Translations under genes and position numbers: made by a program
Shown: one piece after another, positions 1 through 64,000 of the stretch
How positions within the stretch are numbered: position 1 is the first letter of the stretch
Layout of the letters: the number at the start of each line of letters is the position of its first letter
Notes under the pieces: model-generated
Databases searched by the model: none
What the model was told of the DNA's origin: nothing
The model's input: the letters and a program-made list of their open reading frames with translations, nothing else
Source of the DNA: Eledone cirrhosa
Lineage: Eukaryota
Assembly (NCBI GenBank): GCA_964016885.1
Contig: OZ024740.1
Coordinates: forward strand, 418,686,001 to 418,750,000
Reading direction: 5' to 3'
Length of the DNA: 64,000 bases

Positions 1-209
1 CTTTTCATTCAACACCTTCAGATGATTTACTTTCAGAATGTCGAAACTAAACTCATTCATATCCCGTTAAGTGTTAAGTGGTTGCTTCAGTGCCATGACA
101 AAAAACACGCAGTCGACACTGTATGGTTGGCATTAGGAAGGGCATCCAGCTGTAGAAACCAAGCCAAAATACAAATCTGTATGAGCAAGACAGTCACCTT
201 AAACAAATC

Positions 210-665
210 ATAGTACTCTGTTAAAAGCCTTCTCCAGATAAACAAACACTAGTGGCTGACACTTAGCTTGGAACTTTTCATTAGTTGTCTTACTAAGAGA
301 AGGTCACTTATGGTACTTCATTAGCTGTTCTAAACCTCTTTCTGCTACTTTCATAACTTGATACATCAGTTTAATGCCATTGTAGCCGTTCCATTCTAGA
401 ACATCACCTTTGCCTTCATAGCAATTAATGATTACACTGCTACGCCACTCAATGAATATAACACTATCTTATATAACCTGGTTTATTATGCCAATGGCTA
501 GCTCGAGTCCTAATTCACCAAATATTTTCAGCATCCCAGCATCTCAGCTAGCCAGACAATATTTCCCTTTTTCATATGCCACATGGGTTCTAAGACCATG
601 ACTGTTAACTTCAAAGCTGGTCCTTTGTTGGATCTACTGGAGATAGTTCCTTTTCCTCTCCCACA
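210..665 (-). mobile_element. Degenerate RTE LINE RT fragment
   Basis: Decayed CY.GKGD.L..Y.GIKLM.QVMKVAER motif, homologous to the RT at 21079-23277. Confidence 0.65.
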
Positions 666-709
666 TTCTACAACCTTTCATTGTAACATTGCCAAGCCTC
701 TTTTCTGAG

Positions 710-1321
710 CAAGAATATACGTGAACGGCAAAGCATAAACGAATTAAGAGAGAGACTAAGCATAAGATGAATCAAATGTTGTGTACAGGAGAGGAGTTTG
801 CGTTGGTATGGACATGTGATGCATATGAAGGATGACAGTTGCATAAAAAGGTGCAGAGCGCTAAAAGTCGATGGAGGCCTTGGAGTGGGTAGACCCAAGA
901 CCTGGGATGAGGTGGTAAAAACTGACCTTGCCCAAATGCACCTCTCAAAGGCGATGACACAGGACCAAGACCTTTGACGTTACGCAGTTCCCACAGATAC
1001 AAGCTGAAGCTGAAGCATATAGACAATATGCCCCCACACCCCTCCCACTGTAAAGTGGTCGTGTAGGTGTTACAACAAAAAGCACCCAGTCCACATTGTA
1101 AGGTGGTCGTGTAGGCGCCACGGTAAAAAGCACTCAGTACTCACTGTAAATGAGGTTAGTGTTAGGAAGGGCATCCAGCTCTAGAAAATGAGCCAAAATC
1201 AGTCCTGTATGAGCAAGACATGGTTACCGGACGTGGCATTGCCCACAACAGGACAACCCGTCTAACCCATGCTAGCGTGGAGACATCGACGTAAAACGGT
1301 GATGATGATGATGATGATGAT
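710..1321 (+). mobile_element. 5'-truncated RTE LINE (family A-like) with (GAT)n tail
   Basis: LRWYGHVM motif; 3'UTR shared with copies at 18939, 20662 and 61539. Confidence 0.85.
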
Positions 1322-1614
1322 GCATTCATGTCATTCTGAACAAACTTTTCCCCAAACAACATTTTCATTCATACTGCTCTAATAAACTCTCAAATTTATG
1401 GGAAAATCTCAACCCAGTTAATTATATTCACAAAATAATAACCAAGAAAAGAGCCGATGAATAGAAAGTAGCCTATATAATAAACATTGCCAACAGACAA
1501 CAATGGATAAATTGATTCCCAGCAAGATTGTCAGAGAATTTGTATTTTCCTTCATACAAATAGTTAAAAAGACTTTTCAGAAGTTGTCCTGTCACTAATA
1601 TAGTCTTCTATTTA

Positions 1615-1805
1615 ATAATTGTTTCCACTTTTGGCACAAGGCCAGCAATTACCCAGTTCATTACTGGTACTTTATTTTATCGACCCCGTAAGTATGAAAG
1701 GCAAAGTCAACCTCGGCGGGATTTGAACTCAGATCGTAAAGGGACGTAACTATGCTGGAAAGCATGGCGTCCGACCCTCTACCGATACTGCCAATCCACC
1801 GCCCT
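1615..1805 (-). mobile_element. tRNA-derived SINE family 1. Other copies: ~2245-2430(-), 25741-25930(-), 26390-26603(-), 36840-37027(-), 45120-45342(-), 49787-49975(+), 53921-54105(+), 54213-54405(+), 59899-60068(+), 60165-60350(-)
   Basis: A-box-like TGGCAGTATCGG and B-box GAGTTCAAATCCC, conserved core GCCTTTCATCC...GGGGTCGATAAAATAAAGTACCAG; >10 dispersed copies; clear TSD (gaaacactataaataatg) around the 45120 copy. Confidence 0.88.
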
Positions 1806-4172
1806 TAATAATAGCTACAAGTCTTCAACCATGATGTCAGTAATATTGTAAAAGTCAATCACAAGAATCAATAGCTAATTGTCTTCTATTGTATGAGAAG
1901 TAGCTAAAGATATGGCTTAAGAAATTAGTATAATTACAGTGATTATGTAGCACTGGGATTTCCAGATTTCCAGCGTTGGCGTTGTCGGCAGTGTAGGACA
2001 GTATGCTTTGTGGCATAAAGTTAGGTCACTTTGCGTTTTGCGTTCAAAACCCTAAAACTAACCCTAATCCTGGAAAAAAAATCGATTGCAAGCATTTTTG
2101 GTGATCAGTTTAGTTGATGACACACACACAAATAATTATTTCCAACCAAACGGGGGGGGGGGGGGTAGATCTGCGAATCTTCGATGGATTTCCCGCTCCC
2201 TTTCCCCTTTCTATAAAGCTAGTCATTTCCGACTGGTTTAGAGATAATTGTTTCTACTTTTGGCACAAGGCCAGCAATTACCCAGTGTATTACTGGTACT
2301 TTATTTTATCGACCCTGTAAGGATGAAAGGCAAAGTTAACCTCGGCGGGATTTGAACTCAGATCGTAAAGGGATGTAACTACGCTGGAAAGCATGTCTGA
2401 CCCTCTACCAATACTGCCAATTCACCGATAATATTCGTTGATTACACGTGAAAAAAAATTCGTATAGAAAACTCCGAGGGGGAGCCCCACCATTCCGTTT
2501 TCCGGAAAAAAAAAAGATTGCAAACATTTTGAAGGTGCTTTACGGAGGAAAAAAATTGTTTTCCCACTGAAATCGAGGGAGGGGGGAGTTCTTTTTAAAA
2601 TAAATATGCATTAAGAAAGTCAAAAAGAAACGAAGTCAGGGGGAGGGCACTAAACTGTAGTTAAGCAGAGAACTTTTGCATTCCCTTCCAAAACGAAAAC
2701 AATACAAGGTAAAGATAGGTATAACTCAATTCCCAGAGCAACTTCATTTGTTATCTGTCATAGAATGTAATACGCTTAATTGCAATTTATATACTGTACA
2801 ATATTAAGTTTACGTAAATAGACTAGTAGAGCTATGAAACTTGAATAGAACATCCGAGTTTCTGTATAAAACGAGTTTATTTCGTTAATATTTACATTAT
2901 TTTGTAGGACTATAAGCTGTTCCCGTAAACTTCATTTCCGAAGTGTGCATACATATCAAATGGAAGTGCCGTAGATAGGCAGTTATGTTTACTTTTACAA
3001 TTACACCTGTCACACCCCGGAGGTGGTGAAAATGATTGGTTCTTTACTTAATCGTTTGTAAAAGTATTGTAATCAACGTAAAATTTCATCAAAATCAATT
3101 TTGATCGAAGTATAATTGCCGAGTACATGCAAAGCTGAACATGAAACTATGCTCATGATAATCAGGAATGGCTTTGTTCAATTACCGAAACGAATCTTTT
3201 GGATACTTAATGTTTTTGTTTTTTCTTAATACACGTGCTTTTTAAAATGAGAATGTTTTAACATATATTTGAAGTATTAAGTATGTTTTGTTTACAATGA
3301 TGAAAATTTCGTTACAAATGCAAATATAATGTAGGAGGAAAGTTAAATGCCACCCAAGGACGAACAATTTATTATAAATAGAAATATATTTAGAAAAGAA
3401 TGGGCATGGGAATAAACATGTAGCATTTGTCTTGTAAACATAAGATACTTAACGTGTTATGTATATGTTAAAATAATTCATTTTAAAAGTACATGTATTA
3501 GGAAAGAAGAAGTTAGTTAAATTTAAAAAAAAAAAACCACGCTGAAACAAAACTTATTTGTTTCGGCAATTCAAGAAAACCAAGTTAGTTATTTACATCC
3601 CTCCTTATTAATTTGATTTCATTTTTAGCTACGCACGTACGGCAAATATACTTCGATCAAAATGATCACAAGCTAAACAGCAATAACAACCTATTTCGAA
3701 CTAAAAGTTGGACAACAACGAAGGAAGATAAAATGATAACAGCAATTAGATAAAGAAAAGCAGACACAATTTCATCGTAATATTAACAAAATCCTGGCAA
3801 GCTAGTCCTAAATAAACAGTTAATATATACAGTACAGGCGATGTAGTTGTTTTGCAAGGTTTTTGATATGAAATCCTGTGTTGAAACAGATATTGTTATA
3901 TTTGGGGAGGGTCATGTTGTCCTAATATTGCCAGAAAAATATAGTATAATACACTCACTGTTTGGTTTGGTTTTCGCTTCAGTATATTTTTATATTTCTA
4001 TAAATAATTTAGCTGGCAATCAATGTTTATCATTGAGTGACCAGTTCAATTATATAGAACGTCAATAATAATAAAACTACATCATTGTTATATCTATAAC
4101 TGAAATGCAATAATACTAAATAAACATCTATCGAAGCACCATTGTAAAATCTACAAATAAATGTTCGTTCAC

Positions 4173-4307
4173 CTTTTGTGACTTAGCAAGCCAAAACCAA
4201 AGCTGTCTCCATGTTCTGAATTTTTTCTTTGCACTGAAATTATAAGACATCTCAGCACTGGCATAACGAGAAACTAGGGGGCTCTGGTAAGACATATGCT
4301 TCTCCAT
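4173..4307 (-). CDS. ADSL: Adenylosuccinate lyase, first coding exon; gene continues beyond window start
   Basis: Manual translation from ATG at 4307: [45 protein letters not shown], then phase-0 donor GTGAAC. Matches the ADSL N-terminus (Y.SPL.SRYAS.EM...F..KF.TWRQLW.WLA). No exon 2 found in 1-4172. Confidence 0.93.
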
Positions 4308-4700
4308 TATTAGGCTTCTTTTGCTATGATTCCCACTGGAACAATTACACTTACTAAATACTCCAGATGATTTATAAATTCCCGCTTAGCGTGTTGTCCG
4401 ACTAGTTTCTACGCAATGTTGTCAGTCGTTGCCGAAAAACAAGCATGCTCTTACTGATATGATTTTACAATATAAATTAAAATACATATTTTCAGATATA
4501 TAAAAATACTTAAAATAATTAATTAAAAATTTACACCGAGGAATTATAATTGTTTTATAACTTAATTTATATGTACCGAACGACAGCTGTTATGGAAGGG
4601 GGATAACTCTGAATTACGACATACAATTTCAAATCGAATGTGCGCGTTACCCCCAAATTACCACGTTGATTACTTACTCAATATGACTACCCAGACAAAA
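4308..4700 (-). promoter_or_regulatory. Probable ADSL 5'UTR/promoter region
   Basis: Non-repetitive sequence upstream of the ADSL ATG; CpGs look more frequent in ~2000-4700 than in most of the window (visual impression). TSS not determinable. Confidence 0.45.
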
Positions 4701-4744
4701 CTCTAAATATTAGACAGAGAATATTAAATGATTTCTAAAAAAGA

Positions 4745-6081
4745 GTCACTGACTGTGTGTCCCAGATGACACTCGCCTCTTACCCAGGGATAAAGGGTCA
4801 GGCCGTCTGGTCCCTCACCATCACTTCTGGATATTCCAGCAGGCTCCAGAACTGAGGAGATATTTACCCGAGCCAGGGCTCGTTTAATGATCCGTTCATA
4901 ATTGGTGGCAGACGTGTTTTTAAAGTTCTTCTAAAATCAGCAACAAAGCACTCAGCCACATCTGATATAATTTAATTTTTGTGGATATATTAGTATGTAC
5001 TCATACTAGTGCTTATATGCGTGTGAGTGTATACGAGTGAATGCACCGGCCCTTCAAACTCCAGTTGTTCCCTAAACCCAGCCACAGCTGAAGTCCCATC
5101 AAACCATATCACTCACCCCAGCTCTAGGAATGCTCAAGGTTCCTCAATATTTATCCTCTCTTTAGCCCTCCACCCCACATGAAGTCGAGCAGTGTCATGT
5201 ACAATAAGCAGAAGAAAAGAAGGAAGTGTTCCAACTGTAGCATTTCTTCCACCTTTCTTGCATCACCCTGCAATGGTGGCACTGCCCATGCTGCTTAATC
5301 CCCTTGACACTACAGGTGGACACTGGGGCATGGCACAATGGAGACTCAGCCCAGATAGCAACTGCCTGCCTCAGGCAGAGATGGTGAATCACCATCAGAA
5401 TCCCCAAAGCTGCCCACATTTATGTGGCCAAAGTGTTAGCATCGTCCATTGACCAGGCACTTGACACCAACAGCTTGCATGACTGGAACAAACTCAGTTT
5501 TACAACTCTCACACTTGGGATCCTAACGGCAGGAGAGTGTTTGGTCCCCTCCCTGACTTCAAGGCTCAGAAGCTACATCACATCTTGCTGCCACCTTTCA
5601 CCAACTAGCCTCTCACTTCTCCGAGAGAACGTCTCTATGACCGAGTCAATTGTAAACTAATTGAGGGCAATGTTTTTGATGTGGTGTGTGATGGCCTCAA
5701 GTGACCAGACACTTCATACAGCAGATGCTTCCTTAGTCACCTCGCCTCCTAATAAAGCTGGACATGGTAATCGTCTTTAACCCTTTAGCATTTAAACCGG
5801 CTATATCTGGCTAGAATTTTCTTACCTCTTTCTGTTCAAATCGGCCATAACTAGCTACTCATACTGATGTTAAGGTATTGTTCTCAAAATGAATAATATC
5901 AAAATCTCATAGATTCGATATTATGTGAGATAATTATGTAAGATAAAGCCTTTACCACGAAAATACAATAGTATATATAAAGTAATGTAAATACTTAAGG
6001 GTTAACTGCTAGGCAGTATCACATTTTAGAGATGTGTCTAAGACATTATCCCTCAATATTCTCCCTTGTGCACATCTATGG
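4745..6081. mobile_element. Decayed CRE-like non-LTR retrotransposon, continuing at 10176-10340; interrupted by a MITE and the hAT
   Basis: Minus strand 4750-4890 reads IIKRAL...LEP.G..R.DG..PDG.TL.PW (restriction-like endonuclease). Plus strand across the hAT reads YG.P.YL...V.QGD.L...LFAL.V...FN..YL.DATL (RT). The two parts are in opposite orientation. Confidence 0.6.
5777..6005 (+). mobile_element. piggyBac-type MITE; same family at 50740-50954 (opposite orientation) and 56594-56828
   Basis: TTAA-CCCTTT...AAGGG-TTAA termini; three similar copies of ~215-235 bp. Confidence 0.8.
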
Positions 6082-6815
6082 CAGTGGTCACCAACCTTTC
6101 TAAAACCGAGGAACCCTCTAAATATTTTGAATTCTTCACGGAACCTATACAATACAAAACTTTTCAAAAAAAATAATAAAGTATTTATTTATTTTAGTGT
6201 TTCATGCGTGTGTATGTAATCGAACACAATGACTTTTCTGCTGCTGCGCCTCATCAGTGAGTTTAGAAAATCGAGGTTCAACACTAGTTAATGCCAATCT
6301 CATACACTCGTCAATTGCTGACAGTTTATTCCTCTTTGTGCAGATTTCCACCAACTGCGAAAACCTTTCGCACAAGTAGCTAGATGGGAATAAAGTCAAA
6401 TACTTCAATGCAAGTTGGCTGATTTCATTAAACTCCCCAATCAAGAATAAGTCGATCCATAGTTCTTTCTTTCTGCTTTCGAATATCACTTTCAGGTCTT
6501 CGTTTGAATTCAAATCCATCAACTGATGTAAGCATTGTGCAGGTAGTAAATTTTTACAATTTCCAGCGTCATTTTCTGACACTAACTGCTCGATCTCGGT
6601 GGACGGGTTTTTATCCATAAATTTCCGCTAACAATATCTTTTTCCATCAAGTCAAAATAATCTGAAAAACCTGTGGAAAGCACATTTAAATGAGAAAGAA
6701 TAATCTTCTTTAGATTGCTGGAGTCAAAATTTTCTCTTTAAGCTCTATTTCAAGGTTTGAAAGTAATTGTCCGATTCAATTCTTTTTATAAAGATGTTTA
6801 ATTTTGATTGAAAAT

Positions 6816-7152
6816 CATCATCATTTCATTTTACGACCGCTTTTTCCCTGCTTGCAAGGGTGGGACGGGAACTGATTCTGGCTTGATTTCTACAGCTGGA
6901 TGCCCTTCCTAACACCAACCTCATTTACAGTGAGTGCTGGGTGCTTTTTTGCTGTGGCACCTCCACGACCACTTTGCAGTGGAATGATATGGACCCCAGT
7001 CCCTATCATCTCATTTCTACAGCTGAGTAAACTGGAGCAATGTGAAATAAAGTGTCTTGCTCAAGGAAACAACACATCACCCGGTCTGAGAATTGAACTC
7101 ACAACCTTTCGATTGCAAGGCCAATGCTCTAACCACTAAGCCATGTGCCTCC
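6816..7152 (-). mobile_element. tRNA-derived SINE family 2 with RTE-type tail; other copies 13013-13409(-) and 37275-37555(-); related heads at ~11445-11560(+) and 50245-50340(+)
   Basis: Head GGAGGCACATGGCTTAGTGGTTAG...GAGTTCAATTC (A and B boxes), core TCCTTGAGCAAGACACTTT, RTE-like 3' end and (ATG)n tail. Confidence 0.88.
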
Positions 7153-7245
7153 ATGTGTGTATTATTTTATTTTTTACCCAGACTTAATTCAATCTTAGAC
7201 ATTCATTGCTTGTAATGTCTATTAAATATTAACTGTTTTGGTGAT

Positions 7246-7591
7246 CTATGTGCCACTGGCACCATAATGGTTGTTAATGGCATCAATTAATTCTTTCTTT
7301 TTCTTTGCAAAACATTTGATATCATTTTCTCTCATCATTTTTCCTAGTTCAGCCAGTTTAAGTTTTTCCAGCTTTCCCTCCATGCACAATACTTTCAAGT
7401 CTTGGTCAGTAAGTGGACGTTTGCTAGATTCATGTGATGCATCACTTCCTGAAGCTCGCTTCTTCTTGTTATCTGGGTTGTAGTCACTGGGAAAGATGGC
7501 TTCTTTGAATTGATGGATTTCATCTTTAGCTTTCCTATCTATTTTATCATTATCTGGCTTTGTATTGTCAACAAATTTTTCAGGGCATTCC
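7246..7591 (-). pseudogene. XRCC6: Ku70 C-terminal fragment (linker + SAP domain), intron-less 5'-truncated retrocopy
   Basis: PEKFVDNTKPD...FKEAIFPSDYNPD.KKKR...SKRP...GKLEKLKLAEL...KKKELIDAINNHY parallels the Ku70 C-terminus as recalled (D.T.P, FKELVYPPDYNPE, SKRPK, G.L.K, KKQELL.A...HF); 114 open codons to TAG. Confidence 0.85.
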
Positions 7592-10500
7592 TTGAAAATA
7601 TGTAATAAAATTGATTGAAGTAAAAATATCTGCATTGTTACCCTGAAGACACTTATTTAGTTTGTTCAGTTCACCAAAAATGTCTACTAAATAAGTGAGT
7701 TGCACATTCCATTCATTGGTTTCTGATACACTTGCTCTTTCATAATTCTGTTTTTTTAGAAAAACTATTATTTCTTCTCTCAGTTCAAAAACTCTCTTCA
7801 TAGCATCCCCAAAAGACAGCCAACGCACATGATTGTTCAATAACAATCTATTATAATTACTTCCAGAAGATTCACAAATAGATTCAAACATTCTAGAATT
7901 TTTTGCTCTTGCATGGATCAAATTGATAATTTTGACAATGTCTTTCAGCTGGTCATTTAATATTTGAGCATCTCTGTCTTTGAATTTTTTTTAACACAAA
8001 ACCTCTCGATGAATCATACAATGAATTGAAATACAATTTAGGGTCTGTTCTTTAATTTTTGCAATCAAACCAGTCATTGCAGCTGCTCCATCTGTTGTTA
8101 TTGAAGTCAACTTGCTCCAAGATACACCATTTAAAAAAAAATACTCTTCAATTTTATTGAATATATCTTGACCTTTAATTGTGATGTCTAATGCCAGACA
8201 AAACAAATACTCTTCTACTAATTCTTTTTTATCAAGGTCTACAAACCGTACATAAGCAAATTAATTGAGCCTTGTTATTAATATCCGTAGTTTCGTCCAC
8301 TTGCAGTCCAAAACATGGGCTTTTCTTTAGTGCAGTTAGTATCTGATTTTCTATATAAGAAGAAATATCAATTATCCCTCTTTTTACGGTATTTGCTGAC
8401 AATGGTAACTGACTTAATTTTTCTTTGTCCTTAATACTGCAGCTTTCAAAAAGATTCTCTTTAGCAATTTACTGTTCTCCTAATGTAAATGGTTTCTTGT
8501 TTTTACCAATCAAATGTGAAATCTCAAAAGATGTTCTTGTTAAAGCTTTATTTCTATCTGACTTTTTACAAAACAAGTCATACATATTAGCTTGTGATTT
8601 TTTAATGTTGTTTTTCAGCGAAGTAAAGTATTCCAGTGACTTGTTTTTATCATTGGTGTGATTAGTATCAATGTGTCTTTTAAGTTTTGCAGGATTTAAA
8701 CAGCTATTTGATAGAACTTTTGAACATAGCAAACACATGGGCTGATCTGGTGTATCTTTTTTAGTGTCAGCTTTTTGAAATCCATATCTAACATAATCAT
8801 CATGCCACTGTCTAACCTTACTGCTGGTATCTAACTTCAGCTTCTTTGCAGTAGACATTATATCAATGTTATTTATCTACAGTTAACATTTTTAATATGA
8901 CATTAATAAACAAGAGAAATTAACAGTTTTTTTAATTACAAAAAGTACTTAAATTAACTTTAATTTTAGATATTTGGAAAAACTTAACTAGTTAAAAAAA
9001 AATTTTAATTGAAATTTCTCCATTTTAGGATGGCAAACATATTATTTAAAGTCTTATAATAATATTAAAATATTAGGGGTTACTGAAAAAGGTGCAAATT
9101 TATGAACTAGAAGAAATATTTTTCAAAGTCCAGCACTTCCTGCATATACTACTTTAGGGTCGTATTAAATATTATTGGTAATGTAAATATATTTAAATAT
9201 CCGCCATACTAAAAGGTGCAAAAAATGCAAATCAGCTGATAGTGTAGATGTGACGATGGTATTGGAAATTAATTCAGATATCTTCTATCTATTTTGACTC
9301 AAAGTTAGATATAATAGAAGAAGGCTTTAGGCTGCGTTACACATATATTAGATTGGAACAAATAAAGTTTAGTCAAATGTTTATGGACATATATATTTAT
9401 TGTATAAAGTAATTTCTCAATTGTGAATGCAGATGTCATTAAATGAATACATAATTGTGTGGCAAAGTTTATAGTGTATGCATGGAATACAAAATTACCT
9501 TTCTTAGTAGTAAAAACTTTACAGGCGTTATATTTTCTGTGCAAAGTACAACAGAATGTAACGTGTTCTTATTTAGAATTGTCTATGGAACTGGATGCAT
9601 GTTGAAAACGACTAGTAAGCGAGTTCACTCAGTGAGGAAACTTTAGACGACTTTAAAGCTTTTGTGAGGGCAGCAGATTAAAACGTGTTCTCTATTGAAA
9701 ACATTCTACTGAACTTACGTTGTGAGAACAGCGAACTGACCCTGCCTCTTGGCTGAGAGACCTCGCTGAACTGAAGTTTTCAGTTTAAAGTTATGCTGTC
9801 ATCAACCAACATTTACTTGTTCATGATTGGTCAATTTCTAAGTTCAATTAGTGTATTATGAGTAGTAGTCAAATCCTCGGAATTCAGAAAACTATGTCTT
9901 TCCAAGAATTGATGTGAAATTGAAAGTATTCAATTTCCACGAATCTCAGAACAGTGTTTTTCTGCTAATTCAAGTGAGAAACTGAAAGTAGTGTTTTCCA
10001 CGAATTGGAGTGGAGAACCTGTGTACACTACAATAGTACTCGTTCATTTATACATTGCACCTTTTTCAGAAAACCCAAAATATTAATGGTAATGTAAATA
10101 TTTATTTTTTTAAGGAACCCGGAGTTTGTTTTACGGAACCCCAAGGTTTCGCAGAACCCATGTTGGCGACCACTGTCCTATGGGACACCCTGCATACCTA
10201 TGGCTGTTGAGAACATGGTCACTTCTGCCACGTGTCCATCAAGGGGACCTACTTAGCCGGTTCCTCTTTGCCCTGGTTGTTGATGATATTGGCCACTCAA
10301 ACCTTTCACTCTTCAATGTCTGATACCTGGCCGATGCAACTCTGGTTGTGTCTGTTGTTGAGGACCTACAACAAGTTGTTGCAGCCCTAAAAGTGTTCTC
10401 GGTCCTTGTACTGCTGATTTCTTCTGTAAAATTAGAAAGACGGCAACCTGCTTGAGGAAAGAACTCCATGAGTGGCTGTTGCAGCAGATGTTTTGAGCCA

Positions 10501-12718
10501 TTCTCCTCAGTAATGCTTTTGTCATTTTGTCCATGGAATGCAGCTGAAACACTGCTCAGACTGTAGGGTCTGTAGCTCCCTACCTTTTTTTTGATAATTC
10601 TCTTTACTTTTTCTCCTTTCTCTTTTATTTCCTTATTACCATGGATATTGTACAGTTCTTATCGCATTTTCCATTTAGTTTAATTGAAATAAATCGTTAA
10701 ACGGCTGTCAAATTCAGTATTTTATAATATTCAGTAAATACTTTTTTATTTTGATATTAGACAGATACAGTTTCATTAAACCTCAGATAATAACACTTTA
10801 CAATATTATACTTATGTACCACGAGGGAAGCTTTAAATTACATTAAAAATAAAGCAGTCTGTAGGACATATGTTATTTATGTCATATGTCATATTTATGT
10901 CATATTTATGTCATATTTATGACATATGTTTTTAGTTTTTGATTTTCAGTTAAGACATCTTAGTTAGTTACTCATGTCCACCTGTCCTGGGTGGTACATT
11001 GGAAGGAGAGGGGGATGCAAACATCCAGCATACACAATCCGCTGTTGCTGTTTTGCATCTGTTCTAGGTGATAGTCTTCAGATTGTCTTGAAATGTCCAC
11101 TACCAGTTGATCTTTTTGGTCTACTCCCTTTCTGTTTGCCTCTAGGAGGAGTCCAAGTCATTGCTGCTTTCTAGATTAGGCAGACTGAGAATGTGGCTAA
11201 CCAGGTGAAACCATTTCTCCATAGTTATCTCTCTTAGTGATCCTCAGGATCTCTCCATATATATTCTGGTTTTGTCAGGTAACCATCATAATCTTTCTGA
11301 AGCACATTTGATAGAATGGATTCAGCTTCCTGTCAATCTTAGCTATGCTCTTTTCAGTTTCTCTGGTATAGGTTGCAGTAGAGAGAATGATGGCATTGTA
11401 TAGCCACAGCTTGACATCTGTGTTGATAGTTGAGGCTGACCATGAAGACACATGGCTTAGTGGTTAGAAAGTTGGATTTGCAATTGTGAGGTTGTGAGTT
11501 CAATTCTTGGAGTGGGTGATGTGTCCTTGAGCAAGACACTTTATTTCATGTTCCTTTTTCTGCCAGGAGTTACGACCTGTAGATAGCATCAGCAATGGAA
11601 AGACCAATGGAAATATTGTTTCCTTGGTTTGATTTGACAAGGTCCACCCCACTCGGTAAGTGAATGAGGTCTGGGATCTTGTTGATTGATCAGAGTGAGA
11701 GAACAAGACAGAGTACATTTGGCTGGAACACTGTAGATGCCTTTTTGATTCTGCTACTGACATCCAGTTCACCATTGCTATTGCTACTTAGAATGTTACC
11801 TGGGTAGGTGAAGTGGTTGATTTACTTAACTCTTGTTGGTATACCTTAATTGCTGCTTCTTGGTCAATATTGTGACTCATGCACAAAACAGATCTTCACT
11901 GTGTGGAACATCATCTAATAGTAGAAACTATTGGTGGTCAACTTCATTGACTTCCAGAAGGTGTTTGACAGTGTGTACAGGGAATCATTCTGGGGCATCA
12001 TCCTGTCATATGGTATGTTTTGTCAACATCTTCAAGAGTTTGTATGTCAACCTAAGGTGCTGTTGTGAAAACTGAGTCTGGAATAACAAAGTTCTTCAAC
12101 ATCATTTCTGGACTCAGACAATAACAAGTGAGAGAGCACCTCTATTATTGCAGATGAGATTGTAACAACACGAAAGTAATAAAGATGAGCCACAATACTG
12201 GCCAGGAAGCAGCAATCAAGGTAAACCTGTCTGTTCTTGTCTAAGGACAGAGTCTGATTGGATGACATGTTAGGTCCTTGAGCAAGATACTTTATTTAAT
12301 GTTGTAATGTCACTGGTGCCAAGTTATATCAGATTTTGTCTTTCCCTTCAGAGGCATGGAGATGGGAGACTGGCATGTATGGGTGATGGTTGCTCTTCCA
12401 CAACATCTTGCCCAGGTTTGTGCCTCAGAGGGAGACTTTCTAGGTGTGAGCTCATGGTCAGCCGCAACCAGAGGTGGGGGTGTGACTCCTCCTAATCCCC
12501 TATCAATGCTGTGATACAAGTACTTTACTGTTATGAAGGGCCTAACTTATTTCTTCTCTAATTTTTGAATGCCATTGTTTATTCATTCAGAGAGGTATGG
12601 AGGTTCCCACATGTCTACCAAGTTGAAACAATTCTTAATCAGCCGTGGGATTTCTACAAGATATACACCCCCATATAATCCTTTAAGGAACTTACAATAT
12701 ATATCACTATATATATAT

Positions 12719-12942
12719 ATAGAATAGAAAACGAAAAATCAGTGATGCATCTGAACTCAATTTATTGTGTGCTACAATTGTTTCCCCAGCGGACAGCTCA
12801 AGACGCGATCATTGTATGGATCTGTCCAGAATCAGACAGATCCACACAATGTTCGCGTCTTGAGCTGTCCGCTGGGGAAACAATTGTAGCACACAATAAA
12901 TTGAGTTCAGATGCATCACTGATTTTTCGTTTTCTATTCTAT
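12719..12942. repeat. Fold-back palindrome, 108-bp arms with 8-nt loop
   Basis: 12719-12826 is the reverse complement of 12835-12942 with about 2 mismatches; adjoins (TA)n. Confidence 0.95.
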
Positions 12943-13409
12943 CATACTCTGCTCTGGAAGCATCCTAGCATGGAGGCATCCTAGCTACCATCAGACACAT
13001 ATATATATATACCATCATCATCATCATCATCATCATTTTACGTCCGCTTTTCGCTGCTTGCAAGGGTGGGACAGGAACTGATTCTGGCTTGATTTCTACA
13101 GCTGGATGCCCTTCCTAACACCAACCTCATTTACAGTGAGTGCTGGGTGCTTTTTTTTTTTCCGTGGCACCTACACGTCCACTTTACAGTGTGGGCTGGG
13201 TGCTTTTTGCCGTGGCACCTCCATGACCACTTTGCAGTGGAATGATAGGGACCCCAGTCCTATCATCTCATTTTTACAGCTGAGTAAGCTGGAACAATGT
13301 GAAATAAAGTGTCTTGCTCAAGGAAACAACACATCACCCGGTCTGAGAATTGAACTCACAACCTTTCGATTGCAAGGCCAATGCCCTAACCACTAAGCCA
13401 TGTGCCTCC

Positions 13410-13708
<299 letters not shown>

Positions 13709-13760
13709 AAAAGAATTAAAATACTAGAGTGTGCTAGAGTTAAAGATATAGAGCCGAAGA

Positions 13761-14060
13761 ATTATAAAAAAATAAACGAAAAAAGCCTTCAATACATCAA
13801 AAGTCTTTATTAGCCAACAATGTTTCGTCCTATTAAGGACTCATCAGGGCAAGTAAAGCTACAAGAAGCACTATTGGCCAATACAAGCCAAAAACTCAGA
13901 AGAATATGGAGTATACATCTATTAAAGCTTAGGAAAGATATCAAGGAAAAGTTGGCTAAGATTAAGAGTGAGCAGTTACAAACATAGATATAGACCAAAT
14001 AGCAAGGAAGTGATTAACATGTTGAACCCACATTGCAAATATTGTATAATGCAAAAACTT
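13761..14060 (-). mobile_element. Penelope-like pseudo-LTR, left inverted copy
   Basis: Near-identical reverse complement of 18588-18887; contains a hammerhead core followed by AATAAA. Confidence 0.75.
13813..13850 (-). ncRNA. Minimal type I hammerhead ribozyme motif
   Basis: GCC-CUGAUGA-GUCCU(UAAU)AGGAC-GAA-AC(AUU)GU-U-GGC. Confidence 0.75.
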
Positions 14061-14823
14061 ACAAAAACTTACAAAAACTTACAAAAATATCACAAAATAT
14101 TACAAAATATAACAGAACAGTACCTCAAATATATTAAAATCTATAATACGATTACATAAAAATGATATGATATAACAACGTTAATATCAAATAGCAAACA
14201 GAGTGTAAGGAAATGCTTAATATATATATATTTACGTGGTTGACATACACAGACATATATTAATGAAATTACATGATCAGACAGACAGCGTGTGGTAGTA
14301 AAAAAAATGTTGTGATATTTTGGTAATATTTATGCCAATGTAAAATGACTTGACCTCTGTGTATTTGTTACAATGGTATAGATATTTTTTCAACACAATT
14401 TTTTCAACACAATTTAGTTCTATATGATATTTTTTTCTTACCCTGTGTAAAACTTTACACTATTTGTTAACCTTGAATTATATGTATGATGTAATTTTGT
14501 ATATCTTTTGATGCCAATATATTATAATATTGTTATTATAATGTTTTTATATTGTTTATGCACACTGACAGGGAATTATATATTATATTTTATTTTTATT
14601 TTGATCTTTATTCTTATTTTTATCTTTATTATATTATACTGTAAACAATATATATATATATATTTAAATACTTAATAAGTGTTAGTTTGTGTTTGTACTA
14701 ATGTGTATATGTATGGATATATAGATATCTTCCTCTACCATTGTCGCTGAACAACAGCAAAAACCAACGACCGTAGCTTCTGCTACTACCCCCGTTGAAG
14801 GACTTCATCAACAACAGCAACCC

Positions 14824-15555
14824 ATGTCTTCCTCACCCGTTACTTTTCAACAACAACAACCGATGACTGTGTCTTCTACCATGCCTGTTGAAGGAGAAGA
14901 ACAACAACAAAAACCGACCGTCAATATGGAGTTTGAGGAAATACGGCAAATGATTTCCGCTTTAAGTCAAGAAATAGCGGAAATAAAATCAAGCGTTCGT
15001 GTAGAACCCCACAATGAGGGATCTTACCGGAGTGCCTTGTTAAAAAATCTCCGCGTACCTCATGTTGAACCTAGACGCATTGAGAATGCCACTGAATCTG
15101 CAAACCACGAAGTGATTGCCATTGGTGTGCCGGAAGACATAGTTGATCTTCAGGCATTTGCTGCCAGTTCATCCAAAGACCTGGGCTGTGCTCCCGCAAA
15201 GGGTGCTCTACGCCTTGGCCGACCAGGCCCGAAACCCAGGTTAATTAGACTGTCGTTTTCAAACTCGGCTGAGGCACGTTCATACCTTGTAGCCTCTGAT
15301 AAAGCTAGGCGTGAAAGTCGGATTGCTTTCCGAACACGTCCTGGTCTTCCACCTGATGTCCGCCCAAAGTTGCGTGCTGCAGCTTCCCTAAACCGCAGCT
15401 CGGCAGAACATGAAAGCTTCAGCCTACGAGATGATGGGCAGATATGGAAGTTTGTTAAGGCTGGCGAATCATGGAAAAGAGACACCAGCTGGTCTGAAAA
15501 CAGTGTACCCACAACAACTGACAATAAAGAAACTGAAAAAACTCTGGGAAACTAA
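14824..15555 (+). CDS. CR1 ORF1 protein; frame open from 14725, probably 5'-truncated
   Basis: Q-rich repeats, coiled-coil-like segment, GVPE...RLGRP...PRLIRL.F motif typical of CR1/L2 ORF1. Confidence 0.8.
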   Translation: MSSSPVTFQQQQPMTVSSTMPVEGEEQQQKPTVNMEFEEIRQMISALSQEIAEIKSSVRVEPHNEGSYRSALLKNLRVPHVEPRRIENATESANHEVIAIGVPEDIVDLQAFAASSSKDLGCAPAKGALRLGRPGPKPRLIRLSFSNSAEARSYLVASDKARRESRIAFRTRPGLPPDVRPKLRAAASLNRSSAEHESFSLRDDGQIWKFVKAGESWKRDTSWSENSVPTTTDNKETEKTLGN

Positions 15556-18374
15556 ATCAGAACAACCTGCCATCCCCTGCACATAATCATAGACTGGAAT
15601 CAAAGTACAAATTGTTGTCCTTGAATGCACGTAGTCTATGCAATAAGATTCATCTTTTTGACTCCTACGTCAAAAGTATCAACCCGGACTTCATTACAGT
15701 CACGGAAACTTGGGCACATCCCTTACTCTGTGATGGGGTTTTCAGCATGACTGGCTACAACCTGTTTCGTAAAGACCGTATTAATCGTCGTGGTGGTGGT
15801 GTAATGGTCTACGTTCGGTCAAATCTGTCGGCAATTCCTTGTGCTGATTTGAACCAATCACAGCAGGAAGTTTTTTTCTGCGATATACGTATGACCATGT
15901 CAACACTGCTACTTGGAGTCGTTTACCGTCCCCCAAATTACCATCAGGACACTCAACTTTGTGATATCCTCAGAGCTGCTGCCAGGAAGACAGCCACTTA
16001 TGTTTTCATTGCAGGTGACTTCAATCACCCTGAGATTGACTGGGAGACCTTTCGTTGGCCGCCAAGTGCAAATGACTTCCTTGAGCTGGTGCTGGACTCG
16101 AGTTGGTCCCAGGTGGTCACCTCCCCAACGAGAGGTGACAACACTTTGGACCTACTCTTCACCACTACTCCTGAAACGGTCATTAGTGTTACTGCTGAGG
16201 AACCTTTAGGTGACTCTGATCATGCTATGATCATTGCCAATCTATCCCTCATGGGCAGTAACAAGAACCACAACCATCTCCAAACTGCTCACTTTGACTG
16301 GAATAAAGCAGACTGGAACTGTTACTGCACCGAGTTGCAACGGCCAAACTGGCTTGAGTTCTATGACTCTGGAGATGTCAACACTGTACTCCAGAACATC
16401 CTGAGCTCAATATGGACAGCATGTGCAGCATCGGTGCCACGTAAGCGGAAAAAACATCCCAAAAGCGCAATTTGGGAGACTGCAGCAGTCCGTCTTGCCA
16501 GAAAAGAACGGCGCAATGCTGAACGTGAGTACAAACTTCACAAATCAGACATTAATAGGAAGAGGCGAAATAGATCGTCCAACCACCTCAAACAGGTGAC
16601 AAAAAAGGCAGTGTTTCAATTTGAGCAGCGCATAGCAACCAGCCCTGACAGTAAGGTGTTCTGGAAGTATGTTCACTCAAAGCAGAGGCCTCACTCTCCA
16701 GTTGGTCCTCTTCGCAATCCCCACACAAGCCAGGTTACTGACGACCCCAAGGAATGCGCAGAGTTCATTGCTGAATGCTATGCAGGCATTTTCACCATTG
16801 AAGACCAGAGTGTACCATCTCCACCACCTATGACACCGGACTCTATTACAACTATGGAATTTACACCTGCAATGCTGCGACGTCACCTAAAAAATAAACG
16901 CAACCATGCCTCTCCTGGTCTTGATGGTGTTACGTACCTGCTTCTTAAACGTGGTGGGTACTTCCTTCTACACCAGTTATCACGCTTCTTCCAATTCTGT
17001 CTGAACAACAGTGCTACTCCAGAACAGTGGAAAACTGCCAGTGTAATTCCTCTGTTCAAAAAGGGTGACCGCACATCACCTGTGAACTATCGTCCAGTCA
17101 GTCTTACTAGTTGCATCGCCAAACTGATGGAATCCTGTGTCAGAGAAACACTTTGGAACTTCTGGAGCTCTCACAGTCTTATCCGGCCCTCGCAATTTGG
17201 ATTTATCCCCAACTCCAGCTGCTGTGATCAACTTATAGAGTTTCTTGAGGACATCACCCGGATCACTGATGGCGGCTCATGGGTGGATGTTGTTTACCTT
17301 GACTTTGCGAAGGCCTTCAATTCTGTGCCGCACAAAAGGCTTATGGCAAAACTCTCTGCAATGGGTGTGAAGGATGATCTTTTTAACTGGTTGAAGTCCT
17401 TCATTCTCAGTCGAAGAGAGGTAGTCACGGTTCTGGGACAGCATTCCTCACCATATGAGATGTCATCTGGTGTACCACAGGGATCTGTTCTTGGCCCCCT
17501 TTTGTTTGTGGCATATATTAATGACATAGATGCCAACTTAAAGAATGCCACAGTACTAAAGTACGCAGACGACATCAAGCTGTACCTTGAGATAAAAAGG
17601 ACAGATCCTGAACACTATAGATCTTGCTTGCAGTCTGACCTGGACACAATGCAACAGTGGATCTCAGACTGGCAACTCAAGCTAGCTGTGGACAAGTGCA
17701 CCACCATGCATTTTGGGAGTAAAAACCCAGCGTCCACATACTCCCTCCACAGCACTAATATCAAGAAGTCTTCCTGTGAACGTGACCTGGGCATTACGGT
17801 CAGCAGCGATTTGCGTTGGACGAGGCACGTCTCTAAAATTGTCAAGAGGGCCGAGGGTGTCTTAGCATCACTCAGCAAGACCTTTGTCAGCCGCTCTCCA
17901 GATATCTATTTAAGGCTGTATACAGCTATGGTGCGACCACACTTAGAATTTGCATCACCAGTCTGGAACCCCTATTTTGCTCAGGACATTGACCGCCTGG
18001 AAACTGTTCAGAGACGTGCAACCAAGCGAATACCCTCCATCAGGCATCTACCATACTCTGATCGCCTTGCTTCCCTGGGCATGGATTCATTGAAGCTCCG
18101 ACGCCTGGCAACTGACTTGGTAAACACCCACAAAATTGTTAACCATGTTGCCAACAACAACCCTGAGTGCCTTTTCGATTTCCATGTGTCTAACACACGT
18201 GGACATGCCCACAAAGTAAGAAAACAGCACAGTTCCCATGACTTTCGGAAACATTTTTTCACGCTCAGAGTTGCTGAAGCATGGAACAAACTACCTGCAT
18301 CAGTTGTTAGCTGTCGAGACACTGCATCCTTTAAGGCCTCCATGCTTCCCGAGATCCGCCAACACTACAGCTAA
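15537..18374 (+). CDS. CR1 ORF2: APE endonuclease + reverse transcriptase, uninterrupted
   Basis: LNARS, ETW, GGGV, YRPP, GDFN, SDH (APE); QFGF, LDFAKAF, GVPQGSVLGP, YADD (RT); CR1-type C-terminus VRPHLE...WNP...TRGH...WN.LP. Start given as the first base after the upstream in-frame stop. Confidence 0.93.
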   Translation, partial: KNSGKLNQNNLPSPAHNHRLESKYKLLSLNARSLCNKIHLFDSYVKSINPDFITVTETWAHPLLCDGVFSMTGYNLFRKDRINRRGGGVMVYVRSNLSAIPCADLNQSQQEVFFCDIRMTMSTLLLGVVYRPPNYHQDTQLCDILRAAARKTATYVFIAGDFNHPEIDWETFRWPPSANDFLELVLDSSWSQVVTSPTRGDNTLDLLFTTTPETVISVTAEEPLGDSDHAMIIANLSLMGSNKNHNHLQTAHFDWNKADWNCYCTELQRPNWLEFYDSGDVNTVLQNILSSIWTACAASVPRKRKKHPKSAIWETAAVRLARKERRNAEREYKLHKSDINRKRRNRSSNHLKQVTKKAVFQFEQRIATSPDSKVFWKYVHSKQRPHSPVGPLRNPHTSQVTDDPKECAEFIAECYAGIFTIEDQSVPSPPPMTPDSITTMEFTPAMLRRHLKNKRNHASPGLDGVTYLLLKRGGYFLLHQLSRFFQFCLNNSATPEQWKTASVIPLFKKGDRTSPVNYRPVSLTSCIAKLMESCVRETLWNFWSSHSLIRPSQFGFIPNSSCCDQLIEFLEDITRITDGGSWVDVVYLDFAKAFNSVPHKRLMAKLSAMGVKDDLFNWLKSFILSRREVVTVLGQHSSPYEMSSGVPQGSVLGPLLFVAYINDIDANLKNATVLKYADDIKLYLEIKRTDPEHYRSCLQSDLDTMQQWISDWQLKLAVDKCTTMHFGSKNPASTYSLHSTNIKKSSCERDLGITVSSDLRWTRHVSKIVKRAEGVLASLSKTFVSRSPDIYLRLYTAMVRPHLEFASPVWNPYFAQDIDRLETVQRRATKRIPSIRHLPYSDRLASLGMDSLKLRRLATDLVNTHKIVNHVANNNPECLFDFHVSNTRGHAHKVRKQHSSHDFRKHFFTLRVAEAWNKLPASVVSCRDTASFKASMLPEIRQHYS

Positions 18375-18587
18375 CACATACAAACATGTACTTCCCTGGC
18401 ATTTGTGTATTATTCTATGTACTATATTGACGAGTTGTAGTGCACCTGAGCACTTTACACAATAATTTCATTATTATTATTATATATATATATACATATA
18501 TTAAGCTTTTTATTATCACCATCCATTATATTATATTATATTCTATATCGTACTGTAATTCTCGCATTATATTACCATTTGTGTTTC

Positions 18588-18880
18588 AAGTTTTTGCATT
18601 ATACAATATTTGCAATGTGGGTTCAACATGTTAATCACTTCCTTGCTATTTGGTCTATATCTATGTTTGTAACTGCTCACTCTTAATCTTAGCCAACTTT
18701 TCCTTGATATCTTTCCTAAGCTTTAATAGATGTATACTCCATATTCTTCTGAGTTTTTGGCTTGTATTGGCCGATAGTGCTTCTTGTAGCTTTACTTGCC
18801 CTGATGAGTCCTCAATAGGACGAAACATTGTTGGCTAATAAAGACTTTTGATGTATTGAAGGCTTCTTTGGTTTACTTTT

Positions 18881-18887
<7 letters not shown>
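18588..18887 (+). mobile_element. Penelope-like pseudo-LTR, right copy
   Basis: Inverted partner of 13761-14060, followed by (TA)n. Confidence 0.75.
18798..18835 (+). ncRNA. Minimal type I hammerhead ribozyme motif
   Basis: GCC-CUGAUGA-GUCCU(CAAU)AGGAC-GAA-AC(AUU)GU-U-GGC, then AAUAAA; differs from the left copy only in loop II. Confidence 0.75.
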
Positions 18888-18938
<51 letters not shown>

Positions 18939-18941
<3 letters not shown>

Positions 18942-20081
18942 TCATCATCATCATCACCGTTTTACGTCCGTTCTTCCACGCCAGCATGGGTTAGACGGGT
19001 TGTCCTGTTGTGGGTAGTGTCTGGTCGGCTGACCATGCGTTGCTCATACAGGAACTGATTTGGCTTGATTTCTACAGCTGGATGCCCTTCCTAACACCAA
19101 CCTTATTTACAGTGAGTGCTGGGTGCTTTTTCGTGGCGCCTACACGTCCACTTTACAGTGTGGGCTGGGTGCTTTTTTGCTGTGGAACATCCACGGCCAC
19201 CTTGCGGTGGGGGGTGTGGGGGAATATTGTCTATATGCTTCAGCTTGTACCCATGGGAGGTCGGGTACTCTGTATTACTGCGTGACGCCAGAAGTCACGG
19301 TCATTTGAGAGGTGTAATTGGGTAAGGTCGGCTTTTATCACCTCATCCCAGGTCATCTTGGGTCTCCCCACTCCGCGGTTTCCATCAACTTCTAGTGCTC
19401 TGCACCTTTTTATGCAGCTGTCATCCTTCATACGCATCACATGTCCATACCAGCGCAACCACCTCTCCTGCACACAGCATTTGATACCTCTTATGCTCAG
19501 TCTCTCTCTCAATTCATTTATGCTTTGTCGTTCACGTATATTACTGTTACACATCCATCGGAGCATGCAGGCTTCGTTTCTCTCTAATCTACGTAAGTCT
19601 TCCACCTTCAGCGCCCAGGTCTCACTACCATGCAACATTGCTGTTCGGATACACGCATCATAGAGGCTGCCTTTCATTCTGAGGGAGAAGCCTTTTGCAG
19701 CTAGCAGTGGTAGTAGTTCCCTAAACTTCTTCTATCCCGTTCTTACCCTAGTTATTGTACTTTCTGAACACCCACCTCCGCTGCTAATTCGGTCACCTAG
19801 GTAGCAGAAGTTGTCTACTGTTTCTACAGAGCCCTCCCAGAGATTGGTGGTACTTGTTTCCTGTGGCTGTTTGCTGCTTGCTGTCTCAGCACAACTGCTG
19901 CATGTGAAGCCTACATTCTTAATTAAGCTTCCTGAGATCCCGCTACATCTCTTGTGTACCGATTGTTTGCATTTGGGGCAAAGAATGGAGTTCCTACCTA
20001 CACCTTTCCTACATACTGAGCAAGGCCATTTCCCTGAGGGGATCTGGGTTCTGTTTTCTCATCTACTTACAAGGACCTTAG
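18939..20081 (-). mobile_element. 5'-truncated RTE LINE family A with a premature stop
   Basis: Highly similar to the 20662 and 61539 copies; (GAT)n tail. Confidence 0.92.
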
Positions 20082-20143
20082 TCTATCTATATATTTGGCC
20101 ATAACGCACCAAAGTACTCAATACTTATGGTAGTAGAGTGGGT

Positions 20144-20292
20144 TATAGGAACAAGTATGACCCCGACAGCAGAGCTCAAGCCGTTTCAACGGCTAATTCT
20201 GGGCTAAATAAAAAAAATCATTTTTTATTTAGTCCAGAATTAGCCGTCGAAACGGCTTGAGCTCTGCCATCGGGGGCATACTTGTTCCTATA
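20144..20292. repeat. Fold-back palindrome, ~72-bp arms
   Basis: tataggaacaagtatg...aaataaaaaaaa versus ttttttttattt...catacttgttcctata; adjoins (TA)n. Confidence 0.9.
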
Positions 20293-20661
20293 TATATATA
20301 TACATATACACGCACATATATATATATCATCATCATCATTGTTTAATGACTATTTTCTACACTAGCATAGGTTAGACAGGTTGTCCCGTTTGAGGCAAGT
20401 CAGGTCAGGTGACAGTGTCTTGCTCATAAAGAATTGTTTCTGGCTAGGTTTCTACAGTTGGATGCCCTTCCTAATGCCAACCACATTTACAGTGTGGGCT
20501 GGGTGCTTTTTTTCCTGACACCTATACAACCCTTTTATGACTAATAAATTTCAGAAAGCCAGAACAATATGGTAGAAATATATAAAGGGCCTCTTTGATT
20601 CTTAAATTGCTCACATTCCTTTCCATCTTCTTTATGGTGACCTCAATGTCTTAGCTATAAT

Positions 20662-23250
20662 ATCATCATTATCATCATCATCACCGTTTTACGTCCGTTC
20701 TTCCACGCTAGCATGGGTTAGACAGGTTGTCCTGTTGTGGGCAGTGTCTGGTCGGCTGACCATGCCTTGCTCATACAGGAACTGATCTGGCTTGATTTCT
20801 ACAGCTGGATGCTCTTCCTAACACCAACCTCATTTACAGTGAGTGCTGGGTGCTTTTTCGTGGCGCCTACACGTCCACTTTACAGTGTGGGCTGGGTGCT
20901 TTTTTGCCGTGGCACCTCCACGACCACCTTGCGGTGGGGGGGGGGGCATATTGTTTATATGCTTCAGCATGTACTCATGGGAGGTCGGGTACCCTGTATT
21001 ACTGCGTGACGCCAGAAGTCACGGTCGTGTGTCATTGACTTTGAGAGGTGTAGTTGGGTAAGGTCGGCTTTTATCACCTCATCCCAAGTCATCTTGGGTC
21101 TCCCCCACTCCGCGGTTTCCATCAACTTCTAGTGCTCTGCACCTTTTTATGCAGCTGTCATCCTTCATACGCATCACATGTCCATACCAGCGTAACCGCC
21201 TCTCCTGCACGCAGCATTTGATTCCTCTTATGCTCAGTCTCTCTCTCAATTCCTTTATGCTTTGTCGTTCACGTATATTACTGTTACACATCCATCGGAG
21301 CATGCAGGCTTCGTTTCTCTCTAATCTACGTAAGTCTTCCACCTTCAGCGCCCAGGTCTCACTACCATGCAACATCGCTGTTCGGATACACGCATCATAC
21401 AGTCTGCCTTTCATTCTGAGGGAGAAGCCTTTTGCAGCTAGCAGTGGTAGTAGTTCCCTAAACTTCTTCCATCCCGTTCTTACCCTAGTTATTGTACTTT
21501 CTGAGCACCCACCTCCGTTGCTAATTCGGTCACCTAGGTAGCAGAAGCTGTCTACTGTTTCTACAGGGCCCTCCCAGAGATTGGTGGTACTTGTTTCCTG
21601 TAGCTGTTTGCTTGCTGTTTCAGCACAGCTGCTGCATGTGAATCCTACATTCTTAATTAAGCTTCCTGAGATCCCGCTACATCTCTTGTGTACCCATTGT
21701 TTGCATTTGGGGCAGAGAATGGAGTTCCTACCTACACCTTTCCTACATACTGAGCAAGGCCATTTCCCTGAGGGGATCTGGGTTCTGTTTTCTCGTCTAC
21801 TTATAAGGACCTTAGTCTTTGTCATGTTGACTTTGAGGCCCTTTCTCTCTAGTCCCTGCTTCCAGGTTTGGAATTTATTCTCTAGTTCTACCATAGATTC
21901 AGCTATGAGTGCGAGGTCATCAGCATACAGGAGTTCCCATGGGCATCCGGTCTTAAACTCCTCCGTTATTGCCTGCAGGACTATGATGAACAGGAGAGGG
22001 CTAAGAACAGAGCCCTGGTGGACCCCAACCTGTACGCTAAATTCCTCGCTATACTCATTGCCAATCCTAACTTTGCTGACTGCTCCCCTATACATGGCTT
22101 GTACCGTTTTCACAAGCCATTCATCTACTCCTAGTTTTCTAAGAGCCCACCAGATTACTGCACGTGGAACTCTGTCAAAGGCTTTCTCAAGGTCGACAAA
22201 TGCCAAGTAGAGTGGCTTACTTTTAGCTAGGTACTTTTCCTGTAATTGCCTCACAAGGAAGAGGGCATCAGTGGTGCCTTTCCCTGGTACAAACCCAAAT
22301 TGCATCTCGTCTATATTCACCCGGTCCCTAATCAGCTGTGCTATAACTCTTTCTGTTACTTTCATGACCTGGTCCATCAACTTTATACCTCTATAGTTTC
22401 CTCTATCTAGTGCATCGCCTTTACCTTTGTAGCAGTTGACAATGATGCTACTGCACCAATCTTTTGGTATGGCCCCCTCTAGTATTACCTGGTTAACGAT
22501 ACGTGTGGTTATAGTGTGACCTACAGACCCAGATACCTTCAGCATCTCGGCAGCTATACCCGATGGACCGGTTGCCTTCCCTATCTTCATATCTCTGATT
22601 GCCTTACTTACTACGCTGCCGCTGACTTGTACTGCTGGTCCCTCTATAGGGTCTACGTGGGGTAGGGTCTCTTCTTCCCATGCATTCTCCTCATTTAGTA
22701 ATCTATCATAATGACTCTTCCATGCATCTTTCTTCTCAGCACTTGTGAGGGCAAGCTCACCTTTATCATTCCGGATACACTTCTCTCCAATGACATCACA
22801 ACTATCTCTGACACACTGCCTCGCAATCTTGAATACCTCCTGTTTCTGGTCCTCACGTTGTAAAACATGCTTGAATTTTCTATCCTCTGCTTCCCTCCTA
22901 GCTAAGTATACTTGTCGCCTAGCTTCCCTCTTGGTCTCTATGTAATGTACCCTGCTCCCCCCGTTCTTCCATTCTTTCCATGCCTGTCTCTTGGCCTTGA
23001 CTGCTTCATCTACCTTATTGTTCCACCACCAAGTCACTCTCCTCCTGCTTGAGGTCTTACTCCAGCCACAAACCTCATCCGTCGCCTCTAGTAAGTTATT
23101 TTTTAGGAACTCCCAGTTCTCTTCTACGTTAAATGTCTCTATCTGTTCTTCTTTACTGTCGTAGGCGTTGAGTAAAATATCTTTAAATCTGTTACTGGTT
23201 GAGGGGACTTTCAGCTTCCAGATCTTTCTTCTCCAGGTTGGCCTCTGTTT
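20662..23250 (-). mobile_element. RTE LINE family A, truncated after the APE domain; RT largely intact (ORF 21079-23277)
   Basis: WWWN, KGKGD...NYRGIKL, QFGF, FVDLEKAFD, GVHQGSVLSP, YADD, PHD finger, YLG, HGSETW, LRWYGH; +1 frameshift near 21103. Confidence 0.95.
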
Positions 23251-24664
23251 ATATATATATGTATATAATTTCATCATCTTCGTTTAACGTCTGTTTTCCC
23301 TGCTGGCAATGGTGGCACAGATTTTCACAGATTGACTCAATACTCAAGCAGGGGCTACACAACTCCCAGACAGGCTTGGGGTTCACATCTTGTTTACATA
23401 TGGTCCCACATTCTACTGAATGCATTTTATCATGACACCAGCACTAAAGAGGTTGTCATGTCATTGATATAACTGAAGGGTCCTACCAACCCCTTGTGAG
23501 GCAAGCTTTCTAGGACTGGATGTCTGTCCTACATCAACTATTTTACAGCATGTACTGGGTGCATTTATCATGTAGATCCCACACACTAAAGAGGCTGTCA
23601 TGCCATTGACATAACTGAAAGGTCCTTTCATCTATTTTTGGAATGGTTTCTACAGGTTGGAGTATTTTTCTGATTTTTAAAGTCTTCTCTTGCATCCTGT
23701 CAAAATCAAATTTTTTTTTCGTCATCCTTCTGATGCTAAAATAAGTACCAGTCAAGAAATAGGTTTGACATAGTCAACTATACCATGCCATCAAACATGA
23801 AGCTGTGTCATTGTTAGAAATCATTATTTTTTCTTCCCGTTATTCATTAGAAGTAAAAAAACTGAAGAAAGCACATTAAACATAAGTTTATTTTCAAGTC
23901 AACTTTATAATAAATAATTTATATTTCTTTTTATACACACGCACACATACGCACAAATATATGTATGCCTTTCATATATTAGTTTACCTGCATAATGTAT
24001 ACATGCATGTGTATGTAAATACATACCTGTTATAAATGTATGTAAACATAATGTATATTTATGCAAATGTATTATTAAAAATACAATAAAACTCATTTTA
24101 AAAAAATCAATTTAATGTTATTTTTTTAGATTTTTTTAGTCTTTTTTAATGTTTTAAATTTGTCTCAGATAAAGTTTATAATTGATGAAAGATAATCCAG
24201 AATAATAGATAAGAACTATAGATCTTTGATTAAAAAAGTGATTTAGTTCAGAGAGATTTTCTGAGCATATTACAGTTTTCTTGTTACCATTGAGAACAGT
24301 TGAGAAGGGTGAATGGGTCTTTGAATGTTAATGAAGAGAAATAGTCATAAGTCAATAAGATTTGAAATAATTAAAAAATATATGACAAAAGTAGATAATT
24401 ATCTTAAACACAGCATAAAAGACTACTGAAAGCATATTCTAGGGTTTCAGTTACAAAAAATCTTTATAAAATCTGAAATATGCAAATTGCTTTGACAATT
24501 AAATAAGTTTAGTAATTTATGAGTAAAAAAGAAAATAGTGTGGCATCTTCTGCTGTATTCTAGAGAATCACAGCTGGATGAGACAGCAGGGTGCCAGCTA
24601 CTGGTTGATTTTGTCAATAACTCCCACCTCATTACTTCAATATAAATGTCTTCTGCAAAGACTT

Positions 24665-25090
24665 TTAACCCTTTCAACACCAATATCTATGAGCCAGCTT
24701 CTATTAAAGTATTAAAATTTAACTCTTTTATTACCATATTTAGAAAGAAATACACAGTATTTGAATTAATTAGTGAAAAAGTTTGGAGGGATTTACTAAA
24801 ATTATTCATTATCAAGATGTTATTTGAAATATGACTTAACAAAAATTTCTTATATTGAATTATGTTTGAAGATTTTAATTTAAGAAGTAACCCTTAAAAA
24901 TGAAAACTTGGAGGGATTTACAAAAATTATAAATTATTTCAATATCAAGATGGTATTTGTAATATGACTTAAAAAGTTCTTATATCAAATTATGTTGGAA
25001 GATTTTAATTTAAGAATAGACCCTTAAAAATGGATGGTTTTGTTTCATAGAACCAGCAGTTTTGGGAGGGTTGGTATAAAAATGGGTTAA
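24665..25090. mobile_element. piggyBac-type MITE, second family, with internal duplication
   Basis: TTAACCCTTTCAACACCAA ... TTGGTATAAAAATGGGTTAA termini. Confidence 0.55.
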
Positions 25091-27139
25091 ATTCAAATTA
25101 TTGATAATTAAAAAAATTAAAAACATAAAGAGCAGAAGATTTTTGTTAGAAATATGGCCATGAAAGGGTTAACTCTTAATGGTTCAGTCCACCCAGAGTG
25201 TAAACAGGTAGTTTGGGGGGTGGTATACAGTTCACCAATAAGCAATAGAAGCTCTGTATAATGATATGTGGTGCTGAGGAGCCCTACTATTACCAGAAAC
25301 TTAAGAGAAGGTACCTGGATACCATCCTAGCATATCCACCTTAAATGGATATCAAGGCGACATGTTCAATGGTGTTTCAGCCCCCTAATGGAGTGGGGTG
25401 AATTATTTACTCAACACATTGTAATCTTATTAATGAAATAATGATCATAACTATGGTTGTGGGGGATGATCAATATTCAATATTATAATATTAAAGATTA
25501 TGGTGATAGTAGTAATATAGATCTCTAATTTAAACACATGGCCAACAAATGAGCCTTCAGGGTAAAGTTGATTAAATCAACCCCAGTACTTGACTGGTAT
25601 TTTATTTCATCGACCCTGGAAGAATGAAAAGCAAACATGACCTCAGCAGGATTTGAACTAAAGATCCAGAACAAATGCGTAACAAAAGGGTATTTGATGC
25701 TCTACCGATTCTGCGAGTCTTCCACCCTTAATAGTAGTAATATTGTTTCTACTTTTGGCACAAGGCCATCAATTACTCAGTGCATTACTGGTACTTTATT
25801 TTATCGACGCCGTAAGGATGAAAGGCAAAGTTAACCTTGGTGGGATTTGAACTCAGACCGCAAAGGGACGTAACTATGCTGGAAAGCATGGCGTCCGACC
25901 CTCTACCGATACTGCCAAGCCACCACCCTTAATAGTAGTAATATTAACAACAGGACAGAAACAAGATAGAAACATGAATAATGGATAAAAACATAGAAGA
26001 AAAAAAAAACTGGTTTTAATTTTTAAGGCTTGCATTATTGAGAAAGGAACTATTATTGATCCATTTATTTAATAATTTATTTTTAACAAAGAGTTAGACA
26101 AATTTATAAGTAATCATAATTATCTACACATTGGTTTCATAGGGTTCAATTTTCACATAAATTTTCATTGTTGTTTTGTATACAAAGTAGCAAGTTATTT
26201 AAAATAGTTTGAGAAAGAAAAATATAAAGGGAAAAATATTTCTGTTCTCTTTCAAAAAGTTATTTAAAAGTAGAGGAATTTTAATGAAGAGAAGCTTGCT
26301 AGGATGAATACATACATATCTATTGTGTCCTAAACAATATTAATAACAAGAACAACATTATAAAGAAGAATTAATGATAATAATAATGGTTTCTTATATA
26401 GGCACAAGGCCAACAATTTTGGGGGAGGGGAAAGTTGATTAAATCAACCCAGTGTGTTACTGGTACTTTATTTTATCGACCCCGTAAGGATGAAAGGCAA
26501 AGCTAACCTTGGCGGAATTTGAACTCAGAATGTAGAGGGTCGTAACTCTATGCCGTGAAGCAGGGTATCCAACACTCTACCGATACTGCCAATCCACTGC
26601 CCTCTAATATAATAGTAATAATAATTATAGATGCCCATTTCTGTAGATGAAGAGTTAAATGTCAGTTGAATTGACTCTCACATGTAACTGGTACTTATTT
26701 CATCAACCTTGTGGGAGGAGGGTTGGAAGGTAAAATTGACCTTCGTAGGATTTAAAATCTAAACAATGAGGCATCACACTTCAAGACTCAGTCTGTGCCA
26801 AACTCACTGTCAGAGGAATTAAAATATTCATAAGACAAGAAAAGATTCATCCAGAACCAAACCAACAATAATACCAGGGGATGAAGATGATGAGGATTAT
26901 AATGATAACAACAACAACAATAATAAAGACTATGGTATAATTATGAGTCTTAATTACAACAACAAGAACAACAATTGTAATACTTTGTGTCATGAAACAT
27001 TGTTTATAATTTTCAGTGGAAAAATACAATTGTGGAAACATCCAAGTAATTTACAAAAGAAATATTCTCATTAGGAGAAAGAAGAGTATGATTGTAACAT
27101 TTTGAATACCAGTAAATAAAGCAGAATTTAAATTAAATG

Positions 27140-27402
27140 TTGAGTTGTTGTTTAGCTCCAGTTGAGTTCTGATCAAACAAAACTATGACCAAAAGTTGTT
27201 GTTTAACTCCCATTGAATCCAGACTCAACAGACTCATGATCAAAACTGGTTTGATTCCAATTGAGTCCTGATCAAACAAACCTATGATCAAAAGTTGTTG
27301 CTCAACTCCCATTGAATCCAGACTCAACAGACTCATGATCAAAACTTGTTTGATTCCATTTGAGTCCTGCTCAAACATGTCTAAGATCAAAAGTTGTTGT
27401 TT
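27140..27402. repeat. ~99-bp tandem repeat made of two related ~50-bp subunits, ~2.5 copies
   Basis: Recurrence of aaaagttgttg...ctcccattgaatccagactcaacagactcatgatcaaaact. Confidence 0.8.
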
Positions 27403-27964
27403 AAACAGCCATGAACGTCACATCTATTTTCAAATATACTGTATCTAGGACATGATTATCCAATGTGTCTCTCATATTTATTCTGACAGTAGGGTGTGAT
27501 TTGAAAGAAATTCAGCTGCTATTTATAGCTAGTTAAGAGACTACACCTGAAGCTCCCTTTTTGGCTTATATTACACCCAAGAGGTTTTTCGGGGGTATTT
27601 TAATGAATATTTTCACATTTCTTCTTCTTTCTCTCTATGTTAACTGTGACAAATTAATTAAGCTATTTTCCTAATGATATAACTAGAATTATGAGGCCTG
27701 AATATATAAAAAAAATAGTCAAACAGTAAAAAAACTAATTAAATATTTAAAGAGAAAGAAAGAAAAAAAAGAAAGGAAGGAAGAAAAGAAGGAAAAAGAA
27801 AGAAAGAAATAGTAGCTATCAAGTTTTATAAGTTGTTTTTTTTAGTTGTTGTTGTCAGATTTATTTGTTAGATATTTAATTAAATTTCTGTTGTTTATTG
27901 AAGAAAATATATAATTTCGATATTCTAGATAGCAAATATACAATAAAATATATACGAATGTAAG

Positions 27965-27996
<32 letters not shown>

Positions 27997-28034
27997 TGTA
28001 TGTATGTATGTATGTATGTATGTATGTATGTATG

Positions 28035-28068
<34 letters not shown>

Positions 28069-28118
28069 CGTATGTATGTATGTATGTATGTATGTATGTA
28101 TGTATGCATGTATGTATG

Positions 28119-28798
28119 TTCTTCTGGTTTTATAATTTCACAAAGTTTTACCAATAGAGAGAGAGTCGGTTTCTAACATAGACACAAGACTCTCTCATTA
28201 GAATTTACACATCAACTAGGTAGATATGTATGTATGCATGCATGTGTAGATATGGATGTTATTGTATGTGTGGATGTGGATGTTTTGAGTTGTATGTGTG
28301 CATGTGTATATGCTTTGTATCTGTACATGTGTATATGCAGTTATTAGATGCAACATTTTTGGAATGTTTTACATATTTTTACTGTTCCATTAATGGATTG
28401 TACTTGTAATTTCCTAACTAGTTGTGTTCTTTCTGTTCCTGTGAAGCCTAGCTTCTCAAGATTTGTATTGAGGCAGTTACTAACATATCCCAGTGCCCCA
28501 ATAATCACAGGCATAAATCTGAAGGTGTAATCAGGGTGGAGTATCTGCAGATTTCTCATCAGTTCTGCATAAATATTCTCCTTTTCACTAATCTTTGATA
28601 TTATATTGGCATCTGCTGGGCAGCTAATTTCCACTACTGTGCATGTTTTCTTCTCCCTGTCCCATATCATAATATCTGGTCTGTTATGCCTGCATTTTAT
28701 TAGGGTTTTTATTGGAACATTCCACCAGTACTCTTTCATATTATGTACATGGATGTCTTCCACATTGTTGTAGCTTTTAATGTGTTTATTATCGGGGC
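28119..28798 (-). mobile_element. 5'-truncated R4/Dong-like retrotransposon (restriction-like endonuclease C-terminus + 3'UTR)
   Basis: WWN.PI...HNRPDIMIWD...VVEISCP...EK..Y..L...PVIIGALG motifs; flanked both sides by (TATG)n at 27962-28118 and 28799-28900. Confidence 0.8.
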
Positions 28799-29145
28799 TA
28801 TGTATGTATGTATGTATGTATGTATGTATGTATGTATGTATGTATGTATGTATGTATGTATGTATGTATGTTTGTATGTATGTATGTAAGTGTGTATGTA
28901 TGGATGTCAAAGAAATCAGAGATTTCCTTTCTTTTTAAATATTAATTTTGATATTTTTAGTAATAAATCAATGAAGTATTTATTAGTATGAAATAAACAT
29001 GTAAAAAAGATATTTAGTAAACAATGGCAGTGCTCCAGCATGGCCACAGCCTGTTGGTTGGAACACGTAAATGAGTAAAAGAGTAAGTAAACTAAAGGAC
29101 TGCAGATACACTGATGTAAAATACTTTCTCTAATATATTTCTTTC

Positions 29146-30012
29146 ATGAATCCTGGGAGTTCTGAAGTACTTAAGTACAGTCATGGAATCTGTGATAACA
29201 AATGAATTACAATGAATTCTGGGAGTTCTGAAGTACTTAAGTACATTCATGGAATCTGTGATAACAGATGAATTACAATGAATTCTGGGAGTTCTGAAGT
29301 ATTTAAGTACAGTCATGGAATCTGTGATAACAGATGAATTACAATGAATTCTGGGAGTTCTGAAGTATTTAAGTACAGTCATGGAATCTGTGATAACAGA
29401 TGAATTACAATGAATTCTGGGAGTTCTGAAGTATTTAAGTACAGTCATGGAATCTGTGATAACAAATGAATTACAATGAATTCTGGGAGTTCTGAAGTAC
29501 TTAAGTACATTCATGGAATCTGTGATAACAGATGAATTACAATGAATTCTGGGAGTTCTGAAGTATTTAAGTACAGTCATGGAATCTGTGATAACAGATG
29601 AATTACAATGAATTCTGGGAGTTCTGAAGTATTTAAGTACAGTCATGGAATCTGTGATAACAGATGAATTACAATGAATTCTGGGAGTTCTGAAGTACTT
29701 AAGTACAGTCATGGAATCTGTGATAACAGATGAATTACAATGAATTCTGGGAGTTCTGAAGTACTTAAGTACAGTCATGGAATCTGTGATAACAGATGAA
29801 TTACAATGAATTCTGGGAGTTCTGAAGTACTTAAGTACAGTCATAGAATCTGTGATAACAGATGAATTACAATGAATTCTGGGAGTTCTGAAGTACTAAA
29901 GTACAGTCATGGAATCTGTGATAACAGATGAATTACAATGAATTCTGGGAGTTCTGAAGTACTAAAGTACAGTCATGGAATCTGTGATAACAGATGAATT
30001 ACAATGAATTAC
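29146..30012. repeat. 66-bp tandem satellite, ~13 copies
   Basis: Unit gaattctgggagttctgaagtacttaagtacagtcatggaatctgtgataacagatgaattacaat. Confidence 0.97.
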
Positions 30013-30018
30013 AGTGGA

Positions 30019-30650
30019 ATATGTATATTATTCTATGTATTATACATGCACCTTTGATGAGTTGTAGTGCACCTGAGCACTGTACACAATAATTTCATTA
30101 TTATCACCAGTCTGGAACCCCTATCTTGCTCAGAACATTGACCCCCTGGAAACTGTTCAGAGACGTGCAACCAAGCGAATACCCTCCATCAGGCGTCTAC
30201 CATACTCTGAACACCTTGCTTCCCTGGGCATGGATACATTGAAGCTCCGACGCCTGGCAACTGACTTGGTAAACACCCACAAAACTGTTAACCATCTTGC
30301 AAACAACAACCCTGAGTACCTTTTTGATTTTCATGTGTCTAACACACGTGGGCATGCCCACAAAGTCAGAAAACATGACTTTCAGAAACATTTTTCACGC
30401 TCAGAGTTGCTGAAGCATGGAACAAACTACCTACATCGGTTGTTAGCTGTCGAGACACTGCATCCTTTAAGGCCTCCATGCTTCCCGAGATTCGCCAACA
30501 CTACACCTGATATCCCCCCTCCATACACATACATGCATGTATATCATGACTCATACACTATTCACTTCCCTGACATTTGTGTATTATTCTATGTACTATA
30601 CATGCACCTTTGATGAGTTGTAGTGCACCTGAGCACTTTACACAATAATT

Positions 30651-30679
<29 letters not shown>
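30019..30679 (+). mobile_element. Two tandem CR1 3' fragments (30019-30104 tail only; 30105-30679)
   Basis: Similarity to 17955-18483; (ATT)n tails. Confidence 0.9.
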
Positions 30680-30681
<2 letters not shown>

Positions 30682-30730
30682 AAACATAGGAACTCATCAT
30701 TGTAACTGAATTTCTTAACCATTTGCCTCT

Positions 30731-31420
30731 GCACACACACACACACATGCACGTGCGCACACACACACATACAAACATACACACACACACACACACATGC
30801 ATACACATATACCCACACATACATACACACACACCCACACATACAAAAATACACACACACACACACACCCAACACACCCACACATGCACACACACATACA
30901 CACACTGCTACTCAGAGCTTTGTGAAATGAATGTTGGTGATTTTGGTTGTTTATAACAACATATTTTGTAAGGGCAGTTAATGAAAAAATATACAAGGTA
31001 AAAATAGAAAAAAATAATACAAAATGGATACACACACATTAATATTTGTGTATTGATGAATGTTTATATGTGTGTGTATGTATTATGTATGTATATATAT
31101 ATGCATGTGTATGTGTGTATATATGTGTGTGTATGTATGTATATATATATATGTATGTATGTGTGTGTGTATATATATGTATGTATGTGTGTGTGTATAT
31201 ATATATGTATGTATGTGTGTGTGTCTATATATGTATGTATATGTGTATATATATATATGTATGTATGTGTGTGTATATATATGTATGTGTGTGTATATAT
31301 ATATATATATGTATGTGTGTGTATATATATGTATGTATGTATGTGTGTGTGTGTATATATATATATATGTATATATATATATGTGTGTGTGTGTGTGTCT
31401 ATATATATATATATTTATAT
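30731..31420. repeat. Compound CA/TG/TA microsatellites; similar tracts at 34985-35095, 37730-38150, 40285-40370, 51370-52503
   Basis: Direct reading. Confidence 0.95.
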
Positions 31421-31914
31421 GATCTCACACATACAGAATACAGACATGTCAGTTTGCCAAATTTATGCATTTCTCTTTAAATTAAAAAATATATGAATAT
31501 TCTTAATTAATGTGTTACCTTAATTAGATTCTCATCAAAGAATATGAACATCAAACAACCCCGAGGAAATATGTAGAAGCCGGCCTTATAAAGATTTGTA
31601 GTAATGATCACAAAAGGAATGATTAATTTACAGGTTTTCTTGCACTATGCTGGTAGTTAATATATATTAAATTGCACACTGAGCAGCTGAAGTATATGTT
31701 AAATTTATATCTGTACATGTACAGTACAAGGCTTTATAAGGTCATTGTTAGGCATTTCTTGTGGGTGTTTGATGTACATATTGTCTGATGAGACCCCAAT
31801 AAGTGTTGAAAATCAAATTAGAATATTCATCATTTCTTCAATTTTCAGAAAATTATATGTACAGAACATATTTACATGTCTATATACTCTATGTGCAATT
31901 GAATATATATATAT

Positions 31915-32013
31915 ATTATAGAAATGACTTCTACAGGACTAGAACTGTTTCATTTGTGAGAAGATTTCTTGTGAATAAAGCAGTTCTAGTCATATAGAAA
32001 TAATTTCTATAAT
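31915..32013. repeat. Degenerate fold-back of the same family as 58960-59089, central core deleted
   Basis: Shares ttctacaggactagaa.tgtttcattt.tgagaa / gatttct...gaat.aa.cagttctagtc arms. Confidence 0.75.
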
Positions 32014-33950
32014 AAAATGAATACTCCTATACTTTACTAATGTACTGAGTCCCTTTTTTGACAGTGGTTGCCTCTCGATTTACATTGAGATCCTATATAT
32101 GTTCAGGGCATTCACCCTCTCTGCCCCTCAATAAATCTGAACCTGGGGAGTTGCTCCATTATAGATTTTCATGATAATAGCAATCTCAGAGCTGCAGAAC
32201 AAAATCAACTTATTGACATATCATGTGATATATGTGACATATCATGTGACATATCATTGAAATCAAAATTTTCAGAACTATCAATTTATGGATATCAATG
32301 ATACATAAGGAATATTCTGAGATTGCAGCAATGATTTAAAAGCATTACCATTCTTTTCTACTGCATATGTATGTGATCTGGTACTCTCATCATTAACTCT
32401 TGCATGAAGCCATATTAGCAAGACATTCTTCCATGCAGTTACTGCATGGAAGAATCATTTTTAATCACGTAAAAACACACACAAAAACTGTTAACTTTAC
32501 ATTATATATATATATAATCATTGGTGTCAATATTATACATCATCATCATTTAACATCCATTTAACATTATCATTTAACATCCATGCTAGCATGGGTTAGA
32601 CATCCTGTTGTGAGTCAAGTCAGGTCAGATGACCGTGTCTTGCTCATACAGAACTGTTTCTGGCTTGCTTTATAGTACTTATAAATAAAGTTAACAGTTT
32701 TTATGTTTTTAAATGTCTAAACTGACTCTTCCATACTATAATTGTTTTAATTTCAACAGACAGTCTCAGATCATATCACTCACCAATCAAGCACGACTCC
32801 AAAAAGTATAAAACAGTCTGTACTTTAATATTGCAAATTTTCACAATGATATCTCTTCTCATAAAGATACTATAAACATTTGAATTAACAACCCACTTCA
32901 GATATTTTCTACTAAATCATCACAGGATGTTAAGAATTAAAGAATCTATAACACTGGTCAACAAAATTTAGCTTTTTTTCTGCTGAAGACCTGTTCTTGA
33001 GCAATTTGGGGCCACTGTGTTTAAAAATCACAATCCTTTTTTTTCTCTCACATTAAGTTTTTTATCTATTGGTTGGTCTATATTGGCCTCACCCACAGCT
33101 ACAAGAGATATAAGTGGAAACTGAACTATGTATCACATTGTTAAATATTCCACTACAACTAAATGTAATTTGTAAATCACATCAAAGTCAGTCTCATCAA
33201 TTTCCTAGCAACACATTAAATCTGTGAAAACAAAATTAGAATTGGTTTTTGCTCTAACATAGCGGATACTTAAATGTACTTGTGAGTTTTATGATGAATA
33301 ATGATAATATTCAATTTGTTTGCAAGCAAACCGCCTCATTACAGTATATTTTTAGATGACCATCGCCATCCTTTCGTTCTAGCAGTGATAGAGAGAAACA
33401 ATTGACAATATTGTTTCTGGGTTATTGCCCTTTTTCAAGATTGTGTATCTCTCTCCAGTCACTCATTAGAACTCTTGAGAATATGTAGTATTCTCTAAAG
33501 TATACATCGACTGATTAGCCTAATTTGCATACCAAACAATTTTACTGCTGGCTTTGCTACAACAAAAGGAGGACAATGGTCATCTATAAAATATATCAAA
33601 ATGAGGCTGTTTGCTTGAAAACGAATCAAACATTACTATTATTATTCGATATTAAACTCACAGATACATTCAATGTGTTTTTCTCTTTACTTGCATTGAT
33701 TAGTTATGTCAGATAAGTTGATAGATTTTTTTCTGTGATAAAAAGACTTTTTAGAACTTATTGGTCTGAGTCATCAGTGGGTGTGTCATAAATGAATACT
33801 ATCTAGGTGTGTTGTGTTCTGAGGAAGGTTGGCAACCACTGTTTTATATAAATAGAATGCATTAGATAGATACTAGGAAAAAAATTGTTCAAATTGCAAA
33901 TTAAATAAATTTGAATGTATTTCGTGTGTGTGTATGTACACATGCACCCC

Positions 33951-33982
<32 letters not shown>

Positions 33983-34121
33983 TGCATGTGCACATACACA
34001 CACACATACATATATATATGGTATTGTCCCGTAACCCCTGATAGAGTCGTAGGTGTGCCATATTAACATACAGCATTTCTTGGGCATTTTGAGCCTGGCG
34101 GAGCCCTAGCCTTTCCCGGCC

Positions 34122-34163
<42 letters not shown>

Positions 34164-34291
34164 GTGTAATATGTTATTAAATATGTTATAATGCAACACT
34201 GACTCTTTGTTCCTTTATTCTTATAGTATAGTATAGTATATATATAGTGACGAAACATAAGTCAATTGCATGAACTCATAATCCTTTATTT

Positions 34292-34347
34292 ACTGCTATA
34301 TATATTTCGATGATAGCCATTGAATGGCTATGACCTCATCAGGCAGT
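34292..34347 (-). ncRNA. Type I hammerhead ribozyme motif in a probable Penelope-like LTR remnant
   Basis: ACUGC-CUGAUGA-GGUC AUAGCCA(UUCAA)UGGCUAU CAUC-GAAA-UAUAUA-UA-GCAGU followed by AAUAAA. Confidence 0.7.
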
Positions 34348-34406
34348 TAGTCAGTTCTTAAATATGCCAGCTCTGTGTGTATAGTGTTGATGGTATCAGA
34401 GCCTTT

Positions 34407-34441
<35 letters not shown>

Positions 34442-34982
34442 TCTCTGGATTTTGGTCTTTGTATTTATTATTACTATAATATATATATACATATATATAT
34501 ATATATATTCACACATACACACTTATATGTATGTATGTAGTTCCGATGATGTTGATCTTTTCTTCTTTTCGGGTTATAGCTACTGTCGCTTAGAGAGTGG
34601 GATTGGCTCAGTGCACAGTCTTTCCTCACTTTAAAAAAAATCTTCACGCACAGGCATTGCACAATAGAATTAATTAATATTTATTAATAATGGTGTATTG
34701 TGCAATGGTTATACTCAATAACGAGCGGGCGGCCATCATGTATGTATGTATGTGTGTATGTATGTATGTGTGTGTGTGTGTGAGAAAAGTCAACAAGGAA
34801 AAACAACACAGGAGAACAATAGATTATGCTGATGATATATTTAACACTTTATATAATAGGAAAAAAGTTTTAATGTTTGGGATGTTAGTCCTTCATCAGA
34901 AGATAGAATGAGAAATAGAATAAACAGAAATATAGAGGAGAATAAGAATAGAAAAAGGCAGAAAATGTTTTTCACATGAGGA

Positions 34983-35071
<89 letters not shown>

Positions 35072-35609
35072 TATGTGTGTGTATGTGTTTGTGTGTTTAC
35101 TTTTTGGGTTATATATACTTTTTGTGTTGTTATTTTTTGTATTTATCTTTATAAACATTATTTCTATATATATTTTGGACATATATTTTATTTTTATTTT
35201 GTGGCATCATTTTTCATTTACTTACATATAGAAATGAAGTAGGAGCCAATATATCCAATTAAAAAGCAGAGTTGAAAACTCATGTTAATTCCCTATAATT
35301 TAATGAGCTCAAGGAATAGATTCTGGGCTCTTTATAAATCCGTATATAGAGAGAAATATACAATGTTCCATTATAGGGGATAGAGAACCACCAGAGTGTA
35401 GAACATATTGTCTATGAAAGATCATCATCATCATCGTTTAACATCTATTTTCCATCCCTTGCTAGCAGGGCAAGCAGATGTTAAAATTATATATATATAT
35501 ATAAACTATACACACTTGATCAACGAAACAATTGTCAGTACTTTAAATAAAGCCCTTATTGTACAGCCAACCATGTTACTCTTCTTTCTTTAAAACTATA
35601 TATAAATAA

Positions 35610-35647
<38 letters not shown>

Positions 35648-35701
35648 AACCCATGGTAGCATGAAAAAAATCAATGTTAAACGATGATGGCGATGATGAT
35701 A

Positions 35702-36566
35702 TAGAGAGCTTATACCACTATTAGCTGCTAAAGGGTTCTCCCTAAAAATGAAAGGCAGGTTGTACGATGCCTGCATATGAACAGCAATGTTGCATGGCAG
35801 TGAGACCTGGGCATTGTGTGCAGAGGATATACGCAGACTAGAGAGGAATGAAGCTTGCATGCTCCGCTGGATGTGTAACAGTAATATACGTGAACGGCAA
35901 AGCATAAACGAACTAAGGAAAAAATTAGAGATAAGAGGGATCAGATGTTGTTTACTCGAGAGAAGGCTACGTTGGTATGGACACGTGATGCGCATGAAAG
36001 TCGATAGCTGTATAACAAAGTGCAGGGCAATAAAGATAGACGGTAGTCACGGAATAGGCAGACCTAGAAAAACCTGGGACGAGCTGATAAACTCCGACAT
36101 CACACACTTACACCTCTCCAAGACAATGTCACTGGACCGAGACCTTTGGCGGTACTCAGTAACAGAGAAGACCCGCCTTACCTAAATATATAGTAAAACC
36201 TACTCCAGCCAGTAGGCATCTATAACAAAATACCCCCCCCCCCCATCCACACCACCCCGTTCTATGTAAAGTTATGTTGGTGCTGCGCCATCCAGGCCGA
36301 AACAAATGAGATCGTGTAGGTGTCACGACAAAAAAACACACAGTCCACGCTGTAATGTGGCCGTGTAGGCAACACGGTAAAAACCTCCCAGACCCACACT
36401 GTAAATGTGGTTGGTGTTAGGAAGGGCATCCAACTGTAGAAAACCTGCCAGACAGTCCTATGCGAGCAAGACAATCACTCTTGCCTCAAGTGGGACTACC
36501 CCCGTCCAAACCCATGCAAGCGTGGAACACGGACGTTAAACGTTGATGATGATGATGATGATGATA
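35702..36566 (+). mobile_element. 5'-truncated RTE LINE, diverged relative of family A
   Basis: HGSETW, LRWMC, LRWYGHVMR, GRPRKTW motifs; 3'UTR with GGAAGGGCATCC block and (GAT)n tail. Confidence 0.85.
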
Positions 36567-37029
36567 TATTCATATAATTATATTTAATCATGGGTTAGTT
36601 TTTATTCAAATGTAACATATTAGTTTCTGATTTTGTCTTACTGGTCTTATTAAGTAAATATTAAATTACTATTTTTTTTTCGAAAGGGATTAAATTTAAT
36701 TAAGTTTTATGATTTTTATATTCTATTAATTTATAATCATACTCATGTTTCTCAATTAATTTATGACACAGTTTATCATATACCTTAAAGCTTATTTATT
36801 GCTAATTATTAATTTAGTTATATATATATATAATAATAATTGTTTCTACTTTTGGCACAAGGCCAGCAATTACCCAGTGCATTACTGGTACTTTATTTTA
36901 TTGATCCCATAAGGATGAAAGGCAAAGCTAACCATGGTGGGATTTGAACTCAGAATGGAAAGGGCCGTAACTCTATGCGTCAAAGCATGGCGTCTGACCC
37001 TCTACCGACACTGCCAATCCACCGCCCAC

Positions 37030-37073
<44 letters not shown>

Positions 37074-37552
37074 TAATAATAATAGAATTATGATAATTGA
37101 CAAAGAGAAACAAGCAAGAAGAACAAAAGCAAGGCAAAATGAAAAAAAAAAATGGCAAAAAGGCAAACGAAAGACACAGGACTCCAAGATCTTCAGCCAC
37201 TGAGATGGACTTAGGCAGTTTCAACCCTTAATATATATATATATATATATATTAGTTTATGTATATATATAAGTTCATTCATTTTACGTCCACTTTTCCC
37301 TGCTTGCAAGGGTGGGACGGGAACTGATTCTGGCTTGATTTCTACAGCTGGATGCCCTTCCTAACACCAACCTCATTTACAGTGAGTGCTGGGTGCTTTT
37401 TTGCCGTGGCACCTCCACGACCAGTTTGCAGTGGAATTATAGGGACCTCAGTCCCTATCATCTCATTTCTACAGCTGAGTAAACTGGAGCAATGTGAAAT
37501 AAAGTGTCTTGCTCAAGGAAACAACACATCACCCGGTCTGGGAATTGAACTC

Positions 37553-37588
<36 letters not shown>

Positions 37589-37724
37589 TTTATGTATATA
37601 TATGATATATTAGTTTTGTGAAAATAATTGCTAATTAACTGTTTCCAATTAACTTATTGTTTACTTAAGCATGTACCACATACACATTAAAGAATGGATT
37701 TAAGATTTAATCTTGGTTTTCTTC

Positions 37725-37791
<67 letters not shown>

Positions 37792-37871
37792 TGTGGTGCT
37801 GATACCAAGGAGACCACTAAATTCTGAAACCATTTGCCGCCACGGTCAGGATTTTACATGTCTCTCTCCCG

Positions 37872-37922
<51 letters not shown>

Positions 37923-37933
37923 CATATATATAA

Positions 37934-37966
<33 letters not shown>

Positions 37967-38539
37967 CGTATATATATATATATATACATACACACATATA
38001 CATACACATATATGTATGTTAGTTAGGTATACATTATATATATAGAGAGAGATATGTGTGTGCGTGCGTGTGTGTGTGCATGTGTGAATCTGTGTGTGTG
38101 TGCATGTGTGTATCTGTGTGTGTATGCGTGTGTGTATCTGTGTGTGTGTGTTGTTTTAAAATATTCAGCCATGCTACCTAGAAATAATAGGAATTTTCTA
38201 TGTATTTAGTTTTCAAGAACAATGGTCATAAAAGAGTAAACAGACGAGAAGTTGGTTTCAATGAATATATTTACAATAACAATATTGTTATTGTAATACA
38301 GTAAACTGTACTTTTGTAGAATTAGAATCTCCCAAAAGTCTTCAAATATAATTCTACTGGAATATTTGAAATATACAGAAAATGAAATGTTATCTAGTAT
38401 TAAGATGATTTTATGATTTCTTAATAAAGATTAGACTGAAAGAAAGTTTTGTACTGTATTTGGCTAGGTTTTTGTAAACATGCTGCAAATATCCGGCATA
38501 TTTCTTTAGATTCATAAATAATTTCTAAATATTAGCAGG

Positions 38540-38862
38540 TGTGGAGGAGATGAGAGAGTCACTCCAAGTAGAGCTGCTACTTCTCCGAATTGAGAGATAA
38601 CAACTCCAATACTATGAGCATGTGGTTAGAATGTCTCAGGAAAGAATCTCTGGACAGATTTTACAGGTAAAACCAACCGGCAAGTGATGCAGGGGTAGAT
38701 CCTGAGCAAGATGGTTGAATAACATCTATGAGCTTGGTTGGTCATGCTTGGGGATCCAGCTGGATCAAATAGAGATGGTTGCTTCTAACGGGAGCTGCTG
38801 GAAGGAGTCTTTCAGGACTCTGCCCCCACAACCCTCTCAGGAATAAGTGGGCGAAGAAGAAG
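38540..38862 (+). mobile_element. Degenerate RTE-clade 3' fragment; other RTE remnants at ~10975-11340(-), 41750-42000(+), 46215-46350(-), 56930-57060(+)
   Basis: Decayed L...H.VRM..ER...GRP motif; CTKCNKDCHS.IGLHSH zinc-finger end at ~46280-46345; PHD-region homology at ~56970. Confidence 0.55.
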
Positions 38863-39689
38863 TAAAAAAAAAAAATTCTGTCTCCACCCACCCCCTCTTC
38901 CACCCTTAAATGCTTAAATGCAACAACACCTTAAATCTGATCTTATTCATGATTACAGAAAGATTCATGACATATCTGAGAATATATCTTACATGAAACT
39001 CCAACTTGCAGAATAAAGTGCAGTGAGAAAACAAACAAACAAAAAAAAACAATAGTTTAAAACAACTAAAAATTTACATATAAAAAATAATTATTTTGAA
39101 CTTAACATTTTTATTGGAGGAATAACATGTAAAAAGGTAAGAATAGAAGCCAAATGATATCACAGTATTAAAAATAAACAAATAAAATGGTATTTGTCTA
39201 CACACGCAAAGAGGGGAAACTGGCATTTAATGAAATATATATATAATATATATTAAATACATATAATTATATAATTATAATATATATTAAGTATATATAA
39301 ATATATACATATAAATATAATAGATAATAAATATATATATTATATAAATATTATAACAAAAGAACTATAATAACTATAGCTAAAATATGAAATAATTTCC
39401 TCATGTAATTCAGTTGATGTCACAATTCTGACATATACTGTATATACATGAATATAAGTCACCCCAGTCTGCTTTATGATGTGAGAAATAGACAAAAATC
39501 GAAACCCTGTTTATAAACTGAGGAGCCAATCAACACATTACTTAGATGACGTATATAAGCTAACCTCCAATTTTATCATCAATATTTTGGTCACATATTC
39601 CTCGGTTTATATTCAAGTACATACAGTAATTTATATAATGAAGAAAGACTGTGAAGATATTTACAGTATCAAAAAAATAAGAAGAAAGA

Positions 39690-40045
39690 AAAAGGCGGAA
39701 AAGAGCCATATCACAAGTTGGAGCTTCCCTCTAATAATGTTTGAGGCAAACCAATTCACTTGCACCAATGCCATAAGTGATAGCGAGGCTAAGGTGCTGA
39801 AATAACCAAGTACCCTTAATGACATCACCTGATACTTTGGTAATGCAAGCTACCAACAATAATAAGAACTTTGTTGTTAGTGGCCCAGCTCCCCCAAACA
39901 TCTCGATTGTAAGAGGCTGGAAAAAATAGTTTGCTAATAACTCCTGGTATTTAAAAAATTTGTTCCGTTGAGCTATGGATGCAGTGACCTTCACCTTTAC
40001 TACAGCATCAATGATGTGAGAATGAGCAGAAGATTCACGACTATG
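39690..40045 (-). mobile_element. CRE-like endonuclease C-terminal remnant
   Basis: A..K..KY..L...Y.F.P..IE.FG..G...GD......FQ.LS.AI motif. Confidence 0.7.
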
Positions 40046-40283
40046 GCGTCTCAAATGACATTTAGATAGAATATTTTCAATTAAGTAAAAAACAAAGAGA
40101 CTCATTTTCAAGATTAGAGCCAATCTAACTTAATAGCCAATCTAACTTAGCCAAAATTTGCCATTGAAATTTTTATAAGTTTAAGAAAAAAAAAAGATAA
40201 TTTGGGCAGACTGCCAAGTATATTAGGACAGAAAGTTTCATCTCTGGGTATCTGGGAATTCAACCAGTGACTGCTGAAAAGAG

Positions 40284-40342
<59 letters not shown>

Positions 40343-42339
40343 ATACACACATACACACACTTACACACACATTTGATTTGATTTTAAGAATAAACATATT
40401 TATATAAAAAAAAAAAACTTCAATATTTGATGAAGAGAAAGGATTATTTCACATTATCCGTGGCAAAGCATGTTTGCACCATATAGATAAAAGTATTAAA
40501 ATAGACACAATAAGCTAGGAAAAATATAGTCCAGTTATTCATTTTATAAATTCATTGAATATTGCCCTAGTTGAGTATTATATATTTTCAAAAATTCCAA
40601 CCTATTTATCATCATCATCATCATCCTCGTTTAACATCCACTTTCCACGCTAGCATGGATAAAATGTATAAAATAATTAAATAAGATACAAAATAATTAG
40701 AGAAAATGATTGAAAATTGCTTGAAACTTTAAGTAAAAAGCTATTTTCAAGATATAATTATAGATTCAACATAGAAAATATGTTTAAAAGAACATTACTG
40801 TTGAGATAACTTAATATATGAGAGCAGATTAAAAAGTAGTGCCTCCTAAAATATAAGGAAAGGGCACTTAACTTCTACTGGAGTCATAAGGGTGCTGCCC
40901 TAACTTGGGCCTTTTAAATTTGGTGAAGCCCATCCCTTTCCATGTCTGAACACAGCTAATTTCTTCCAGAGAATGAGAGAGATAGAAGAGGAGAAAGAGA
41001 GATAGAGTAAGAAATGACCCCAGTACTGAACTAGTACTTTATTTATTGACCTTGAAAGAATGAAAGGCAAAGTCAATCTCAGCAGGATTTGATCTTAGAA
41101 CACAGTGAACTGGAAAAAGTATTGATGTATTCAATGCAACCTCCAAATGACTCTACTAATTCACTGTCTTCCCCTACAATATAATCCAGATAAATGAATG
41201 TAACATCAGTGGCACACAGAAGGTATGAAGCAATGTATCTATTTTTATATAGTTACCTTCTCACAATATTGTTAAAGTTAAAATTGGAATCCTTTATACA
41301 GAAGAAAATAATTCACATGTGGTTATAATTGTTATTTGAAACAACTTTAAATTCCAAACAGTCAATCTTCACTATTTTGCTTTGTAATGAGGATATATAT
41401 TATTAAAGTAAAGAAGAATATTTTCCCAGTTAGATCCAATACATCATATTTTTGTTTTAAGCTTTGACAATGTTTCCATGCATTCACTATCACTTTTAAA
41501 ACCTTTTTCTAAGAACTTGCAGATACCAGTATTTTCATCAGACATTTTGTAACTTTTCACTAACAGCATCAGATCTTTTGCTAATGTCTGAATGTTTAAG
41601 TTCTCTTGCCATGACGTTTTGGGTTAGACTTCCACAGAATGTTATTCCTTTGAGTCACTATGATGAACTTAACTTTCATAAGGTGATAATTTCATACCTA
41701 ATATATCTTTCTTTATAATATCGTTTTAATATTACTTAACACAACTGCCTTAGGTAGAGGAACCTATTTGAAAAATATATTGCAGTCTCCATTTCATGCC
41801 ATAAAAACTGGCGATGGGCCTGCAACCTGTCCTGGGAGATGTGGGATGGATGCACAAAGATTGCATATCTTGAGATGCCAAAGAGGGCTGCATGGCTGGA
41901 ATGAAAATCAGTGCCATGAAAACTGAGACACTCATCCTCTCAAGAAAGCCAGTGCAGTGCACTCTACATGTGGAGTTCCACTGAAGCAGGTGGAGAAGAA
42001 GATAACACGACTATAACTTCCTTTTTTCTGGCTAAATCCTTATGGCACCAAAATACAGAAACTTTGTAATATTAATAACATTTGACACATTACACACTTC
42101 TTCCATGTTGAATACTTTCTCATATTGCTTAATTTACTGATTGTTTTTTGAAGAATAAATTTGTCCACTTAATGCTGACGTACCTCATCTGTTAGCATCT
42201 GTTATTATCTGTTAGCATTCAGAGGGCTTCCATTTTTTTTTTATTGCAATGAAAATATTAACTGACTTTTTCATACAATAAAAAATTTATATTCCCACTT
42301 TCATTATATGTTGTAAATAATTATTCTGTCTTTTTCAAA

Positions 42340-42775
42340 TAATACATGTAGATATTTATATAATACATGTAGATATTTCATACAATACATGTTCATATTT
42401 CATATAATACATGTTCACATTTCATACATCACATGTAGATATTTCATACAATACATGTAGATATTTCATACAATACATGTTCATATTTCATATAATACAT
42501 GTAGATATTTCATACAATACATGTTCATATTTCATATAATACATGTTCATATTTCATACAATACATGTAGATATTTCATACAATACATGTTCATATTTCA
42601 TACAATACATGTAGATATTTCATACAATACATGTTCATATTTCATATAATACATGTAGATATTTCATATAATGCATGTTCATATTTCATATACTACATGT
42701 TCATATTTCATTCAATACATGTAGATATTTCACACAATACATGTAGATATTTCATATAATACATGTTCGCATTTC
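42340..42775. repeat. 22-bp minisatellite (atacatgt(ag/tc)atatttcata(c/t)a), ~20 copies
   Basis: Direct reading. Confidence 0.92.
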
Positions 42776-42949
42776 AATAGACAGACAGTTTCTACATAAA
42801 AACTTAAATTACATTACAGTTCAATTGCTTTAAAGATACTCAATCATGTTGACATTTGCATCAACAACATCAACAATATATCAGTTACACCATTACTTAC
42901 ATTCAACAGACTAAAAACACTCAGTCATAACTACAAAACAACAACAATA

Positions 42950-43153
42950 TATGAGGGTTGGCTGAGAAGTTCATAGGCTGACCAAGATACTCTCATGGAA
43001 TGACCAAATGCGGTTTATCTTTCAACATAGTCTCTAGAAAGAAACAATGCAGTTATTAATATAAGAAGAGTTGATATTAATACGTGTAAGATTTCACTGC
43101 CCTAACATCATTCCTTTATAATCAGCCTATGAACTTCTCAGCCAACCCTCACA
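42950..43153. mobile_element. Tc1/mariner-type MITE; second degenerate copy ~43195-43382
   Basis: ~30-bp TIR tgagggttggctgagaagttcataggctga / tcagcctatgaacttctcagccaaccctca. Confidence 0.8.
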
Positions 43154-46100
43154 TGTGTATATATATATATATATATATACCCACACTCACACACAAAGTT
43201 CATATACTGACCAAGATACTCTCATGGAATGACTAAATGAGGTTTATTTTTCAACATAGTCCCATAAAATAAACAATGCAGTTATTGTTAAAAAAAAAGT
43301 TAAAATTGATGCATGCAAGATTTCACAGCTCTAGTATCACTCCTCCGTAGTCAACCAATCAACTTTTCAGCCAACCCTCATATGTAATCTTCTATTTCAA
43401 CTTTCCAGAAATCAGAAGCATTACTTTACCAACTGCTCTCATAATTTCTGTATAGCAACAGTAATGATATACAGATTATATTTGTTGTGTCCTGTCAAAT
43501 ACCATTAAAAAAACTTTTAAACTTGCATTTTTATTGTAATAAACCAATTGTAGTTTCATCATCTGCATAAATTGACAGAGAATAACAAAGTTAAAGACTT
43601 TCAAAGAAACATTTTAAAGATTTAGTGTCCAAAACTTCACATGTAATAATCAGTTAATAAATTTTATTGAACAATATAATCTAACAAGTATTTATTAAAA
43701 AGATACTCAAAATGTATTATAAACATATTTTCTATTTCTTAAAGTAGCTAGCTTACTTGAGCAATTTTTAATTTTTTTTTTTTTCATTTACCATTATTAC
43801 CATTAGCATATAACAAAGAAAATTTGTAAGATTAAAGAATAGACAGATTTGGTTTTGAAAAATATTTACAAAATAACTTATTTAATATATTTCTTAATTC
43901 TCACAAAAAATGCAAATAAAGGATTTATTTATTTTCAAATAAGAGCATTATACTTTTATGATTAAAAAAAATATTCAATTAAAAACTTTAAAATTATTTA
44001 CATTGTTAAATTTAGAAATTTCTTTTGAATGAAATTATCAACTAATTATTTAAAAGTTCTAAGAAATATAAGTTGTTAATCGAAAGATAAGCAGATATTA
44101 TGGTTTGTACTACAACACTAATTTTAATAGACTAATAATCAGACTTATATAATAGAGAACAAATTCTAACAGAGAAATAAATACCTTGAGTTTCCATTTT
44201 AAATTCTAACAGAAGAATCTCAAGCAAACATCAATATGTTTTTGTCTTTTTACTGTATTTTTTTTTATTGAAGAAAATTAGATTGTATCAACAATTAATT
44301 CAAAATAACAGTTTAATAAAACTTACAGTTTTTACAATATTTTTCTCTGGAACAGTAAACAACCAAATTATACCAAATATAATATTCCATATAACAAAAA
44401 AATGACAAACCAGAGATAATGTTTCCCTGGTTATGGTTTCAGCAGCATACTTCTATACACAAAATCAACAGAGACACTTGAATAACAATTTTAAATATTA
44501 TTGTTATATTATTATTTGTCTTTTCTTTGCTGTTTCTTTTTTTTAAAGTTCAACCTTTTTTTCTTAATGCATTCTTTCTGTTTTTTTTTGTTTGTTTATA
44601 TGAATAAATTAAAAATGATTCAAGAAATTAAGCCGTTTAAAAATATATATATATATTTTTACCAATGATAGAAAATTATGATGAAAATAAATAGAAATGA
44701 ATTTGAAACAAAAGACGATTGTAACAAAACATTAGTTGCAAAAAGAAAATAATCTTATAGCATATAAGTATAATAAATTTATAAAATTTTCTTGCTCAGA
44801 AATCATTTATGAATTGTAAAACAGTAGCATATAGACTTATGACACATACCAAACTAGACCAACTACTTAATTCTCGGCAAAATCTTTATATTTGGAATTA
44901 TAAGATCCCTCTGGATATTAAGTGGGCATAGTAATCTTTCTTATCTTACTCATCCACCTTGTAAGAATTTCCACGGGTATTAAATACAATCATTTCCATT
45001 TAGCAAAGAAACACTTGGATTGTTTGAGGGGGTAAATGATTGTCAGGTTAGTTCACTAGTAATATAATACCTATGTCTGCTGTTAATAAAAAAGTAATAT
45101 CAGAAGAAACACTATAAATAATGGTTTCTAGTATAGGCACAAGGCCAACAATTTTTGTGGGGAGGGGAAAATCAATTAAATTGACCCCAGTGAATTACTG
45201 GTGCTTTATTTTATCGACCCTGTAAGGATGAAAGGCAAAGCTAACCTCAGTGGGATTTGAACTCAGAATGTAAAGAGCCATAACTCTATGCTGCAAAGCA
45301 TGTTGTCCGACACTCTACTGATACTGCCAATTCACCACCCTTATAGAAACACTATAAATAATGCCTCATAATTGGTTATAATTAATATCATGTTTTTATC
45401 ATTGATAATCTCAAAATGGGAATATATATATAAGAAAACACTTTGATGATAGCAGAGTCAATAGGTCTCCCACACAAAAACAGAAGACAAAAGAAAATTA
45501 TTGATATGACAATTTGGTAATCCCTGATATGTCTGGAGACAAAATATATGAAATTAATAAAACAAATATAGACATTTTTGGCATGATATTCAAATTATAC
45601 CTTTCCATTATATCATCAAATAAGTCTTGCTGGTATTGAAATAGGTAATCTTTCAAAAGTATTTATCAATCACTATAAACTTCTACTGAGCAATAAATAA
45701 AATACTCTGAGTTGTGAAAAGTACCTTATATGGTCATACTAAAAAATTCCAAAACAACCTAAAGACATTAAACAATCTATAATCCAAGTAAAATATAGGA
45801 TTGGAACTAAAATATCTTAAATAAATAAAAAAGATAGATGAATAAATAAATAGATAGATAAATAGATAAAAAGAAAGAAGTGAGTTGCTGATAGTTACTT
45901 TAGAAATATGATAATGGATTAAAATATCAAGAAAACTGTTAATTGTTGTACCATAATATTTCAGGTATAACTCTCATTTTCATGAAAACATTTTATAATA
46001 TGCTTTAAAATCAATTAATATTGAAACTTTATAACATCACCGACTGCCTTGTTCAATAATATTTTATTTATTTCATCCATAATGAAATTTTAGAAAGCCC

Positions 46101-47764
46101 AAATATTTTAGAAATATTTTAGAAATATTTTATGTTTATTTTGTTCAAGTTTTACTAAGATATATTCTAGATGGATTCTGATGAATGTATATAAATATTG
46201 ACATATGTTCTATATTCATTGGCAGCACAGTCTCAGAAGACCATGTTTAATGTGCCTGGAGTTGTGTCTAGTCACTGGGATCGACTGCTGTGACTGTGCA
46301 GGCCAATGCATGAGTGACAGTCTTTGTTGCACTTGGTACAGATACATGTGGAATCTATCTTCTATATTATATCTTTGACAACTAACATGTTTTTGACTTC
46401 TACTGATTATTGATACTTCATACGGAACTATAAATCGATATTTGGGGATTCATTTGAAGTGTATTGATGTACACAGGTGTGGGTCATCTGAAATGTATTG
46501 TACACAGATGTGGGTCACCTGAAGTGTATTGATGATGTACTCAATTTGACAGGTCTGGGGGTCAATTGAATGGACTCTAAGATGGTTGAAGATAACAAAT
46601 GTTGCTATCCATAGCCAAAAGAGTGTAGAAAGGACTTGAAACTGGCACCATTCATTAATAAGTCCTGCACTTCACTACTGGATCACGGGGCTGCCCAATC
46701 AAAAGAATGTTTCAAGTAAACAGTCTGTTAGGTTTTTTTGTTTTGTTTTGCTTTTTTTTTTTCAAGATTAAAAATATTTTCTTTACTTCGTATATATAAT
46801 ATTTGTATATATAATCTTCATATATATAATATTTGTATATATAATGTAAGAAACCTGTAAAGTATTTTAGTGCTCCTTGCTATTTCACAACTCAAAGGAA
46901 TATACAAAACACACCAGCAATATTAAACTCACTTTCTGAGTAATGACAAACTTAACTTTTACTAAAACTCATTTGTGGTTTTATTGATTAAAATACACCC
47001 ACTTTGTTAGCTGGAATAATATTGCTGATTAAATACATCTAACTTAGCTATCTACTGTTTCTACAACTAAAGTCATGTTATATAATACAGAGTGCAGCAA
47101 AAATACCTCCTACATTTTAACAGTTGAAGTGTAAAATATGGGAAGTTTTTCTGCTGAATCCTTTATAGGTCACATTATTTTCTATGCTTTCTTTGGATGA
47201 AGACATTTGTTTTTATGTGCTGTTAAAAAAGGTTCATAATTTAGTTTATTATATTTGTATAAAAACAGATTGCTTAAAAAATAGAGAGAGAGAAGAAAAG
47301 AAAGATAATGGAAAGATAAATAATATATAATGTTTTGAACATTTTTCACAACAATTTGTTTCAGATAACCTAAGTAAATAAATTTCAGTGAAAATTATTT
47401 GTAAATAAATTTCAGTAAAAATTATTCGGAAATAAATTTCGGTGAAAAAAATATAATTTAAAATGATGATATTTTTAATAAATTAAATTTCTGCTTTTTG
47501 GTTTCACATTACCCCATAGACTGTTCACTGAACATCTGAAAATTTTAGGTTGTAATTTAAACAAAAATATAAAAATAATTATACAACAGCAAAGTTGTTA
47601 TTTGTTGTTTGAGTAAAATGTGAATTTGTGCTGCCGCAGAAGATCTGCCACAACATTGCTGTTGGTAGCAGTAGGGAAATAGAATAAAACAATTTCTAAA
47701 CAAAGAAATTTGATAAAACTAAACAAAATCAACTGTTTGAAATATTTAGATGAGATTTCTTGTC

Positions 47765-48064
47765 TTATAGTGTGATGTTCAATAGTGATGCTGTTGTAGT
47801 TGCTAGAGTTGTAGTGGACATGTTCATAGTAGTTGTAGTAAGGAAGCTGCTTTCACAGTAAGATAACTGGACTCCATGATTACATTTTGTAGCATCTTTG
47901 AAGTTCACTACAATCATAAGTGAACCAACAACAAATATCAGTATTCCAAAAATTGCAATTAGACCAGGAAGAGTATTACCCCGTGATAGTATGGGCTCTG
48001 GACGAAGTTTAATCACACACATTGAAGGGAAAATATAAGCTAGAGGACAGGCTGCTAAAATACC
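47765..48064 (-). CDS. SLC38A11: SLC38A11 last coding exon (GILAACPLAYIFPSMCVIKL...KCNHGVQLSYC...LLNITL*)
   Basis: TTTCAG acceptor, open to TAA; G...A.PL..I.P..C..KL and C.HG....YC motifs. Confidence 0.92.
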   Translation of the reverse strand, partial: GILAACPLAYIFPSMCVIKLRPEPILSRGNTLPGLIAIFGILIFVVGSLMIVVNFKDATKCNHGVQLSYCESSFLTTTTMNMSTTTLATTTASLLNITL

Positions 48065-48994
48065 CTGAAAAAGGAAAAAATAAATAGATTAATGTTGAAT
48101 TATCATTTGAAATATAAAGTATTTATTTACATCAAAACAAGTTGAAATTTAAACTATTGATTTAGGCAAACTTACTTGTGCTGATGCCACAATAAACTGC
48201 ACTCAGTACACTCTGTAAAATGGCAGCAACAAAAAAAGACTATGCAGTGCTGAGAGGCTTCATCTAGTCATATTGAAAACATAACGACCTATCTAGTGCA
48301 ATAAAATATACACAGCAAAACTCTGGAAAATAGATGACATTAGGGAGGGCATCCAACTGTAGAAACTATATAAAAAATGGTTCTCCAACCCCTCCAGTCT
48401 CAAACCATTACAACCCATCCAACCTATGATAGCATGGAGAGCCAATGAAAAATGATAGTTTTTTTTAAAACTTTTACATGAATACAAAAAAAAAAAAAAT
48501 TCACAAAATGTCTGCCTTCAAAACATCCTCAAAACATTCCAGAACAACAGAAGAAAAGATTTAAATTTTACTGTTTGTCCTTGCTTAAAATATTGTTACT
48601 TCCATTATTATTCTCATCATCATTATGGCAGTGGATTGGCAGTATCAGTAGAGCGGCAGACAAAATGCTTTGTAGCATATACTTCAATTCCTTGACTGGG
48701 AAATGTGTCCTTGAGCAAACAACTTTATTTCACATTGCTCTAGTTAATCAGCTGTAGAAATGAATTCCAATGTCATTGGTGCCAAGCTATATCAGTCTTT
48801 GCCTTTCCCTTGGACAACATTGGTGGCATGGAGTTAGCTGTAACAGGCCTAACTAGCTGGTAGTGGATAATAAACTCTGCTAAGATAGAACAAACAGAAG
48901 ATCTGTCTGAAAGAACTTGTGAACTGATGGGCCATAGACCTTCTTGGTATTGGATCAAGATGAAGATAAATTGAGAATATCTGCTGCAACTTAC

Positions 48995-49132
48995 ATTTAA
49001 TGCTAAGACAATTCCTAAACATTCTGTTGTCATTGAAATAGCTCCTGTAAAACCAACCAGAACTGCTGTAAGTAGCACATGTTTCCAGAGGCAGAGTTCT
49101 TCAGTCAATCCAAGAAACAGATTCTGAACAAC
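48995..49132 (-). CDS. SLC38A11: SLC38A11 internal exon (VVQNLFLGLTEELCLWKHVLLT...TECLGIVLALN)
   Basis: TTTCAG acceptor, GTAAGT donor, 46 codons, phase 0/0; CLGIVL.LN motif. Confidence 0.9.
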
Positions 49133-51011
49133 CTGAAATATAAAACATATTTAGATAGAAAGATTTTATAAAAATTATTTCTACAATTATTAAAGTAATG
49201 AAAGAAATCAGGAACTTAACTTTTTTGTTACTATATTTTTAATGAAATACACTGCCTATTTATCTTAATTTTGGATCAAATATTTGGAGGAATTTAAAAA
49301 AATAACTTACTTTTTCATTAATAAGCTGATATTTAGAACATTTGTTACATTTTTTATACATTACAAAAAGCACCCAGTCTACACTGCAAATGAGGTTGGC
49401 GTTAAGGAGTGCATCCAGCCATAGAAACTAAGCCAGAAACAGTTCTGTATAAGACATGATCATCTAATCTGACTTGACTCGCAACTCTTCTAACTGACGC
49501 TAGCATGGAAAAATGTAAATTGAATGGTGATGATAGTGATGATGATGATGATGATAGACATTTTAAAATGAGCAGTTTTTTTTAATCATATATCTAGGGT
49601 GGTTTCAGGCAATTTGATATCAAAAAGATTAATAATGTTGAAATTGAAACAAATGTTTCCATCTTAAGATAATATTCCTTTTCCTAAACAGTAGTTAGTG
49701 GAATAATTTACCAAACTGTTTCTTATTAACGCTTATGTAAATGACTTGAAAAATAAACTAAATACACATTAAAATTATTTCTTTTGGGTAGTGGATCGGC
49801 AGTATAGGTAGAGGGTCGGACGTCATGCTTTGCAGTACAGAGTTACGGCCCTTTACGTTCTGAGTTCAAATCCCACCGAGGTTAACTTTGCCTTTTATCC
49901 TTACCGGGTCGATAAAATAAAGTACCAGTAATGCACTGGAATAATTGCTGGCCTTGTGCCAAAAGTAGAAACAATTAAAATTATTTCTTTTGCCAAGTAA
50001 GATAAATTTACTGATTAGTTCATGTCTTAAAAGTTCATAGTTTAATATATAGCATTAAGAAATTATCTACTACCACAGAACTATGATATTTTTTTATAAA
50101 TTTATACACAGACGGAACCTCCTCAGTATAACAGAGGAATAGAGTAATAAAGGAGCTTCTATGAACCAATGAGGAAGCCACCATGTTGTTGCTTGCTCCT
50201 CTAGAAATAGCAGCCAGATTTACAAGATTTACATATACTTTGTGAAGGCATGTGGCTTAGTGGTTAGAGAATTGGATTCCCAGACAAGGTGATGCATTAT
50301 GTCCTTGAGCAAGACACTTTATTTCATATTGCTCATTCAGCTAGGAGTTGCGACTGGTAGATAGTATCAGCAATGGAAAAACCAATTGAAACATTGTTTC
50401 CTTGGTCGAATTTGACAAGATCCACCTCCACTCAGTAAGCAAATTAGGTCAGAACTAGTCAATCGATTGATCAATTGAAAATTATTTCTATGAGATACAA
50501 GAGTTACCACTATATGCTGTATAGATTAATATTGATCTTTAGCTTATTATTGGCACTTGTGGACTGTTTTAAAGCTATTGCTTTTGTTTTGAACTATTTT
50601 CGTTTTACATTTGAAAAGAGGGTCTTAGCCCTGAAATATTATGTTGAAATATATTGGGTATACCCTTGAAAGTAGTGCTCCAGCATGACATCAGTCCAAT
50701 AGGTGAAACCAGTAAAAGAGTAAAAGATAACCAAAAGTATTAACCCTTTACCATTTACATTACTCTATATTTACTATTATATTTTCACGGTAAAGGGTTT
50801 ATCTTACATAATTATCTCACATAATATCGAATCTATGAGATTTTGAAAACAATACCTTAACATCAGTATGAGTGGCCAGTTACAGCCGGTTTAAACAGAA
50901 AGAGGTGAGAGTATTCTGGCCGGATACGGCCGGTTTAAATGCTAAAAGGGTTAAATTCTTAAAATTTAAATTATGAAATAAAAATTGCTAATCTTCAATA
51001 GTTTTTTTTAC

Positions 51012-51124
51012 CTCTCTGCATACAAAACATTCCACTGGAAAGGTCAACATAATTGTAATTGTGTAAACAACGCGTGCCACATTTACTAGACTATCATTGT
51101 AGCAGTAATTCTCAAGAAGATCTC
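51012..51124 (-). CDS. SLC38A11: SLC38A11 internal exon (GDLLENYCYNDSLVNVARVVYTITIMLTFPVECFVCRE)
   Basis: TTTCAG acceptor, GTAAAA donor; GDL.ENYC and LT.P.ECFV.RE motifs. Confidence 0.93.
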
Positions 51125-52788
51125 CTGAAATATAAAATAATTAATTAAAGACATGCAATTATAAAGCCTTCCCAATAAATCAAGTTAATTAGGTGTCTAT
51201 AAATTATGTGCTGAGATTTTAAATGTAAATGATACTAGACATTACAATGTTTTATGAGAAAGATTAATAACAGAAAAAAATAGAAATTTCTTAATGTTTC
51301 AGACACTAGTTGTTTATCTGAAAGGAGCTTATGGCAACAAAAAAGGGTTTTTCTAGAAGGGAAGAAAAGAGTGTGTGTGTGTGTGTGTTTGTTTATGTGT
51401 GTTTGTGTGTGTGTGTGTTTGTGTATTTTTGTATGTGTGTGTGTGATAGTTAGTGTGTATGCGTGTGTCTGTGTGTGTTTGTGTATGCTTGTGTGTGTGG
51501 TTGTGTACGTGTGTGTGTGTGTGATAGTGTATTTGTGTGTGTGTTTGTGTGTGTGTGTTTGTGTAAGCGTGTTTGTGTGTGTGTGTTTGTATATGTGTGT
51601 GTATGTGTGTGTGATAGTGTGTTTGTGTGTGTGTGATAGTGTGTGATAGTGTGTGTGTGTGTGATAGTGTGTTTGTGTGTGTGAGGTCAATAGCTGAAAT
51701 TAGTTATGTGGAGTTATTTAGTGTGTTCAAACATGGCATTTGGGGGGAAAATGTGTGTGCGTGTTGGTTAGTTCTTGTGTGTGTGTGTGTGTGTGTTGGT
51801 TAGTGAGTGTGCGTGTGTGTGTGTGTTGGTTAGTGAGTGCGTGTGTGTGTTGGTTAGTGAGTGCGTGTGTGTGTTGGTTAGTGAGTGTGTGTGTGTGTGT
51901 GTTGGTTAGTGAGTGTGTGTGTGTATGCGTGCATGTGTGTGTGTGTTGGTTAGTGAGTGCGTGTGAGTGAGTGTGTGTGTATATGTGTGTGTGTTGGTTA
52001 GTGAGTGTGTGTGTGTTGGTTAGTGAGTGCGTGTGTGAGTGAGTGTATGTGTGTATGTGTGTGTGTGTTGGTTAGTGAGTGCGTGTGTGAGTGAGTGTAT
52101 GTGTGTATGTATGTGTGTGTTGGTTAGTGAGTGCGTGTGTGAGTGAGTGTATGTGTGTATGTGTGTGTGTGTTGGTTAGTATTAATATCCAGCAGGCAAA
52201 GATGTGTGTGTGTGCATGTCGGTTAGTGTGTGTGAGTGAGTTGTGTATGTATATATATGTGTGTGTTGATTAGTGTGTATGTGTATATGTGTATATGTGT
52301 ATGTGTATATGTGTATGTGTATATGTGTACATGTGTATATGTGTATATGTGTGTATGTGTATATGTGTATATGTGTATGTGTGTATATGTGTATGTGTAT
52401 ATGTATATGTATATATGTATATGTGTATATGTGTATATGTATATATGTGTATATGTATATGTGTATATGTATATGTGTATGTGTGTATGTGTATGTGTGT
52501 ATGTTACTGTCTGATTTATACAATATTTATGTTGTTATTGTGTTTTATCCAATAATGTCTGACTAGCAGTTTTTAACCAAAAACAGTTTTTTAATGAATT
52601 TAATTCATTAATTCAACTGATGAAGTACAAAACAAGAGGAAATGTAATTTGAAAAGAGAAATTTTAATAATGAATGTATTAATTAATTTATTTAATCAAT
52701 TTAAACGTCTGTATAGAGCTAATAAGCCATGGCAGACTAGGGGAAGTGTCTAGTACTTTTTACAGTTGAGAAGCAAAAAAACAAGATA

Positions 52789-53801
52789 TAGCTGTCGAGA
52801 CACTGCATCCTTTAAAACCTCCATGGAACAAACTCCCTGCATCAGTTATTAGCTGTCGAGACACTACATCCTTTAAAAGCTCCATGGAACAAACTACCTG
52901 CATCAGTTGTTAGCTGTCGAGACACTACATCCTTTAAAAGCTCCATGGAACAAACTACCTGCATCAGTTGTTAGCTGTCGAGACACTACATCCTTTAAAA
53001 GCTCCATGGAACAAACTCCCTGCATCACTTGTTAGCTGTCGAGACACTACATCCTTTAAAAGCTCCATGGAACAAACTACCTGCATCAGTTGTTAGCTGT
53101 CGAGACACTACATCCTTTAAAAGCTCCATGGAACAAACTCCCTGCATCAGTTGTTAGCTGTCGAGACACTACATCCTTTAAAACCTCCATGGAACAAACT
53201 CCCTGCATCAGTTGTTAGCTGTCGAGACACTACATCCTTTAAAAGCTCCATGGAACAAAGTACCTGCATCAGTTGTTAGCTGTCGAGACACTGCATCCTT
53301 TAAAAGCTCCATGGAACAAACTACCTGCATCAGTTGTTAGCTGTCGAGACACTGCATCCTTTAAAACCTCCATGGAACAAACTCCCTGCATCAGTTGTTA
53401 GCTGTCGAGACACTACATCCTTTAAAAGCTCCATGGAACAAACTACCTGCATCAGTTGTTAGCTGTCGAGACACTACATCCTTTAAAACCTCCATGGACA
53501 AACTACCTGCATCAGTTGTTAGCTGTTGAGACACTACATCCTTTAAAAGCTCCATGGAACAAACTACCTGCATCAGTTGTTAGCTGTCGAGACACTGCAT
53601 CCTTTAAAACCTCCATGGAACAAACTACCTGCATCAGTGTGTTAGCTGTTGAGACACCGCATCCTTTAAAAGCTCCATGGAACAAACTCCCTGCATCAGT
53701 TGTTAGCTGTCGAGACACTGCATCCTTTAAAACCTCCATGGAACAAACTACCTGCATCAGTTGTTAGCTGTCAAGACACTGCATCCTTTAAAACCTCCAT
53801 G
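52789..53801 (+). repeat. 61-bp tandem array (~16 copies) derived from the CR1 ORF2 3' end
   Basis: Unit catggaacaaactacctgcatcagttgttagctgtcgagacactgcatcctttaaaacctc matches 18280-18340; runs into a CR1 3'UTR that ends ~54190. Confidence 0.95.
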
Positions 53802-54466
53802 CTTCTTGAGATTCGCCAACACTACACCTAATATTCCCCCTCCATACACACACACACATGTATATCATGTCTCATACACTATTCACTTCCCTGACATTTG
53901 TATATTATTCTATATACTAAAGGGCAGTGAATTGGCAGATCGGTAGAGGGTCGGATATGCTTTCCAGCATAGTTACGTCCCTTTATGATCTGAGATCAAT
54001 TCTCGCCGAGGTTAACTTTGCCTTTCATTCTTACGGGGTCGATAAAATAAAGTACCAGTAATGTACTGCTATAATTGCTGGCCTTGTGCCAAAAGTAGAA
54101 ACAATTATTCTATATACTATACATGCACCTTTGATGAGTTGTAGTGCACCTGAGCACTGTACACAATAATTTCATTATTATTATTATTATTGAAAATGAA
54201 ATTATTGTGTACAGGGCGGTGGATTGGCAGTATCGGTAGAGGGTCGGACGCCATGCTTTGCAGCAAAGAGTTACGGCCCTTTATGGTTTGAGTTCAAATC
54301 CCGCCGAAGTTCACTTTGCTTTCATCCATACGGGGTCGATAAAATAAAGTACCAGTAATACACTGGGATAATTGCTGGCCTTGTGCCAAAAGTAGAAACA
54401 ATTATTACAAAGATAAGTGAATATAAAAATAAAAATAAAATAAAATAAAATAAAAACTATACCGAC

Positions 54467-54628
54467 CCTGCGTGTAACCAGTGAAAGAGACATAACCAAC
54501 AATTCCAAAGAGTAAAGTAAATACTGTTGCTGCTGCTATACTAGCATGAGTTACATAGCCCCATCTTGCTGTTGTGGGGTTCTCAAGTGATGTGTGTATC
54601 ATGAAAGTATTGTGGTGGCAGACATAAG
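54467..54628 (-). CDS. SLC38A11: SLC38A11 internal exon (AYVCHHNTFMIHTSLENPTTARWGYVTH...GYVSFTGYTQ)
   Basis: TTACAG acceptor, GTCGGT donor; CHHN.F...SLE.PT..W and GY..FTG.TQG motifs. Confidence 0.92.
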
Positions 54629-55079
54629 CTGTAAATACAGAGATAAAATGGATAAAGAATACCATCGCAAATACAAGGGGCTGAAATGGGGTTCCTCCGA
54701 CGGGTCTTTAGAGTAATGTTACTTGATCGACTGTGTAGCTTGGAGATCAGAAAGTCACACCAGGTAGAGCTGCTACTTTCCTCTTGTGAAGCTTCTCTCT
54801 CAGCCACAATGACTAGAATAGCACAAAAGCTTGTGTAAATCTGCAATTCCAGAAAATATTGTAGAGGAACATCTAGTAACAGTAGTTGTGTTATCTTTCC
54901 TAGGTATGTTTCAGATGTCATTCTCTCCACCAATGAAAGATCATATAATTCCTTAATGTGACAGCGATCCCTTGTTGATCAGTGTGTGGTGGGAAATGAC
55001 CTTCAAGTAAAATGTTTGCCAATTCCAAAGAAACTGATTGAAAAGCAATGAATTTATTTGGCTAAAACATTTAGTATGG

Positions 55080-55471
55080 CAAGTGGATGCCCTTCCTAAT
55101 GCCAACCACATTTACAGTGTGGCTGGGTGCTTTTTGTCGTGGATCCTACACAACCACTTTACACTGTGAGCTGGGGACTTTTTGTCGTGACACCTACATG
55201 ACCACTTTACAGTGTGGACTGGGTGCTTTTTGTCATGACTCCTACATGACCACTTTATAGTGTGGACTGGGTGCAACAAAAAGCACCCAGCTGACACTGT
55301 AAATGTAGTTGGCATTAGGAAGGGCACCTAACCATAGAAATAAAGCCAGAAACAGTTCTGTGGGATTAAGACACAGTAAATTGACCCAACTTGCCTCAAA
55401 TGGGACAACTCGTCTAACCCATGCTAGCATGGAAAATGGACATTAAACGACGATGATGATGATGATGATGA
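55080..55471. mobile_element. RTE 3'UTR/SINE-tail sequence with internal inversion and ~43-bp subrepeats
   Basis: GGATGCCCTTCCTAATGCCAAC (minus sense) and GTTGGCATTAGGAAGGGCA (plus sense) flank 3-4 subrepeats; (GAT)n tail. Confidence 0.65.
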
Positions 55472-56456
55472 TTCATCTTTCAAGTAAATGTTTGTCTGCC
55501 ACTCTGAAATCAAGTCATCCCATAATATATTTTAACTAGAAGTAGCAATAGATGAAATGTCATGATAGACACAGTCAAATGTCTAGAATGGTAACACAGT
55601 GACTGGAATTTGATTGATTGAGCAATACATAACAAACAGCAAAGCAGACATTACACTGACAAGGAGAATGAAGAAGATAATAATGATATCATCATCAGCA
55701 GTAACACAATGATGACAGTGATGATGATGATGATGATGATAGTACTAAATAATTATAAAATAATGATCTATTTAGTTTATTTTTTTTTTTTTCTTCAAGT
55801 AAAAGCTGGAACTTAATGAAATGCGGCTTGATAATGTCTGTCTTCCCCATTTGGTGGCTGTTGCAGTCTTGTTTGGTTTGCTGATTTTGGGAAGGGGGGG
55901 GGGCAGACTGTATTCAGTTTGTTGAATTTGGAGGGTGGCTTATGGTTTGGTCTAGCAGGTAGATAAGTGTGTAGGTTAACAAAATGGCTAAGTACCATAA
56001 ATAATAGGTGAAAGGTAATTAAATAAAATATTTTAAGTCACATATCTGTTTTTTTAGTGTATCATCCTTTAATAATTAATGGAGAAAAAAATACAAATAA
56101 TGTTCAGCCATCTCAGTATCAGTATGTGTCTGTGAAACAAATACACACACACCAGGTCTGAACACAAAGGAACCAAACTCCCACTGTCACTGCCTCCATC
56201 TCTCCTGCTTTCCCCATCTTTCACTGTTATGAGCAAATAGGGGCCCACATGCTGGCCACCCTGCAGCTCCCAACAGACAGAATAGAGAAGGCATTTTCCC
56301 AGAGGATGGTGAGGAAGATACACTGGAAGAGCCATTCCAGCTTGCAAGTAGGCTGGTGTTCAGTTTAGGGTGTTTACTCAATGTTATATGTAAAAATTGG
56401 AGCAATAATTGTCTTATTTGTATATATAATTATATACAATAAAAATATATTCTTAC

Positions 56457-56527
56457 CAAATGATATTATTCCTAAAGCATCTGTGAAATGACCATTGGCA
56501 AAAGACCATGCATAGGGTGTTGCTGGA
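56457..56527 (-). CDS. SLC38A11: SLC38A11 internal exon (PATPYAWSFANGHFTDALGIISF)
   Basis: TTTCAG acceptor, GTAAGA donor, phases compatible with both neighbours; resembles the AW.FA...A.G.MSF segment. Confidence 0.88.
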
Positions 56528-57131
56528 CTGAAAGAAAAAAACATATCATGGTGTTGGTGTTGAATAATAATAAACACATATATTTAAATATCTTTAACCC
56601 TCTAGCATTTAAACTGGCTGTATCCGGCTAGAATTCTCTCACCTCTTTCTGTTCCAACTGGCCATAACAGGCTACTCATACTGATGTTAAGGTATTGTTA
56701 TCAAAATAAATGATATCAGAATCTCATAGATTCGATATTATGTGATATAAAGATAATTATATGATATAAAGTTTTTACTGTGAAAATATAATACTATATA
56801 TAGAGTAATGTAAATGCTAAAGGGTTAAATGTAAATATATTTAGATACCATATTGTTTCAGAATAAATTCTGGCTATGGAAACAGTAGTTGGAATCAAGA
56901 GGACTGAGAGTGAACATAAGTAAGACTGAGAGTGAACAATAAGTGTTGATAAGTAGAAAAGAGGACAAAACTCTGATTCCATCAGGGAAATGGCTATGTT
57001 CGATATGTAGAAAAGCGGTTGGCATAAATTCTATAGAATGTACACAATGTAGAAAGTAACAAGTAATGTCAAGAACAGCTAACACAGGCAACATTTATTC
57101 AATGTTTGCATCCTTTAACCGATATATATCA

Positions 57132-58300
57132 ACACAAAAGACTTATGGTGAAACTCTCTGCAATGGGCGTGAAGGATGATCTTTTTAGCTGGTTGAAATC
57201 CTTCATTCTCAGCCGAAAAGAGGTAGTCACGGTTCTAGGACAGCATTCTTCACCATATGAGTTGCCATCTGGTGTACCCCAGGGATCTGTTCTTGGTCCC
57301 CTTTTGTTTGTTGTATACATTAATGACATAGATGTCAACTTAAAGAATGCCACAGTACTGAAATATGGAGATGACATCAAGCTGTACCTTGAAATCAAAA
57401 GGACTGATCCTGAAATCTACAACACTTTCCTACAATCAGACCTGGACACAATGCAGCAATGGATCACAGACTGGCAACTGAAGCTGGCTGTGGACAAGTG
57501 TACCACCATGCATTTTGTGAGAAAAAATCCAGCATCCACATACTCCCTCCACAACACTGATATCAAGAAGTCCTCTTGTGAATATGACCTGGGCATTACT
57601 GTCAGCAGCGATTTGCGTTGGACAAAGCATGTCTCTAAGATTGTCAAGAAGGCTGAGTCTGTCTTGGCATCACTCAGCAAGACCTTTGTTAGCCACTCTC
57701 CAGCCATCTATTTAAAGCTGTATACAGCTATAGTACGACCACACTTGGAATTCGCATCATCAGCCTGGAACCCCTATCTTGCTTAGAACATTGACCTCCT
57801 GGAAACTGTTCAGAGACGTGCAACCAAGCGCATACCCTCCATCAGACACCTACCATACTCTGAATGCCTTGCTTCCCTGGGCATGGATTCATTGAAGCTC
57901 CGACATCTGGCAATGGACTTGGTAAACACCCACAAAGTTATTAACCATCTCGCCAACAACAACCCTGAGCACCTTTTTGATCTCCATGTGTCTAACACAC
58001 GTGGACATGCCTACAAAGTCAGAAAACAGCACAGCTCCCATGACTTTCGGAAACATTTTTTGTCTGCGTCAGTTGTTAGCTGCTGAGACACTGCATCCTT
58101 TCAAACCCTCATGCTAACCAAAATTCGCTAAAACTACACCTGATGTACCCCTTCCATACACATGCACACATGTGTATATCATGACTCATGTACTGTTCCT
58201 TTTCCTGACATTTATACATTACCCTATGTACTATACATACACTTTTGATGAGTTGTAGTGCACCTGAGCACTGTACACAATATTTTCATTATCATTATTA
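57132..58300 (+). mobile_element. 5'-truncated, decayed CR1 copy, antisense within an SLC38A11 intron
   Basis: Homologous to 17331-18483; YGDD, premature TAG and an internal deletion. Confidence 0.92.
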
Positions 58301-58540
58301 TAACATAAAAGAAACACAATAACATGTATATATTCATTAATAGGTCCAGACATTTTTCAAAGCATCACACGTTTTCATTCTTTTTATCTGATCAGTTCTT
58401 TTGATTTATGTAAATATTCTTTGCTTCTGTTAATTAATCTCAGTTTATGTAAATATTTTTGTTTACAGTGTTAGGTTATAAACAAATATAGGGGCACTAA
58501 TAGATTTTTACACCATCACCCACTTTCATGTGTCCATAGC

Positions 58541-58743
58541 CAGATCTGCCAACCTTTAAAAACCCAAACGAGAAGTACCATGTAGAAAAGTACTTCTTTT
58601 GTGAAGTACAGGGAGAAATGAGGCAAAATGGGGAGATTTTACATAATGAAAGCTATACCCATTTTCACAAAAGAAGACATCTCTCACCCACTCCAAAGTG
58701 GGTGGGAGATCTCCCTGTCGGACGGGGAGAGTTGAGAGGTCTG
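58541..58743. mobile_element. Probable hAT-type MITE
   Basis: Imperfect TIR cagatctgccaac / gttgagaggtctg with GGGAGA subterminal motifs. Confidence 0.45.
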
Positions 58744-58959
58744 ATAGCTTACTTTTTCTCTTCAGGCTAAAGAGAATTCAACAATTTAACGCCATTTTTC
58801 ATAGCAATTTCTTTAATTGTTCACAACCAGAGAAGAATCTGAGACAAATCTCAATGAGAAGATAAATCTTCTCATTGAGAATATATATATATAAGTTATT
58901 CCGGGTTGAATCGGAGGTAACCACAGTAAGTAAGGTATTCAATACATAGCAGAGTATAA

Positions 58960-59086
58960 AAGTTTTAATATAGAAGAGCTTCTACAGGACTAGAATTGTT
59001 TCATTTATGAGAAATCATCAGGGCTCCCTGATGATTTCTCACGAATGAAACAGTTCTAGTCCTGTAGAAACTCTTCTATATTAAAA

Positions 59087-59089
<3 letters not shown>
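58960..59089. repeat. Fold-back palindrome with back-to-back hammerhead-like cores
   Basis: ~64-bp arms around gggctccc; plus arm reads CUGAUGA-UUUC(UCAC)GAAU-GAA-ACAG(UUCUAGUC)CUGU-A. Confidence 0.85.
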
Positions 59090-59144
<55 letters not shown>

Positions 59145-59767
59145 GGGAAGTAAGGTTCTATACAAAACAGTGGATATAGAGAAAGGTGAAGTTGGAAATA
59201 GCATGGAAAATATATTTAAGGGTGTGTTATTCTTTTTTTATCCTTTCTTTGATTCGTCAAAGTGATATTATTGAAAAAATGACATTATTGAAAAAATGAG
59301 CGGGACAATTCTTTTAAAAAAAAGTTTTATAATGTATATAAAGTATATAAAGTATTACTGGTTTCGATGTATTATTAAAATTCATCTTATCAAATGTTGA
59401 GAATTGAAATAAAAAATTAATAAGAATTAATAGGAGTTAAAAACTAAAAATTAAAGATTTAAAATTAAAATCAAATGTTGGAGTAAGTTTTTTTCCCATT
59501 TTTCTTGCTCAAAATTTGGCTGGAGAATGAGTTGTTAATAGAGAGGTGGTAGTGAAGATAGCAGCAACTATGTTTCTTCAGAGGAAACAACCTGTAAATA
59601 TGTGTATATATTCTATATATATATCTTGGCACCAGTGACATGGCAACTCATTTCTACAGCTGAGTAAACTGGAGCAATGTGAAATAAAGTCTCTTGCTCA
59701 GTGGTAATATTAATACAACAATAAGTGGAATTGATGAGAAAATAGTGTATCACATGTTAATACTCAC

Positions 59768-59847
59768 ACCTTTGCTGTCATCGTGGGAAGACGGAAAATG
59801 ATGACTAAAACAACAAAGAATATCAATAACAAGGCCAGACCTGCCCA
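59768..59847 (-). CDS. SLC38A11: SLC38A11 amino acid transporter, internal exon (WAGLALLLIFFVVLVIIFRLPTMTAK)
   Basis: TTTCAG acceptor and GTGAGT donor; hydrophobic TM segment; phase 2 joins the next exon (GT+T = Val). Upstream exons lie outside the window. Confidence 0.8.
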
Positions 59848-60419
59848 CTGAAATAAAAGAGAATAACAAAATATTATAAAAGAATATTATTAAAGAAAGG
59901 GCGGTGGATTGGCTGTATCGGTAGAGGGGCGGACGCCATGCTTTGCAGCAAAGAGTTCAAATCCCGCCGAGGTTAACTTTGCCTTTCATCCTTACAGGGT
60001 CAATAAAATAAAGTACCAGTAATATACTGAGATAATTGCTGGCCTTGTGTCAAAAGTAGAAACAATTATTAAAGAATGCTAAATATCAAACATCAATTCA
60101 CCGAACCCATGCCAATACAGGATAACAGGTATAAAATGATGATGATGATGATAATATTATATATGGCACAAGGCCAGTAATTTGGGGGGAGGAGAAAATT
60201 CATTAAATCAATCCCAGTGTGTTACTGGTACTTTATTTTATGATCCTGTAAGGATGAAAGGCAGAGCTAACCTTGGTGGGGTTTGAACTTAGAACGTAAA
60301 TGGATGTAACTATATGCTGCAAAACAAAGTGTCCGACACTCTACCGATCCACATATTAAAACATACAATTCATTACAGATTAGCATGGGAGGGGGGGCTT
60401 TTCCGAGGCCATAATATCT

Positions 60420-60970
60420 AGAATAAGGACGGGTTGGAAGAAGTTTAGGGAGCTGCTTCCTCTGTTGACAAAGAAGGGTTTCTCCCTGCATACGAAAGGC
60501 CGGTTATATGATGCCAGTGTGAGATGCATGATGCTGCATGGTAGTGAGACATGGGCAGCAACTACAGAGGATTGCAACGGCTGGAGAGAAATGAAGCAAG
60601 CATGCTTCGTTGGTTGTGCAATGTCAATGTGCGTGAACGACCAGGCATAAATGGGTTGAGAGAGAAACTGTGTATAAAAGGGATAAGTTGTGGTGGGCAG
60701 GAGAGAAGACTGAGATGGTATGGACATGTGATGCGCATGGAGGATGATAGCTGGGTAAAGAAGTGCCAAGAAATCCCAGTAGAAGGAAGACGCAGTAGAG
60801 GAAGACCACGAAAAACATGGGCGGAGGTGGTGAGAGCAGACCTCAGATCGCTGAGGCTCACGGAGGAGATGATGAAGGACCGAGACAAGTGGAGAGATGC
60901 TGTGCTGAATAGGACCCGTCCCACTCTTGCAAGCAGGGAAGAGTGGACGTAAGATGATGATGATGATGAT
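60420..60970 (+). mobile_element. 5'-truncated RTE LINE family B with almost no 3'UTR
   Basis: HGSETW, LRWYGHVMR, GRPRKTW motifs; ORF ends TRPTLASREEWT* directly followed by (GAT)n. Confidence 0.88.
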
Positions 60971-61239
60971 CTTCCAAAATTGCTCCATCTAATTGTACCA
61001 TTCCAAAGCTGACATTAGTTGCTAATAGAATTGGAATGTTGTTGTTGCTGTTTCTGTTGTTGGTATTGGCGGCGACGGCAGTATTGGTTTTTATTTCATA
61101 ATATACTGCTTGCATTTTCAACAAAGAAGAATTTATTAGAGACTAATCAATGAAATAGAACAATATTTTTCATTGGCATTTCACATCTGTGTTTCACTTA
61201 AGGCAGTTTCATCAGACCAGTCATAGATACTGTAACACT

Positions 61240-61538
61240 GTCATCTCATCAGTCATAGATACTCTAACACTTTCATCTGATCAGCCATATCTACCACTTT
61301 CATCTGATCAGCCATATCTACCACTTTCATCTCATCAGCCATATCTACCACTTTCATCTCATCAGCCATATCTACCACTTTTATCTCATCAGCCATATCT
61401 ACCACTTTCATCTCATCAGACATATCTAACACTTTTATCTCATCAGCCATATCTAACACTTTCATCTCACCTGCAATGTCTAACACTTTCATCTCATCAG
61501 CCATAGATGTCTAACACTTTCATCTCATCAGCCATAGA
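61240..61538. repeat. 27-bp minisatellite (catctcatcagccatatctaccacttt), ~11 copies
   Basis: Direct reading; abuts the RTE (CAT)n tail. Confidence 0.92.
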
Positions 61539-62936
61539 TCATCATCATCATCATCACCGTTTTACGTCCGTTCTTCCACGCTAGCATGGGTTAGATGGGT
61601 TGTCCTGTTGTGGGCAGTGTCTGGTCGGCTGACCATGCCTTGCTCATATGGGAACTGATTCTGGCTTGATTTCTACAGCTGGATGCCCTTCCTAACACCA
61701 ACCTCATTTACAGTGAGTGCTGGGTGCTTTTTCGTGGCGCCTACACGTCCACTTTACAGTGTGTGGGCTGGGTGCTTTTTTGCCGTGGCACCTCCACGAC
61801 CACCTTGCGGTGGAGGGTGTGGGGGCATATTGTCTATATGCTTTAGCTTGTACCCATGGGAGGTCGGGTACTCTGTATTACTGCGTGACGCCAGAAGTCA
61901 CGGTCGTGTGTCATTGCCTTTGAGAGGTGCAATTGGGTAAGGTCGGCTTTTATCACCTCATCCCAGGTCATCTTGGGTCTCCCCACTCCGCGGTTTCCAT
62001 CAACTTCTAGTGCTCTGCACCTTTTTATGCAGCTGTCATCCTTCATACGCATCACATGTCCATACCAGCGCAACCGCCTCTCCTGCACACAGCATTTGAT
62101 TCCTCTTATGCTCAGTCTCTCTCTCAATTCATTTATGCTTTGTCGTTCACGTATATTACTGTTACACATCCATCGGAGCATGCAGGCTTCGTTTCTCTCT
62201 AATCTACGTAAGTCTTCCACCTTCAGCGCCCAGGTCTCACTACCATGCAACATTGCTGTTCGGATACACGCATCATACAGTCTGCCTTTCATTCTGAGGG
62301 AGAAGCCTTTTGCAGCTAGCAGTGGTAGTAGTTCCCTGAACTTCTTCCATCCCGTTCTTACCCTAGTTATTATACTTTCTGAACACCCACCTCCGCTGCT
62401 AATTCGGTCACCTAGGTAGCAGAAGTTGTCTACTGTTTCTACAGAGCCCTCCCAGAGATTGGTGGTACTTGTTTCCTGTGGCTGTTTGCTGCTTGCTGTC
62501 TCAGCACAGCTGCTGCATGTGAAGCCTACATTCTTAATTAAGCTTCCTGAGATCCCGCTACATCTCTTGTGTACCCATTGTTTGCATTTGGGGCAGAGAA
62601 TGGAGTTCCTACCTACACCTTTCCTACATACTGAGCAAGGCCATTTCCCTGAGGGGATCTGGGTTCTGTTTTCTCGTCTACTTACAAGGACCTTAGTCTT
62701 TGTCATGTTGACTTTGAGACCCTTTCTTTCTAGTCCCTGCTTCGAAGTTTGGAATTTCTTCTCTAATTCTACCATAGATTCAGCTATGAATTCGAGGTCA
62801 TCAGCATACAGGAGTTCCCATGGGCATCCGGTCTTAAACTCCTCCGTTATTGCCTGCAGGACTATGATGAACAGGAGGGGCTAAGAACAGAGCCCTGGTA
62901 GTCCCCAACTTGTACGCTAAATTCCTCGCTATACTC
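61539..62936 (-). mobile_element. RTE LINE family A, 3' portion
   Basis: ORF 61843-62775, YADD region, 3'UTR and tail; near-identical to 20662-22058. Confidence 0.94.
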
Positions 62937-64000
62937 AATGTAGGCTCAATGAAAGGAAGAGCAGGAGAAATCGTAGAAATGCTAGAGCGAAAGGAAGTTG
63001 ATGTATGCTGTGTGCAAGAGACTAGATGGAGAGGAGGGTCTGCTAGAGTCCTTGTAGGAAAAAGCCAGTGCTACAAATTTTTCTGGGTGGGAAATGACGA
63101 TGGGATGGGTGGTGTAGGTATACTATTAGCTGACAAGTGGGTAGATAAAGTAATCTCAGTGTACAGGGTAAATGCAAGAATCATTAAACTCAGACTAGTC
63201 CTGAATAAGACAATTACCACAATAATATCAGCTTACGCACCCCAATCGGGGCTGCCAGACGAACTTAAGGATAGGTTTTACGAGTCCCTAATACACACTA
63301 CTGCTCTAACAGACGACAAGGACTTCCTAATCATTGCAGGAGATTTTAACGGACACGTAGGTAAACACTGCGACGGCTTCAATAGAGTACATGGAGGCCA
63401 TGGAGTTGGCACAAGGAATGAGGAAGGATTCAGACTTCTAGAATTCTGCGACGCCAATGACATGTCGATATGTAACACAAACTTTAAAAAACCCGACAAC
63501 CACCTGATCACCTATAGATCAGGGGAGCACTCTAGTCAGTTAGATTTTATCCTCATCAGAGGACGTGACAGATGGACGGTCGTAAACACAAAAGCCTTCC
63601 CTAGTGAGGAATGTACATCCCAACATAGCTTAGTTGTCAGCGACCTCACGGTCAGAACTAGACGAGCCCTGAAACAGAGGCCAACCTGGAGAAGAAAGAT
63701 CTGGAAGCTGAAAGTCCCCTCAACCAGTAACAGATTTAAAGATATTTTACTCAACGCCTACGACAGTAAAGAAGAACAGATAGAGACATTTAACGTAGAA
63801 GAGAACTGGGAGTTCCTAAAAAATAACTTACTAGAGGCGACGGATGAGGTTTGTGGCTGGAGTAAGACCTCAAGCAGGAGGAGAGTGACTTGGTGGTGGA
63901 ACAATAAGGTAGATGAAGCAGTCAAGGCCAAGAGACAGGCATGGAAAGAATGGAAGAACGGGGGGAGCAGGGTACATTACATAGAGACCAAGAGGGAAGC
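62934..64000 (+). mobile_element. RTE family A APE endonuclease segment, inverted relative to its 3' portion, open to window end
   Basis: LNVGSMKGR...VCCVQETRW...GGVG...SAYAPQ...GDFNGHVG...QLDFIL...SQH; 63672-64000 is the reverse complement of 22921-23250. Confidence 0.92.

Follow-up and report, generated by a model that had tools for sequence, protein, structure and literature searches.

A spliced Ku70 retrocopy joined to a SINE within a hAT transposon of Eledone cirrhosa

Introduction

The transposase gene of a hAT transposon in Eledone cirrhosa is interrupted by an insert in which the coding end of the Ku70 (XRCC6) gene is followed by a SINE. The question raised by this locus is how a fragment of a host mRNA came to be lodged there. 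Reviews describe LINEs that require a specific 3′ tail as restricting retrocopy formation (PMC5470649; PMC3747384). Template switching is a known bypass of this restriction, documented for snRNAs and non-coding RNAs. Here, we analyse a window of 64,000 nucleotides (contig OZ024740.1), to which all positions refer, together with read contigs from four of eight listed runs (X1, X2, X4 and organism B; X3 and three RAD-seq runs were left out). X1 and X2 are DNA-sized runs of the same species as the window, and X4 is a separate sample with the same species label. Contigs were compared with the stretch 7126–7720, the far flank being excluded lest SINE contigs swamp the Ku70 ends. With that flank excluded, the comparison reported no joints, and the contigs described here are those displayed, in addition to which there were 60 loose ends and 3,318 pieces.

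Results and discussion

The host transposon and its empty site

The host element is a hAT transposon (Buster/Charlie-like; 6082..10175, minus strand; 3,310 bp without the insert), with short terminal inverted repeats (TIRs), an 8-bp target-site duplication (TSD), a BED finger and a hAT transposase. The TIRs at 6082..6095 and 10162..10175 pair at 13 of 14 letters, which bears out the first-pass annotation that the transposon retains both. The flanking TSDs (6074..6081 and 10176..10183) match at six of eight positions and have a central TA. The transposase carries frameshifts and stops, matches zf-BED weakly, and is 30–32% identical over nearly its whole length to a 602-aa homolog (P0003) that itself has weak Dimer_Tnp_hAT and DUF4371 matches. 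We take the element to belong to the Buster subfamily. No second copy of it was found within the 64-kb window.

The 5′ part of the transposase (7592..8876, minus strand) is broken off after FITYFQ, and its 3′ part (6202..6807, minus strand) picks up the reading frame again if the insert is taken out. The 8-mer TTGAAAAT is found at 6808–6815 and again at 7592–7599, and the insert between the two copies measures 776 bp, as first described. The repeat is exactly 8 bp long, since the match stops on both sides of each copy, and the chance of such a match at a fixed position is ~8e-5 given the base composition of the hAT. The copy at 7592..7599 forms the 5′ TSD and that at 6808..6815 the 3′ TSD, whose first two letters could also extend the ATG tail of the SINE.

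Contigs in all four runs continue across one copy of TTGAAAAT into 6778–6807, and the alignment with the transposase homolog is gap-free over the join left by removal of the insert, as had been predicted for an empty hAT joined across a single 8-mer. On the side examined, the hAT contigs at the insertion site are all empty. The hAT–Ku70 join is crossed by no contig in any of the four runs, which could suggest that an assembly mis-join created the hAT–Ku70–SINE arrangement. We find such a mis-join hardly credible: the 8-bp duplication is exact at both independently defined ends, the junction between spliced Ku70 and the start of the SINE is present in X1 and X2, and one contig (record 15) stops exactly at 7594, the last letter common to the mRNA and the target. 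The missing join contig may reflect assembly-graph cleaning; the depth of bin 7586–7605 is wholly accounted for without it. A search for the join pattern in metagenome contigs, where octopus DNA is not expected, returned 0 matches.

A spliced Ku70 3′ end

On the minus strand, the insert begins with the 5′-truncated, spliced coding end of Ku70 (7246..7591; arm, linker and SAP region), comprising a frame of 114 codons (7590–7249) and a stop (7248–7246). Its proposed origin from XRCC6 was confirmed by a PDB match to human Ku70 residues 500–607 (E 4e-9), a Pfam match to Ku_C (E 2.9e-6) and ~60% identity to Ku70 of Octopus bimaculoides/O. vulgaris; the Pfam scan gave no SAP match in this frame. A 3′UTR of 91–93 nt follows (7155..7245, minus strand) and ends 11–13 nt past AATAAA (7171–7166), so that the insert holds 437 nt of Ku70, spanning at least one exon junction. 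Poly(A) is absent next to the TSD, and the insert ends instead in the ATG repeat of the SINE, unlike a classical L1-type processed pseudogene. The earlier description of an AATAAA-bearing UTR without poly(A) is therefore correct, but this AATAAA does not mark the end of the longest Ku70 transcript observed, which continues for another 139 nt.

Contig breaks point to an exon–exon junction at 7460..7462 (minus strand), where an intron, its letters not displayed, would be missing from the insert. Organism B records 27 and 28 end at 7460 and 7462 and pass into unlike sequence. Contigs of X1 and X2 break at 7431–7460, with a third, low-depth contig lying exactly on that 30-mer (residual depth 5.6 in X1 and 10 in X2). 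Because an intron at about 7460 is absent from the insert, the cargo is a spliced retrocopy, in agreement with its first reading as intron-less. Homology, the lost intron and a TSD with an empty site together identify it as a retrocopy of XRCC6.

A 2,064-nt contig from X4 (record 23) matches 7153–7594 gap-free, with seven differences in 442 nt. It extends 1,483 nt upstream, where ~1,448 nt would be expected for the remaining coding sequence, and these upstream letters translate as Ku70-like. Downstream of the Ku70–SINE join, it carries 139 nt of non-SINE sequence. Record 23 is an mRNA-like Ku70 contig, and X4 is taken to be an RNA sample, although it is not recorded as one; the run search listed no RNA runs, which has no bearing on expression.

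The SINE and its putative partner LINE

The rest of the insert is a full-length tRNA-headed SINE (6816..7154, minus strand), with its head at about 7143–7086, its tail at about 6870–6816 and an ATG-repeat end. The head scores 28.1 bits against the Rfam tRNA model (E 8e-4), just below the 29-bit cut-off, and ARAGORN predicted zero tRNA genes in the 64-kb window. Box-like motifs are found at SINE positions 12 and 57 with search patterns that we assumed for the A and B boxes, giving the tRNA-like head with both boxes that characterizes tRNA-derived SINEs. A free full-length copy (13022..13411, minus strand) is collinear with the insert SINE and fixes its boundaries, which upholds the description of a complete, co-oriented SINE with an ATG-repeat tail. 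A second free copy, truncated at its 5′ end (37278..37556, minus strand), is 96.8% identical to the insert SINE. SINEs are very abundant in the source genome, with 1,577 (X1) and 1,620 (X2) contigs matching the compared stretch, most of them on 29 nt of the SINE.

An RTE-like LINE 3′ fragment (60384..60968, plus strand) has ~55 nt of tail in common with the SINE, along with the ATG repeat. The identity is 85% over 55 nt at the LINE end (60915–60968), and this LINE likely represents the partner family of the SINE. The window holds only the LINE C-terminus; in relatives of the fragment, the matching part sits C-terminal to RVT_1 domains, which were detected in six of the seven relatives scanned, none of them named RTE. 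A protein-atlas search with the LINE tail returned no family name, and cluster look-ups gave names for four of ten, all of them mis-annotated Capsicum entries. Three features are consistent with an RTE identity of this putative partner: a C-terminal motif that we take to be typical of RTE, the repeats in the tail and the signature at the target site.

The first-pass annotation had also proposed an L1-independent route to retrocopies. Recently active L1-Tx1 families are reported from octopus genomes (O. vulgaris, Table 1 of PMC13282606), so that the term fits this event, with its SINE tail and no poly(A), but not the genome as a whole.

Support for a single retrotransposition event

One TSD encloses the Ku70 part and the SINE together, in the same orientation, with the host RNA 5′ and the retroelement 3′. 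A TSD belonging to the SINE alone was searched for, and the best candidate is 4 nt long and lies away from the SINE tail. Neither filler, nor a deleted target base, nor a second TSD was found at the insert. Together with the empty site, this agrees with the original claim that the Ku70 end and the SINE moved as one unit. The last three letters of the TSD (7594–7592) are also letters of the Ku70 mRNA, and 7154–7153 are compatible with both the SINE and the Ku70 mRNA, giving a 5′ microhomology of 3 nt (chance ~0.03) and an overlap of 2 nt at the Ku70–SINE join (chance ~0.09), both of them short. The target upstream of the TSD has TTTT at −11 to −8 and T at −1, and the first base of the TSD is A; our own version of this pattern fits 72 of 6,570 hAT positions (1.1%). 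A TTTT/T/A target pattern is described for animal RTE-related SINEs (PMC6007223). All tests run agree with, and support, a single co-retrotransposition that was primed at the tail of the SINE.

The abundance of SINEs would also favour two separate events, with either the SINE inserted first, together with the 8-bp TSD, and a Ku70 cDNA later patched in at its 5′ edge by break repair, or the retrocopy inserted first and its 3′ end replaced by a SINE. This is very improbable, as both ends would have to meet base-exactly, the second TSD, poly(A), filler or target deletion that might betray it are all absent, and the hAT contigs at the site are empty on the side examined.

Template switching and read-through as possible routes

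We consider it probable that a reverse transcriptase primed at the SINE tail switched from SINE RNA to Ku70 mRNA, and that the loaded hAT was then copied a few times. A LINE endonuclease would have nicked the hAT ~10 nt downstream of the T run, with reverse transcription starting on the ATG-repeat tail of the SINE RNA. The RTE-type enzyme would then have copied the SINE to its 5′ end and moved to a spliced Ku70 mRNA, landing 11–13 nt after AATAAA, with 2 nt shared and no bases added. As the structure of the insert shows, copying stopped after 437 nt of Ku70 and joining took place at the 3-nt microhomology, with a single 8-bp duplication around both parts. The depth of the contigs suggests subsequent duplication of the hAT, non-autonomous but with intact TIRs. 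The transposase for this would probably have come from elsewhere, acting in trans, and the outcome would be several cargo copies with an identical 5′ end.

The SINE could instead have been acquired by 5′ transduction in cis, whereby a Ku70 allele with a sense SINE in its 3′UTR, now rare or lost, gave a spliced mRNA that was primed internally at the SINE tail and entered the hAT in 5′-truncated form. This route would likewise produce a single TSD and a spliced cargo. The UTR letters ahead of the SINE are similar to the TA/CA-repeat flanks usual for other SINE copies, those at 13 kb and 37 kb in the window sitting within TA repeats, and a genomic SINE insertion at this point of the UTR is therefore plausible. 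In X1 and X2, the UTR passes without a break into 22 nt of the SINE in records 5 and 12, as would also be expected of a parent allele bearing the SINE, although 22 nt is below the 31-letter bridging rule of the contig comparison. At 7153, neither run shows a branch that lacks the SINE. This absence weighs little, however, because the parent-derived branch expected on the 5′ side of the intron is likewise missing from both runs. The mRNA-like Ku70 contig, which comes from a different sample under the same species label, lacks the SINE at the join, and, as a weak further objection, there is no T run ~10 nt upstream of the candidate TSD in the UTR. Template switching is favoured because of this mRNA-like contig, and is ranked above read-through of a SINE-bearing Ku70 allele, which is possible but clearly less likely.

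Copy number of the cargo

Cargo contigs have depths of 40.7 in X1 and 51.8–53.9 in X2, against 4.5–10 for ten low-depth contigs or parts assumed to be single-copy. The ratio is 4.5–11.6, or 2.3–5.8 if the low-depth set represents single haplotypes. Overall, the cargo is roughly 2–12 times as deep as single-copy contigs in one DNA sample, mostly 5–7 times, although contig depth is not a copy number. The mean depth of record 7 implies ~7 past 7594, and the window cargo has four private changes in 328 nt, set against the X1/X2 consensus as well as against the mRNA-like contig. These observations suggest that the cargo is multi-copy with one 5′ end and was amplified later. Depth and the shared 5′ end point to this amplification, for which the hAT is the likely vehicle.

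Tandem or segmental duplication of the region, or noise in a poor measure such as contig depth, would explain the same signal without hAT transposition, and we give this reading considerable weight, if somewhat less than amplification by the hAT. The window has no second hAT, and no flanks of other cargo copies were seen. Transposition is favoured by the two intact TIRs and by the ~1% divergence of the window copy from the cargo consensus. Moreover, cargo-free hAT contigs are 13.7–15.6 times as deep as the cargo, so that the hAT family has evidently expanded.

Comparison with known systems

The closest precedents are the U6 snRNA–SINE/LINE chimeras of platypus and Anolis, in which host RNA lies 5′ and a co-oriented element of the stringent type 3′ (Doucet et al., 2015; PMC4476161). 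Their partners are Mon-1, AnolisSINE2, L2 and RTE, and they likewise have one short TSD, an often 5′-truncated host part and an element that supplies the recognized tail (PMC4476161). They thus provide a precedent for switching from a SINE of a stringent LINE to host RNA. Unlike these chimeras, the Ku70 case involves the end of a spliced protein-coding mRNA and a full-length SINE, in a mollusc and inside a hAT. The WEIRD, Mg-SINE and MGL retrogenes of Magnaporthe are also transcript–SINE/LINE switch fusions with direct repeats, but have non-coding cargo, a fungal LINE and recurrent switch sites (PMC2104539). In mRNA/LINE-1 chimeras, reported for 17 mRNAs, the mRNA is again 5′ of the element within one TSD (Law and Burns, 2026; PMC13174262). 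Their partner is L1, and most of them take in first exons and are attributed to splicing; the Ku70 case, by contrast, comprises last exons and UTR, with a join away from a splice site.

Retroposition of mRNA into DNA transposons that then multiplied, with empty sites, has been described for Helitrons of Myotis (four cases, 118 copies; Thomas et al., 2014; PMC4224331). Those retrocopies are of the L1 type, end in poly(A) and sit in rolling-circle elements, whereas the Ku70 unit has a SINE tail without poly(A) in a cut-and-paste hAT, and its amplification is only inferred. Pack-TIRs also hold a piece of a host gene between TIRs (Tan et al., 2021; PMC8277862); multicopy ones are rare (four, 1.4%), one being in a frog hAT. 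Their capture occurs by gap filling or fork switching at the DNA level, but splicing and a separate TSD show that the Ku70 cargo entered by retrotransposition.

In a literature search of mostly open papers, no protein-coding mRNA–SINE chimera that bears an RTE tail was found, nor one located in a hAT. Template-switch chimeras and Helitron-amplified retrogenes are already known. The Ku70 case is a single event, but a young (about 1–2% diverged) and base-resolved one: its cargo is spliced and protein-coding, and both the empty site and a parent contig resembling mRNA are in evidence. Its signature, the 3′ end of a gene and a full SINE within one TSD and without poly(A), can be searched for, and retrocopy pipelines based on poly(A) would likely overlook such units. 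If the depth signal is true, the locus would be a cut-and-paste counterpart to the Helitron-retrogene route in bats, and a two-step duplication of a host gene independent of poly(A)-reading LINEs. Much more tentatively, RNA of the abundant RTE-tailed SINEs of octopods, which would be copied by a sequence-specific LINE, may be a general launch pad onto spliced host mRNAs, generating a class of poly(A)-less mRNA–SINE retrocopies of which the Ku70 case would have become a small mobile hAT family with the Ku70 arm, linker and SAP region as cargo.

Coding capacity of the cargo

The NUKU retrocopies of primates derive from the same parent gene, KU70, and are intron-less with TSDs, but they are L1-type, poly(A)-tailed and near full-length (PMC8496227), whereas the cargo here retains only the last 114 codons and shows no sign of function. 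Read into the insert, the 5′ part of the transposase meets a stop after four codons, so that the cargo is out of frame with it, as previously noted, and an in-frame transposase–Ku70 fusion is rejected. A 129-aa protein combining a hAT leader with Ku70 (ATG at 7635) was matched by none of six search candidates. In all likelihood, the cargo is a mere passenger without function. Selection on its open frame was also considered and rejected: of the window-private changes listed, only two affect the coding part, one being silent and the other altering an amino acid, and with so few changes an open frame is expected from youth alone.

Structure of the Ku70-SINE insert

The hAT element spans 6082-10175 and has 14-bp terminal inverted repeats (TIRs; 13 positions match) and an 8-bp target-site duplication (TSD; 6 positions match). 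Within its transposase gene, identical 8-mers at 6808-6815 and 7592-7599, neither of which can be extended, enclose 776 bp, as proposed in the first-pass annotation. On the minus strand, the insert begins with 114 stop-free codons whose translation matches residues 500-607 of human Ku70 (XRCC6; E 4e-9) and Pfam Ku_C, and fits the Ku70 of two Octopus species at ~60%. The host is thus probably a different octopod from either of these. A profile search of the same frame gave no match to the Pfam SAP domain. The frame is followed by a 3'UTR of 91-93 nt containing AATAAA and then, with no intervening poly(A), by a SINE with a tRNA-like head (7154 to 6816, minus strand). The insert had been described as a Ku70 3' end and a SINE retrotransposed as one unit and lacking poly(A), and the sequence bears this description out. 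Both parts very probably entered in one event, and the chimera is a real, young chimeric retrocopy.

The transposase frame meets a stop four codons into the insert, and the loaded hAT is therefore non-autonomous. In the hAT sequence, the ATG at 7635 shares the reading frame of the cargo and opens a frame of 129 codons (7249-7635, minus strand; 15 hAT-derived and 114 from Ku70), to which a protein search found no match. We regard the Ku70 cargo as a passenger, its frame being open because the insert is young.

Empty site and host element

Empty hAT copies had been expected to join across one 8-mer, and they do. Contigs from four of the eight listed public runs were compared with 7126-7720. In each of the four runs, a hAT contig parts from the window sequence at 7592, and the 30 letters that follow in it are those of 6778-6807, so the hAT family has a single copy of the 8-mer. 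When the insert is deleted in silico, the transposase frame continues, and P0003, a 602-aa hAT transposase homolog, aligns gap-free across the join. The target site carries TTTT at -11 to -8, then T, then the TSD with A first. Such a pattern has been reported for animal RTE-related SINEs (PMC6007223), and our own version of it fits 72 of 6,570 hAT positions.

The hAT seems to be nested in an old, decayed non-LTR element (5400-6081 and 10176-10330), giving a three-level nest. A Pfam search found no match for a remnant after 10200 that resembles what we take to be an RT motif. At 7592-7720, run X4 (mRNA-like) holds a 1,535-nt cargo-free hAT contig (record 24), and the family may be transcribed. 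Over the same interval, run X5, from organism B, contains a near-identical hAT family that is empty at the insert site and at much lower depth, although the Ku70 of organism B has only 0.04 of the sampled words in common. The family is possibly recent or horizontally shared.

Origin of the chimera

Contig breaks point to an intron at ~7460-7462 in the parent gene that is missing from the insert. Two organism B contigs fit 7372-7460 and 7462-7543, each then diverging into unlike sequence. Contigs of X1 and X2 (same species, one sample) break at 7431-7460, and precisely these 30 letters carry a residual contig (depth 5.6 and 10). In X5, steps in contig depth hint at a further exon boundary near 7560, at codon 11, which aligns with human Ku70 residue 508, presumably an intron position.

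The SINE has two close free copies elsewhere within the window, of which that at 13022-13411 (minus strand) has a ~50-nt internal duplication and lies within a long TA repeat. Its tail, ~55 nt plus an ATG repeat, is common to the 3' end of an RTE-like LINE fragment at 60384-60968 (plus strand), whose features would fit membership of the RTE clade. Among relatives of this LINE, three of the seven scanned have a PHD-finger match right after the RT domain. Octopus RTE LINEs are reported to be potentially active (PMC9115989) and RTE-derived parts are present in cephalopod SINEs (PMC5786205), but octopus L1-Tx1 families also show recent activity (PMC13282606).

X4 comes from a further sample, of unrecorded type, whose contigs total 88 Mb. 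A 2,064-nt contig of this run fits 7153-7594 gap-free with 7 differences, continues upstream for 1,483 letters (a length that would accommodate a short leader and the remainder of a Ku70 of 600 residues), and ends downstream in 139 non-SINE letters. We read it as the full spliced Ku70 mRNA. It overlaps the start of the SINE by 2 letters and the target duplication by 3. Both joins are therefore clean: the microhomology is short, and no filler bases lie between the parts. Since this template has no SINE, a switch of the reverse transcriptase from SINE RNA to Ku70 mRNA is favoured, and we consider it the probable origin. A SINE-bearing Ku70 allele, lost or rare, that was read through is a less likely template, and the SINE-less X4 contig speaks against it. 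In its favour, a branch lacking the SINE at 7153 is absent from X1 and X2, whose contigs extend 22 nt into the SINE (fewer than the 31 letters required for bridging), and the UTR sequence is similar to the TA/CA stretches flanking many other copies of the SINE, as fits genomic insertion into such an allele; this likeness also fits a longer hidden homology for the switch. Any further explanation is improbable. The switch point lies 11-13 nt past AATAAA, behind a CA. Cleavage sites follow AATAAA at a characteristic spacing, and a proximal site here could have offered a free RNA end for the switch.

Switching from SINEs of stringent LINEs to U6 is known (Mon-1, AnolisSINE2; also U6-RTE; PMC4476161), as is SINE-to-host-RNA switching involving a fungal non-coding RNA (PMC2104539). 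Chimeras with mRNA are known for L1 (PMC13174262) and LTR elements (PMC5131818), bat Helitrons have amplified retrogenes (PMC4224331), multicopy Pack-TIRs are rare (PMC8277862), and Ku70 retrocopies exist in primates (PMC8496227). Our literature search, covering main texts, yielded no RTE-tailed fusion of a protein-coding mRNA with a SINE, and no protein-coding mRNA-SINE fusion located in a hAT. Every ingredient has precedent, and the combination appears unreported.

Copy number of the cargo

Cargo contig depth, which is no copy number, is 40.7 in X1 and 51.8-53.9 in X2. Ten low-depth contigs or contig parts (depth 4.5-10) were taken as the single-copy reference. The cargo is 4.5-11.6 times as deep as these, or 2.3-5.8 times should the references be single haplotypes. 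More than one cargo locus is likely. High depth stops at 7594, where the X2 contig ends and beyond which the X1 mean depth implies ~7. Four changes relative to the consensus, which agrees with the mRNA-like contig, are private to the window copy. For several copies with one 5' end, DNA-level duplication after a single insertion is the simplest account. The hAT family is itself expanded (13.7-15.6 times deeper than the cargo), and a TIR-intact member is the obvious vehicle. We lean slightly towards hAT transposition as the cause of the multiplication; the hAT-Ku70 join is crossed by no contig in any of the four runs, and segmental duplication could instead be the source of the extra depth. A 43-nt contig piece at 7302-7344, at single-copy depth in X1 and X2 (6.4 and 7.7), may represent either a variant copy or low-complexity sequence that matches by chance.

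Follow-up and report, generated by a model that had tools for sequence, protein, structure and literature searches.

How the second open reading frame (ORF2) of LINEs is translated is called an open question in a passage of PMC3894237, which discusses reinitiation, IRES and 2A, and not frameshifting. In SART1 and L1, as described in parts of PMC5972666 and PMC3894237, a bicistronic LINE RNA yields small amounts of ORF2 product, whose synthesis depends on the translation of ORF1. SART1 has a UAAUG stop-start, whereas the Eledone cirrhosa element has TAA followed by ATC within a -1 overlap (PMC5972666, in part); L1 has a 63-nt spacer and an ORF2 AUG, whereas here the ORFs overlap and no AUG precedes the APE motifs (PMC3894237, in part). 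The -1 sites of retroviral or retrotransposon-derived genes with G_GGA_AAC or A_AAA_AAC, as given in part of PMC5009743, share with our locus the heptamer type, its phase and its 5' position in the overlap, and likewise have a structural gene upstream and, in the -1 frame, an enzyme gene that lacks its own AUG. Unlike them, the present element is of the non-LTR type and has an L1-like ORF1p in place of Gag, and no 3' pseudoknot or hairpin was found by folding.

TRE5-A and TRE3-A of Dictyostelium, which are APE-type non-LTR elements with two ORFs, are stated in a passage of PMC5911963 to need a -1 frameshift for ORF2; that passage gives no slippery site, and the two differ from our element in their lineage, the zinc finger in ORF2 and the oligo(A) tail. 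A type II ORF1 (coiled coil-RRM-CTD, similar to L1 ORF1p) is reported in CR1 and L2 subgroups in parts of PMC4120745 and PMC13343379, and the CR1-lineage LINEs that carry it have both this ORF1 and an APE-RT ORF2 in common with the Eledone cirrhosa element. The words frameshift and overlap are absent from the main texts of PMC4120745 and PMC13343379. A literature search of main texts, in which the older literature was thinly covered, found no paper that describes a slippery site or -1 frameshifting in CR1. Overlapping CR1 ORFs have been noted in older papers.

The ORF1/ORF2 junction of the Eledone cirrhosa copy

The window, by which we mean the whole 64-kb stretch of DNA that was analysed, contains these features of the element:

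14725..15555, + strand: ORF1 frame, 276 codons from stop to stop, 5'-truncated compared with family members (sequence, model, relatives)
15534..15536, + strand: TGA that closes the ORF2 frame on its upstream side; the family is not fixed for TGA (sequence and reads of run X1)
15537..18374, + strand: ORF2 frame, 945 codons, APE endonuclease and reverse transcriptase (Pfam)
15546..15552, + strand: G_GGA_AAC heptamer in ORF1 phase, putative -1 shift site (sequence and relatives)
15552..15623, + strand: stretch from the last base of the heptamer up to the APE Asn codon
15553..15555, + strand: ORF1 stop TAA, adjoining the heptamer on its 3' side (sequence)
18375..18485, + strand: 3' UTR that contains a predicted hairpin and ends in (ATT)n, without poly(A) (sequence, folding)

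Read in its own frame, ORF1 ends ACT CTG GGA AAC TAA. The initial annotation had reported the last four of these codons, the in-phase heptamer, and an ORF2 in the -1 frame that is bounded upstream by the TGA and overlaps ORF1 by 19 nt, and all of this was confirmed when the sequence was read again. It had placed the first in-frame ATG of ORF2 one base too far, at about 15748 instead of 15747 (codon 71 of the frame), and was right that this ATG comes after both the APE Asn (codon 30, 15624) and the Glu of TETW (codon 57, 15705). No ATG is present in any frame from 15472 to 15624. The -1 frame is open over 15537-18374, so that it runs from the heptamer into the APE/RT coding region without a start of its own before the APE motifs, and the junction has one of the elements of a programmed -1 frameshift signal, an X_XXY_YYZ heptamer that is in phase with the upstream ORF. 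Strict heptamers occur 12 times per 3650 nt of the element, which with four possible in-phase starts gives a chance of about 0.013 for this single copy, and GGGAAAC is found only once within the element. A second heptamer, A_AAA_AAC at 15536, was rejected as a shift site; it stands in the ORF2 phase and is missing from the other subfamily.

Variation within the element's own family was taken from reads; run X6 gave none at the junction. At 15536, A is replaced by C in 7674 of a depth of 12721 (about 60%, run X1), so the TGA is not fixed and the overlap length of 19 nt is specific to one subfamily. The 10-nt site has no common variants, which is non-significant alone (p about 0.5, given 6 common variant sites per 96 nt). 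Within the site, RAD reads have variants at 3-8%, which is what decayed copies would give. A peak of read depth over the heptamer was discarded as evidence, since the site is in the middle of a 96-nt stretch and edge effects could cause such a peak.

ORF1 consists of a Q-rich linker, a coiled coil, an RRM and a C-terminal domain of the L1-ORF1p-like type II, followed by a low-confidence tail that ends Gly-Asn-stop. The predicted structure has a mean pLDDT of 87, with 48 in the last block, and matches L1 ORF1p (2yko) at E 4.9e-6; Pfam gave no match for ORF1 below E 0.01. The ORF1 of the copy is 5'-truncated or decayed: the relatives P0130 and P0200 have 100-145 extra N-terminal residues, and the similarity of relatives to the window begins at about 14704-14725. 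The copy is truncated and probably inert, and its value lies in being a record of the junction.

The junction among relatives

Screening covered 101 sequences, of which 15 were dropped (nine without a clean Asn motif, two near a contig end and four without the 5' part of APE). Thirteen of the remaining 86 loci had fewer than 100 open codons upstream; L001, the nearest relative with DNA, was among them and was restored by hand, and the counts include the Eledone cirrhosa locus. The metagenome relatives are the 80 listed of 501 confirmed matches, from 21 of the 64 parts of the collection, and none was found in viral contigs.

The -1 overlap geometry is present in 60 of the 73 APE-LINE loci with an upstream ORF of at least 100 codons (28/36 after dereplication at 60% APE identity), and the other 13 have a same-frame or +1 geometry. 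Of the 61 overlaps, 24 contain a strict heptamer in phase, whereas the other two phases have 2 and 0, and stretches of the same length from ORF1 and ORF2 have 4 each; the dereplicated counts are 16/28 against 1 and 0, and 3 and 2, and p-values here overstate independence because the loci and proteins are of common ancestry. When G_GA is allowed, a relaxation chosen after the data had been seen, the in-phase heptamer is found in 52/61 overlaps (25/28 dereplicated). Most frequent among the loci with DNA is G_GAA_AAC (24 of 43 heptamer loci), a non-canonical type that was likewise admitted after the data had been seen; G_GGA_AAC sites with DNA number seven at 80% dereplication. Among relatives G_GGA_AAC, G_GAA_AAC, A_AAA_AAC and U_UUA_AAC interchange at the junction. 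A heptamer is missing from eight of the 51 dereplicated -1 loci, and each of the eight has a GGGGGA run instead.

It could be argued that the protein itself requires Gly-Asn at the end of ORF1, or Gly-Lys-Leu at the beginning of ORF2, or that these residues are there by chance, and that the heptamer is a by-product. The C-terminal Trp motif is found in 123 of 138 ORF1 homologues and missing from 15, and GN occurs in 89 of the 123 tails, at the protein level only (2000 shuffles gave a mean of 16.3 and a maximum of 29, and the reversed NG 25); GN, EN or KN together occur in 112/123 (shuffles 42). Residues whose codons are unable to end in G never precede GN (0/89, with 20.6% expected and 15/50 and 34/73 in the controls). 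Ser and Gln stand before GN in 67/89, which is more than a codon ending in G would require and would fit a constraint on the protein, as would the lack of significance, when taken alone, of the site's invariance within the family. The dipeptide, however, varies along with the type of heptamer (GN, EN, KN, LN) and sits in a tail that is of low confidence and variable in length, where its position floats 0-37 residues past the domain and 0-25 from the ORF1 end, and the -1 geometry (28/36) is left unexplained. What decides against this explanation is the synonymous test: in 22 of 23 loci a slippery heptamer codes for the first [GEKL]N of the overlap, whereas in the bodies of ORF1 this holds for just one of 122 dipeptides of the kind (37/42 against 6/206 at 80% dereplication), so that the heptamer is conserved beyond the need of the protein. 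With the codons fixed in this way wherever the DNA is known, the explanation is strongly disfavoured and we consider it extremely unlikely.

The heptamer lies at a median of four codons past the last stop of the ORF2 frame, which is then open for 15-108 codons up to the Asn. L001 (APE 60% identical, ORF1 family 47%) has CAG GGA AAC TAG at a junction of the same geometry, while its flanks otherwise differ, and the more distant L096 (APE 33%) has CAG GGA AAC TGA. The CAG before GGAAAC in L001, L096 and L077 could suggest joining at the RNA level, either by splicing at a CAG/G acceptor or by polymerase slippage that adds a base in the G or A run, which would put ORF2 in frame; Ser, Thr, Pro, Ala and Gln before GN are all compatible with CAG/G. 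In the Eledone cirrhosa copy, however, the codon is CTG and the upstream sequence is A-rich without a pyrimidine tract, and most G_GAA_AAC loci have GT or GC before the heptamer. Reverse transcription would moreover leave the joint in the copies, and none is found among the best-supported joints and common indels listed, which makes RNA-level joining very unlikely. The initial annotation had counted a single fused ORF as evidence against its reading, and none is present in the family of the Eledone cirrhosa element or in the two closest loci with DNA.

Another possibility is that ribosomes terminate at the TAA at 15553 and restart at a near-cognate codon, for instance the CTG at 15567, to make a separate ORF2p. 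The stop is directly behind the site, the CTG is 12 nt 3' of the stop with an A at -3, and reinitiation is the route described for SART1 and L1 in parts of PMC5972666 and PMC3894237. Some relatives also have a leader Met. It is absent between the heptamer and the Asn in 28 of 43 heptamer loci and present in 15, L001 included, where an ATG lies two codons before the conserved Asn; among the 51 dereplicated -1 loci it is present in 20, in 11 of them at least seven codons before the Asn. The absence of an AUG before LNARS, on which the initial annotation relied, is thus true of the Eledone cirrhosa copy and does not extend to L001 and these 20 loci. Reinitiation, however, leaves three things unexplained: synonymous positions are fixed to a slippery heptamer, four heptamer types replace each other, and the ORF1 stop is in most loci 36-300 nt past the heptamer, with the ORF2 frame open from the heptamer. 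The Eledone cirrhosa junction has no UAAUG stop-start, and L001 lacks a CTG at the corresponding position. Reinitiation is in our opinion unlikely.

The proposed frameshift and its 3' context

The junction has a slippery sequence of a kind common to many distant relatives, which makes a -1 slip that joins both proteins the likely route to the enzyme. From the sequence comparison we consider it quite probable that in an active element programmed -1 frameshifting at G_GGA_AAC would yield an ORF1-ORF2 fusion. The initial annotation had read the junction in the same way, and the fusion it postulated finds support in relatives, which keep both the class of heptamer and the -1 offset. A minority of ribosomes would slip back one base at the site and go on into ORF2 to give an ORF1p-endonuclease-reverse transcriptase fusion, and most would end at the TAA. 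tRNA-Gly and tRNA-Asn would slip in tandem from GGA AAC to GGG AAA, with translation resuming at codon 15552-15554. The ratio of fusion to ORF1p would presumably be low, and the enzyme may be tethered to the ORF1p trimer. Pfam found no protease domain in the element, so the fusion would stay uncleaved.

The usual stimulator of such sites is a hairpin or pseudoknot with a spacing of 5-9 nt behind them. The initial annotation had seen no obvious downstream structure, and folding of several windows 3' of the heptamer agrees, with no stimulatory hairpin in this copy (z -0.5 to +1.8; pseudoknots are outside the scope of the tools). Across the 43 loci there is no clear hairpin enrichment (mean z -0.38; 9/43 below -1.5, compared with 2 and 5 for the control windows); L001 has a hairpin 3' of the site (z -2.0 to -2.5), and L096 has none. 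No pairing of the heptamer region with the 3' end of the element was found (score 13, control mean 16.6), and among the 28 loci listed only L015, L026 and L048 exceed the control maximum, by 2-3 points. Sites of -1 frameshifting that are stimulated without intra-mRNA pairing are described in part of PMC5009743. It is not far-fetched that a slippery site next to the stop codon, or a 3' signal without structure, may suffice for the small enzyme need of a LINE.

A wider hypothesis, for which we consider the chances about even, is that -1 frameshifting is the ancestral and general route to the enzyme in CR1-group LINEs with two ORFs, both in vertebrates and in invertebrates. Its signal would outlast the exchange of ORF1 types and switches of heptamer and would need no structured 3' stimulator, and the uncleaved ORF1p-APE-RT fusion would be built into the ORF1p trimer. 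If so, the "ORF2p" of databases would cover no more than the C-terminal portion of the actual protein. With a site of seven bases and a synonymous mutant of it, ORF2 translation becomes directly testable in a very widespread LINE group. The fusion, if real, would be a simple means to set the ratio of ORF1p to enzyme and to hold the enzyme on its own RNP; it would also revise the annotation of CR1 ORF2 starts and intact copies, and add a large natural set of -1 sites seemingly without a structured stimulator.

Affiliation of the element

The 3' end of CR1-group LINEs is a hairpin followed by a short tandem repeat, without poly(A). The Eledone cirrhosa element is probably a CR1-group LINE: it has APE and RT in ORF2 (PF03372 at E 1e-14, PF14529 at E 5e-12 and PF00078 at E 1e-37), a type II ORF1 upstream, and a 3' hairpin and tandem repeat without poly(A). 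The best named matches of ORF2 are RT proteins of birds and turtles at about 35%, which we take to be CR1, and in a quick tree without L2 or Jockey references the clade of the window stands beside, not inside, the clade with the duck and turtle rows. Further copies are found within the window at 57133-58302 and 30103-30666, both consisting of the 3' part only.

The ORF1/ORF2 junction in the window copy

On re-examination, the junction layout was as originally annotated (end of ORF1, phase of the heptamer, upstream TGA and ORF2 in the -1 frame), and the first ATG of ORF2 does lie, as had been claimed, downstream of the conserved Asn and Glu of the endonuclease (APE).

Features of the junction in the window copy
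Plus strand: 3' end of ORF1, frame codons ACT CTG GGA AAC TAA
15534-15536, plus strand: TGA closing the ORF2 frame on the 5' side
15546-15552, plus strand: GGGAAAC heptamer, in phase with ORF1
15624 and 15705: conserved APE Asn and Glu
15747: first ATG of ORF2
Ending at 18374, plus strand: ORF2 frame of 945 codons, with APE and RT domains (domain search)

A strict in-phase heptamer is expected by chance at about 0.013 in the window copy alone, a suggestive hint that is insufficient by itself. Besides the layout and the missing AUG, synonymous positions in distant elements show selection for a slippery heptamer. We consider it likely that tandem -1 slippage takes place at GGA AAC and that reading would resume at 15552 in the ORF2 frame, giving an ORF1p-APE-RT fusion at low frequency. 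ORF2 of SART1 and L1 is translated by termination-reinitiation, according to the available text of PMC5972666, PMC3894237 and PMC3708506, and reinitiation at a near-cognate codon is unlikely here.

The LINE family has many copies and at least two subfamilies in same-species contigs and reads. In these, common variants are found at 15529, 15536, 15537, 15539, 15557 and 15573 and none within 15546-15555, which is unremarkable (p ~0.5) since there are only six common sites in 96 nt. The upstream TGA is missing in about 60% of the depth. Within the heptamer, RAD reads show variants at 3-8%, each coming from one or two read starts, which is what decayed copies would produce.

Related loci and the slippery heptamer

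The APE alignment gave 100 related loci among the matches listed (80 of 501 in the metagenome part), all of them LINE sequences of eukaryotes carried on contigs from metagenomes and MAGs. Twenty of them (L081-L100) come from prokaryotic genome assemblies, 20 contigs in all, and are probably host contamination. With the window included, 86 of 101 sequences were analysable and 73 had an ORF of 100 codons or more upstream, many of these ORF1s matching the window ORF1 profile weakly. The -1 offset holds in 60 of the 73 (28/36 after 60% dereplication), and 13 have another geometry, six +1 and seven in the same frame. The latter (L055, L074, L079, L084, L085, L088, L090) have one stop between the ORFs, in most of them TGA followed by C, which may be a readthrough junction.

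The nearest relative with DNA, L001, reads CAG GGA AAC TAG with an overlap of 16 nt. Its ORF1 is disrupted by a short deletion, and its ATG, two codons upstream of the Asn, would be too near to supply the first endonuclease strand. The junction of L096 is CAG GGA AAC TGA. Among 43 loci the heptamer stands a median of 4 codons after the last ORF2-frame stop, and the frame is open for 15-108 codons from there to the Asn. The absence of an AUG holds for the 28 leaders without Met and fails for the 15 with one. In most loci a further 36-300 nt separate the heptamer from the ORF1 stop, so the heptamer keeps its place relative to where the overlap begins, not where ORF1 ends.

Under the strict definition, an in-phase heptamer occurs in 24 of 61 overlaps, L001 added by hand; the two other phases give 2 and 0, and the two sets of control stretches 4 each (dereplicated 16/28 vs 1, 0 and 3, 2). 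The count rises to 52/61 (25/28 dereplicated) when G_GA is permitted as first triplet, a relaxation introduced only after the data had been seen, and listed as tolerated in the available part of PMC5009743. Joining of the two ORFs at the RNA level is very unlikely. At 80% dereplication the types are G_GAA_AAC (24), A_AAA_AAC (9), G_GGA_AAC (7), U_UUU_UUA (2) and U_UUA_AAC (1). The first [GEKL]N dipeptide of the overlap is slippery-coded in 22/23 loci vs 1/122 in ORF1 bodies; the related rows, loci and proteins alike, are not independent. The -1 loci without a heptamer (8/51 dereplicated) all have a GGGGGA run. In these eight (L016, L031, L040, L047, L048, L054, L073 and L080) it reads CGGGGGA and occupies the matching place at the overlap start, where it might act as a different kind of slip site, involving a single tRNA.

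Protein tails, stimulators and known systems

A profile of two ORF1 proteins against 50%-identity representatives found 138 relatives, of which the 123 with a C-terminal Trp motif were used for tail analysis. GN occurs in 89/123 tails (shuffled mean 16.3, maximum 29 in 2000 shuffles; reversed NG 25), and GN, EN or KN in 112/123 vs 42 shuffled. The dipeptide varies in position, 0-37 residues from the domain and 0-25 from the C-terminus. D, N, H, Y, F, C and I, whose codons are unable to provide the first G of the heptamer, precede GN in 0/89 tails vs 15/50 in protein bodies, and precede other tail Gly in 34/73. Judged from protein sequences and not codons, this is the trace expected from G_GGA_AAC, G_GAA_AAC and A_AAA_AAC. 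As an explanation of the junction, protein constraint or chance is highly improbable. The junction is a real feature, and the ORF1-ORF2 fusion by frameshift that was initially proposed is supported by the comparative evidence.

Folding, with pseudoknots outside the model, found no 3' structure behind the heptamer in the window, in agreement with the initial annotation, and no trend across 43 loci; pairing with the element's 3' end was not found. Some -1 sites have unstructured or protein-bound 3' sequences as their stimulators (available text of PMC5009743), and the missing structure thus weakens the frameshift claim and does not remove it. A near-constant GTGGTAGG lies 8-17 nt after the heptamer in most G_GAA_AAC loci (L003-L072); once the first 3 nt are omitted it gives no consistent hairpin, nor does it pair with the element's 3' end, and it is a candidate unstructured stimulator or an ORF1 coding constraint. 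In the window, a C-rich unstructured tract (15566-15580), beginning 13 nt 3' of the heptamer, loosely resembles the arterivirus poly(C)-binding-protein stimulator (PMC5009743, available part); L001 is purine-rich at this position and the tract is therefore not conserved. A hairpin at 15588-15640 begins 35 nt 3' of the heptamer, too distant for a usual stimulator; most family reads have G at 15604, which by eye would strengthen its inner part.

The proposed working would be that of a retroviral gag-pol -1 site, whose sequence features are present here but whose structured stimulator was not found. As far as the available texts go, +1 shifting, reinitiation or readthrough has been suggested for Paramecium elements (PMC5405496), a -1 frameshift is stated as needed in TRE5-A/TRE3-A (PMC5911963), and no CR1 frameshift is given in PMC11835228 and PMC5006619. 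A word search found no 'frameshift' in PMC13343379, PMC4120745 and PMC2881922. We found no description of a CR1 slippery site in the literature searched; older papers or supplements could contain an earlier proposal. New are the lineage, with type II ORF1 and probably cephalopod, the interchangeable heptamers at the junction and the imprint at protein level across 123 ORF1 homologues.

The element and its surroundings

ORF1 has no Pfam match, and its named matches are Octopus vulgaris proteins (59-61% identity), which makes an octopus the probable host. ORF1 modelled from 88 aligned rows (mean pLDDT 87) has human L1 ORF1p as best structural match (2yko, E 4.9e-6), and the predicted fold matches a type II ORF1, a class reported in subgroups of both CR1 and L2 (PMC4120745, available part). 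The terminal Gly-Asn is modelled beyond the folded part, in a low-confidence tail. The window copy lacks the Cys-rich N-terminal 100-145 residues of the related proteins P0130 and P0200; it has thus been 5'-truncated or has decayed, and is probably inert. The element likely belongs to the CR1 group; the assignment is made at group level, the quick tree having no L2 or Jockey references. A hairpin is predicted at the element's 3' end, which finishes in (ATT)n, and its 3' UTR holds a single, internal ATTCTATG (18412-18419), which we take to resemble the vertebrate CR1 terminal octamer.

Older 3' fragments of the family, 82-85% identical, lie at 57133-58302 and 30015-30666, and a 61-nt tandem array at 52667-53942 derives from the 3' end of ORF2. 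On both sides of the LINE there is a 300-nt inverted repeat (98%; 13761-14060 and 18588-18887), each arm with a hammerhead-ribozyme-like core (13793-13863 minus, 18785-18855 plus; Rfam HH9, with E-values of 5e-4 and 7e-4 that fall short of the gathering score). This is presumably the layout of Penelope-type terminal repeats, and the LINE therefore probably landed inside a Penelope-type element.
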